Of a DNA stretch of 43,009 nucleotides, positions 1-43,009 are shown one piece after another. The DNA is from Candidatus Nanosyncoccaceae bacterium. GTDB lineage: Bacteria; Patescibacteriota; Saccharimonadia; Saccharimonadales; Saccharimonadaceae. A model generated the notes under the pieces. That model made no database searches. It saw only the letters and a list, made by a program, of their open reading frames with translations, and was not told the origin of the DNA. The stretch is from contig JAZQSO010000031.1 in NCBI GenBank assembly GCA_045630145.1, forward strand, positions 1-43,009, given 5' to 3'. The position numbers and the translations under genes are program-made. The first letter of the stretch is position 1. Each line of letters begins with the position of its first letter.

Positions 1-1
1 C

Positions 2-280
2 CCGCATAACATCGGCTCTATCATTGCTTGCATGCCTAAGGGCTGCGACGCTGCTCGCATCGTCGAGTTTGCTTTCCCTGGTAGCAAGTACGGTCAGTTC
101 GACAAGAGCGACTTCGCATTCTTTGCCAAGAATGTCGATAAGCCGCTCAAAGAAAAGCCCGGCGCAGGTCTTCTGCTCATCAGCGAAATCTTCACAACTC
201 TGCAGAAGTGCAACCGCATCGAGCCTGACAAGGCACTCAGCAAGAAGATTATCACCGTTGCGGAAGCTGCTCACAGCTAA
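2..280 (+). CDS. C-terminal fragment of an unidentified protein (5' end lies outside the window)
   Basis: Frame 2 is open from the window edge to TAA 278-280 (...VAEAAHS*). The ATG at 32 is probably internal. A hairpin plus T-run follows at 306-341. I recognise no family motif. Confidence 0.5.
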   Translation, partial: PHNIGSIIACMPKGCDAARIVEFAFPGSKYGQFDKSDFAFFAKNVDKPLKEKPGAGLLLISEIFTTLQKCNRIEPDKALSKKIITVAEAAHS

Positions 281-305
281 TTCAATCGTACGCCACCCCA
301 ACCCA

Positions 306-341
306 AAGACCGCCCTGTTCGCAGGACGGTCTTATTTTATT
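306..341 (+). terminator. Intrinsic terminator
   Basis: 12-bp stem AAGACCGCCCTG/CAGGACGGTCTT (1 mismatch), TTCG loop, T-rich tail. Confidence 0.75.
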
Positions 342-837
342 TCTCTCTTCTAAATTTATCCGTAAAGAATTCCGAGATGGCGGCCGCTTTATCTGCCGCA
401 ACCACCAGCCAAGCCTCCCTACAGCGTGGCACGCGCGTTAAAGTAAGTGGCCACATATGCTTACGAATAATCTCACGCTCGCGCTTCGATAAATTAAAAT
501 CTTCTTCTGCGTTTTTCAAAGCAATTCCAGGATGCAAAAAGCCATGAAAGGTCTTCGGGCGACCATTTTCTTCACTTGCACGCTCATGCCAGTCATACAA
601 GAAATAATCGTGCAGTAGCGCCCCACGCACTAATTCACCCTTGCTATATTCAATGCCAAGAATGTCGCCAAGTTTCACAGACAAATGCGCTACATTCATC
701 GCATGCTCTTTTGTTGTCGTCTTGCCATGCTGGATATTTTTATCCATTTCTTCAAAACGCCCACCATCAAAAATCCTCGCCGCATACGGGCGCATCTTCG
801 CTTCGAGCTCACGATATTTGCGTTCTCTTTTTGTCAT
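337..837 (-). CDS. HD-domain metal-dependent phosphohydrolase
   Basis: 166 aa. Shows the HD-superfamily pattern (HAMNVAH...GALLHDY...HGFLHP...RKHMWP). ATG at 837. Confidence 0.75.
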   Translation of the reverse strand: MTKRERKYRELEAKMRPYAARIFDGGRFEEMDKNIQHGKTTTKEHAMNVAHLSVKLGDILGIEYSKGELVRGALLHDYFLYDWHERASEENGRPKTFHGFLHPGIALKNAEEDFNLSKREREIIRKHMWPLTLTRVPRCREAWLVVAADKAAAISEFFTDKFRREK

Positions 838-867
838 TAAGCTTTTATTTTAACATAAAAGCAATAA

Positions 868-1674
868 TTAGTCCTTGAGGAGCGCTCTTGCGATTACGCG
901 CTCACTAGCAAGCTCTCTGTTCCACAAGGCCAAAACCGCCGCTCTAGCCTGCAGGCTACCATCCCAGAACGAAATCTGCGTATACTCCGTATCGCCAATA
1001 TCTTCCGAAATCACCTGCCCGTCATGTGCCACAACAATCTGTCCTTCGTGGAAGGTTACAATCGTCAATGCGTAACTCAATGTAAACTTATGCAATGTTT
1101 CGATTAACTGATTCATCGGCATCGACAAAGTAATGATCTTTGGATAATACATCGTGCGCAACATCTTCTGAAGCTGAGACATTGTTGCATAAACCGTCAT
1201 TGGCGCCTCACGCATCGACCAATTCATCACGTCTGGAGTCAAAACATCTACACCATCACGCACGACAAATACCGGCTTGTCGCAAAGCTTCATAAACTCC
1301 GCAAAAGCAATCGAAGTTTCTGCATTCTTACCCAAATCACCCGCAATTAAAACCGCCTCGGCCCATTCGAGTTGCAAAAGCATTTCCTGAAGCGCAGATT
1401 TACCAAATGCGCCAGAAGCCTCAGCCTTCGCAAAATAGATCTCTGGGATTTTTGGCAACTTGCCACGCAAAGAATCTGGCAAAAGCACACGCACATCGCC
1501 CACGCCCATCTTATTCGCCGTCTCCATCGCCTTTGCAACTGCAAAGAAAGCCCCACGATTGCCGCCAATAATCAGCAATTTACCCGCAAAACGACGCTGC
1601 TCCGGCTGCCAAGTATCCACCTCTGGATAAAGCGGCTTAGTCTTTTGCTTGCGCCAATAATCAAAGTCGCTCAT
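868..1674 (-). CDS. YjeF C-terminal / ribokinase-like (NAD(P)HX dehydratase family) protein, divergent
   Basis: 268 aa. LLIIGGNRGAFFAVAKAMETANKMGVGDVRVLLP resembles the start of the YjeF_C fold. A GGAG SD sits inside the xth 3' end just upstream of ATG 1674. The C-terminal GxGD-type motif is degenerate. Confidence 0.45.
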   Translation of the reverse strand: MSDFDYWRKQKTKPLYPEVDTWQPEQRRFAGKLLIIGGNRGAFFAVAKAMETANKMGVGDVRVLLPDSLRGKLPKIPEIYFAKAEASGAFGKSALQEMLLQLEWAEAVLIAGDLGKNAETSIAFAEFMKLCDKPVFVVRDGVDVLTPDVMNWSMREAPMTVYATMSQLQKMLRTMYYPKIITLSMPMNQLIETLHKFTLSYALTIVTFHEGQIVVAHDGQVISEDIGDTEYTQISFWDGSLQARAAVLALWNRELASERVIARALLKD

Positions 1675-1675
1675 T

Positions 1676-2587
1676 CTAGTCTCCTAAATCCAAACTTGCT
1701 TGCATAGTTTCTGGGGTTTTCGTGAGCACTTCTTCCGTCAAAACAATTTTCGGATTCACGACTGCCATTTCTACCATGTTCGCATTGAGCGACAAATCCT
1801 TCATTTCGATCATCACTGGGCAATGGTCCGAGCCCATCACTTCGTCACAAATCTCCGCCTCGACCAACTTGCTCTTCAAGCTATCAGATAACAAGAAATA
1901 ATCAATTCTCCACCCAACATTATTCTGCCTAGCGCCACCACGGTAAGACCACCAAGAATACTTCACTTTCTCTGGATTCTTAAAGCGGAAGCTATCTATA
2001 AAACCAGCTGACAGATAGTTCGTCATACCTTGGCGTTCTTCTTTTGTAAAGCCCGCATGCTGAACATTCTGCTTTGGACGCGCTAGGTCGATTTCCTCAT
2101 GCGCTACATTCATATCGCCGCACAAAATCACCGGCTTCGTCTTCTCGAGTTCTTTCATATAGCTCAAGAGTGCTGGATCCCAAACTGTCTCACGGAATTT
2201 TAAGCGCTCCAAAGAATCCTTTGCATTCGGCACATAAGCATCCACAAGATAAAAATCATCAAATTCTGCTGTTACGAGGCGCCCTTCTGTGCGTACATCA
2301 CCGAATTGGTCTACCCATTCAAACTCTTCGTTCTGCGTATCAAACATGCCAAAGCGCACGCTGAGTGGTCGCACCTTTGTAAAAATAGCCGTGCCAGAGT
2401 AACCCGCACGATCGGCCGAGTTCCAAATCTCTTCATATTCTTCAAAATCAACTTCTGCTTGCCCCTGCTTCGCCTTGGTTTCTTGTAGACAAATAATATC
2501 TGGATCATAATTTGCCAGAAATTCCTGAAACGCACCTTTTTTGAGCACGGCACGCAAGCCATTTACATTCCATGAAAAGATTCTCAT
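1676..2587 (-). CDS. xth: Exodeoxyribonuclease III / AP endonuclease
   Basis: MRIFSWNVNGLRA...ICLQETKA...GSDHCPV are ExoIII (EEP) signatures. I prefer ATG 2587 over the track start at 2605. TATAAT (2599-2594) lies 6 nt upstream. The protein has a ~40-aa C-terminal extension. Confidence 0.9.
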   Translation of the reverse strand: MRIFSWNVNGLRAVLKKGAFQEFLANYDPDIICLQETKAKQGQAEVDFEEYEEIWNSADRAGYSGTAIFTKVRPLSVRFGMFDTQNEEFEWVDQFGDVRTEGRLVTAEFDDFYLVDAYVPNAKDSLERLKFRETVWDPALLSYMKELEKTKPVILCGDMNVAHEEIDLARPKQNVQHAGFTKEERQGMTNYLSAGFIDSFRFKNPEKVKYSWWSYRGGARQNNVGWRIDYFLLSDSLKSKLVEAEICDEVMGSDHCPVMIEMKDLSLNANMVEMAVVNPKIVLTEEVLTKTPETMQASLDLGD

Positions 2588-2593
2588 ATCTCT

Positions 2594-2599
2594 ATTATA
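2594..2599 (-). promoter_or_regulatory. -10 box TATAAT 6 nt upstream of the xth ATG (leaderless configuration)
   Basis: The minus strand reads TATAAT-agagat-ATG(2587). No SD. It sits directly after the terminator at 2606-2632. Confidence 0.55.
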
Positions 2600-2605
2600 T
2601 AGCAT

Positions 2606-2632
2606 AAAAAATGCGGCCCCTTAAGGGACCGC
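2606..2632 (-). terminator. Intrinsic terminator after the 2640 gene
   Basis: Stem GCGGTCCC-ttaa-GGGGCCGC (1 mismatch) followed by AUUUUUU on the minus strand. Confidence 0.7.
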
Positions 2633-2639
2633 AATTAAA

Positions 2640-3242
2640 TCATTTCAGCCTGTATTCCAATCTTAGCCCGTTATACTTGCAGAAAATCTCCACAATTGCC
2701 AGCACGGTCGAAGCATAAGCCTCGTTATCGGAACCAGCAGCATAAACGAAGAAGCCCGCCTCGAGTACCGAACGGTGACCCTGCGCAGAATACAACCTAG
2801 CATAAACTGCCAATGTCGGCCAACCACACTTGCTATCGCGCATAAAATCGCCCAGTTCACGGCGCTCCGGCTTCTTACATTCCTTCGCGCAAGTCTGACA
2901 CTCATTGTAGCGCTGGTAGACTGCCCGCATTGGTTCCGACATCGTAGCATTTTCGTTCAGGAGCGACTTATAAATCGCTTCATTCTGACGTTTTTCTTGT
3001 TCGTCCTGATGAAAAATGCTCTTACGGAACTCACTCTGGATGTCTTTGTCATAAAAGCACAACAATGGCATCGCACGGAATTCAATCCAGCCGGCTTTCA
3101 GCCCACCATCAAACTTCTTAGCAAAGTCTTCGGTTTGTGGCACCAAGCCAAAACGTGCTTCGTGTAAATCACGACTATCGTCCACGCAAGCTTTCGTAAC
3201 GATTTCCAACACTCGCACGAGGCTATTCAGGTCCATTTTCAT
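2640..3242 (-). CDS. Hypothetical cytoplasmic protein (200 aa, Cys-rich centre)
   Basis: Long ORF with a GAGAGG SD upstream and a hairpin/U-run terminator at 2606-2632. No recognisable motif. Confidence 0.6.
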   Translation of the reverse strand: MKMDLNSLVRVLEIVTKACVDDSRDLHEARFGLVPQTEDFAKKFDGGLKAGWIEFRAMPLLCFYDKDIQSEFRKSIFHQDEQEKRQNEAIYKSLLNENATMSEPMRAVYQRYNECQTCAKECKKPERRELGDFMRDSKCGWPTLAVYARLYSAQGHRSVLEAGFFVYAAGSDNEAYASTVLAIVEIFCKYNGLRLEYRLK

Positions 3243-3451
3243 TTCAGATCAACCTCTCTTCAAAGAAATTTCGGAACGGAATAAAAGCTTAAATGTATTC
3301 TTAAAGAACCGCCCACGATGTGGTATATTTTCGCATAATCTAGCCTTTTTGCAAGCGTAAGCGCTTAACTAAACAGGTGAAATATGTTAATATTCAATCC
3401 ATTGCAAAACAAGCACCTTACTTTTTCCGAGATTCAGAAAGGAGGCTCTCA

Positions 3452-3793
3452 ATGAGACCTAGAGTCCATCATTTCCGCAAATCCGATGCCAAAATTCTCC
3501 GCACTTTCTCCATCCAAAGCGAGACGTGTGGTCATATCGCAGGCGTTTCGAATATTATTCGAGACTTCATCGATGGCATTAAAGCCGGCAAGCCACCCAA
3601 GGTACGCTATTACCTGTATCAGGAATACCCCTGCAGCCTGCACGGTAAAGCCGAAAACTTTGACATCACTCAGGACGCGCCCGATGGTAACTTCGGTACC
3701 ATTCGCACAATCCAGACCGCTCAAGACGAAGAAAACAAATTCTATCTTCGCTTCGAAACAGAAAAAGACTTCTATTTAATCCCTATCCGTTAA
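3452..3793 (+). CDS. Hypothetical protein (113 aa)
   Basis: AAGGAGG at 3439-3445 lies 6 nt before ATG 3452. The track GTG start at 3377 has no SD. The bidirectional terminator at 3797-3834 follows. Confidence 0.6.
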   Translation: MRPRVHHFRKSDAKILRTFSIQSETCGHIAGVSNIIRDFIDGIKAGKPPKVRYYLYQEYPCSLHGKAENFDITQDAPDGNFGTIRTIQTAQDEENKFYLRFETEKDFYLIPIR

Positions 3794-3796
3794 TCT

Positions 3797-3834
3797 CGAA
3801 AAAACTCCCGCTTCACGGCGGGAGTTTCTTTTAT
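3797..3834. terminator. Bidirectional terminator between convergent genes
   Basis: 9-bp stem AACTCCCGC/GCGGGAGTT flanked by A6 and T-rich runs. Confidence 0.75.
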
Positions 3835-3866
3835 CGTTTCTTGTCGATACGTACACAATCCTACAA

Positions 3867-4406
3867 TTATTCCTTGGGACAAATTTTCAGACCAACTTTT
3901 GCAAGCATATATTCGCGACGCCACCAAGTAGCATCAGACTCGAGCTGCTTAATACATTCTTCGATAGCGTTTGTTGCCTGCTTAAGATCGTCTGCGATCG
4001 CTCTGAGCTGTTTCATATTAGAAGCCTGCTCGAGCGAGAAATCCTCCTGATCAAAGATATATTCGTCAGTCAGACACTCGTTACGCATAGCTTCAGTCTC
4101 AGCAAAGCATTCATCGATTCGCGCCTGAATATTCTCTAACCGCTGAGCACTTTCTTCATCGCAAGTATCTCTAACGGTTTTGATATATTCCTGCATAACC
4201 TCACGTCCTTTTGCAAGTTCGCCAGCCAGAGGACGGTAGTTGCGCAAAAATTCACGACGAGAATAGTAGTTTGCCAATGCTTCACCCAGATTATCACGCA
4301 TTGCCGTGTCGTCATTATTGGATCCTTTCCAGACCGCATTGCAAATCGCGGTCAAAATCGCTGCCGTTGCAGCCGAAAGAATCGCAACCATTGCTAAATT
4401 TTTCAT
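3867..4406 (-). CDS. Hypothetical N-terminally membrane-anchored or secreted helical protein (179 aa)
   Basis: N-terminal hydrophobic segment MKNLAMVAILSAATAAILTAICNAVW. The rest is charged and helical-looking. Confidence 0.6.
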   Translation of the reverse strand: MKNLAMVAILSAATAAILTAICNAVWKGSNNDDTAMRDNLGEALANYYSRREFLRNYRPLAGELAKGREVMQEYIKTVRDTCDEESAQRLENIQARIDECFAETEAMRNECLTDEYIFDQEDFSLEQASNMKQLRAIADDLKQATNAIEECIKQLESDATWWRREYMLAKVGLKICPKE

Positions 4407-4522
4407 AGTTAACCCCTTTGTCCGGGCGACGTGCTAGAAACGATAAAAAAAGAGCGCGACGCGTTTTCGGTCGACAAGACATATTATAACATCTTTCGCC
4501 CCTGTTGTCACTCTGCCTCACC

Positions 4523-4551
4523 TTGACTACTAGCAGAAGTATGCGATAATA
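4523..4551 (+). promoter_or_regulatory. Promoter TTGACT-16/17 nt-GATAAT(A) for the 4629 gene
   Basis: TTGACT at 4523-4528, GATAAT at 4545-4550. Confidence 0.6.
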
Positions 4552-4628
4552 ACACAATCAAGACCGGATTATTTTCCGCGCACCTTTAAAACTATCGTTC
4601 TCTACCCACCGGTCAGAAAGGATTTGCT

Positions 4629-5063
4629 ATGAATAAGCTAACCAGTATCGCAATCGCCCTCGCCGGAGTCACGACCGCCGCAGTCATCATTCACTGCGCT
4701 AAACCTCGTATCGAAAAGGACGCTAAGCTTGCCAAAAAGCTCAATGACCTCCGTGACGATTTAGAGCTCGACTGCGATCTCATCTTCTCTACAACCAAGG
4801 AAATTCCCGAAGAAATCATCACTTCCGCCGACCGCTCCTTCAAGGAGATCGTCAACGATGCTGCTGATTTCGCCACATCCGTCTTTAATGTTTATGCCTA
4901 TTTAGACTACGACAGTATCAAGAGTCTGTCCGTCGACGCTAAGCAAGCTTACGTCGAATGCATCAGTTCTATTATTAAGAACGCAGAGAAATATCTCTAT
5001 GCCATCGATGCCGCACGTGACCTCATGAAAGACACTCGCCGTTCAATGGGTATCAAAGGCTAA
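4629..5063 (+). CDS. Hypothetical N-terminally membrane-anchored helical protein (144 aa)
   Basis: N-terminal hydrophobic segment LTSIAIALAGVTTAAVIIH. AAAGGA SD upstream, promoter at 4523-4551, terminator at 5103-5130. Confidence 0.6.
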   Translation: MNKLTSIAIALAGVTTAAVIIHCAKPRIEKDAKLAKKLNDLRDDLELDCDLIFSTTKEIPEEIITSADRSFKEIVNDAADFATSVFNVYAYLDYDSIKSLSVDAKQAYVECISSIIKNAEKYLYAIDAARDLMKDTRRSMGIKG

Positions 5064-5102
5064 TCCCCGCATCCGAATTATTACGCGAACGATAGTTTAT
5101 GC

Positions 5103-5130
5103 GCCTCCACTCCCTGTGGAGGCTTTTTAT
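5103..5130 (+). terminator. Intrinsic terminator
   Basis: GCCTCCAC-tccct-GTGGAGGC followed by TTTTTAT. Confidence 0.8.
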
Positions 5131-5146
5131 TGCGATTATTCCCCTG

Positions 5147-5155
5147 TGGTATAAT
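5147..5155 (+). promoter_or_regulatory. Extended -10 TGgTATAAT 6 nt upstream of the rel ATG
   Basis: TGgTATAAT-ataagt-ATG(5162). No SD. Confidence 0.6.
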
Positions 5156-5161
5156 ATAAGT

Positions 5162-6634
5162 ATGAAAACTTCGCCACGAGTCAAAGAGGCGATAGCAGTC
5201 GCCACCAAAGCCCACGAGGGTCAGCTTCGTAAGACTGGCGAACCTTATATTATTCATCCACTCGCCGTCCTTAAAATCCTTCAGGAGTGGAACATGGACG
5301 AGGACACCATTATCGCTGGAGTTCTCCATGATACCGTTGAGGATACAGATTTATCTCTTAAAGAAATCGAGGACACCTTCGGCAAAGATGTCGCCTTCCT
5401 CGTTAATGGCGTCACCAAGCTTGGCAAAGCCCGCTCTGGCATGAAGGATCTCGACGAATATCTCCCAGAGACTGGAGATAACCTTCTCAAGCTCCTCGTT
5501 GCGACTGGTCAGGACGTCCGCGTCCTCATTATTAAGCTTGCCGACCGTCTCCATAATCTCCGTACACTTTCCGCGCTTCCACCAGAAAAACAACAAAAAA
5601 TCGCCCGCGAATCCCTCGAAGTCTTCGCGCCGCTTGCCGATCGTCTTCAGATGGGCCACGTCCGTGTCGAAATCGAAGAAACCAGCTTCCGCTATCTCGA
5701 TCCGCGCCGCTTTGAATTCCTCCAGAATCTCACCAAAGAGCGCCTCAAACAGGCCGATAAAAAGCTCAAGAACGCCCAACACGCCGTCGAGGAAGCCCTC
5801 AAAAAGGAAAAGATTGAATACAAGTGCGATGGCCGCGTAAAGTCCATCTATTCCCTACACAAAAAGCTTGCGAAATACAACCAAGATATCAACCGCATCT
5901 ATGACCTTATCGCGTTGCGTTTTATCGTCAAAGATATCACCACTTGCTACTTAGTCCTCGGCATTATTCATTCGCTCAACCGCCCAATGGATGGCCGCGT
6001 CAAAGATTATATCGCAATGCCAAAGACCAATGGCTATCAATCCTTACACACCACGGTCATTACGCCAGACAAGCAAATTGTTGAATTCCAAATTCGCACT
6101 CAAGAGATGCACGATTATGCCGAGCGCGGTCTTGCTGCTACCTTCTTCTATAACGAGCAGAAGCTCACCTCCGCCTATGCCGAGGGCAAAGTCAGCAAGC
6201 TTCCACCGCATCTTCTCTGGATCAAAGAGCTCCAAGAGACCTCCACAAAGCTCGCGCACGGCGAAAAAGTCGACACCAAAAAACTCCGCCTCAATCTCTT
6301 CGCGGACAAGATTTTCGTTTATACGCCAAAGGGCGACATTATCGATTTGCCAAAAGGCTCCATGCCTCTAGATTTTGCCTATCGCCTTCATAGCGACATT
6401 GGCGCCACTTGTACCGGTGCTATCGTCAACGGCAAGATGGTCAGCCTTAGCACTAAGCTCAAACAAGGCGACATTGTCGAAATTATTACCACTAAGAACC
6501 AAAAACCAAACCCAGGTTGGCTAGACAAAGTCTTTAGCAAACACGCCCGCACGAAGCTCCTCAGCCAGCTCAATACACTCTTCGCTAAAAAAGAAGAAAC
6601 TGGTGGCAACTTCCGCAAACCAAGCAAACATTAG
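5162..6634 (+). CDS. rel: Bifunctional (p)ppGpp synthetase/hydrolase, RelA/SpoT homolog, short form ending after the TGS domain
   Basis: HD hydrolase motifs (EPYIIHPLAV, GVLHDTVEDT), a synthetase motif (GYQSLHTTV) and a TGS domain (IFVYTPKGDIIDLPKGSMPLDFAY). I prefer the start at MKTSPRVKEA (ATG 5162) over the track start at 5099. Confidence 0.9.
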   Translation: MKTSPRVKEAIAVATKAHEGQLRKTGEPYIIHPLAVLKILQEWNMDEDTIIAGVLHDTVEDTDLSLKEIEDTFGKDVAFLVNGVTKLGKARSGMKDLDEYLPETGDNLLKLLVATGQDVRVLIIKLADRLHNLRTLSALPPEKQQKIARESLEVFAPLADRLQMGHVRVEIEETSFRYLDPRRFEFLQNLTKERLKQADKKLKNAQHAVEEALKKEKIEYKCDGRVKSIYSLHKKLAKYNQDINRIYDLIALRFIVKDITTCYLVLGIIHSLNRPMDGRVKDYIAMPKTNGYQSLHTTVITPDKQIVEFQIRTQEMHDYAERGLAATFFYNEQKLTSAYAEGKVSKLPPHLLWIKELQETSTKLAHGEKVDTKKLRLNLFADKIFVYTPKGDIIDLPKGSMPLDFAYRLHSDIGATCTGAIVNGKMVSLSTKLKQGDIVEIITTKNQKPNPGWLDKVFSKHARTKLLSQLNTLFAKKEETGGNFRKPSKH

Positions 6635-6647
6635 TCAAAAATAAGCC

Positions 6648-6675
6648 AAAAAAATGACCGGGTATTACCCCGGTC
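6648..6675 (-). terminator. Intrinsic terminator (the U-run is on the minus strand only)
   Basis: GACCGGG-6 nt-CCCGGTC. The A7 run on the plus side gives a U-run for the 6714-7601 transcript. Confidence 0.7.
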
Positions 6676-6713
6676 GTAAAAGGCCTTAGTTGTAGTTTTT
6701 GCGAGCTTCATGC

Positions 6714-7601
6714 TTAGTGTTCCGATGCACGCTCCATATAACTGTAGCGATGCGCATAGCGTCTCACCCAGCGAGGAATTACCTCAAGCTCACGTACTGA
6801 CATATGACTGTAATCAATCTCGGTAATCACGATAGAACGACCCTCTGTTTCTTTAAGCTCCCGAACCAACTCGGTAAGCGCATTAGAGATAACGATGTCG
6901 TCTTTCACGAGTGCGAAATTGATATCACGCCAGATAATGAAATAATGCGATAAAAACGACAACACCTCATCCGGAAAAGCCTGCAGCAATGTCAGCCCCG
7001 CATTCTCCAAAAATCCGAAATAAATTCGAGATTCGAAGATAAAAAGCGTAGCAACACGGCAACGCGGAACAATCAAAGCCTGCTCGCCCATCAGCATCGG
7101 CGCCGGCGGCAACGAATATCTGCCACCATTGCGATTCCGAGCAACAAACAAATGATGACGTTGCACTCTCTTCGGTCCATCCGGTCCAGGGCCATCAGGT
7201 GGTGGTGACGGTGGCGGAGGTGGTGCAGCAGCAGATGCCACTCTACGAGTCATCGTAAAGCCTTCCTGTACCAGACGAAGCGTCAGATCCGTCAGGTCAA
7301 ACGAGACATCAGAAGCCTCAATCTTGTCTGGCAGCTGAGTTGGATCAGCGGGTTCCAGCAATCCCTTAATGGCGCCACTAAAGTCTTCGTAATCAATTAA
7401 CGGAGCCTTCATAACGCCATCCGGAGTGCACACGAGAACCGTAACACACTGCTGATGATGTGAGTCATCGAAATACTCCATCACCAGCAAGCTGGAACAG
7501 CTCACGACATACCAGAGTCTAACTACCGAAATACGATGCCATGTGCCATCACAGAGCGCACTATGCTCGATATTCGGGTATTCCATTTGTATATATTTCA
7601 C
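6714..7601 (-). CDS. Hypothetical two-domain protein with a polyproline linker (295 aa)
   Basis: GTG 7601 is preceded by AAGGGGGA. The linker AAAPPPPPSPPPDGPGPDGP separates two globular-looking halves. Consensus promoter at 7733-7705. Confidence 0.6.
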   Translation of the reverse strand: MKYIQMEYPNIEHSALCDGTWHRISVVRLWYVVSCSSLLVMEYFDDSHHQQCVTVLVCTPDGVMKAPLIDYEDFSGAIKGLLEPADPTQLPDKIEASDVSFDLTDLTLRLVQEGFTMTRRVASAAAPPPPPSPPPDGPGPDGPKRVQRHHLFVARNRNGGRYSLPPAPMLMGEQALIVPRCRVATLFIFESRIYFGFLENAGLTLLQAFPDEVLSFLSHYFIIWRDINFALVKDDIVISNALTELVRELKETEGRSIVITEIDYSHMSVRELEVIPRWVRRYAHRYSYMERASEH

Positions 7602-7704
7602 GAAAAATTCCCCCTTATTGAAATTTGGAAACGGATTGATTTTGGTCCTACAACTATTTGCCTGATAATTTTCTTTCTATAGCACACTGGCCATGAACAC
7701 GAAT

Positions 7705-7733
7705 ATTATATAATTTTTTATCATAGAAGTCAA
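7705..7733 (-). promoter_or_regulatory. Promoter TTGACT-17 nt-TATAAT for the 6714-7601 gene
   Basis: On the minus strand, TTGACT is at 7733-7728 and TATAAT at 7710-7705. It lies back-to-back with the plus-strand promoter 28 bp away. Confidence 0.75.
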
Positions 7734-7760
7734 AGTTAATTGTGCTTATTGCTCTATAAA

Positions 7761-7789
7761 TTGACTTTCTATAGCTCTTATGGTATAAT
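7761..7789 (+). promoter_or_regulatory. Promoter TTGACT-17 nt-(TGg)TATAAT for the 7838 gene
   Basis: Coordinates 7761-7766 and 7784-7789. Confidence 0.8.
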
Positions 7790-7837
7790 ATACAAATCCG
7801 TATAAAAATCGCGTACTTTACAAGGAGGCTCTCAATT

Positions 7838-8284
7838 ATGAGAAAACAGCAAATCAAAAACCTGTCCACCCTCGCCCTTGCTACCCTGGTACCACAGCTT
7901 CCCTTATATGGAATTTACGCCATTTTCTGGCCAAATGCATTCCATTATCTCATCACACGGATGCTGCCACTTGCGGTAACAACTTTTCTGTTTCTAGTCA
8001 CAGCCAATCTCTTGAGCTACTGCGACATCAAAAATAAAACCAACCGGTTTTACGGCTACCTCATCAACTTCGTTACTCTATCGTGCCCTTGTACTTCCTT
8101 CATCATCCACTCCAACGTGCCTGTTCTTGAAGATTCCAAGGTGTTTTACGAGTATGAATCGGCTATTTTCAATATCCTGCTCGCCCTCGTGCTCGCAGAA
8201 TTCAGCCGTAGATACATCATGTATCACGAAAAGAAATATGAGGAACAGCTCGCAGAAGATGCAGAAGAATCATCCGAAGAGTAA
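7838..8284 (+). CDS. Hypothetical multi-pass membrane protein with an acidic C-tail (148 aa)
   Basis: About 4 hydrophobic segments. AAGGAGG at 7822-7828, consensus promoter at 7761-7789, terminator at 8298-8327. Confidence 0.65.
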   Translation: MRKQQIKNLSTLALATLVPQLPLYGIYAIFWPNAFHYLITRMLPLAVTTFLFLVTANLLSYCDIKNKTNRFYGYLINFVTLSCPCTSFIIHSNVPVLEDSKVFYEYESAIFNILLALVLAEFSRRYIMYHEKKYEEQLAEDAEESSEE

Positions 8285-8297
8285 CTCCACTTTGACC

Positions 8298-8327
8298 ACC
8301 ACCCGGAACAATACCGGGTGGTTTTTT
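8298..8327 (+). terminator. Intrinsic terminator
   Basis: ACCACCCGG-7 nt-CCGGGTGGT followed by T6. Confidence 0.85.
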
Positions 8328-8332
8328 ACATC

Positions 8333-8365
8333 AAAAAGCCCCGCGATATTCGCGAGGCTTTTTAT
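8333..8365 (-). terminator. Intrinsic terminator of the adhesin gene (usable in both directions)
   Basis: 11-bp stem AAAGCCCCGCG/CGCGAGGCTTT (1 mismatch) flanked by A and T runs. Confidence 0.75.
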
Positions 8366-8405
8366 AAGGTTTGGCCAAAATGTTTTAGAGAGGCTATTTT
8401 AGCTT

Positions 8406-10883
8406 TTAGCGATCGAAGAGCTTACGCTTTACGATAAAGAAGCCAGCTGCGATTGCGCCAAAGCTACCAGCACCGAGTGAACCCCAGGTAAGGATTTCAT
8501 CGAGGGTCTTTGTATTTGTAATTACAAAGCCATCTTCTGCGTTACCGGTAATCTTTGTAGCATAGCCAGGAATATCAATGTTCTCTGCTACGCTGTAACC
8601 TTTCTCACATTCATCGACGCGGCGATTTTTCCAGGTGTATTCCCAAGTATTATCACCGTCAAGATTGTTTTCTTCGCTAAGCTTAACTGTATCGAGCACA
8701 TCGTCACCACACATCAAGCTTACTTCGATTGAACCTGGGCGATCTTCTTTCTTATCTTCTGCCCAAACTTTCTTAACTGGGATATCTACGAGCTGAACGT
8801 TATAGAAGACACAGCCATCTTTTTCGTCGTCGTCAGCGGCAAAGTTGTCGCCAGCGTTGATTTCACAAGTCGAGAAGTCTTCATCTAGTGCATAACCTAC
8901 TAGTAGCGAATCATCCTCTTCGACAGTGTAAGTAATCGCTTCGCCATTTTCATCGTAAGCTGGCAAATCGTTGAATTCACCAGTCCAGCAGCCATCTTCG
9001 TCTTCGTTAGCTGCGGTAAGGATAAGGTTCTGAACTTCGCCGTTCTTATCGTTCGACAATTCAAAGTCTAGGCTTCTTGGACGCTTAGTCTTATCTTCGT
9101 CAATGAAGCACTTCTTTACTGGAATACTTGTCTTAGCGGTATTTGTCATGCCAGTGTTTGTAGCTGGAGCAAAGCCGATTGTCTGACCATCGATAATGTA
9201 GTTATCTGAAACATAAGTATCAGAGCCACCATTGTAGTAATCGATTTCCTTATAGGTGTAGTTATATTCGTTACCATCAGTATCCTTCTTGACAAGGCTT
9301 ACGCTCAAAGTCCACTCTTCTCTAGTGCCGTACCATGACTTAACCATGTAAGAAGTTCTGTAATATTCAGGTGTGCCACCATTTACACTGCGATAGATGT
9401 TGAAAGCGACAGCATATGGACGCTTTGCTACATTACCACCATCATTCCAGTGCTTCGTAGCAGTAACAGTAATCTTCTCAAGTGAGTTGGTCCAATCAAC
9501 TTCGTAATCACCATCATCGTTTGCGACAGCCTTACAATAAGTCTTATCGCCAACCACGACGTTTTCCGCGCAGCTTAGGCTATAAGCAACTGGAACCGAT
9601 TTTTCTTCAATTGCATAAGTAAGATCGTATTCCGTACCATCAACGGTAAGCTTCGTGACGAGACCAGACACATAGCCACCCCATTCAGTAGAATTAGCAT
9701 TACCTCTCTTAACGAATGTAACGCCAGCCTTTTCGACCATATCATCTACCTGTTCATAAGCGTTATTTCTGTAGATAAGCGCATGTACAGTATAGTTTAG
9801 TGACTCTGGGCGATAATCGCCAGCATAGCCACCATCAGACCAGTGCTTAGTGGTCCAAAGGTTTACCTTTGTAATATCTTCAGAGCGGTTAACGAGCGTA
9901 CAGCTATTTGTAAGGTGATCATTAGATGTACCACAGCTTACTTCCTGAGGCATAAAGTAGTAAATTACATTACCGCCATTGGCTGTATCGATATTAGTGT
10001 TATGCCACCTGTCTTCGCCCTGTGGCTGAACGATTTCGAAGCCATTCTGACCATCCGGAATTACTTCCTCAATCTTAAAGGTTCTCGGAGTGCTACCCGA
10101 CTCAACTTCGTAGGTGTAGGTCTTAGTCCAACCATTCTGTGCGTTTAGGAAGTCATGCTCAACCGTTTGACCAGTTGCAGCATCCTTTAGGTTAAACTCG
10201 ATAGACACATTATGAGAATCTGGATCACCAATGCTATCTTTCCAAACCTTCTTGATGACAACTTTCTGCGTCTCCGTAGTCTTTACAGTATAATCGGCCG
10301 TAAAGATTGCCTGAGCATATGCGCCATCACCTCTGTAACCATCTGGGATAATTTCGACATAGCCCGTTGCGAGATTATTTGGCAAGCCTTTCTTGTAGAA
10401 GTCGAAGATTGCCTTTGCGTTTGTACCATCCGAAGGATATTCATCATAACCTTCATACAAATATGCCAAAGCCCAGTGCATAGCGTCATTGTTAGTAACA
10501 GAATGTAGTCCATTTGTCTGACCATCGATTTCGCCATGAATGTTATTGCTTGCCCAATAGTAAGCAGTAAACATTCTCTTAATTCTTAGCATCTGACCGC
10601 TAGTAGCGTTCTTGAATTCGCTTAAGTCATAGACCGTAGCTGTGTGATTGCCTGGATCTGGATTTGCCCATTTTGGCGTAATACACCAAGCGCGACGATT
10701 ATTCATGGAAAAGTAGCTTTCGGCGCCACTACCATTGATAACCAAGTTTACATTTTCACTACTAGTAGCACTTGCCTCTTGCGGTTGGAGTCTACTGACC
10801 AAGGCAGCTCCAGCTACAACGAGAAGCGCTAACAATCCCCCTATGAAGAAGATTTTCTTCTTGCGTACCAAAAGACTACGCAT
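8406..10883 (-). CDS. Large surface adhesin with about 5 Cna-B-type repeats, an N-terminal signal/TM segment and a C-terminal TM anchor
   Basis: 825 aa. Repeats of the type VKKVWKD..., TKHWSDGG...RPESL, TKHWNDGGNVAKRP, VKKCFIDEDKTKRPRSLDFEL and VKKVWAEDKKEDRPGSIEVSL. The C-terminus is GAGSFGAIAAGFFIVKRKLFDR. Confidence 0.8.
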   Translation of the reverse strand: MRSLLVRKKKIFFIGGLLALLVVAGAALVSRLQPQEASATSSENVNLVINGSGAESYFSMNNRRAWCITPKWANPDPGNHTATVYDLSEFKNATSGQMLRIKRMFTAYYWASNNIHGEIDGQTNGLHSVTNNDAMHWALAYLYEGYDEYPSDGTNAKAIFDFYKKGLPNNLATGYVEIIPDGYRGDGAYAQAIFTADYTVKTTETQKVVIKKVWKDSIGDPDSHNVSIEFNLKDAATGQTVEHDFLNAQNGWTKTYTYEVESGSTPRTFKIEEVIPDGQNGFEIVQPQGEDRWHNTNIDTANGGNVIYYFMPQEVSCGTSNDHLTNSCTLVNRSEDITKVNLWTTKHWSDGGYAGDYRPESLNYTVHALIYRNNAYEQVDDMVEKAGVTFVKRGNANSTEWGGYVSGLVTKLTVDGTEYDLTYAIEEKSVPVAYSLSCAENVVVGDKTYCKAVANDDGDYEVDWTNSLEKITVTATKHWNDGGNVAKRPYAVAFNIYRSVNGGTPEYYRTSYMVKSWYGTREEWTLSVSLVKKDTDGNEYNYTYKEIDYYNGGSDTYVSDNYIIDGQTIGFAPATNTGMTNTAKTSIPVKKCFIDEDKTKRPRSLDFELSNDKNGEVQNLILTAANEDEDGCWTGEFNDLPAYDENGEAITYTVEEDDSLLVGYALDEDFSTCEINAGDNFAADDDEKDGCVFYNVQLVDIPVKKVWAEDKKEDRPGSIEVSLMCGDDVLDTVKLSEENNLDGDNTWEYTWKNRRVDECEKGYSVAENIDIPGYATKITGNAEDGFVITNTKTLDEILTWGSLGAGSFGAIAAGFFIVKRKLFDR

Positions 10884-11003
10884 ATATACCTCTCTTTTTT
10901 TAATGTTTTTATTTTTACTTTGACCTTTTGTACCACAATAATATCATAAGCATTTTAAAAATGCAACAAAAATCCGCTCTTTGAATTTGAGCGGATTTCG
11001 TTT

Positions 11004-12326
11004 TTATAGTTCGGAGATTTTTACGCGCACCTGTTCGGTTGTGTCGCGATCGCGAATCGTTACGGAATCATCTTCCAAAGTATCGAAGTCAATCACAACG
11101 CACTTCGGCGTACCGATTTCGTCCTGCTTGAGATAGCGCTTACCAATATTACCAGAATCATCCCAAGTCACATTGCCGTATTTCTTGCGCAGAAGATCAT
11201 AAACTTCGTGTGCCTTATTAACCAAATCAGGCTTGTTCTTAAGAAGTGGTGATACGCAGAAGCGATATGGCGCCAAGTTCTCTGGCAAAGCCAAAATCGT
11301 ACGTTTCTTACCATCTTTCTCTTCTTCCTTGTAAGCACAGCTAAGCACTGCGAGGAGTAAACGTTCGACACCAATCGAAGGCTCGATAACATGAGGCACA
11401 AAGCGCTCACCGCCGCCCTTTGGAATGTATTCCATGCTCTTACCGCTCGCCTTCTGAATATTCATAAGGTCAAAATCCGTACGATAAGCTAAGCCCATAA
11501 GCTCTTCCTGGCCGTTCGGATAATCAAACATAATATCGATGGTATGCTTGGAATAATGTGCACGATCTTCTGGCGCAACCTCGAAATCATGAATCAATTC
11601 GGCATCAAGCCCCATCTCTTCGGTAAGGAACTTATGATAGGCATCATGAAGTGCATCGAAGCTTTCTTTCCAATCGGCAGGATTTACGAAGTATTCAATC
11701 TCCATCTGTTCGCATTCGCGATCGCGCAAGACAAAGTCGCGTGGGGAGATTTCATTGCGGAAAGCTTTACCCTGCTGAGCAAGACCAAATGGCAAATCTG
11801 GATAGATAGTATCCACAACGTTCTTGTAATTCGTAAAGATACCCTGAGCGGTTTCTGGACGAAGGTAAGCGATAGAAGAATCATCATCAACTGGGCCAAC
11901 GTGCGTCTGGAACATCATGTTAAATTTGCGAATATCGCTCCAGTTCACCTTGCCACAAGTTGGACATTTAGCATTCTTAGCTTTGAATTCTTCGGTCGAA
12001 ATGCTTTCGTTTGCGCCCTCAACAAGTTTATCGGCGCGGAAGCGACCATGACATTCGTTACATTCTACAAGCGGATCGGCAAAAGTAGCCGTGTGGCCGG
12101 AAGCTTCCCAGGTCTTTGGGTTCATAATAATAGCAGCATCGACACCATACATGTCATCACGGCCTTCAACCCAATAATTCCACCAAGTATTCATAATGCG
12201 GCGCTTAAGAGCTACACCAAGTGGGCCAAAATCCCAGGTGCCCGCCATACCGCCATAAACGTCAGAACCCTGCCAAATAAAGCCACGACGTTTGCACAAA
12301 CTTACAATATCTTCCATCTTTGCCAT
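11004..12326 (-). CDS. glyQS: Glycine--tRNA ligase (dimeric class II type)
   Basis: The N-terminus MEDIVSLCKRRGFIWQGSDVYGGMAGTWDFGPLG and the overall 440-aa length are typical of GlyQS. I prefer ATG 12326 over 12347. Confidence 0.9.
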   Translation of the reverse strand: MAKMEDIVSLCKRRGFIWQGSDVYGGMAGTWDFGPLGVALKRRIMNTWWNYWVEGRDDMYGVDAAIIMNPKTWEASGHTATFADPLVECNECHGRFRADKLVEGANESISTEEFKAKNAKCPTCGKVNWSDIRKFNMMFQTHVGPVDDDSSIAYLRPETAQGIFTNYKNVVDTIYPDLPFGLAQQGKAFRNEISPRDFVLRDRECEQMEIEYFVNPADWKESFDALHDAYHKFLTEEMGLDAELIHDFEVAPEDRAHYSKHTIDIMFDYPNGQEELMGLAYRTDFDLMNIQKASGKSMEYIPKGGGERFVPHVIEPSIGVERLLLAVLSCAYKEEEKDGKKRTILALPENLAPYRFCVSPLLKNKPDLVNKAHEVYDLLRKKYGNVTWDDSGNIGKRYLKQDEIGTPKCVVIDFDTLEDDSVTIRDRDTTEQVRVKISEL

Positions 12327-12335
12327 AATAGATAT

Positions 12336-12341
12336 ATTATA
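12336..12341 (-). promoter_or_regulatory. -10 box TATAAT 9 nt upstream of the glyQS ATG
   Basis: The minus strand reads TATAAT-atatctatt-ATG(12326). An overlapping TAATAT would give N7. No SD. Confidence 0.45.
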
Positions 12342-12634
12342 CAACATTTTTGGCTTTATACATCTGTTCTTCTCATCTCGCTACGCTCATGACGTTTCGG
12401 CAAATAACATCTGGGTTTTGTTTTGCGTCACTAGGCATTTGTATAGATTTAAGGCCCTGAAACAAATGTAATAATTTTTAAAATCCGAATTGTAAGCTAC
12501 CTCTGTCGAACACTACGCAAAGTAAACAACTACGCCGAACCGTTCACATAGAGTAAACTCCGCCTCTGTTAGTTACAAGTATGCCTCTCAAAATTCTTAC
12601 ATTTCCTATAGGGTCCGAACCAAGACTATACACG

Positions 12635-12800
12635 ACGGCTTTTCTTCTATTTCTCAAAACACCAAGAGCGAAGTGCGCCAAGATCGCCATGACAGCTTTT
12701 CTTCTATTTTTCGAAACGTCACGAGCACAAAGTATCGAGATAGCCCCCGAGTAGCTTGCATATACTATTTCTTGAAACGTACAGAGCGAAGCGGAGTGAA
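12635..12800. repeat. Three degenerate tandem copies of a ~58-bp noncoding unit
   Basis: Units start near 12635, 12691 and 12753. The shared core is GCTTTTCTTCTATTT.TC.AAAC..CA.GAGC.AAG. An inverted partial copy lies at 12385-12399 (cgaaacgtcatgagc versus cgaaacgtcacgagc at 12712-12726). Confidence 0.7.
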
Positions 12801-12820
12801 AAAAATAGTATATGCAAGCT
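12753..12820. repeat. Perfect 18-bp inverted repeat (hairpin with a 32-nt loop) abutting the recO stop codon
   Basis: AGCTTGCATATACTATTT (12753-12770) versus AAATAGTATATGCAAGCT (12803-12820). Confidence 0.9.
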
Positions 12821-13524
12821 CACCTCGTGGCTTTCTCGGCGCACTTCACCACATACGAAACTTCTTCCATAAGCCTCCCCGCATCCTTCACCTTCAAAGC
12901 CAACTCCGCTGAGCCAGTCTGCATAATGCGCATTAGTTTAATATGCTCCGCATTCACACGCCCAGCCTTAGCCGGCGCAAATGCCACGTTTTCCTCGTCC
13001 CAATAATATCGCCCATCCGCAACCAACTTCTCACCGTTCGTATCAAAACGCAGATTTATCTCTTCGCCGCTCGCACGTAACAAATTCAAACCCCACCACG
13101 AACGTAAAACTTCCTTCCAACTGCCATCCTCATCTTCAGCGTGCTTTTGCATCACCCGGAAAACCTGACAAACAATATCAAAAAACTCCGACGAATCGAC
13201 GTGTTCGCTCAAATTATTAACCGTCTTCATTAGCGCGCCACCTTGTTCAATCAAATCTAGATCTTTTACGAGCGCGTCATAATATTCCACCAAACGCGCA
13301 CCCGTCAAAACTCCTAAGTCGCTCCGCCCCGCATGAATTAAAACATCGGAAACCGAGAACAACTCAATGCCGCCCGCCAACTTCGACTTCTCTTTTCTCA
13401 CGCCACGCGCAATCACGCTACGCTTCCCGCTCGGCGTCAAAAGCTGCAAAATCCGATCCGCTTCACCATAGTCCGTACGACGCAGCACAATCGCCTTCGT
13501 GCGCAAATCCCGATTACCTGCCAT
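12820..13524 (-). CDS. recO: DNA repair protein RecO
   Basis: TKAIVLRRTDYGEADRILQLLTPSGKRSVIARGVRK is a typical RecO OB-fold N-terminus. ATG 13524 overlaps the end of the response-regulator gene. The track start at 13548 is also possible. Confidence 0.8.
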   Translation of the reverse strand: MAGNRDLRTKAIVLRRTDYGEADRILQLLTPSGKRSVIARGVRKEKSKLAGGIELFSVSDVLIHAGRSDLGVLTGARLVEYYDALVKDLDLIEQGGALMKTVNNLSEHVDSSEFFDIVCQVFRVMQKHAEDEDGSWKEVLRSWWGLNLLRASGEEINLRFDTNGEKLVADGRYYWDEENVAFAPAKAGRVNAEHIKLMRIMQTGSAELALKVKDAGRLMEEVSYVVKCAEKATR

Positions 13525-13867
13525 CTGCAATCCTTTGCACTGCCGCAAGCAAATCCTGCGGCGTCATTTCTGCCTTGTCGAAAGCTTTACAAACCCCATA
13601 ACTTTCATCGATATCTTCAATCTTCACACTCGACACTACAATCACCGGCACATTCATTAGCTCCGGGTAGCTTCGCATCTCATGTAAAATCGCAAAGCCC
13701 GTTGGTCCCGTCAGAAGCACATCCAAAATCACAAGGTCCGGCGTTTCGTCGTCCATTGCCGAAATTGCTTCTACGCCGTCGCGAAAAAAGCTGAGCGTAT
13801 GCGCCTTCAAAATCCGCGCATAATAGCGCTCCCAGCCACGATCGTCCTCGATTACGAATATTTTCAT
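13514..13867 (-). CDS. Stand-alone receiver-domain response regulator (CheY-like, no output domain)
   Basis: 117 aa. MKIFVIEDD...PDLVILDVLL...VPVIVVSS...K. ATGA overlap with the kinase gene. Confidence 0.85.
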   Translation of the reverse strand: MKIFVIEDDRGWERYYARILKAHTLSFFRDGVEAISAMDDETPDLVILDVLLTGPTGFAILHEMRSYPELMNVPVIVVSSVKIEDIDESYGVCKAFDKAEMTPQDLLAAVQRIADGR

Positions 13868-14565
13868 ACTAAACTCATCTGCTCACTCACCGGCAAATCC
13901 ACATAAAAACTTGTGCCGTCCCGATGACGAATTAGCCCAAACTTTGCATTCATATAATTCGCGAACTTCGCCGCAATATACAAGCCCATGCCAGAACTAC
14001 CTGGACGCATGGAAATCTCGGTCGGCTTCTTTACAATACCGTTCTTAATCTCGCGCCAAATCCGCGTCGGCACTGCCGGACCGTAATCACGCACCTCGAT
14101 GCGAATTTTATCTCTGCCTTTATCGCAAACAAAAATCTCACTCGGCAAATCCTCGCCACCATAATTCATTGCATTTAAACAAAAGTTATAAACCACTGAA
14201 CGTAGCAACTGCGGATTCGCTACCGCCAAGCGACGACGGTTGCGATAATATATTTTCAACTCACGACGATTAAACCTAAATAGCTGCCACAGCTCACTCG
14301 AAACGTCATCGCAAATCGCCCGTGGATTTACTGGTTCCATTTCAAACAAAGCGTCTTCTAGCCGCGCCACACGCAACATGTCTTCCACTTGGCGCAAGGC
14401 GCGTTCACTCGTCGATACAATCTGACGACTAACGTCCTGCACGCCCTCAAGAGAATCTTCGAATTCAAGAGATAAGGCAAGCTGGCGCACCAAACTTAGC
14501 GGTGCTTTGAGCTCATGCGCCACAACAATCGCGCCAGAATTAGCGCTCATTACCTCACTCTCCAT
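13864..14565 (-). CDS. Minimal cytoplasmic histidine kinase (DHp plus CA only, no sensor or TM region)
   Basis: The H-box VVAHELKAPL starts at about residue 14. N-box NFCLNAMNYG, G-boxes VRDYGPAV and GSSGMGLYI. Confidence 0.8.
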   Translation of the reverse strand: MESEVMSANSGAIVVAHELKAPLSLVRQLALSLEFEDSLEGVQDVSRQIVSTSERALRQVEDMLRVARLEDALFEMEPVNPRAICDDVSSELWQLFRFNRRELKIYYRNRRRLAVANPQLLRSVVYNFCLNAMNYGGEDLPSEIFVCDKGRDKIRIEVRDYGPAVPTRIWREIKNGIVKKPTEISMRPGSSGMGLYIAAKFANYMNAKFGLIRHRDGTSFYVDLPVSEQMSLV

Positions 14566-14571
14566 GTCTCT

Positions 14572-14577
14572 ATTCTA
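14572..14577 (-). promoter_or_regulatory. -10-like TAGAAT 6 nt upstream of the histidine kinase ATG
   Basis: The minus strand reads TAGAAT-agagac-ATG(14565). Confidence 0.45.
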
Positions 14578-14620
14578 CATCAAGCCAGACACGAAGCAAA
14601 AAGCTATTGCTTAGTCTTTT

Positions 14621-15511
14621 TTACAACAAGTTATTGCGTTTGAGCGACTCGACAACCTTGTCGTAATCAGTCTGATAGACTTCAGAATCCGTCTGAATAA
14701 TTGCCGTGCGATCATTAATCTGAAGCAATACAACGCTACCATTCAAGTTGTCTTCAATTGTGCCGTTAAAGCGCATTGAAACACCATCAAAGCTCTGAAC
14801 TGAACCTGCCGATTCGAGCTTCGTGTTCGCTAATTCGTCTGAGTTATACTCAGTAACCTTCTTGTTGTATTCCTCGACAACCTGATCGTAATACTTCGAT
14901 ACAATCGAAACCCTCAAAGCATAACGCGAACGCTCATCTTTAGTTGGCAAAACCTCTGAAGGACGGAAATAAGACACAAAATCACCACCATCAAGACCTT
15001 CACTTGCCACATAAGCATTCCAGGTCTTCGGATAATTGAACGTCAAACCGCCGAGTGCCTCAGGGACACCCGTAAACTCTAACCATGGCTCCTTATCTTT
15101 TTCAAGGAAAGCCAAATCATCTTCTTGCTGCTGCTCAAGCTTGCCAGCCTCAATCGCAAGAAGCGTATCATTCTCGCCGTTACGTTGTAGGTTCTGCCAT
15201 TTTACAAAGAAAGCAACCATTGCAATAATCGCTACCGCCGCCGACAAACATGCAATCACGAGCGCAATCGTGCGACCAGCACCAGACTCACCCTTAGTTT
15301 CAACCGCAGCATTTGGCGCTTGCGCGACATTCACACCAACGACTGGCACGGCCTGATGACGCATTGAGGTGTTCAAATTTGCACCCAAATTAGGACTTTG
15401 GCCAGAATTCGCATAAGGATTTACTGGCGCATTTGGATCAGAATTCGCACCGACATTTGGATATGTCGGAGCCTGACCACCATTAAAAGAATTCACTGAA
15501 TTAGGATTCAT
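14621..15511 (-). CDS. Hypothetical single-pass membrane protein: Pro/Asn-rich N-terminus, TM segment, ~190-aa extracytoplasmic domain
   Basis: TM segment TIALVIACLSAAVAIIAMVAFFV. The N-terminus is low complexity (NPNS...NAPVNPYANSG). Confidence 0.6.
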   Translation of the reverse strand: MNPNSVNSFNGGQAPTYPNVGANSDPNAPVNPYANSGQSPNLGANLNTSMRHQAVPVVGVNVAQAPNAAVETKGESGAGRTIALVIACLSAAVAIIAMVAFFVKWQNLQRNGENDTLLAIEAGKLEQQQEDDLAFLEKDKEPWLEFTGVPEALGGLTFNYPKTWNAYVASEGLDGGDFVSYFRPSEVLPTKDERSRYALRVSIVSKYYDQVVEEYNKKVTEYNSDELANTKLESAGSVQSFDGVSMRFNGTIEDNLNGSVVLLQINDRTAIIQTDSEVYQTDYDKVVESLKRNNLL

Positions 15512-15565
15512 ATAAATTTATTATAATTCAAACACGAGCATTTTTCAAAACGCTTATATTAAAAA

Positions 15566-15760
15566 TTATTTGCTAAAATCTTCGTCAATAACTTTAATTT
15601 CATTCTTGAGTTCTGCCAAATCTTTTTCAATATCTTTGGCCAAAACCGTCAAATCTTTATACTTTGAAGCCGCTTGATCGAGTTCGAATTCGTCCGAATA
15701 GAACCATTCTACGCCGGCTTTCAACTCGTCAATTTTCGTTGAAATTTTCTTTGTTGCCAT
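15566..15760 (-). CDS. xseB: Exodeoxyribonuclease VII small subunit
   Basis: About 64-aa helical protein immediately after xseA (stop 15762-15764). AGGA SD present. I prefer the start at MATKKIS (15760) over the track start. Confidence 0.75.
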   Translation of the reverse strand: MATKKISTKIDELKAGVEWFYSDEFELDQAASKYKDLTVLAKDIEKDLAELKNEIKVIDEDFSK

Positions 15761-15761
15761 C

Positions 15762-16862
15762 CTAATTCCTTTCTTTAATATCCTTAATCTCAGCACTAAT
15801 CTCTTGCTTAAGTGTTGTAATATTCACAACACTACCAACGGCCACTTTTCCACTCAAAAGCGCATAGCCACGCTCCAAAACACGCTCAGGATTCAACTGT
15901 TCCAAAACCTTCACAATTCCAGCCACTTCTTGTTCATAAGACGTAATTTTTACGACAATCTGACGCTGCGCTTCCTTACGCGCATTATCTAGGTTCTGGC
16001 GCTCTATATCGAGCTTCGAATTTAACAAAGTGAATACACGTTTCACTTCGGCTTGGTTTGCTGCCGCAACCTCTTTACGGTCACGCGAGAGCATCTGCGC
16101 CGCATTGCTTGGCGTCGAAGCCACCACATCTGCCGCCATGTCGCAAAGGCTCGTATCGACTTCGTGTCCAATACCCGTAATAACCGGAATCTTGCTAGCC
16201 GCGACTGCGCGCACTAACGCTTCGTCATTGAATACCGCCAAATCATCTGCGCTACCACCACCACGAATCAAAGCAATCACTTGCACTTCACTACGTTCGT
16301 TGAAATAATTAAGCGCACGAATAATCTGATCAGCCGCTACCGCACCCTGAACTTGCGTGTGCGCCACCTGAACAGACAATCCGCCCCAGCGCTCATTCAA
16401 AATCTTACAAAAATCCACATAGCCCGCCGCCTGCGTGCTGGAGATTACGCCAATCTTTTCGATTTCTGGCGGCAAAGCGCGCTTACGCTCACGCGCAAAC
16501 AAACCCTCTGCGGTTAATTTTTTCTTCAAAAGCTCCAAACTCTTCTTGATGCTACCTTCGCCAACCGGCATCACACTCTGAACCGTGAGCGAAAACTTCC
16601 CCCAGTTCGTAAGCTTCGGTAAAGCACGAATGCGCACCTTCATACCATCTTCGAGTGGAAAACGTAGCGCAAACTTCATCATAAAGCAGCCTACGCTAGA
16701 CTTTTCGTCTTTCAAATCAAAGAAGATAAACTTATTTTGGTTAACCTTGAAACTTGAAACCTCACCCTCAATCACAACGCCAGTAAAAGCGTTCTCGAGA
16801 ATTTGGTTACAGATTTCTTGAAACTCGCTAACCGAATAAATCAGCTCTGTGCCCTGGTTCAT
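15762..16862 (-). CDS. xseA: Exodeoxyribonuclease VII large subunit
   Basis: N-terminal OB fold (VVIEGEVSSFKVNQNKFIFFDLKD) and catalytic core (ALIRGGGSADDL...GIGHEVD). Confidence 0.9.
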   Translation of the reverse strand: MNQGTELIYSVSEFQEICNQILENAFTGVVIEGEVSSFKVNQNKFIFFDLKDEKSSVGCFMMKFALRFPLEDGMKVRIRALPKLTNWGKFSLTVQSVMPVGEGSIKKSLELLKKKLTAEGLFARERKRALPPEIEKIGVISSTQAAGYVDFCKILNERWGGLSVQVAHTQVQGAVAADQIIRALNYFNERSEVQVIALIRGGGSADDLAVFNDEALVRAVAASKIPVITGIGHEVDTSLCDMAADVVASTPSNAAQMLSRDRKEVAAANQAEVKRVFTLLNSKLDIERQNLDNARKEAQRQIVVKITSYEQEVAGIVKVLEQLNPERVLERGYALLSGKVAVGSVVNITTLKQEISAEIKDIKERN

Positions 16863-17950
16863 TTCTTGGCCGCTTCCTCTTGCACTGAAAACTTATCACT
16901 ACGTGACATTAATGCCTGCTGGTAGAAACCTAGACCACTCAAAATCGTGCCAGTCAAAACTGCGATTCTCGTTACAACTACAACAATCGTTGCTACCGAA
17001 AGATCTACACCAGTCGCAGCAAGTACAACGACCATTGCGCCTTCGTAGCCACCAAGACCACCAGGCGTAACTAGAACCGTTCCTACAACACTAGCAATAC
17101 CTTCCGCAATCATAATCTGAGGTAAGATTTCTGGATGCCCCATCGCAATACCAACTACCCAATAAGTCGCAAGCTCAAGGAATGAGAACAATGCGCCCCA
17201 AATTACTGGCTTCCATAGAATCCTACGATTTCTGCACAAAGCTAGATAGTCATTACGCAAATCCGCAAAGTATCGTTGCACGGATTCGGCTTGGAAGCGC
17301 GTCGTCTTGCCCTTAGCCTTCGCGCGCTTCTCGAAGAACCTCGCTAGCTTACCAATCTTTGCTGATACCCAATCGACATTCTTTTGCTTACGCACAATGA
17401 AATAGCCTGTAGCAATCAAAAGCATCACGCCTGCTGCAATTGCACCTGCAAGCCACAAATAGCCATAGTTCTCTGGCGCCACGCAGCCCACCGCCAAAAC
17501 GATAATAATCGCAATCACCGTCTGCACAGCATTCGCAATCGCGCAAATCGAATAACGCAACGCATGAATAAAGCTCACCTGACCAGCCGAAACATCAAGG
17601 CTTTTGAGACGCCAGATCAAATAAGCCAAACCACTCATACCGCCACTCGGCATCGTATGATTCACGAAGTTAATCTCAAGCGAGATACGCGTTAGCTTCA
17701 GCATCGAAAGGCGCATCTTCTTACGCTCTTTAAGAAATGCGAAATACATCTGACCTGCCGAAAAATACATCAAAGCCTGCTCAGGAATCAAAAGCAACAA
17801 TACCCAAATATTGAGTTCCTTCATCGCCTCCAATGTTGCTTGGAACATCGTTTCCTCATGGCCGTTAATCGTAACTTTATCCGAGAAAGTCGTATATCCG
17901 ATGATTATCACCAAAATAATCGTCACGACACTAAGGATTTTCTTAAACAT
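16859..17950 (-). CDS. Flippase-like / lysylphosphatidylglycerol-synthase-TM-region family (UPF0104) membrane protein
   Basis: 363 aa, about 8 TM segments. ATGA overlap with xseA. TATAAT (17962-17957) lies 6 nt before ATG 17950. Confidence 0.65.
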   Translation of the reverse strand: MFKKILSVVTIILVIIIGYTTFSDKVTINGHEETMFQATLEAMKELNIWVLLLLIPEQALMYFSAGQMYFAFLKERKKMRLSMLKLTRISLEINFVNHTMPSGGMSGLAYLIWRLKSLDVSAGQVSFIHALRYSICAIANAVQTVIAIIIVLAVGCVAPENYGYLWLAGAIAAGVMLLIATGYFIVRKQKNVDWVSAKIGKLARFFEKRAKAKGKTTRFQAESVQRYFADLRNDYLALCRNRRILWKPVIWGALFSFLELATYWVVGIAMGHPEILPQIMIAEGIASVVGTVLVTPGGLGGYEGAMVVVLAATGVDLSVATIVVVVTRIAVLTGTILSGLGFYQQALMSRSDKFSVQEEAAKK

Positions 17951-17956
17951 GATAAA

Positions 17957-17962
17957 ATTATA
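17957..17962 (-). promoter_or_regulatory. -10 box (TGc)TATAAT 6 nt upstream of ATG 17950
   Basis: The minus strand reads TGcTATAAT-tttatc-ATG. On the plus strand, TAAAAT (17953-17958) lies 8 nt before ATG 17967 of the divergent gene. Confidence 0.55.
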
Positions 17963-17966
17963 GCAT

Positions 17967-19136
17967 ATGAATTATCTACTGGTTTTAGGTCGAGAGCCAA
18001 AACTCTCGCTTGTTGAGCTTGAGGCGCTTTTTGGTTCCGAAAACGTCAAAGCTTTTCTTGCCAAGAAAGATAGCAAGGATGCCAACCTCGCCATCGTTAA
18101 AGCTGATAAGCTAGATTTCTCACGTCTTGGCGGCAGCATCAAAGCTGGCCAAATCCTTACCGAACCAGTCCAGGACTATCTCAGCAAGCTTCCTGCCGGC
18201 AAAATCACACTTGGCGTTTCGGATTATTCGCCACGCGCCAATAAGAAAACCACTTGGGCGCTTGCACTCAAGTACAAAAATTTGCTCAAGCGTCACGGCC
18301 GCAATGTTCGCCTAATACCGAACAACGATGGCGCCGCTTTGACTTCCGCCGCTTCGCACCACAATCAGCTCGGCGAAAAGCTCAATCATATCGAAATTAT
18401 CAAATACCAGAACGATATCGCTGTTTCTATCGGCACCCAAAACATCACCGCCTATGCAAAGCGCGACCGCGAGCGTCCTGCGCGTGATGCCTTTGTTGGT
18501 ATGCTACCACCAAAGCTCGCTCAGATTCTTATCAACGTTGCGACTGGCGAATTTGAAAGGAACAACAAATCCAAGCCTATCGTGCTCGATCCTTTCTGTG
18601 GCACAGGCGTTGTTTTGCAGGAAGCCATGCTTATGGGCTATTCCACCTACGGCACTGATCTTAGTGAAAAGATGATTAAATACTCCGGTCGCAACCTCGA
18701 GTGGCTCAAAGAGCGCACTACAGACTTACAAAAAGCCGATGCACCAAAATTCTTCCTCGAAGAAGGCGATGCTACAAAGCATAGCTGGCAAAGTGCTCAG
18801 GTCGACTGCGTTGCAAGCGAAATCTACCTCGGACACCCATTATCCGCGCCTCCAGGAAGCCTCAAGCTTAAGGAATTCCAGCAATCTACTAAAGAGCTTC
18901 TTACTGGCTTTTTGAAGAACATTTCTGGCCAAATTTCTAGCGGCGCCACCCTCTGTTTGGCTACTCCAGCTTGGCTTCGTCCGAACGGCTCTTATGAAGG
19001 TGTAAATATCCTTGACGAAATCGAGAAACTTGGATATAATAGACTGCAGTATAAGCACGCGACGACCCAAGACCTTCTCTATTACAGAGATGGACAAATC
19101 GTTGCGCGCCAATTATTAATTTTAAGGAAACAGTAG
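17967..19136 (+). CDS. SAM-dependent RNA/DNA methyltransferase (UPF0020/Trm11-like) with an N-terminal THUMP-like region
   Basis: Motif I VLDPFCGTGVVLQEA, followed by YGTDLSEKMI. Confidence 0.7.
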   Translation: MNYLLVLGREPKLSLVELEALFGSENVKAFLAKKDSKDANLAIVKADKLDFSRLGGSIKAGQILTEPVQDYLSKLPAGKITLGVSDYSPRANKKTTWALALKYKNLLKRHGRNVRLIPNNDGAALTSAASHHNQLGEKLNHIEIIKYQNDIAVSIGTQNITAYAKRDRERPARDAFVGMLPPKLAQILINVATGEFERNNKSKPIVLDPFCGTGVVLQEAMLMGYSTYGTDLSEKMIKYSGRNLEWLKERTTDLQKADAPKFFLEEGDATKHSWQSAQVDCVASEIYLGHPLSAPPGSLKLKEFQQSTKELLTGFLKNISGQISSGATLCLATPAWLRPNGSYEGVNILDEIEKLGYNRLQYKHATTQDLLYYRDGQIVARQLLILRKQ

Positions 19137-19140
19137 TAGT

Positions 19141-19419
19141 ATGTCACATGTCAAAGCTGGCGGTACCAGCAAAAACCTACACAACAACGCTGGTCAGCGC
19201 CTTGGCGTCAAGCGTTTTGGTGGTCAGACGGTTCGCACTGGCGAAGTACTCGTTCGCCAAACCGGCGCTACGAAGATCGCTGGCCCAGGCACGTTCATGA
19301 GCCGCAACTTCACCATCCATGCAGCCATCGATGGTAAGGTCGTCTTCGTTAAGACTAAGAAGAACCACTTCTCAGGTAAAAGCGTTCCGCGCACTCGCGT
19401 TGAAGTTCACGCAGCCTAA
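19141..19419 (+). CDS. rpmA: 50S ribosomal protein L27
   Basis: MSHVKAGGTSKN...GQRLGVKRFGGQ...G.ILVRQ.G signature. Confidence 0.95.
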   Translation: MSHVKAGGTSKNLHNNAGQRLGVKRFGGQTVRTGEVLVRQTGATKIAGPGTFMSRNFTIHAAIDGKVVFVKTKKNHFSGKSVPRTRVEVHAA

Positions 19420-19422
19420 CAA

Positions 19423-19449
19423 AATAGCTCCTACGGGAGCTATTTTTAT
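19423..19449 (+). terminator. Intrinsic terminator after rpmA
   Basis: AATAGCTCC-tacg-GGAGCTATT followed by a T-run. Confidence 0.8.
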
Positions 19450-19471
19450 GTCTTTATTTATTTCTTTTGGG

Positions 19472-20107
19472 TTATTTCAGGTTAGCTATCTCTAAGAGTG
19501 CCCATTCAAGCGGCACCCACATATCTAGTCCGCTACGCTTGCTCATCATGTCAGCACGCGCCAGTATTTTCATCGCCTCAACCGCCTTAGTATTATCTTT
19601 GCCACCAATCAACTTTGCTGCTTGAGCACCCATCGTACCGAGTATCATTGGTGCCGCCGTATGATCCTTCAAAATATCTAGCTTCTTAAGCGCAATCTTG
19701 CCATGTCCAGCAAAAGCCTGTTTAAACGGCTCCCAAGTCTCATATCTATCGCGCGAACGTTCCTCAATAGTCTCAAACATCTTGGATTCAATCCCTTTAC
19801 AACCCAAGACATCTTTTACGTAAGCAAAGGTCTTATTAAGCTTACCGTTCGCAATTACGACCACCTCATATTCGGTATTCACGTAATCTGGCAACTTGGC
19901 AAAACAATCTTTATTATCATTTAAATCCTTGAGTAAAATACGGCGTTTTTCGCCACCGCCAAACAGCGTTTGACCCAAGAAAATCGAATCCATATCAGAT
20001 ACGGTTATATTATCCGCCTCAAAAATCTCGTAATCCTCACCAAGCTTGGCTTTTGCAGCCGCCATCATCGCATTACGGTCCGTTCCATGCAAAATACAAA
20101 TCGACAT
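19472..20107 (-). CDS. holA: DNA polymerase III delta-subunit-like protein (short)
   Basis: 211 aa. The N-terminal pattern (ILHG...ITVSDMDSIFLGQTLFGGGEKRRILLKDL) resembles HolA domain I. TAATG overlap with mutM. Confidence 0.45.
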   Translation of the reverse strand: MSICILHGTDRNAMMAAAKAKLGEDYEIFEADNITVSDMDSIFLGQTLFGGGEKRRILLKDLNDNKDCFAKLPDYVNTEYEVVVIANGKLNKTFAYVKDVLGCKGIESKMFETIEERSRDRYETWEPFKQAFAGHGKIALKKLDILKDHTAAPMILGTMGAQAAKLIGGKDNTKAVEAMKILARADMMSKRSGLDMWVPLEWALLEIANLK

Positions 20108-21006
20108 TACTTAGACTCCTTTTTGTGTTCAGGCTGACAATGTGGGCAAAAATGCGTACCACGTCCAGCTACTCGAATTTTTAAAATTGTTGTTCCACAT
20201 TTCAAACACGGCTCACCATCGCGTCGAAAAACTTGTGCGAACTTATCCAAATAATTTCCGCGTGTGCCGTCCGGCTTCACATAGTCCTTCATGGTCGAAC
20301 CGCCCGAATCGATCGAACGGCGCATGACGTCACAAGCCGCCACCAAAAGCTTGTTGGCCTGACTGCGCGACAAATCGCCAGCCAAAGTTCCAGGAAAAAT
20401 ACCAGTCACAAAGCAAGCCTCGTCGGCATATATATTACCAAGCCCACAAATTAATTTTTGATTTAACAAAACCGCCTTAACATTCGTCTTGGCATGTTTT
20501 TGCAAAATGTCGTAAAATACGTCGCCGGACATATCCCAAGGCTCAGGCGCAAGTTCCTGTAAGAATTTATCTTTCTGAAGATCCGCGTCATTCATGAGCG
20601 CCAGATAGCCAAACTTTCGTAAATCGTTAAAATACAAGCGCCCGCCGTCTTCAAACTCAAACCAAACCCGCGTATGGCGACTCGGCATCTCAGCTACGAA
20701 GTTTCCGTCCGGATGGCCAGCTGCAAAACGACCATTTTTCATTAAATCCGACTCGATTTGATTCTTGCCAATATATATTAATTGGCCTGTCATGCGCATA
20801 TGGCCTAAAATCGTCCACTTATCGTCTAAGCGCATCAAAAGCGCCTTGCCTTTCCGGTCAATTTTGACGATTTTTCGCCCTATTATTTGCCCTGCATCGC
20901 CACGAAAACTCTTCGCGTTCAAAACCTCACATTGAACAATTTTCGTGTTCAAGATTAACCCCTGTAAACCGCGTTTTATAGTCTCAATTTCGGGTAATTC
21001 TGGCAT
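20107..21006 (-). CDS. mutM: Formamidopyrimidine-DNA glycosylase
   Basis: MPELPEIET N-terminus, H2TH region and a C-terminal zinc finger CLKCGT...HFCPHCQ. Confidence 0.9.
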   Translation of the reverse strand: MPELPEIETIKRGLQGLILNTKIVQCEVLNAKSFRGDAGQIIGRKIVKIDRKGKALLMRLDDKWTILGHMRMTGQLIYIGKNQIESDLMKNGRFAAGHPDGNFVAEMPSRHTRVWFEFEDGGRLYFNDLRKFGYLALMNDADLQKDKFLQELAPEPWDMSGDVFYDILQKHAKTNVKAVLLNQKLICGLGNIYADEACFVTGIFPGTLAGDLSRSQANKLLVAACDVMRRSIDSGGSTMKDYVKPDGTRGNYLDKFAQVFRRDGEPCLKCGTTILKIRVAGRGTHFCPHCQPEHKKESK

Positions 21007-21028
21007 GGGATTTTTGCTCTTCCAAAGC

Positions 21029-21892
21029 CTAATTCATGCCGTAAATAAACAGCATATAGAAGGCTAGGCCATTCTTTAACATATGCACAATCATGCCACC
21101 ATAGACCGTGCCGGTCATTTCGCGAATCAAGCACATAAACACGCTCATTACGCCCACCGTGATGCCAACATTCCACTGCCCGTGCGCGACACCAAACGCA
21201 ACGGAAGTTAACAAAATAGCTGGAACCGCCCAAGTATGGCGACGAAGCTTACCATATAGCCAGCCACGGAAGACAATCTCCTCTGCTACTGGCGCAATCA
21301 CAACAAGCGCCAAGAAAGCCATCATCATATCTAGGAAGCCCGAGATATTATCATAACCCACTTCCTGTGCCTGCTCCATATCAATCCATGGGAAGATTGA
21401 AGCTGCGAGAGCCGTCACGACCAAAGCGCCAATCATCGAAAGAATGAAGCCAATTACACCCATACCGATATCCGTCCAAGTAAAGATACCACGAAGACCT
21501 AGACTATCGCGCGTTGGTTTTTCGCAGAACAAAATCGACGGCACACCAATCGTAATAATTAAATCAATTACATAAACTACTGCAGATAAAATCGTCTGAA
21601 GTGAAGCACTATAATTCACTTCTACACCAAAGACATTTGTCAAAAGCAATACTGCGCCCACCAAGATCTGCTGAGACAACTCTAAAGCAAGCAATGCCCA
21701 ACCTGTAAACATTACAAGCTCGAGGATCGTTAAGAAAATCTTCCAACCTTTACTCTGATGCTTCTTCTTGGACCATTTCGCAACAATCTTCTCCGAAAAA
21801 CGGCGGAATTTGCTGACTTCCTTCTGTTCAGCTTTTACCTTCGTGACTTTTTCTTTCACGACTGGTTGTTCATGTTCTTTTTTGCTCGCCAT
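21029..21892 (-). CDS. CPBP-family intramembrane glutamic endopeptidase (CAAX protease type)
   Basis: APVAEEIVFRGWLYG and SVAFGVAHG motifs. Multi-pass membrane protein. Confidence 0.8.
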   Translation of the reverse strand: MASKKEHEQPVVKEKVTKVKAEQKEVSKFRRFSEKIVAKWSKKKHQSKGWKIFLTILELVMFTGWALLALELSQQILVGAVLLLTNVFGVEVNYSASLQTILSAVVYVIDLIITIGVPSILFCEKPTRDSLGLRGIFTWTDIGMGVIGFILSMIGALVVTALAASIFPWIDMEQAQEVGYDNISGFLDMMMAFLALVVIAPVAEEIVFRGWLYGKLRRHTWAVPAILLTSVAFGVAHGQWNVGITVGVMSVFMCLIREMTGTVYGGMIVHMLKNGLAFYMLFIYGMN

Positions 21893-21895
21893 TTT

Positions 21896-23134
21896 CTACC
21901 TCCCCGCAAGCCTTAAAATATCTAGCACTGTTACAATTAGTGCCAAAATAATAATTACCGTAAATGCCCTACTTACAATCTTTTCTTCGGTTTCTTTTGT
22001 AAGCTTCTTCTTTAATAGTTTGTAAATTGTAATCAATAGCCATCTACCACCGTCTAGTGCTGGAATCGGCAAAACATTCATACAGGCCAAAGAAATTGAA
22101 ATTAGGGCCACTAAGAAGAATAGATATGGCGCACCGCTATCCGTAAAAATCGGGAACAACACCCCAATAATACCAACAGGACCACTCACGGAATCTGATG
22201 CCGTTTTGAGCTCCTCAGCGCCGCTCTGACGCACGGAAGCATCTAAGTTGACCTGTTTCACTACTCCGCTAAAAAAGTTCACCAGAAGCGTTCCTACGCC
22301 CTTGAAAGTCTCACCTGTGATTTGTAACATTGTGCCCGCCCCTACAATCGGCGCACTCCAAGTGCTGCGATATAGCGCTGCTCCGCCAATCGAAGCACCA
22401 AAGAGGTAATCTGCATCAGAATCATTTAGTGCCACTTCTGCTACTTCTGCAGCACCATCGCGCTCATAGCTAATCTTTACAGTTTTGCCAGGATAACGAT
22501 TATTGGCTTTTATAAAATCATCTGGAGTATAAATATCTATCTCGTTAGACTGCGTGCAAGGATCCTCTTCGCACTCTTCATAGCTCGCATGCTTCAAAAT
22601 ATCACCTTCTTTAAAGCCGGCTTTCTCTGCTGGGCTACCTTCAATAACTTCGGAAATCTTCACTGGCTCTACAACTACCGCATGCGTATCGCTATCTATT
22701 TGGAACTGGTTTTCCAAGAAATGCGGCATACCAGCCCAGGCAAGAATCGTTAAAATAACGAAAGCTACCAACCAGTTTGCTAGAACGCCGCCGAAAAGAA
22801 TCTTGGTCTTTTTAGCGTAGCTCGCTGCACCAAAACTGCCCTTCGTGGCATCCGAAGCACTCTCACCCTTCATCTGACAGAAACCGCCAATCGGCAACCA
22901 GTTTAGAGAAATTACTAGACCTTCGCCCGGCATCTTCTTCCACTGCTTGCGTGGAATACGCTTCCATTTTCCGTTTACCTTGCGCCAACAAATCGCACGC
23001 GGCGGAAAACAGATACCAAATTCTTCTACTTCAACGCCATTCTTGCGCGCCATCAAAAAATGCCCAAATTCGTGCGCCGTCACTAGGCACATGAGCATAA
23101 ATAACCCAACAATTACTCCCACTAACACACTCAT
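21896..23134 (-). CDS. rseP: RIP metalloprotease RseP (site-2 protease, M50) with a PDZ domain
   Basis: HEFGHFLMARKNG zinc motif and a C-terminal NVLPIPALDGG motif. TATGAT (23146-23141) lies 6 nt before the ATG. Confidence 0.9.
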   Translation of the reverse strand: MSVLVGVIVGLFMLMCLVTAHEFGHFLMARKNGVEVEEFGICFPPRAICWRKVNGKWKRIPRKQWKKMPGEGLVISLNWLPIGGFCQMKGESASDATKGSFGAASYAKKTKILFGGVLANWLVAFVILTILAWAGMPHFLENQFQIDSDTHAVVVEPVKISEVIEGSPAEKAGFKEGDILKHASYEECEEDPCTQSNEIDIYTPDDFIKANNRYPGKTVKISYERDGAAEVAEVALNDSDADYLFGASIGGAALYRSTWSAPIVGAGTMLQITGETFKGVGTLLVNFFSGVVKQVNLDASVRQSGAEELKTASDSVSGPVGIIGVLFPIFTDSGAPYLFFLVALISISLACMNVLPIPALDGGRWLLITIYKLLKKKLTKETEEKIVSRAFTVIIILALIVTVLDILRLAGR

Positions 23135-23140
23135 TACTTC

Positions 23141-23146
23141 ATCATA
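23141..23146 (-). promoter_or_regulatory. -10 box (TGt)TATGAT 6 nt upstream of the rseP ATG
   Basis: The minus strand reads TGtTATGAT-gaagta-ATG(23134). TTGACT (23171-23166) lies 19 nt upstream. Confidence 0.55.
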
Positions 23147-23310
23147 ACACGCCTCACCAATTACTAGTCAAATGAGAAGCGAAGCTTTATTAGGAAATTT
23201 TCAGCTTGCACTCCGCATATACTCTTTTCAAAGAACATAACAAACACCCCGAAACAACTTATTCCTTATAACTAACTAGCCCCCCTAAAAAACATCAAAA
23301 CCCCAACAAC

Positions 23311-23340
23311 AAAAAAGACGCCAGCCACAAAGCTGACGCC
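23311..23340 (-). terminator. Intrinsic terminator after uppS
   Basis: On the minus-strand RNA, a 9-bp stem (2 G-U pairs) followed by U6. Confidence 0.65.
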
Positions 23341-23355
23341 CCATATCATATATAC

Positions 23356-24030
23356 CTATTTACCAAACCTTCGCTGACGGCCAGCAAATTCCTCTAAAAT
23401 CTTAGGAACATCTTCCTTAGTCATATCTGGCCACTTCTTATCCAAGAACAACATCTCAGAATAAGCCATACGCCACAGCATAAAGCCCGAGATACGCTGT
23501 TCACCAGAAGTCCTAATCACCATATCAAGCGCTGGCACCTCAGGATGATAAAGATTCTCTTCGATCTTCTCAATCGTCACTTCGCCGTCAATCTTCTTAA
23601 CAGCGTCAACAATCTCCTGCTTACCGCCATAATTAAAACAAAGACCCAAGATATTCTCTTTACAATGCTTCGTCTTTTCTTCGGCTTCTTCAACGGCCGC
23701 CTTAAGCCTATCGCTCAAGCGCTCCTTCGTACCCAAGATTGCAATCTTCGTATCGTTTTTCAAACATTTCTTAATAAACTTCTTAAGACATTTCTCAACC
23801 AAGTCCATCAAATAATCTACTTCTTCCTTCGAACGATTCCAGTTCTCGGTCGAAAAGATATAAAAGCTCACGATCTTCACGCCACATTTATGACATTCCT
23901 CTGCGATATCCGCGACAAGCTCAATACCACGACGATGCCCCTCAAGCGTTGGCAAGCCACGCTCGCGCGCCCACCTACGGTTACCATCTACAATAAAGCC
24001 TAAATGCTTAGGCAAAACTTTCTCTTCCAT
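23356..24030 (-). CDS. uppS: Isoprenyl transferase (undecaprenyl-diphosphate synthase)
   Basis: HLGFIVDGNRRWA, FSTENWNR and IRTSGEQRISGF motifs. I prefer ATG 24030 over the track TTG at 24048. Confidence 0.9.
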   Translation of the reverse strand: MEEKVLPKHLGFIVDGNRRWARERGLPTLEGHRRGIELVADIAEECHKCGVKIVSFYIFSTENWNRSKEEVDYLMDLVEKCLKKFIKKCLKNDTKIAILGTKERLSDRLKAAVEEAEEKTKHCKENILGLCFNYGGKQEIVDAVKKIDGEVTIEKIEENLYHPEVPALDMVIRTSGEQRISGFMLWRMAYSEMLFLDKKWPDMTKEDVPKILEEFAGRQRRFGK

Positions 24031-24036
24031 ATATTT

Positions 24037-24042
24037 ATTATA
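24037..24042 (-). promoter_or_regulatory. -10 box TATAAT 6 nt upstream of the uppS ATG
   Basis: The minus strand reads TATAAT-aaatat-ATG(24030). It sits directly after the rplU terminator. Confidence 0.55.
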
Positions 24043-24052
24043 TTCCAAACAT

Positions 24053-24076
24053 TACAAAAACAGGCCCGAAGGCCCG
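24053..24076 (-). terminator. Intrinsic terminator after rplU
   Basis: CGGGCC-UUCG-GGCCUG followed by UUUUUG on the minus strand. Confidence 0.7.
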
Positions 24077-24085
24077 TTTTATTTA

Positions 24086-24394
24086 TTAAGCAATACTAAC
24101 GATTTCAATCTTAGTATACTTCTGGCGATGACCAATTTCCTTATGGACACGCTTCTTAGAATGGTAACGAATGACGCGGAGTTTTTCACCGGCGACTTTC
24201 TCTTCTACGATCTTCGCCTTTACCTTTACTCCCTTAACTGTTGGTTCGCCGACAGTAGTTTTGTCGCCATCAATTACGAGCAAAGCGTCAAGATCGAGAT
24301 CTTTAGTTCCTTCCGGGAGGAGGTCCACCAGGAGGGTCTCTTTTTCAGCGACAAGATACTGCTTGCCACCAACCTTAATGACTGCTTTTTTCAT
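24086..24394 (-). CDS. rplU: 50S ribosomal protein L21
   Basis: MKKAVIKVGGKQYLV...KVIRYHSKKRVHKEIGHRQ is typical of L21. Confidence 0.9.
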   Translation of the reverse strand: MKKAVIKVGGKQYLVAEKETLLVDLLPEGTKDLDLDALLVIDGDKTTVGEPTVKGVKVKAKIVEEKVAGEKLRVIRYHSKKRVHKEIGHRQKYTKIEIVSIA

Positions 24395-24436
24395 ACGACC
24401 TATTTTAACAGATTACAAATAAAATTGCAAATGTAA

Positions 24437-24473
24437 ACAAAAAAGAACCTCGACTACCCAATATCGAGGTTCT
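24437..24473 (-). terminator. Hairpin plus U-run between the DUF11 gene and rplU (a terminator, or an attenuator in an rplU leader)
   Basis: Perfect 10-bp stem AGAACCUCGA/UCGAGGUUCU, 10-nt loop UAUUGGGUAG, then UUUUUUG. Confidence 0.7.
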
Positions 24474-24475
24474 CT

Positions 24476-24513
24476 AAAGCTCTCCTCTGCTACCCAATTC
24501 AGAACAGAGCTTT
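24476..24513 (-). other. Second hairpin with the same 9-nt loop core as the neighbouring hairpin
   Basis: Outer stem AAAGCUCU/AGAGCUUU, inner stem UCUG/CAGA, loop AAUUGGGUAG. Confidence 0.6.
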
Positions 24514-24640
24514 AAGATAGGAGCTAATTACAGATAAAGTACAAATTCTTCTCGAATTCACAATTTTTGTTTTTGTTTTTAGAAGATCCGGAAAGAACTA
24601 CCCCCTTAAAGCCCCCCCTAGAAGATATGCTTAAAAGGTT

Positions 24641-26233
24641 TTATTTGTCGTCTTTTTCAGACTTAGCCTCAGATTTTACATCCTTAGCAGCATCATTCTT
24701 AATCGTAGCGTCATGTGCCTTTGCGCCAGCTGAAGCCTTCTTAAGGTCCTTCTGGCTACGATACCAATAGGTGCCACCGACTGCGAGTGCGGTAACAGCT
24801 ATGATGGCTGTGATAATTTCCGCAGGACCCGTATGTGGGTATTCTGGCGGAGTGGTTGGCGTGGTTGGAGTGTCTGGCGTATCACAATCCTTGCGCACTA
24901 CGATACGAGATGTGCTCGTCTTGGTGCCAGTTGTGTCGTCAGTGACGGAAATTAAGTTTTCAAGCGTAATTTCACAATCAAATTCATCGTAAAGATTATC
25001 GTTAACCTTCACCTGGTAGGTCAAAGTCGCTGATGCGCCAGGACCAAAGAGACCAAGGTTAAAGCCGTCCGTATTAATTACGTCTGCAAGAATCTTGCCA
25101 TCCGGGTTAGCATTATCGACGAGCTTCGTAGTGCCAGGAACTAGCGTGACACCTTTTGGAAGTTCATCTCTAAAGGTAACGTTTGTTAAATCTTTTGTGC
25201 CATTATTTGTGTAGCGAACGCGGTAAGTTACCGTCTCGCCAGGATTAGCTTCGACCTGGCTCGAGAAGTTTTCACCATCAAGCGAGACTTCCTTTACGAG
25301 ATCGGAGTTAGCCTGCTCTACATGGAACGTATAGCTAACATAGCCAGAATAGTTCGAACAAGCACAGATTTTACCATCCATAGCCAAGCTACCGATTAGG
25401 GCGCCGCCAGTCTTAGTATCCTCCGGGAACACATCGTTATCCGAAGTGTTATTTGTTGCTAGTTTCGTACCATCCGTAGCATTTGCGTTATGAAGCGCGA
25501 CGGTCGCATCGTCGAGGACAATCTTCATGTCCTTATCGCTAAGGTTTGCAAGATGAAGACTATCGAAGACGTAATCATTCTTCGTAAGAACAACGTTACC
25601 GTCGCCATCTACTTCATAGGCATTCGTATCATTATTCCAGTGGAAGCTATCGTAAGTATACTGAGCACCCAACTGCGCGTTCGTCTGCCCTGCGGCTACC
25701 GATTCAGGCAACTTAATGCGGAAGCGCGTATTGTAAACCGTACCAATTCCGCCACATTCACCAAGATCAGTGTAGCCACCATCTGGGAATCCGTTGTTAT
25801 TGATATAATATGCGCCCGCTTTTGCGTTCATGTTGCCAAGAATCGCAATTGCATCGTTATGGTAATAATTACGCACTTCGTAAGTCTTACCAGCTTCAAG
25901 TGCGAGATATTCGCCCTGACCCGCATAAGCTTCGAAAGTACCATTTGCGTCATCGGCTGCACGAATACGAACGAATTCGAGCTCGTTGCCGAGACCAACT
26001 CCAAGACAGGCTTTGTTATTATCGCCGTCCTGATAGTTGTTTTCTTCGCAGTTATTCGAGATATGGTTCAAAATACCATACTTCGACGGAGTACCCATGG
26101 TGTAGCTCTCGCCTGGAATATTCGTATCCCAAGCGTGAGTTGACGCCGCAGGAGCAACTACTGACGTTACCGCCGCAGTTGCCGCGAAGAGCAACTTTCT
26201 CCATTTAAATTTTGTATTTGTTTGTTTTGGCAT
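24641..26233 (-). CDS. Secreted surface protein with a DUF11-type repeat domain and a C-terminal YPHTG-plus-TM anchor
   Basis: Signal peptide (KLLFAATAAVTSVVAPAASTHA). DUF11-like region GETVTYRVRYTNNGTKDLTNVTFRDELPKGVTLVPGTT. C-terminus is TPTTPTTPPEYPHTGPAEIITAIIAVTALAVGG followed by a charged tail. Confidence 0.7.
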   Translation of the reverse strand: MPKQTNTKFKWRKLLFAATAAVTSVVAPAASTHAWDTNIPGESYTMGTPSKYGILNHISNNCEENNYQDGDNNKACLGVGLGNELEFVRIRAADDANGTFEAYAGQGEYLALEAGKTYEVRNYYHNDAIAILGNMNAKAGAYYINNNGFPDGGYTDLGECGGIGTVYNTRFRIKLPESVAAGQTNAQLGAQYTYDSFHWNNDTNAYEVDGDGNVVLTKNDYVFDSLHLANLSDKDMKIVLDDATVALHNANATDGTKLATNNTSDNDVFPEDTKTGGALIGSLAMDGKICACSNYSGYVSYTFHVEQANSDLVKEVSLDGENFSSQVEANPGETVTYRVRYTNNGTKDLTNVTFRDELPKGVTLVPGTTKLVDNANPDGKILADVINTDGFNLGLFGPGASATLTYQVKVNDNLYDEFDCEITLENLISVTDDTTGTKTSTSRIVVRKDCDTPDTPTTPTTPPEYPHTGPAEIITAIIAVTALAVGGTYWYRSQKDLKKASAGAKAHDATIKNDAAKDVKSEAKSEKDDK

Positions 26234-26275
26234 ATCTTAACTCCTTTTTACAAAGTCATCCCCCTTTTACGATTT

Positions 26276-28561
26276 TTAGAACGCATCAGAATTCAAGGCA
26301 TCATAATCTGGTTGCGCTGCCGTGTCATCGTTATGCTCCTGATTAACCTGCTGTTGTTCGGCTGCCGCATCCTCGCGCTGCTGACGCACCGCAGCACCCT
26401 CATCCGTATCGTTTATGTCGCCTGCCTGATCCTGATTGGCTTGTTGTGATTCGGGACTCTGTTGATCGACGACCGGATTTGCTGGATTGTAATCCTGCTG
26501 ACTCAAATCTTCAGCTTCGCGTTCACCTGCTTCCGTTGGCTTTACATTACCACCTTGGCCTTCTGCCAAACCTTCCTCATGCTTAGAATTGTCTGGAGTA
26601 TCCGGTGTATCCGGAGTATCTGGCGTGTCAGGAGTGTCAGGTGTATCCGGAGTATCTGGCGTATCCGGAGTATCCGGAGTATCTGGTGTATCTGGAGTAT
26701 CTGGCGTGTCAGGAGTGTCTGGTGTGGTTGGTGTATCCGGGGTGTCCGGATTATCTGGCGTAGTTGGAACATCAGGCGTTTCTGGCGGAGTAACCGGATT
26801 GCCTGTAATTTCCAAAACTGCCTGAGCACAGACCTGCTTAACCGTATAGATAATGCCATCTTCAGTCTCAAAGACGAAACATGGTGTACCAGTCTTTTCG
26901 AATGTCGTGTATTGCCTAATAAGCTCGATATTATCCTTCGTAAGAGGCGCATCTGGATTAACTTGCTTAGCATAGTAGTTCAAGTACTTACCACCTTCAA
27001 GCGACCCCTTGCGGACCTTCGCATTATTTACGAAATCTTCATAATTCTTGCAAAGCTCTTCGTAACAACCATCTTTGTTAGCAATGATTGCATCTTCGAG
27101 TTCTTCACCAGTCAAATTGCGGATCGATTCAGGAATATATTTTTGTCCGCCATGAATAGACATGTAGTCAGCGAACATTGCCATATTGACTGCCTGACGC
27201 TCATTGACTTTAATAAAGTGTTCTTTAAAGCTCTTGACGCCCTGCTCGGTCGACAAATCTTCATTAGCAAATTCTTCATCGTCAACCAAATTGTATTCAC
27301 CAAGCTTATCCTGATTAATGCCATCACCAGTTTCGTTAGCGAAGAGGCCACGCGCATCATTACCAGTCGAAGCATCCCAAATACCTTCATTGGCTTCAGC
27401 TGCTTCAGCGTCTTCGCCCGTAATATTACGGAAGGCTTGCTCGCTTGTAATTGCCTGATCACCTGTAATGGTTGTCGTATAAGCAGTTTCGTTACTACTT
27501 GCCTTAGCCTTATCTTTCTTGCCGCCAAAGCCAGCAAATAGACCGCCAGCCAAGAGACCAACTGCTGCAACTGCCGCCGCAACGCGCATACCAATATTAC
27601 GAACTTTCTTCTTTTCGCGCTTTTCCTGACTATTACGTCCAGTTTCTGCGGCTGCTGCTGGTTCTGGTTCTGCTTTCGGATCGCCTGTTCCTTCTGGACG
27701 ATAGCTTGCGCCGCCTTCTGCCAAGAAACGATCAAATAGCTTACCGAGCTCTGGAGTAGACATCTGACCAAGCTCGCTTGGATTAACGCCCGCTACATCG
27801 CGTAGCCATGCATCGTTAATATGCAGGTTTGCGATTGTGTTATTACGGAAGCTTTTTTCTGCTTCGGAGCGCGGATTGCCTTCATTTGCGTTTGCAAACA
27901 CACTTTCAAGGTCGCCCTGTGCCTGTTTTAGAGTCTCTGCTTTAATATATTCATTCTTCGCGCGCTCTAATTCCGCATCATGCTGTGCCTTATAATCGGT
28001 TTCTAGGGTTACATGGCCATTCTCGTCAACGTTAGCAATAACAGCTTCGGAGAAACCATTGTTATTTAATACTGGAGCTTCATAGCTAGACTGCGTTGTT
28101 GGCTGAGCTGGCTGCTGTGCTGGCTGAGCTGGCGCTGACTGCTGAGGGGCTTGATTACCACCCTTGCCGCCACGACCATGTTTACGAATCAATCTATCGC
28201 CAATTCTTGCGATACTAAAGTCGTCAAGATCATTGAGCTGTTGAACCGTGCGCACTTCCATGCCAAGTTCTTTAGCTGCCGTCGTGACCAAAACGAAATC
28301 AAAATTATGAACCGTCTTGAGGAATTCCTTGTGATTCTTCTCTGACTCAAGTCGCTTAGCAATATCAGCCGCCAATTCATTCAGCTGATCATGATTTAAC
28401 TTATTGAAATCTTCCAAGCTCATCGTAGGACGAACTTTGCGAAATGCGGCCATCGAATCTTCATCATCAAAAATCGAATCACGAAGCTCGAGGTCTTCTT
28501 GGGTAAGCTCCTGATTGTTCTCTCTCTCAGGAGAACTACCAGGTCCGTTTTCGTGCTGCAT
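26276..28561 (-). CDS. Hypothetical bitopic membrane protein (761 aa) with an extracytoplasmic domain, a (PDT)n repeat and an acidic C-tail
   Basis: Single TM segment near residue 335 (MRVAAAVAAVGLLAGGLFAGFGG). About 17 P-D/T-T units. No motif recognised. Confidence 0.65.
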   Translation of the reverse strand: MQHENGPGSSPERENNQELTQEDLELRDSIFDDEDSMAAFRKVRPTMSLEDFNKLNHDQLNELAADIAKRLESEKNHKEFLKTVHNFDFVLVTTAAKELGMEVRTVQQLNDLDDFSIARIGDRLIRKHGRGGKGGNQAPQQSAPAQPAQQPAQPTTQSSYEAPVLNNNGFSEAVIANVDENGHVTLETDYKAQHDAELERAKNEYIKAETLKQAQGDLESVFANANEGNPRSEAEKSFRNNTIANLHINDAWLRDVAGVNPSELGQMSTPELGKLFDRFLAEGGASYRPEGTGDPKAEPEPAAAAETGRNSQEKREKKKVRNIGMRVAAAVAAVGLLAGGLFAGFGGKKDKAKASSNETAYTTTITGDQAITSEQAFRNITGEDAEAAEANEGIWDASTGNDARGLFANETGDGINQDKLGEYNLVDDEEFANEDLSTEQGVKSFKEHFIKVNERQAVNMAMFADYMSIHGGQKYIPESIRNLTGEELEDAIIANKDGCYEELCKNYEDFVNNAKVRKGSLEGGKYLNYYAKQVNPDAPLTKDNIELIRQYTTFEKTGTPCFVFETEDGIIYTVKQVCAQAVLEITGNPVTPPETPDVPTTPDNPDTPDTPTTPDTPDTPDTPDTPDTPDTPDTPDTPDTPDTPDTPDTPDTPDTPDNSKHEEGLAEGQGGNVKPTEAGEREAEDLSQQDYNPANPVVDQQSPESQQANQDQAGDINDTDEGAAVRQQREDAAAEQQQVNQEHNDDTAAQPDYDALNSDAF
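26591..26745 (-). repeat. In-frame 9-bp tandem repeat encoding (P-D/T-T)n, about 17 units
   Basis: Plus-strand units are gtatccgga, gtatctggc and gtgtcagga, repeated. The protein reads PDTPDTPTTPDTPDT...PDTPDN. Units differ at synonymous positions. Confidence 0.9.
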
Positions 28562-28761
28562 TTTAGTTCCTTTTTGTTTTTATTTTTGACCTTTTGCAAA
28601 AAGTTTAGCATTAGCTTTTATAAAAAGTCAAGAAAGAAAAATGTGCCAAAATCTTTCAAAAAGCTGCATAAATTTTTTAACGCACATTTTTTAAAACAAA
28701 AAAATCTGCGAAAAATCGCGCACAAAAAATTCGGCCTGCATATTTTTACGCTTCCAGGCCG

Positions 28762-28805
28762 AATACAAAACTATTTAGACCAGCTCTCTCAAGCTGGTCT
28801 AAATA
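28762..28805 (-). terminator. Intrinsic terminator after the 87-aa gene
   Basis: 13-bp stem around TTTAGACCAGC/GCTGGTCTAAA followed by UUUUGUAUU on the minus strand. A second 10-bp hairpin ATTCGGCCTG/CAGGCCGAAT lies at 28729-28764. Confidence 0.75.
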
Positions 28806-28949
28806 TACTCGTCGTATAAATATCCCCTTTCGTTAGTATTAATATTTTGACTACATAAGTTGCTTTATGGCGCCATTAAACTCTTTCTTATAATGTACTC
28901 CTTTGTTAGTGGGTTTTAGTTTTAGCAAAAGAACAAATTATTATTTAGA

Positions 28950-29213
28950 TTAGTGAACTTCAATACGCCCCAAGACGTTATTAATGAAGCCACCGATTTT
29001 CATTGCTTTAATTTTCTTTAAGGCTTCCGGCGATGCCTCTTCCGGGCTAACGTAAGTTTCTTCACCCTTCATTGCTTCGAAGTCCATACCGTCGAGATCG
29101 TCTTCCTGTCCTAGAGCCTCTTGTGTGTTTTTAAAGTTTTTCGCGTCTTCATTCGCGTCGTAGTTGCTCATTTCTGGAATATTGAACATCTCTTTATTAT
29201 TACGTTTTGCCAT
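28950..29213 (-). CDS. Small acidic protein (87 aa) with a basic amphipathic C-terminus
   Basis: Consensus promoter at 29342-29314, GAAAGGAAAC SD, terminator at 28762-28805. C-terminus is ALKKIKAMKIGGFINNVLGRI. Confidence 0.55.
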   Translation of the reverse strand: MAKRNNKEMFNIPEMSNYDANEDAKNFKNTQEALGQEDDLDGMDFEAMKGEETYVSPEEASPEALKKIKAMKIGGFINNVLGRIEVH

Positions 29214-29313
29214 TTTGTTTGTTTCCTTTCGGCTATTGCCTTCCGGATACCCAGCGGAATTATTTTTATTTTTGTTTTGTTAGATGTTTTTGTTTGCTTA
29301 TCTAACTGTCCTT

Positions 29314-29342
29314 ATATTAGCATAAGCTTTTTATTTTGTCAA
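29314..29342 (-). promoter_or_regulatory. Promoter TTGACA-17 nt-(TGc)TAATAT for the 87-aa acidic protein gene
   Basis: On the minus strand, TTGACA is at 29342-29337 and TAATAT at 29319-29314. Confidence 0.7.
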
Positions 29343-29424
29343 CTACATTTATGCCCTATTTTTCATACATTGTCAAAATATATAGATATATAAGGGGTCT
29401 TGCAATTCTATAAAAATATTTTCA

Positions 29425-29466
29425 CCAACAAAAATACCCTCCGCGTATATATATCACGGAGAGTAT
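29425..29466 (-). terminator. Intrinsic terminator after ileS
   Basis: 10-bp stem (1 mismatch) ATACTCTCCG/CGGAGGGTAT followed by a U-run on the minus strand. Confidence 0.65.
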
Positions 29467-29475
29467 TTATATCTA

Positions 29476-32361
29476 TTAGGCTTTTTCGAGTGAGATTGTC
29501 ACCTTCTCGCCATTTACCTTCACTACTTCGTCGTAGGCATAGTTGCCATCATCGAGCGTTGTGGCTAAGACTTCACTCTTCAAGGTATCAATATACTGTT
29601 CAGGAACCTTGCAGGAAACGCTTAGCTTAATACGATCGTCGACATTGAGACCAGCCTTCTTACGACCAGACTGAACGAAGCGGATAAGCTCACGCACGAA
29701 ACCTTCTTCTTCGAGTTCTGGAGTGAGCTTCTTGTCTAGACTCAAAGCTTCACCATGCTCGACCACCTTAACGTTAACTTCCTCGGCGATGATTTGCTCA
29801 TAGAACTCATCGAGTTTCTCGCCGCCATAGACAAGCTTAGCGAGTGGCTGGCGTACCTTAATCTGACCGAACTCGTCATTGCGATCCATACGTACAGCCA
29901 AGCCTTCGGTAATGATAGCGCGACAGCGATCCATCTTACCAAGAAGCACAGCATCAATTTCACCTGCTTCTGGCCAATCTTGTAGATGCACGCTGCTTGT
30001 GCCCATCATATTCTGCCAGAGCTCCTCAGCGAGGAATGGTACAAATGGTGCCAAGATTAGAGCAAGATACGAAAGCACGAAGTGCAAAGTTGTATATGCC
30101 TCATCTTTATCCTCAGTCTCTTCACTCTTGTAGAAGCGACGGCGACTACGGCGAACAAACCAGTTAGACATATCGTCTACAAATGGCAAGACACCAGCAA
30201 GCGCGGCAGGAATATTATATGCATGCATATTGGTATCGATATCATTGCGTAGCTGATAGAGACGAGCCACAATCCAAGCATCGAGTGGATTCTTGAGATC
30301 TGCTACCTTGAGAAGCTCAAGCTTATCACCCTTAAACTCCCAACCGTCTACAGAAGCATACATTGTAAAGAAATCGTAGACATTCCAAATCATCGTAAGC
30401 TTACGTGCAGTATCCGAGACATCCTTATCGAGAAGCGCGAAATCTTCACCGGCAAGCACTGGGCTTGAAAGCATTACGAAGCGAAGTGCATCGGCTGAAT
30501 ACTGATCCATCAAGACGTTCGGATCGGTATAGTTGCCGAGAGACTTACTCATCTTGCGACCATCATTACCAGCAAGCGTACCAGTCGTAATAACGTTTTT
30601 GTAAGCCTTGTCGCCAAAGAGCGCAGTGTTTACGGCATGGACATAATAGAACCATGCACGTACCTGACCAACGTATTCAACAATGAAATCAGCTGGATAA
30701 TTCTTTTCAAACTTCTCTTTATTTTCAAATGGATAATGAAGCTGAGCAAATGGCATTGAGCCAGATTCAAACCAACAGTCTAAGACCTTATCGACACGCT
30801 TGAAATGCTCACCGTCGATATCGAATTCAATTTCATCAACCCACGGACGATGGTAATCTTCAAGGCGCTTACCAGATAGTTCGTAAAGCTCGTCATAAGA
30901 ACCGACTACCTTAAGCGTACCCTTATCGCCACGCCAAACTGGCATAGCCGTCGCCCAGAAGCGATCGCGTGAGAGGTTCCAATCTGGAGCAGCCTCAATA
31001 TTCTTTGCAAAGCGACCATGCTTGAGGTGTTCTGGGAACCAGTTAATGTCCTCGTTCTTCTCGAGCATCAAAGGCTTGCTACCCTCAATACCAAAGAACC
31101 AGCTTGGAATTGCGCGATACATGATGCGCTGTTTACTGCGTGGATTGAATGGATACTCGTGCTTAATATACTCAATCTTCCAGATAATGCCCTTCTCTTC
31201 AAGACACTTAGCAATAAACTTGTTTGCTGCCCAAACTTCAAGACCATCTTCGTCAGTATCGCGAACACCAATCTCATGAAGCTTCTCTGCCCATTCTGGG
31301 AAATAATAACCATTATCATCGATAGTATGGCGAGTTGGAACGCCGTTCTTCTTGCCGAGCGCAAAGTCGTCTTCACCATAAGCTGGCGCGATATGCACGA
31401 TACCAGTACCATCTTCCGCGGAAACAAAATCTGCCGTCCAAACCTTGTGAGCGTTTTCATTCTTCTGGATATCATCATCCATATCGAAGAGTGGCTCATA
31501 TTTTAGGCCAGCAAGGTCCTTGCCAGAATACGTTTTAAGGGCCTCAGCGTCCTCTCCAAGCAACTTTTTGGCCAAATCCTTAGCCATAACCGTTTTCTTA
31601 CCATCGACGTCATACAGGCCGTATTCGAGCTTCTCAGACACTGCGAGTGCCATATTAGCTGGCAAAGTCCAAGGCGTTGTCGTCCAAGCCATAATATATT
31701 CGTCACGATCAACGAGTTTAAAGAATACGTAAGCGCTTGGATCGGTAACCGTCTGATACGCATCGTTATCCATCGTAACCTCTGCCTTAGAAACAGGGGT
31801 CGCAAACTTCGTATCAAACATCAAGACCTTTTCACCTTCGTAAATCTTACCCTTTTCGTAAAGAGTCTTGAATGCCCACCAAACCGATTCCATGAAGTCT
31901 TTATTCATAGTGCGGTAGCAGTTATCGAAATCTACCCAGCGGCCAATGCGATCGATCGTACCACGCCAAGTTTCAGAATTAGCTACCATCGACTCGCGAG
32001 CCTTAATAATGTAATCCTCGAGAGAAATCTTTGTGCCAATATCACGGCGATCAGTGATACCGAGCTGCTTCTCAACAAAGTTCTCTGCTGGGAGACCATG
32101 ACAGTCCCAGCCCCAACGGCGCTCAACACGCTTACCATTCATTGTCCAGAAACGAGGAACAGCATCCTTCACAACACTAGAAAGAAGTGTGCCATGATGA
32201 GGCATACCGGTAATGAATGGAGGCCCATCATAAAAGACATAAGAATCGTCAATATCGCGCTGCTCAATCGACTTTTCAAAAGTCTTATTCTTCTTCCACC
32301 AATCGACGAGGGCTTTTTCGTACTCGCTCGCACGACGGCGTTCGCCGTATTTGTACTTCAT
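29476..32361 (-). CDS. ileS: Isoleucine--tRNA ligase
   Basis: Class I motifs PPFITGMPHHGT (HIGH-like) and RKMSKSLGN (KMSKS), with a large editing insertion. I prefer ATG 32361, which has AAAGGAG 8 nt upstream, over the track GTG at 32370. Confidence 0.95.
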   Translation of the reverse strand: MKYKYGERRRASEYEKALVDWWKKNKTFEKSIEQRDIDDSYVFYDGPPFITGMPHHGTLLSSVVKDAVPRFWTMNGKRVERRWGWDCHGLPAENFVEKQLGITDRRDIGTKISLEDYIIKARESMVANSETWRGTIDRIGRWVDFDNCYRTMNKDFMESVWWAFKTLYEKGKIYEGEKVLMFDTKFATPVSKAEVTMDNDAYQTVTDPSAYVFFKLVDRDEYIMAWTTTPWTLPANMALAVSEKLEYGLYDVDGKKTVMAKDLAKKLLGEDAEALKTYSGKDLAGLKYEPLFDMDDDIQKNENAHKVWTADFVSAEDGTGIVHIAPAYGEDDFALGKKNGVPTRHTIDDNGYYFPEWAEKLHEIGVRDTDEDGLEVWAANKFIAKCLEEKGIIWKIEYIKHEYPFNPRSKQRIMYRAIPSWFFGIEGSKPLMLEKNEDINWFPEHLKHGRFAKNIEAAPDWNLSRDRFWATAMPVWRGDKGTLKVVGSYDELYELSGKRLEDYHRPWVDEIEFDIDGEHFKRVDKVLDCWFESGSMPFAQLHYPFENKEKFEKNYPADFIVEYVGQVRAWFYYVHAVNTALFGDKAYKNVITTGTLAGNDGRKMSKSLGNYTDPNVLMDQYSADALRFVMLSSPVLAGEDFALLDKDVSDTARKLTMIWNVYDFFTMYASVDGWEFKGDKLELLKVADLKNPLDAWIVARLYQLRNDIDTNMHAYNIPAALAGVLPFVDDMSNWFVRRSRRRFYKSEETEDKDEAYTTLHFVLSYLALILAPFVPFLAEELWQNMMGTSSVHLQDWPEAGEIDAVLLGKMDRCRAIITEGLAVRMDRNDEFGQIKVRQPLAKLVYGGEKLDEFYEQIIAEEVNVKVVEHGEALSLDKKLTPELEEEGFVRELIRFVQSGRKKAGLNVDDRIKLSVSCKVPEQYIDTLKSEVLATTLDDGNYAYDEVVKVNGEKVTISLEKA

Positions 32362-32619
32362 TTTACGCACTCCTTTCTTTAATTAATACTTTGTAAAATG
32401 ATTGAACAAAAAAGTTCCAACTTTCATTGGAACTCACATATCAAACGCAATTTTTGCGATGATTACCTGAGCGGTACCATCCAATTTCTAGTTCAGTTTC
32501 ACTTCCCTAGCTCTCATTTCATCTCTCACGCGGATTTACGAGCGATTCTAATCAGTGTATAAGATAAACCCACACCTTTCTTTCGCTAGCTCGCAGTCGA
32601 TAGCTGCTCAAACGCCTTT
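32362..32619 (-). promoter_or_regulatory. T-box-like leader of ileS with antiterminator/terminator alternative
   Basis: The minus strand reads AAATTGGATGGTACCGCTCAGG (32487-32466), compared with the T-box consensus ..GGGTGGTACCGCG. ATTGGA (32485-32480) can pair with TCCAAT (32431-26), which overlaps the 5' arm of the terminator AGTTCCAA/TTGGAACT (32434-32413) plus U6. Stem I and the specifier were not resolved by eye. Confidence 0.65.
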
Positions 32620-32625
32620 ACAGAT

Positions 32626-32634
32626 ATTATAACA
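32626..32634 (-). promoter_or_regulatory. Extended -10 promoter (TGtTATAAT) for the ileS leader
   Basis: The minus strand reads tgTTATAAT. There is no good -35 element. Confidence 0.5.
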
Positions 32635-32714
32635 CATTTGTGCAACACTATCATAAATTCAGAACAATGAACGTTCTTCATTTACGTAGTGCTGCACAAT
32701 AATGTTCAATTCTC

Positions 32715-32761
32715 GAAGCGAGAATGATTAATGAGTTATGTATTACTTGATTAATAAATGA
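32715..32761 (+). pseudogene. Frameshifted relic of a copy of the 3' end of the thioredoxin-fold gene (inverted orientation)
   Basis: aATGATTaATGA-GTTATGTATTACTTGATTaAtaAAtga compared with the gene's ATGATTgATGAtGTTATGTATTACTTGATTgAgcAAtaa. There is a 1-nt deletion, and no ORF upstream. Confidence 0.45.
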
Positions 32762-32909
32762 CAGCATAACACATATATCTTAGAATGTACCGCAGGCTAC
32801 GGCCGAGGTAGAAGAAAAAGCCACCCGTAACGACGGGATGGCTTTATTCTGTTTCTAAGATATATGTCGTTATGCTGTTGTATTATTGCTCAATCAAGTA
32901 ATACATAAC
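32735..32909. repeat. Imperfect ~51-57-bp inverted repeat flanking the operon terminator
   Basis: The left arm is 32735-32785 and the right arm is 32853-32909. Shared blocks are GTTATGTATTACTTGATT, CAGCATAAC and CATATATCTTAGAA. The right arm includes the last 27 nt of the CDS 32883-33149. Confidence 0.85.
32811..32843 (-). terminator. Intrinsic terminator of the ftsA-ftsZ-nrdR-trx-like operon
   Basis: On the minus strand, AGCCAUCCCG-ucguua-CGGGUGGCU (1 bulge) followed by UUUUUCUUC. Confidence 0.75.
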
Positions 32910-33149
32910 ATCATCAATCATTGGCATCGCCTTCCCCCTCCACATCTTCTGAAGTCTGCCCATACTATCTAACGCCAAGATTGTTGGATATTCGACAACA
33001 TCATATGCTTTGCATAAGCTCTCGCCTGCTGGCTCGTCTGGACTTAGGCTTTCTGGCACACGGCCGCCACGCATTTCGAAATCATGAAGCCACGAAATCA
33101 CGCCACGCGCATATTCCGTATTATCTCGCCAAATTACTACCACCCGCAT
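32883..33149 (-). CDS. Thioredoxin-fold (NrdH/glutaredoxin-like) protein lacking the CxxC active site
   Basis: 88 aa. MRVVVIWRDNTEYARGV...YPTILALD..G aligns by eye with NrdH (IYTRNDCVQCHA...LPVV), with TEYA in place of CVQC. Confidence 0.5.
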   Translation of the reverse strand: MRVVVIWRDNTEYARGVISWLHDFEMRGGRVPESLSPDEPAGESLCKAYDVVEYPTILALDSMGRLQKMWRGKAMPMIDDVMYYLIEQ

Positions 33150-33157
33150 ATCTGCTC

Positions 33158-33661
33158 CTATTTTTTCTTCTTATTGATTTCAACTTCATCGCCCTGCTCG
33201 GCTTTACACCTTGCCATCTTGGCGCGCTGTTCTGCGATGCTATCCTCAAGCTCGTCTAAGGTCTTAAACTCACGGAACACGCTTACAAAACGCACGTAAG
33301 CCATCTCGTTTGTACCAGACAAGACCTCAAGAATCGTCTCACCGATTAAGCTTGAAGGAATTTCGTCCTTGCTCTGCGCGTAAATGCGCTCTTCGACCTG
33401 ATCAATCACGGATTGGACATCGAGGTCGCTTTCGAAGTATTTGCCCACACTTTGGCGAATCGAGCCTGCCATCTTCTCGCGGTCGAAGGCCTCGCGCGAA
33501 CCACTACGCTTCCTAACCATCATACCCGGACGTTCAATGCGCTCATAGGTCGTAAAGCGATGCTTTCCGTCTAGAGACACACGACGGCGTCGAATCATTG
33601 TGCCATCTTGAGACTCACGGCTCTCGATGACCTTACTTTCTCCAATTTTGAAGTGGCTCAC
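33158..33661 (-). CDS. nrdR: NrdR-family transcriptional repressor with an ATP-cone, but with all zinc-ribbon cysteines replaced
   Basis: KVIESRESQDGTMIRRRRVSLDGKHRFTTYE matches the NrdR core (KVIDSR...RRRR.C..C..RFTT.E). The ATP-cone region VRKRSGSREAFDREKMAGSI...AYVRFVSVFREF is present. Confidence 0.8.
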   Translation of the reverse strand: MSHFKIGESKVIESRESQDGTMIRRRRVSLDGKHRFTTYERIERPGMMVRKRSGSREAFDREKMAGSIRQSVGKYFESDLDVQSVIDQVEERIYAQSKDEIPSSLIGETILEVLSGTNEMAYVRFVSVFREFKTLDELEDSIAEQRAKMARCKAEQGDEVEINKKKK

Positions 33662-33675
33662 TGTGAGCTCCTTCC

Positions 33676-34926
33676 TTAATTACGGTTCCTCTTGTGACGG
33701 CGCAAAATTGCTGGCACGTCATTATCATCATCATTATTCGAGCTAAATACACCAGAGTTCCAAATGTTAGTTGTGGATGGTGCGGTAAAATCTTCGCCAG
33801 CTGTGTTTGGCTGAACTGGAGCAACTTCAGGCTCACTTACTGGAGCTGTAGCGACTGGCTGAGGAGCAACCTCTTCCTGCTTTGGCTCTTCCATTGCTGG
33901 ATTGACTTCTGGTTCTGGCTCAGCAATTGGATTAATAACTGCCTGAGCAGCTGGATCACCACTGTAATAATCTGAATCGAAACCAGTCGCAATAACTGTA
34001 ACCATGATTTCGTCTTCGAGCTCTGGGCGAATGCTTGCACCCATGATGATATTAGCTTCTGGATTAACACTAGAGGTGATAACCTGACCGACTTCGTTAA
34101 GCTCGGCCATAGAGACGCCTTCACCGCCAGATACTAGATAAAGCACGCCACGTGCACCATCGATAGAAACTTCAAGAAGTGGCGATTCGATAGCCTGCTG
34201 AGCAGCGACGCTTGCACGGTTTTCACCAGATGCGCGACCGATACCCATAAGTGCGGAACCAGCATCCTTCATGATAGCCTCAACATCGGCAAAGTCGATA
34301 TTAATGATATGCTCTTCGGTAATGATATCTGTAACACCCTGAACACCCTGGCGAAGGATGTCATCAGCAATACGGAGAGATTCCTTCCATGGAATGTTAG
34401 GGTCAACAACCTGCAAGAGGCGTTCGTTTGGAATTGTAATCAAAGCATCAACGCTATGTGCCATATGCTGAATTGCCCATTCAGCGTTGCGACGGCGAAC
34501 TTCACCCTCGATATCGAATGGCTTAGTAACAACACCAACCGTCAAGATACCCATCTTGCGAGCTTCTTCAGCAACAATGTAGCCAGCACCAGAACCAGTG
34601 CCACCACCAGCACCGAAGGTAATAAATGCCATATCGGCACCTTCGAGCACCTTCTTAATTTCTTCGCGGCTAGCATCTGCTGCCTTTTCGCCACGAGCAG
34701 GATTTGCGCCTGCGCCTAGACCTTTGTTAGATTCAAGATGAAGTGGGAGTTTAACGTCAGCCTTAGAACTGCGAAGCTGCTGAGCATCGGTATTAATCGC
34801 AACAAGCTCGACACCAGTAAGGCCTGCTTCGCGCATACGGTTCACAGCATTACAACCAGCGCCACCTACGCCGATAACCTTAATATTTGCTACGCTATCT
34901 ACCTCACTTGGCTTTACTTCTGGCAT
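33676..34926 (-). CDS. ftsZ: Cell division protein FtsZ
   Basis: IKVIGVGGAGCNAVNRM, the GAGGGTGSGAG tubulin signature and the C-terminal peptide DVPAILRR. Confidence 0.97.
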   Translation of the reverse strand: MPEVKPSEVDSVANIKVIGVGGAGCNAVNRMREAGLTGVELVAINTDAQQLRSSKADVKLPLHLESNKGLGAGANPARGEKAADASREEIKKVLEGADMAFITFGAGGGTGSGAGYIVAEEARKMGILTVGVVTKPFDIEGEVRRRNAEWAIQHMAHSVDALITIPNERLLQVVDPNIPWKESLRIADDILRQGVQGVTDIITEEHIINIDFADVEAIMKDAGSALMGIGRASGENRASVAAQQAIESPLLEVSIDGARGVLYLVSGGEGVSMAELNEVGQVITSSVNPEANIIMGASIRPELEDEIMVTVIATGFDSDYYSGDPAAQAVINPIAEPEPEVNPAMEEPKQEEVAPQPVATAPVSEPEVAPVQPNTAGEDFTAPSTTNIWNSGVFSSNNDDDNDVPAILRRHKRNRN

Positions 34927-34994
34927 TTGTATATACTCCTACTTTCCAATTCTTTATCTAATATAACATCTGTATAAATTTTTTGCTAGTATCC

Positions 34995-36236
34995 CTAATG
35001 GAACAGCTTAGATATTTTCGCCAAGATGCCAGGCCCACCTTTGCGCAACTTGAAACCACCGCCATGACCACGTTTTCCGTGGCTGGATTCGCGGAATTCT
35101 CGCTCGCTCATATCGCGCATCATAAGACCAATCGCCGTAGCGTAATCGATCTTCAAGACTTCTGGCGCAGACGAGCTTACAATTGGCAAAATTTCACCAA
35201 TACGCACCGCCATACCAAGCTTCGAACGAACGTAAAGATCAAGATTCTTCATTCTTGCGCCACCACCAACCATTACAAGGCCTTCCGGCAAGCGCCTATC
35301 ATAACCAACCGCCTTCAAGCGATTATGAACTTCTTCAAAGATTTCATCGAGACGCGCTTCAACAACTTCGTTAATTTCCTTGCGCGCAAAGACATATTCA
35401 TCGTTACGATGCTTAATCGTCACGTCTTTGCCCTCACCAAACTGACAATCCGCATAGCGAAGCTTCACTTCCTCGGCAAGCTCTGGCGTTGCCGCCAAAA
35501 TCGTCGCGAGATCACGCGTGACGTCATTACTACCCATCGGGATAACCGTTACAAATTGCAATTCTCCCTCGTCGTAAACTGCGAGACTAGTCGTATTGCC
35601 ACCAAAGTTAATCACGCCAACACCATTTTCGCGCTGACGACCGGTAATTACAGCTTCAGCTGCTGCCATTGCGGCTGGCATAATTGCATGAACTTCTAAA
35701 TTACCAGCTTGGTCACAAATCTGACGGATGTTATTTACGTCTGGCAAAAGTGCCGAGACAACATTCGCACGAATTTCCAAGCGAGAGCCAGTCATACCAA
35801 GTGGATCGCGAATATTTCCCTGACCATCAAGCTTATATTCAAAAGGGATTAAATCAAGAATATCGCGGTTGTTTGGCACCTTCATCTTCATGGCGGCTTC
35901 TTCGAGGCGGCTCAAATCGCCCTCATTAATGCCACGGCCATCATCTTGAATGAGCACCATACCTTCAACATTCGTGCTAGCAATGCTTACACTGTTAAGA
36001 CCTACGGCTGCACCTGTAATATTGTAACCGCTCATATTCTCAGCAGTATGAACCGCCTCTACTAGAGGCTCAATTGGCGAATGAAGATCAGAAATCGCAC
36101 CCCTACGCACACCCTCAGACTCAACTTCAGCATAGCCAACAATAGAAATCTCATCACCAGAACGAGACCCAACTACAACCCGAAACTTATTCGAGCCAAA
36201 ATCAATTCCGACTGCGTAGCGCGCTTTTTCTTCCAT
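34995..36236 (-). CDS. ftsA: Cell division protein FtsA
   Basis: Actin-like fold (YAVGIDFGSNKFRVVVG, GGNTTSLAVY, MVGGGARMKNL). I prefer the start at MEEKARY (36236), which has TGtTATAAT 7 nt upstream. Confidence 0.9.
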   Translation of the reverse strand: MEEKARYAVGIDFGSNKFRVVVGSRSGDEISIVGYAEVESEGVRRGAISDLHSPIEPLVEAVHTAENMSGYNITGAAVGLNSVSIASTNVEGMVLIQDDGRGINEGDLSRLEEAAMKMKVPNNRDILDLIPFEYKLDGQGNIRDPLGMTGSRLEIRANVVSALLPDVNNIRQICDQAGNLEVHAIMPAAMAAAEAVITGRQRENGVGVINFGGNTTSLAVYDEGELQFVTVIPMGSNDVTRDLATILAATPELAEEVKLRYADCQFGEGKDVTIKHRNDEYVFARKEINEVVEARLDEIFEEVHNRLKAVGYDRRLPEGLVMVGGGARMKNLDLYVRSKLGMAVRIGEILPIVSSSAPEVLKIDYATAIGLMMRDMSEREFRESSHGKRGHGGGFKLRKGGPGILAKISKLFH

Positions 36237-36243
36237 AACACTT

Positions 36244-36249
36244 ATTATA
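36244..36249 (-). promoter_or_regulatory. Extended -10 TGtTATAAT 7 nt upstream of the ftsA ATG
   Basis: The minus strand reads TGtTATAAT-aagtgtt-ATG(36236). It sits directly after the map terminator. Confidence 0.55.
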
Positions 36250-36261
36250 ACATAAGCACAA

Positions 36262-36291
36262 ACAAAAACCACTCCGCATTATGAAGTGGTT
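36262..36291 (-). terminator. Intrinsic terminator after map
   Basis: AACCACU-11 nt-AGUGGUU followed by a U-run on the minus strand. Confidence 0.65.
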
Positions 36292-36302
36292 AAGGTTTTT
36301 AT

Positions 36303-37046
36303 TTACAAAGTTGTCAGAATTTCGTAGCCGTCTTCCGTCACAAGCACTGTATGCTCACAATGGCACCCAATCGAACCATCTTTCAAGCAGACCGTCCAAC
36401 CATCATCGCCTTGCACTACAACCGTATCTGGCTTACCGAGGCTAGACATTGGCTCAATACAAATCGTATCGCCAGGCTGCAAGGTAATGCCCTGACCTTT
36501 CTTACCAAAGTTTGGCACCTCTGGTGGCATATGCATTTTCTTACCGATACCATGACCGACATAATCACGAATTACGCCAAGCTTACCCTTCTTCAAAGTC
36601 TTTTCAACAGCAAAGCCAATATCACCAAGCTTAGCTCCAGGCTTAACCTGCTCGATACCTTCATAGAGCGAAGATTCCGTGTAGCTTAGAAGATGCTTTT
36701 GGGCGGCAGTTGGCTTACCAAGAATCATTGTAAAGGCTGAATCAACGTAGTAACCCTGATACTTGATAACCAAATCGTAGGAGATTTTGTCGCCTTCCTC
36801 AAAAGGAATATCCTTTGGAATGCCGTGAATCAGCTCATTATTTACCGAGATACAGATAGAACCTGGGAAATTTACCTCTGGTTCATAGTAGGCAATCCCA
36901 GCACCATAGCTCAAGATTTTCTTCTCGACCCACTTATCAACTTCTTTGCCCGTCATGCCCGGCTGAGTATATTCGCGCAATTCCTTAAAGATTTGCGCCA
37001 TAATCTTGCCGCCGGCACGCATGGCCTCAATTTTCTTTTGATCCAT
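36303..37046 (-). CDS. map: Methionine aminopeptidase, type I
   Basis: Pita-bread motifs (YYVDSAFT, GHGIGKKMHMPPEVPN, CIEPM, EHTVLVT). The TAATG overlap with the adk stop favours ATG 37046. Confidence 0.9.
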   Translation of the reverse strand: MDQKKIEAMRAGGKIMAQIFKELREYTQPGMTGKEVDKWVEKKILSYGAGIAYYEPEVNFPGSICISVNNELIHGIPKDIPFEEGDKISYDLVIKYQGYYVDSAFTMILGKPTAAQKHLLSYTESSLYEGIEQVKPGAKLGDIGFAVEKTLKKGKLGVIRDYVGHGIGKKMHMPPEVPNFGKKGQGITLQPGDTICIEPMSSLGKPDTVVVQGDDGWTVCLKDGSIGCHCEHTVLVTEDGYEILTTL

Positions 37047-37591
37047 TACTTTGCAATTTCCCACTCTTTGAGCTGAGTTTCAATACGCTTGGAAATCTCT
37101 TCAATTTCACCTACGCCGTCAATATGCGCAATCTTTACGCCTTTACTAGCAAGAAGTTCGCTCATTGTCTTAATCGTGCGATCAAAGAGAGCCCAACGCT
37201 GCTCGATTGCTTCATCATTGTCATCTTCACGGCCACGCAAAGCGAGACGCTTCTTAAGCTCTTCATGAGAGACATCGAAGATGATTGCGCCATCGATATA
37301 TTGTGTGTCGTTATTTTCGACAATCCATTCAGCCTGCCACTCATCGCGTGGATAACCATCAAGGATTACGCCCTTACCAGCTTCCGTAGCTTCGACCATT
37401 GCCTCATGCATCATCTTTACAACGAGCTCATCTGGCACTAGAGCACCAGTCTTCATAATCTTTTCAAGCTCTGGATCCTGACGGTCACGTAGCATCTGAC
37501 CAACCGACATCCATTCCCAACCATACTTAACGGCTAGTTTCTGCCCCTGCAAACTTTTACCACTACCAGCAGGGCCAAAGAATATAATCAT
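37046..37591 (-). CDS. adk: Adenylate kinase (short-LID form, 181 aa)
   Basis: P-loop IIFFGPAGSGKS. GYPRD, the nucleotide (NMP/AMP)-binding motif. AAGGAG SD upstream. Confidence 0.9.
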   Translation of the reverse strand: MIIFFGPAGSGKSLQGQKLAVKYGWEWMSVGQMLRDRQDPELEKIMKTGALVPDELVVKMMHEAMVEATEAGKGVILDGYPRDEWQAEWIVENNDTQYIDGAIIFDVSHEELKKRLALRGREDDNDEAIEQRWALFDRTIKTMSELLASKGVKIAHIDGVGEIEEISKRIETQLKEWEIAK

Positions 37592-37629
37592 TTATCTCCT
37601 TTAATTGTTTTCTATATGAATTTTTTACG

Positions 37630-37656
37630 ATAAAAATACCCCGGCCTGCGGGGTAT
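37630..37656 (-). terminator. Intrinsic terminator after rpsU
   Basis: AUACCCCG-5 nt-CGGGGUAU followed by UUUUUAU on the minus strand. Confidence 0.75.
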
Positions 37657-37663
37657 CTTATCT

Positions 37664-37879
37664 TTATTTTAGGCCTAACTTCATGCGTTCAGCTTTTTCG
37701 GCTTTACGCTTGTCGCGTAAAATTGCCTTCAAACGGCGCTCGCGCTTGGAAATAGGCTTCGAGAAGCGCATATTTTCCTTCGCAGTAGCCATTACGCCAC
37801 TCTGAAGAACCTTGCGGTTGAAACGACGAATGATATTTTCGTTCGCTTCTTTCTCATCTTTACGGGTTACTTTAATCAT
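37664..37879 (-). CDS. rpsU: 30S ribosomal protein S21
   Basis: 71 aa, basic. IRRFNRKV...KPISKRERR is typical of S21. Confidence 0.9.
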   Translation of the reverse strand: MIKVTRKDEKEANENIIRRFNRKVLQSGVMATAKENMRFSKPISKRERRLKAILRDKRKAEKAERMKLGLK

Positions 37880-38002
37880 ATTGCACTAATTTTATCATAT
37901 CTTAGAAGAAGTTTCAAGCGATATAACATCTTGCATTTTTGCTCTTTTCTGCGCCCACGCAACTAAGTTGCCTCGTTTTTTTAAACTATACATCTGCGTA
38001 AA

Positions 38003-39616
38003 CTAATCAACCTTCTCCAAGCTAACAATAATCCCTTCCAACTTAGTCCTTCCGCCCCACTCATTCTTCGTCAAAGTAAACTGCACCAAGACATCAGAAC
38101 CAGATTTCACATTCAGCCACTCGCTCGGCACATAGAAACCCATCAATCTAAACTCCAGGCTATTCTTATCTTTCAAAGTCAGCGCCAAATGTTCCTCCTT
38201 CAAAATCCGAACACCTTTTATAGTAGCCGTAATCTCAAAAATCGGCTCCTGATTCCCCTCGCCAAACGGTTCCATCTGTTGAATTTCGTCACATAGCTCT
38301 AGGCTCAACTTCGAGAAATCCCCCAAAATCACATCGCTCGCCTGACGCAAATATTGCTCCTGACCAGTCAAGCCCAATCCCTCGTAATAATCATTAATCA
38401 AGGTCTTAAAGCTATCTAAATCCGTCGCATTCAAACTCAAGCCACAAGCCGCCGCGTGACCACCACCAGATAATAACAAGCCCTCTGGCATATTCTGAAG
38501 CGCCTCCGCGAGCGAGAAATCACCAAAACTACGTCCGCTACCTTTCAGAACGCCATCTTCAAGCTCCGCAAAGACAATCGCCGGCTTCTTATAGATCTCC
38601 ACCAAACGACCAGCCACAATCCCTACAATACCTTCGTGCCACTTACCGTGCGCCACAATCACAGCATCATCTTCACTAACCTGTAGATTCGCCTCTTTAA
38701 CCGCCTCGTCCTGAGCTTTACGACGCTCAGAATTCAATTCATCAAGCTCTTCAGCAAGCGTATAAGCCTCGGAACGCTTATTCGTCATCATTAAGTTAAG
38801 CGCCAAGTCCGCACTCTTCATACGCCCTGCCGCATTAATCCTTGGCCCCAGTTGAAAGCCAATCGAGCGACCATTCATCTCATCCAACTTCACGCCCGCA
38901 CGCTGCGCCAACTCTTTAATACCTCTACGGCGCGTCTTTGGGAACACCTTGAGTCCATAATAGGTAAAAATCCGATTCTCATCCCTTAGAACCATCGAGT
39001 CGCAAATCGTACCAAGCGTCACCAAATCTAGCAACCACTTCTCTTGGCCATCACATTTACCCCCATTCTTCTGCGCATTCAGAGCTCGCGCCAAAGTAAA
39101 AGCCACACCAACACCCGCCATCCTCAGGCCATACTTCTCGCCTGGCAAGTGCGAATTAATCACCGCTACCGCCGCCTCTGGCTTATTCGGGATCTCATGA
39201 TGGTCCGTCACGATCGTATCAATGCCACGCTCCTTCAATTTCGCGATTGTCTCGCCCGAACCGCTACCATTATCAACCGTGATCACTAAATTTACCCCAC
39301 GCGACACAATCTCTTCAATCGCACTGTCTTTCATGCCGTAACCATCTATAAAACGATTTGGCAAAATCACTTCCACATGCTCACAACCAAAGTCTTTCAA
39401 GGCCGTAAACAACACCGTGCTAGACGTCACGCCATCTGCATCATAATCGCCATAAATTAAAATGTGTTCAGCCTCGTCCCGTGCCTGCTCGATGCGAGCG
39501 ACTGCCTTGTTCATGCCAAGCATCAAAAATGGATCAAACAAATCTTCGTAGCGCGGGTTCAAAAAACTCTCGTCTAGCCCTCGGTCGGCTAGTATCTGCG
39601 AAAATATCTCAGTCAT
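38003..39616 (-). CDS. recJ: Single-stranded-DNA-specific exonuclease RecJ
   Basis: DHH motifs (IYGDYDADGVTS, ITVDNG, IVTDHHE) and the DHHA1 motif GGGHAAACG. Confidence 0.9.
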   Translation of the reverse strand: MTEIFSQILADRGLDESFLNPRYEDLFDPFLMLGMNKAVARIEQARDEAEHILIYGDYDADGVTSSTVLFTALKDFGCEHVEVILPNRFIDGYGMKDSAIEEIVSRGVNLVITVDNGSGSGETIAKLKERGIDTIVTDHHEIPNKPEAAVAVINSHLPGEKYGLRMAGVGVAFTLARALNAQKNGGKCDGQEKWLLDLVTLGTICDSMVLRDENRIFTYYGLKVFPKTRRRGIKELAQRAGVKLDEMNGRSIGFQLGPRINAAGRMKSADLALNLMMTNKRSEAYTLAEELDELNSERRKAQDEAVKEANLQVSEDDAVIVAHGKWHEGIVGIVAGRLVEIYKKPAIVFAELEDGVLKGSGRSFGDFSLAEALQNMPEGLLLSGGGHAAACGLSLNATDLDSFKTLINDYYEGLGLTGQEQYLRQASDVILGDFSKLSLELCDEIQQMEPFGEGNQEPIFEITATIKGVRILKEEHLALTLKDKNSLEFRLMGFYVPSEWLNVKSGSDVLVQFTLTKNEWGGRTKLEGIIVSLEKVD

Positions 39617-39619
39617 AAA

Positions 39620-39916
39620 TTAATTAATAATTTTATTGCCCGGCTTCGTGGACTGCTGCTGACTCTTGATCACAATGCTTTGCAGCTCCTTCAAAATCGG
39701 AAATTGCTTATTCGTCTGATAAATGTTTGTATTACCCTTTTTCGCCACCGTTAAAAACCCACCTTTAGCAAGATGCTTCAACTCGCGCTGAATATTTCCC
39801 GGGTCTTCTTTAATTAACTTCGCCAAACCACGCACATGTGTTTTGAAATCGGGATATTTCGCAAACACAACAATAATCTTCCGACGGACGCGGCTCGTTA
39901 CGAAAATGTCTAACAT
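39620..39916 (-). CDS. Small winged-helix transcriptional regulator (ArsR/MarR-like fold)
   Basis: 98 aa. VRGLAKLIKEDPGNIQRELKHLAKGGFLTVAKKGN looks like an HTH plus wing. AAGGAGG SD. Located upstream of recJ. Confidence 0.55.
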   Translation of the reverse strand: MLDIFVTSRVRRKIIVVFAKYPDFKTHVRGLAKLIKEDPGNIQRELKHLAKGGFLTVAKKGNTNIYQTNKQFPILKELQSIVIKSQQQSTKPGNKIIN

Positions 39917-40004
39917 TTACCTCCTTAACTGATTATTATTTTAGCAAAATCCCAGTATTTTCTACAACGTTTTTCTTTAACAATTTTCTATTTTCTTCCC
40001 CATG

Positions 40005-40033
40005 TTGACATTTCATAACGATTATGTTATAAT
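40005..40033 (+). promoter_or_regulatory. Consensus sigma70-type promoter TTGACA-17 nt-TATAAT
   Basis: TTGACA at 40005-40010, a 17-nt spacer, TATAAT at 40028-40033. About 95-nt leader to ATG 40136. Confidence 0.8.
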
Positions 40034-40135
40034 ACACCGGCTAGTTTGGAAAGCAATCCGAATCCGCACCTTAGCAATGCTTTCATTTTCCCGTCGCTTT
40101 AAAAGGCGACTGTCTTCATAGAAAGGAGAGATAGT

Positions 40136-40825
40136 ATGACCACTATCCGTGTAAAATCCGTATCCGCCGCTCGCTCTAAGGAGGTAGGTAATGTGAAGGT
40201 TACAGTAAGAAAGGTTTCCGCCGAAATCAGCCCCGTCGAACTGCTCAAGGCATTCTTCGAACGCTGTTCGCGACAGCTCGCCAACGTGCAGCCCTACTAC
40301 GCTCACGTTGCCGGCATCCTAGCCAAGCAACTCGAAGAAGTCGACAGCTTTAGCATCTCGGGCATCAAGAATGATCTTCCCGCAAACGCCAATGCGGTAT
40401 TCTTCTGCGAAGCAATCGCACCTGACTACCCAGGACAATATTTCAAGGAAGACATTCTTCTCCTTTGCAAAAGCCCTGACGCTTATACCGGACTGCACTG
40501 GGGATCCTTCCAAGAAGAAGGTCCAAGACACACCGAACTCATGGCTCGCGAAGCCTGCTCCGCAGCAATCTACGCACTCAAAGACAAAACAATTACCTCG
40601 CTCAGCAAAGCCGCAGCCGTCATGATTCGCAAGTTCTGCAAACAGGACTTCAATTGCAAAGAGACATTCGAGTATGCATATATTTGCTATCACGGCAGTC
40701 ACCACAGAAGCTACGCAGACATCTCCTACGAGGAGCTTGTCAGAAGATGCGACCCGCTCGCATCTAGTGGCCCGCGTATCTGCCGTGAAGACCTCGGCGA
40801 ATATATCAGCGACCTCTTCAAATAA
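40136..40825 (+). CDS. Orphan protein 1 of the tandem triplet (229 aa, cytoplasmic, Cys-rich)
   Basis: Perfect TTGACA-17-TATAAT promoter at 40005-40033, AGGAG at 40124-40128, ATG 40136, hairpins at 40852-40872 and 40898-40925. No motif recognised. Confidence 0.65.
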   Translation: MTTIRVKSVSAARSKEVGNVKVTVRKVSAEISPVELLKAFFERCSRQLANVQPYYAHVAGILAKQLEEVDSFSISGIKNDLPANANAVFFCEAIAPDYPGQYFKEDILLLCKSPDAYTGLHWGSFQEEGPRHTELMAREACSAAIYALKDKTITSLSKAAAVMIRKFCKQDFNCKETFEYAYICYHGSHHRSYADISYEELVRRCDPLASSGPRICREDLGEYISDLFK

Positions 40826-40897
40826 AGCATTGCAAAAAACAGTTAGAAAATCCTCTACATCACAAGTAGAGGCTAACCAAAGGCAATGCCTTATCTA

Positions 40898-40925
40898 GCC
40901 CCGCATCACAAGCGGGACTTTTTCT
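40898..40925 (+). terminator. Intrinsic terminator after orphan gene 1
   Basis: G(C)CCCGC-atcacaa-GCGGG(A)C followed by TTTTT. Confidence 0.75.
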
Positions 40926-40934
40926 TGCTCATGC

Positions 40935-40963
40935 TTGCCCTTTTACCTCTGTTATGCCATAAT
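40935..40963 (+). promoter_or_regulatory. Promoter TTGCCC-17 nt-CATAAT
   Basis: Coordinates 40935-40940 and 40958-40963. The leader contains a perfect 8-bp hairpin TCGAATAT-ggtgg-ATATTCGA (40972-40992). Confidence 0.65.
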
Positions 40964-41047
40964 ATCTTCGTTCGAATATGGTGGATATTCGAGGTTCTTC
41001 GACATCCGCCATCCGTCTTCTACCCCGTCCGCAAAGGAGGTTTTATT

Positions 41048-41782
41048 ATGGGAAGGGCTATTAAGAACGATTACGAACTTGCTCACCAGCTCACGTCTTT
41101 CTTTAGACGTCTGAGCTCCGCCTGCGATCATTCGTCAGTAACAGGCAATTACATTGCCAGCGTTGCGAAAACCTTAAGCACACAGGAAGACGCCTTCTTT
41201 GCGTCAACTCCCGTCCGCTTCTATGGTCAACTCGAAACGCCCTGCACGAATAATCTCCCTTACTACATCGATGCAGACCTGATCACTAAGCGTGTTCTCG
41301 ATTTCGTCGATGACGGAAGAGAAATTGCCGTTATGCGCAATAATGCCGCTTCCAACTTCAAGCCCAGCATCTACGTCGATTTCATCCTTGATCTCGACTG
41401 CGACTGGCCAGCATCCGTCTATAGCTCCGCATACGAAGAAGGTGTTCTCTGGATTGGCAAACGCCACCCTATAAGAATCGCTCAGGAATCCCTTAAAAAT
41501 GCCGCACGCTACGATTCGGACAAGCTGTTCGATAAAGCACTCTTCGCTATCGAAAACTACATCACCATCGATACAAGCATTCTCGAAGTCTACAAACGCG
41601 TTGCGCAATGCTACGAAGATAACTGGGGCGAAAGCGGCATTGATGCCCCCTGCGAGCTCTCTGTTCTCGCTAAACTGTTCGACCCCTATGCCAAAAAGGC
41701 CGACCCGGAGCTCGACTATCGCTATCGCGAGAAGCAGATCACGCACGAGTTGATTACACATCTTGCCAATCGCTATATTTAA
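41048..41782 (+). CDS. Orphan protein 2 of the tandem triplet (244 aa)
   Basis: AAGGAGG at 41034-41040 lies 7 nt before ATG 41048. The track start at 40886 would run through the promoter and terminator. Promoter at 40935-40963, terminator at 41796-41827. Confidence 0.65.
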   Translation: MGRAIKNDYELAHQLTSFFRRLSSACDHSSVTGNYIASVAKTLSTQEDAFFASTPVRFYGQLETPCTNNLPYYIDADLITKRVLDFVDDGREIAVMRNNAASNFKPSIYVDFILDLDCDWPASVYSSAYEEGVLWIGKRHPIRIAQESLKNAARYDSDKLFDKALFAIENYITIDTSILEVYKRVAQCYEDNWGESGIDAPCELSVLAKLFDPYAKKADPELDYRYREKQITHELITHLANRYI

Positions 41783-41795
41783 TGGCGGCAAAACA

Positions 41796-41827
41796 CCCCC
41801 GCATCTTATCGTGCGGGGGATTTTCTT
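41796..41827 (+). terminator. Intrinsic terminator after orphan gene 2
   Basis: CCCCCGCA-8 nt-TGCGGGGG followed by ATTTTCTT. Confidence 0.8.
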
Positions 41828-41854
41828 GACTTTTTATCTTGTTTATGCTATAAT
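41826..41854 (+). promoter_or_regulatory. Promoter TTGACT-17 nt-(TGc)TATAAT
   Basis: Coordinates 41826-41831 and 41849-41854, with an extended -10 TG at 41846-41847. Confidence 0.8.
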
Positions 41855-41946
41855 AATCTTACAGTTTATTTTTGCAACTTGTTCTTTTCCATCTCAGTTA
41901 TGCAACGATAGACGAGTTTTATTACTTCCGAAAGGAAAGATGTCCT

Positions 41947-42627
41947 ATGTTAAAGTACGATCTTGCCTACCGCGAATCCTTCACTAGCCACAAGACAACC
42001 TTCGTCCAGCTCAGAAAGAGACTCGACTTCCTCGCCACCAGGGCTTCCAAGTCCATGGAGCTGAGAAGCCTGTTTCGCGCTATGGCTCAGTATCTGGACG
42101 AGGATGAAAGAAGCTTCAACGAGTACGATGTGAACCCCCTCCACGAGCCTATCTTTATTAGTTATGAAAGTCTCGGTTACCGCCCCTTCGTTATCAGGGA
42201 CTGCGATACCAAGACGATCATTACTAAGGCTCAGGAGATCTTTCACGACGTCCTCCCGAATCTTCTTGCCGACAAGTATTCCAACGGCAGCACACGCGAC
42301 TACTACGAGACCATCGCCACTGCAATGTATCACCTGTTCTCCAAGAACAGTAAGGCTTACAACGTCAATCTGAACTTCAACGAAGAATGGAATGACGGAA
42401 GAAGCTATGATTATTACGGCAAGATGGCAACGCTCAGTGAATTTTTCGAGGCTTTCCGCGATGAATACCTGAAGGTAGACAAAAAGCTTGAGCAGCGCAA
42501 TGCAAGAATCGAGAGAAGCAACCGCTACTCCGATGACAGCACTTTCGACACTAACCCCGTTGAATCCGCTCTTGGCTCCCTCGGCCTGAACAGACGCGAT
42601 GCGCACTTCGTTGACTCCAATGACTGA
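41947..42627 (+). CDS. Orphan protein 3 of the tandem triplet (226 aa)
   Basis: AAAGGAAAG at 41931-41939 precedes ATG 41947. Promoter at 41826-41854, terminator at 42634-42662. Confidence 0.65.
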   Translation: MLKYDLAYRESFTSHKTTFVQLRKRLDFLATRASKSMELRSLFRAMAQYLDEDERSFNEYDVNPLHEPIFISYESLGYRPFVIRDCDTKTIITKAQEIFHDVLPNLLADKYSNGSTRDYYETIATAMYHLFSKNSKAYNVNLNFNEEWNDGRSYDYYGKMATLSEFFEAFRDEYLKVDKKLEQRNARIERSNRYSDDSTFDTNPVESALGSLGLNRRDAHFVDSND

Positions 42628-42633
42628 GATCAG

Positions 42634-42662
42634 GCCCCCGCACCACAAGCGGGGGCTTTTTC
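42634..42662 (+). terminator. Intrinsic terminator after orphan gene 3
   Basis: GCCCCCGC-accacaa-GCGGGGGC followed by TTTTT. Confidence 0.85.
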
Positions 42663-42675
42663 TTGCTCTTTGCGC

Positions 42676-42681
42676 TACAAT
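42676..42681 (+). promoter_or_regulatory. -10 box TACAAT 6 nt upstream of the priA ATG
   Basis: TACAAT-atctct-ATG(42688). No SD and no properly spaced -35. Confidence 0.5.
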
Positions 42682-42687
42682 ATCTCT

Positions 42688-43009
42688 ATGAATTACTATC
42701 TGATAGCGCCAGCTCTAACTTTTCATAACTCAGATAGTCTACTGACCTATGAATCCGAGCAAAAGCTTAATGTCGGACAAATCGTCACAATTCCCCTTGG
42801 CAAGAAAACCGCCATCGGTATCGTAATGCAAAGTTGTCCTAAGCCAGAATTCGCGACGAAGCCAATTGTAAATGTTTTATACAATGAAACTCTCCCCTTA
42901 AAGCTCACCAAAGCCCTCAGTTGGCTTGCCGATTATTATCGGGCACCTATGTCTAGTGTTATTCAGGCTGCCTTGCCACGCGGTATCACCAAGAAACGCC
43001 GCGACAAAG
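42688..43009 (+). CDS. priA: Primosomal protein N' (PriA helicase), N-terminal fragment running off the window
   Basis: My own translation is MNYYLIAPALTFHNSDSLLTYESEQKLNVGQIVTIPLGKKTAIGIVM...LSWLADYYRAPMSSVIQAALP. The V.IPLG.K...G.V and W.A.YY..P......ALP patterns are typical of PriA. This ORF is not in the supplied track because no stop codon lies within the window. Confidence 0.75.
   Translation, partial: MNYYLIAPALTFHNSDSLLTYESEQKLNVGQIVTIPLGKKTAIGIVMQSCPKPEFATKPIVNVLYNETLPLKLTKALSWLADYYRAPMSSVIQAALPRGITKKRRDK

Follow-up and report, generated by a model that had tools for sequence, protein, structure and literature searches.

A probable cassette slot between the recJ and priA operons of gut Saccharibacteria, with one constant orphan gene and its conserved leader

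The genomes of CPR bacteria, Saccharibacteria among them, are tiny, and a large fraction of their genes is uncharacterised; to our knowledge little is known about how strain-specific functions are acquired and regulated in CPR genomes. The interval between the recJ and priA operons of a gut Saccharibacteria genome resembles several described systems. Integron arrays and orphan immunity arrays of the rAID type are built from tandem small genes equipped with their own promoters, with repeated intergenic modules and a variable order. The recJ-priA interval is similar in that it contains tandem, same-strand, promoter-equipped small orphan genes and repeated modules, with copy number and order that vary between strains. 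Yet its gene tables include no IntI or tyrosine recombinase, in place of attI or attC sites its repeated modules have ordinary sigma-70 promoters and terminators, and, unlike those of rAID arrays, its genes match no known immunity or defence family. It also shares with flexible genomic islands and integration hot spots its fixed flanks, strain-variable orphans (1 to 5) and recombined alleles. In contrast to such islands it is tiny, at 0.9-3.5 kb across relatives, it is devoid of tRNA, integrase, transposase and phage remnant, one of its genes (P2) is never lost, and all its cassettes have promoters and terminators of one common style, within which the breakpoints lie. We consider it about 65% probable that the interval serves as a cassette slot in a lineage of Saccharibacteria from the ruminant gut, in which P2 is fixed and the other cassettes are exchangeable.

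How variable is the slot? The relatives compared are Saccharibacteria contigs, Nanosyncoccaceae-like and labelled L001 onward, that sample about 12 independent lineages, mostly as short metagenomic contigs; a metagenome scan with alignment A5 added four more loci, all short. The slot is bordered on the left by the divergent recJ operon (- strand) and on the right by the priA-def-fmt operon (+ strand), and the region from ftsZ to fmt is syntenic throughout. The first-pass annotation of this DNA had proposed looking for changes in copy number between recJ and priA, and these are found, with one to five genes among the relatives. At least seven families occupy the slot; besides P2, P1 and P3 there are at least five more, unrelated orphan families. 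P1, P3 and these other families are gained and lost between relatives, while P2 is constant. All 18 of the examined contigs that bear the slot have it, and in L012, L013, L015-L017 and L019-L021 it is the sole gene there. The gene tables list no recombinase gene in or beside the slot at any locus, and there are no relevant tRNA genes or tandem repeats.

Within the window, by which we mean the whole 43,009-nucleotide stretch analysed, the slot contains three + strand open reading frames of 229, 244 and 226 aa, as originally described. These are P1 (40136-40825), found only in some relatives, P2 (41048-41782), the constant and lineage-specific occupant, and P3 (41947-42627). The proposal that each is separately wired, with a sigma-70-type promoter, a leader of about 85-100 nt, a Shine-Dalgarno (SD) sequence and a hairpin/T-run terminator of its own, all on the + strand, is upheld by sequence matches and a terminator scan, and the promoters and SD sites lie where they had been placed. 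P1 has a TG-extended TTGACA-17-TATAAT promoter (40005-40033) that is the sole 12/12 consensus match in the entire window, a leader (40034-40135) with two hairpins (folding z-score -1.46), an SD AGGAG at 40124 and a terminator, CCCGCATCACAAGCGGG followed by a T-run, at 40900-40923, of which the terminator scan marks 40900-40916. The P1 leader sequence is kept upstream of the P1 orthologues in L001 and L008. The P2 promoter, TTGCCC-17-CATAAT (40935-40963), is a 9/12 match with a TG, as part of a TATGC extension; its leader (40964-41047) has the SD AAGGAGG at 41034, and a two-way terminator hairpin follows the gene at 41796-41819. P3 has a TG-extended TTGACT-17-TATAAT promoter (41826-41854; 11/12), an SD at 41931 and a terminator at 42632-42658. 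Two leader hairpins named in the first-pass annotation are correctly located, except that the TGCTTTC arm ends at 40084 and not 40083. Judged from these signals, every cassette is complete in itself, with promoter, leader, reading frame and terminator.

Long antisense frames of 128, 195 and 232 aa overlap all three genes, so that one might ask whether these are the real products, or the region non-coding. This is scarcely credible. Substitutions rank third position > first > second in the + frame of P1, P2 and P3, and dN/dS is 0.12-0.27 across the three, far below 1; thus all are protein-coding. The antisense frames pair codon for codon with the + frame, where shadow frames commonly arise, and the + strand carries all of the promoters, SD sites and terminators. 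The longest frame (41950-42648, 232 aa) was among those rejected as true genes, as the codon-position pattern and dN/dS exclude them. A foreign origin by composition was likewise rejected: the GC3 skew of the cassette genes resembles that of other + strand genes, to which a low RSCU correlation is also common. The further claim that the genes are fast-evolving, unannotated and without known family was borne out for all three, as was the absence of any transmembrane segment or signal-like N-terminus (the highest Kyte-Doolittle 19-aa window is 0.92).

The modules between the genes are nearly identical from cassette to cassette. Taking promoters and terminators as consensus matches only, 9 promoter-like sites occur in the 3.4-kb region where 3.8 are expected, and for the terminator pattern the window has 5 occurrences, with 0.25 expected; the P1 and P3 terminators share 84% identity over 25 nt. 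In six loci (the window, L001, L002, L003, L005 and L008) all 20 of the cassette promoters have the form TTGnnn-17-[TC]ATAAT. The 14 that belong to accessory cassettes (P1, P3 and other families) match the consensus at 11-12 of 12 positions, while P2 has a sub-consensus form, TTGC(C/G)(C/G)-17-(C/T)ATG(A/C)CATAAT, in six of six.

Homology between genomes breaks within these shared modules. The P3 cassette, which comprises promoter, leader, gene and terminator and was delimited against L008 as 41829-42650 (+ strand), is absent from L008 and L001, and has a copy of the repeat GGGGGnTTTT(T)CTTG on either side, at 41814-41828 and 42651-42665. Each border repeat consists of a terminator hairpin and T-run joined to a -35 box. 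L008 itself has an extra cassette inserted precisely at the -10 box of the P1 promoter, with the sequence of 40022-40033 repeated on both sides of the insert. There is also exchange in place. Between the window and L006, P3 differs with dS = 1.39 while the adjoining P2 and priA differ with dS of 0.026 and 0.07, respectively, and because of this disparity we conclude from the alignments that the P3 allele was exchanged between genomes that are nearly identical otherwise. Cassettes would be gained, lost, duplicated and exchanged through recombination between the repeated modules, or between the conserved flanking genes, with no dedicated recombinase involved. The likeness of the modules could instead be a genome-wide convention, since there are other 11/12 promoters in the window.

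The three genes had been taken for divergent paralogs, and this holds for P1 and P2 but not for P3, which has no detectable relation to either. P1 and P2 align colinearly in BLASTP (E = 0.005), and comparison of P1 with the P2 family by hhalign gives a probability of 96.5% (E = 9e-10, 196 columns, about 20% identity). The HMM matches are reciprocal, that of alignment A6 finding P1 at 3e-8 and that of A1 finding distant P2 members at 2e-7 to 3e-4. P1 follows the full-length P2-family profile, with its G-x-R-H, D and (F/C)DP columns, while P3 does not (E = 0.24-0.44). Nor is P1 a recent local copy, as its profile has its best matches in the most distant of the P2 lineages; these comparisons indicate that it is an old and strongly diverged P2 paralog, retained in some strains only. 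Its homologues are 90 and 71% identical, and its dN/dS is 0.27.

That all three genes form a single locally amplified family, with P3 as its most diverged copy, is distinctly unlikely. P1 and P2 are after all true homologues despite their low identity, tandem pairs of P2-family members occur in other lineages (L028, and with a partial frame L029), P3 begins with two predicted helices as does P2, and the best single local match between P2 and P3 is the very segment picked out by eye, YITIDTSILEVY versus YETIATAMYHLF. However, the P2-P3 and P1-P3 segments chosen in this way are not significant, with profile-profile E-values for P3 against P1 or P2 of 0.24-0.52 and a probability below 1%. The P3-family HMM and those of P1 and P2 make no cross-matches, the invariant G-x-R-H and FDP motifs are missing from P3, and unrelated orphans are demonstrably accepted by the slot in relatives. 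The model of P3, made from a three-sequence alignment, is all-helical, in contrast to the alpha/beta fold of P2, although at a pLDDT of 41 it is unusable. Of the supposed amplified family the rapid evolution survives but the single origin does not, and P3 is best regarded as an orphan. It has only two clusters of homologues, at 99 and 64% identity, and a dN/dS of 0.16.

P2 is the fixed element of the slot. Its homologues form 13 clusters at 98-46% identity, with only 9 matches among 1.84 billion representatives, and every one on a contig that reaches past the gene lies in the recJ-priA slot on the priA strand, even at 26% protein identity. The dN/dS is 0.12-0.16, with dN 4-5 times that of the flanking genes, including priA. 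The family has an invariant G-x-R-(H) motif and D, and a near-invariant (F/C)-D-P motif. The protein is of about 240 aa, soluble and mildly acidic (pI 5.1). The AF2 model has an alpha/beta fold with a pLDDT of 78.5 and pTM of 0.83; Foldseek found nothing better than E = 0.36 (TM 0.18) in the PDB and E = 0.43 (TM about 0.2) in BFVD, and a PDB sequence-profile search with alignments A6 and A3 gave nothing at E ≤ 10. Pfam has no match for P2, and nothing relevant for 19 members of its family. Thus the predicted fold is confident yet unlike any solved structure. The first-pass annotation had held that its view would fall if these were conserved single-copy core genes with a known role; P2 is indeed core and single-copy, but a known role is absent.

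Given where P2 lies, could it be a lineage-specific partner of PriA, replacing primosome accessory proteins of the PriB/DnaT or DnaD/DnaB types? Such proteins are lineage-specific and evolve fast, as P2 does, and P2 adjoins a replication-restart gene, standing upstream of priA in all the genomes seen, even at 26% identity, with a few accessory cassettes between them at most. The adjacency is nevertheless little informative, because the whole ftsZ-to-fmt region is syntenic. P2 and priA are moreover separate transcription units, with a strong terminator after P2 and a -10 box and probable leaderless start belonging to priA, and unrelated accessory cassettes sit between the two without harm. P2 is acidic, it evolves 4-5 times faster than priA, and it has no likeness in Pfam, PDB or Foldseek comparisons to DnaD, DnaB, PriB or DnaT. 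We regard a role as PriA partner as very improbable, and keep to the reading of P2 as the constant gene of a cassette slot.

The leader of P2 is more strongly conserved than its coding sequence, the DNA being 65-77% identical even where the proteins are only 26% identical. A hairpin pairs 40978-40986 with 41004-41012, around the core ATGGTGG/CCGCCAT, and is followed by a pyrimidine tract and then the SD. A covariance model of this leader, R1, finds one match upstream of each P2 gene with available upstream sequence (24 matches), including that at 40964-41050 of the window (71 bits, E = 1.5e-13); in 223 kb the only additional match is a second copy in L028, where both tandem P2-family members carry the motif. 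It has no further match in the window, and is absent from the leaders of P1 and P3. Among 23 distinct sequences, pairing in the 7-bp helix is 98%, against 34-64% for slid controls; an unfitted MAFFT alignment gives 97.6%. Compensatory, both-side changes occur at three of the seven pairs, and the covariation score was reached by none of 500 shuffles, the count being made on alignment A10, which was fitted to the structure and contains many related sequences. G-U pairs in the helix fit RNA of the + strand only. Taken singly the leaders have ordinary folding energies (z-scores -0.4 to -1.5), and no Rfam covariance model matches 39600-43009 at E ≤ 1. From the conservation and covariation we infer that this is a structured leader of cis-regulatory type, specific to the 5′ UTR of P2. 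A possible second stem, TTCGAA/TTCGAG (40971-40976 with 40988-40993), might convert the hairpin into an H-type pseudoknot, but at 74% paired it makes for a weak case.

In its form the P2 leader recalls those of ribosomal-protein operons and the T4 gene 32 pseudoknot, with a hairpin or possible pseudoknot near the 5′ end, then an unstructured, pyrimidine-rich (C/U) tract leading to the SD; like feedback leaders it is family-specific and conserved beyond the coding sequence. It differs from them in having no Rfam relative and in serving an acidic protein, and its regulatory role is read from conservation and covariation. The leader may control translation or mRNA stability, most simply through feedback by P2 or by a ligand. 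Sequestration of the SD by the pyrimidine tract was also considered, but the pattern is not consistent. N-terminally extended database forms of P2 (264-267 aa), which start at the ATGG of the leader hairpin, were rejected as reflecting the true start, because the leader contains indels whose lengths do not divide by three, and because in the window the ATG in question is not in frame with P2.

What might the variable cassettes do? They would be strain-level accessory genes, most plausibly for conflict with phages, hosts or competitors. A more specific proposal, in which the slot serves as an island for defence or immunity, carrying orphan immunity or anti-phage genes much like the known arrays of orphan immunity genes with conserved promoters between them, and with the winged-helix neighbour as regulator, is unlikely. 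The strain-variable content, the small, cytoplasmic, acidic orphans with raised dN, the promoters at or near consensus, the repeated intergenic modules and the exchanged P3 alleles would all suit it. At the left border of the slot, the first gene of the divergent recJ operon (39620-39916, - strand) encodes a 98-aa winged-helix protein with weak ArsR/HTH matches, which over residues 7-85 resembles the N-terminal half of PDC-M05A, a PADLOC candidate (E = 7e-18). That half of PDC-M05A is only its generic DNA-binding part, however, and the gene is part of the conserved recJ operon; across relatives the protein keeps 98-100% identity where RecJ keeps only 89-96%. P1-P3 have no match in PADLOC-DB 2.0 at E ≤ 1, and the cassette proteins of related loci (E ≤ 0.1) yield a single weak one, of a 126-aa L003 protein to Cas3d (E = 0.005). 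No toxin, nuclease, ATPase or recombinase appears near the slot in the gene tables of the loci, and P2, being universal, single-copy and subject to purifying selection, differs from accessory defence genes. Scans of P1-P3 against Pfam, NCBIfam, PHROGs and PADLOC found no relative (the PHROGs matches are at E = 0.06-0.23 only), Pfam and NCBIfam gave nothing useful for the cassette proteins of related loci, a scan of the IMG/VR viral contigs found no relative, and neither did tblastn of P1-P3 against 50,697 phage records. Our literature search found nothing specific.

The cassette-slot reading can be carried further. Possibly, though we hold this as doubtful, P1 and P2 form a family of new fold that is core to the lifestyle of gut Nanosyncoccaceae, the P2 leader is a dedicated new riboregulator and the slot is a recombinase-free cassette system, all three together. 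The standardised terminator/promoter modules would then double as expression signals and recombination handles, by which naturally transformable, minimal-genome episymbionts might shuffle orphan accessory genes in a safe position, with an essential operon on each side. The locus alone settles no long-standing question. It does offer a core orphan protein with a confidently predicted, unmatched fold, a gene-specific conserved leader RNA that is one of few candidate riboregulators proposed for the phylum, and what appears to be a miniature hot spot where promoter-to-terminator units are inserted, duplicated and exchanged without mobile-element machinery. If recombination at the junctions is true, cultivated relatives could be engineered at the slot, which would be naturally safe and already supplied with strong promoters.

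On its right, the slot has a conserved border. Here priA begins with a -10 box TACAAT, 6 nt and the ATG at 42688 (42676-42690, + strand), with no SD, and its start is probably leaderless. The arrangement TACAAT-N6-ATG without SD is kept in L001, L002, L005, L006, L008, L012, L016 and L019, while L013 has TATAAT-N7-ATG.

The interval between the divergent recJ operon (minus strand) and the priA-def-fmt operon (plus strand) is best explained as a slot for exchangeable cassettes, each consisting of a promoter, leader, ORF and terminator. In the window it holds three plus-strand orphan genes, P1 (40136-40825, 229 aa), P2 (41048-41782, 244 aa) and P3 (41947-42627, 226 aa). A consensus scan places a promoter with a TG extension before each, at 40005 for P1 (TTGACA-17-TATAAT, 12/12 consensus), 40935 for P2 (9/12) and 41826 for P3 (11/12). 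Each gene also has its own predicted plus-strand terminator, a G+C-rich hairpin with a T-run, at 40900, 41796 and 42632. There are 9 promoter-like sites in this 3.4-kb region vs 3.8 expected; elsewhere in the window their number is near expectation and the best scores are 10-11/12. The ORF calls and the scan thus recover the genes and promoters where the first-pass annotation had placed them, and the Shine-Dalgarno sites and hairpins that it named are also present. It had noted the absence of transmembrane segments, and we found no hydrophobic segment in P1, P2 or P3. A cluster of G+C-rich hairpins with T-runs on both strands at 8298-8363 forms a bidirectional terminator between convergent genes, and shares the CCCG...CGGG style of the cassette terminators.

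Long antisense ORFs overlie all three genes. Substitutions between orthologues follow the order position 3 > position 1 > position 2 in the plus-strand frame, and dN/dS for P1-P3 is 0.12-0.27. From this pattern the plus-strand genes are real and the antisense ORFs are shadows, whose status as coding genes is ruled out. The shadows are unusually long, up to 232 aa in the window (41950-42648, 41204-41791 and 40319-40705, minus strand) and 381 aa in the related locus L014 (5335-6480, minus strand), and sit in the frame whose codons lie exactly opposite those of the plus-strand genes. The plus strand is C-rich throughout the window, with negative GC skew in all 1-kb bins. GC3 skew is about +0.2 to +0.5 in most minus-strand genes vs -0.3 to -0.6 in plus-strand genes, and therefore codon usage is strand-dependent and plus-strand genes appear atypical by RSCU. 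This skew and a low RSCU correlation with the minus-strand majority are common to P1-P3 and the other plus-strand genes; in composition P1-P3 are not foreign.

How constant is the content of the slot? The related contigs are Candidatus Saccharibacteria MAGs, several labelled Nanosyncoccaceae and several from sheep or other ruminant gut samples, judging by the sample names. They keep the order nrdR-ftsZ-ftsA-map-adk-rpsU-recJ-wHTH (minus strand), slot, priA-def-fmt (plus strand). P2, the middle gene of the window, is a conserved lineage-specific core gene. It is present every time in the slot among the related loci compared, and is the sole occupant in L012, L013 and L015-L017, and also in L019-L021, where identity is only 26%. 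Its profile gave 9 matches in 1.84 billion representative proteins, and thus the family is narrowly restricted. The other occupants of this variable slot differ among the related loci. Besides the window, P1 was found in L001 and L008; L028 has a paralog that is P1-like or intermediate, and L029 part of one. P3 was found in L006 and L007 as well as in the window. Unrelated orphans of 195/225, 135, 152/126 and 190 aa occupy other loci; scans with Pfam, NCBIfam and PADLOC gave them no assignment of note. The 152/126-aa orphans, in L003, form a tandem pair (4577-4957, 126 aa, and 5139-5597, 152 aa) whose members share 57% identity and each have a consensus promoter of their own; L002 has a single copy. 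An orphan of about 190 aa (MRRDY(D/G)NFT...) lies between priA and def in L005 (4797-5372) and L018 (3216-3779), so that this junction may be a second small variable slot.

The three proteins had been taken for divergent paralogs of a single, locally amplified family, and here the earlier interpretation is only partly upheld: its observations were largely right, and the genes are real and independently wired, but they do not form one family. P1 and P2 give a colinear BLASTP alignment of 185 aa (E 0.005). Profile-profile comparison of P1 with an alignment of close P2 sequences gives 77% probability (E 2e-5), rising to 96.5% (E 9e-10, 196 columns) when distant members are added. The P2-family HMM matches P1 at 3e-8, and the reverse search, with a P1 HMM, reaches those P2 members that are most distant (2e-7 to 3e-4). 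Among the columns in common are FF-x-R close to the N-terminus, G-x-R-H where a helix begins, a D within the long helix, C-Y and (F/C)-D-P. On these profiles P1 and P2 are homologous. Since P1 scores higher against deep P2 lineages than against the neighbouring P2, it is an old paralog rather than the product of a recent local duplication. For P3, neither family gave a significant match (BLASTP E at least 0.23, hhalign E 0.24-0.52, no HMM match); its only local match is the short segment picked out in the first-pass annotation, and its AF2 model is unusable (pLDDT 41). That all three are paralogs would hold only if P3 had diverged past detection, which we regard as quite improbable. P3 is, as far as these comparisons reach, an unrelated, exchangeable cassette.

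Substitution rates also point to exchange within the slot. In the comparison with L001, dN is 0.04-0.08 and dN/dS 0.01-0.06 for the flanking genes; the values are 0.19 and 0.27 for P1, and 0.35 and 0.12 for P2. Against L006, P2 (dS 0.026) and the start of priA (dS 0.07) are almost identical, whereas P3, lying between them, has dS of 1.39 and 67% amino-acid identity. From this contrast with its flanks, the P3 cassette did not evolve in place but was replaced, via recombination, by a distant allele. In a block alignment, an additional cassette (225 aa) interrupts the first promoter of L008 exactly at its -10 box, and window sequence 40022-40033 occurs on both sides of the insert. Conversely, the P3 cassette (41829-42650) is extra in the window vs L008, and has at both ends the repeat GGGGGnTTTT(T)CTTG, which joins the 3′ half of a terminator to the beginning of a -35 box. 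The tandem duplication in L003 is bordered by a 45-nt repeat that is also a terminator module. A scan of six loci (window, L001, L002, L003, L005 and L008) gave one promoter, with a spacer of 17 nt, for each of 20/20 cassettes. Its form is TTGAC(A/T)-17-TATAAT in the accessory cassettes and always the weaker TTGC(C/G)(C/G)-17-CATAAT in P2. The breakpoints suggest that the standardised promoter and terminator modules may also serve as the homologous tracts through which cassettes are gained, lost and exchanged.

The 84-nt leader of P2, from -10 box to start codon, is conserved in all lineages, with DNA identity to the window of 65-77% even at 26-36% protein identity. Folding gives the same hairpin in all P2 leaders (in the window, 40978-40986 paired with 41004-41012). 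An unfitted MAFFT alignment of 12 lineages shows 97.6% pairing in its 7-bp core, and in two pairs both partners have changed. The covariance model derived from this alignment found one match upstream of each P2 gene with available upstream sequence and an extra copy in L028, and none elsewhere in 223 kb. Over the 23 distinct sequences that it returned, the helix is 98% paired (34-64% in slid controls), with compensatory changes in 3/7 pairs; the variants are GGUGG:CCGCC/CCACC/CUACC/CUGCC, GGAAG:CUUCC and GGGAG:CUUCC. Frequent G-U pairs are consistent with a plus-strand RNA. With a second stem, TTCGAx/xTCGAA, whose two strands flank the 5′ arm of the hairpin, the fold would be an H-type pseudoknot. 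Pairing in this stem is only 74%, although some covariation is visible by eye, with A-U, U-A and C-G at one position. Downstream of the hairpin lies a C/U-rich tract and then a strong Shine-Dalgarno sequence, AAAGGAGG. Folding energies alone are unremarkable and an Rfam search of 39600-43009 gave no match. The P2 leader carries a newly recognised RNA motif. In some database entries P2 begins 23 residues earlier, at the ATGG of the hairpin; this is an annotation artefact, because indels in the leader are not multiples of three and the ATG is out of frame in the window. The short contig L028 has two copies of the motif (181-266 and 1120-1202), of which one precedes a 285-aa distant family member, P0024, whereas the other follows P0024 and is almost the same as the leader of L015-L017; a tandem P2-family pair, both with the leader, is therefore implied.

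The AF2 model of P2 is confident (pLDDT 78.5, pTM 0.83, 14 sequences), with four short strands, nine helices including one of 34 residues, and a disordered loop at 92-112. Foldseek found no match in the PDB (best E 0.36, TM 0.18) or BFVD (best E 0.43), and profile searches of PDB sequences and Pfam found none. We speculate that a site for catalysis or ligand binding is formed by G-x-R-(H), invariant where a helix begins, and an invariant Asp. P2 is soluble and, with a pI of 5.1, mildly acidic. Only adjacency to priA, in a region whose synteny extends throughout, speaks for P2 as a partner of PriA; the separate wiring of the two genes, the cassettes lying between them, and the acidity and fast evolution of P2 weaken this reading, and we consider such a role very doubtful.

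Variable cassettes would fit the style of a defence or immunity island, and there is one lead. The adjacent winged-helix protein of 98 aa, encoded by the first gene of the recJ operon (39620-39916, minus strand), matches the N-terminal, DNA-binding half of the PADLOC candidate defence protein PDC-M05A (E 7e-18). Its identity is 98-100% in relatives in which that of RecJ is 89-96%. But no evidence at the family level backs a defence island and a universal P2 does not fit it, and we think it unlikely; the cassette slot remains our preferred reading. On the other side of the slot, priA appears to be leaderless, judged from the sequence at 42676-42690 (plus strand): TACAAT is followed after exactly 6 nt by the ATG (42688), with no Shine-Dalgarno site before it and no clear -35 box at the canonical distance. 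The TACAAT-N6-ATG geometry is kept in L001, L002, L005, L006, L008, L012, L016 and L019, and L013 has TATAAT-N7-ATG. In L006 (2041-3975) priA is called as two ORFs of 415 and 186 aa, which may reflect a frameshift, a pseudogene or a misassembly.
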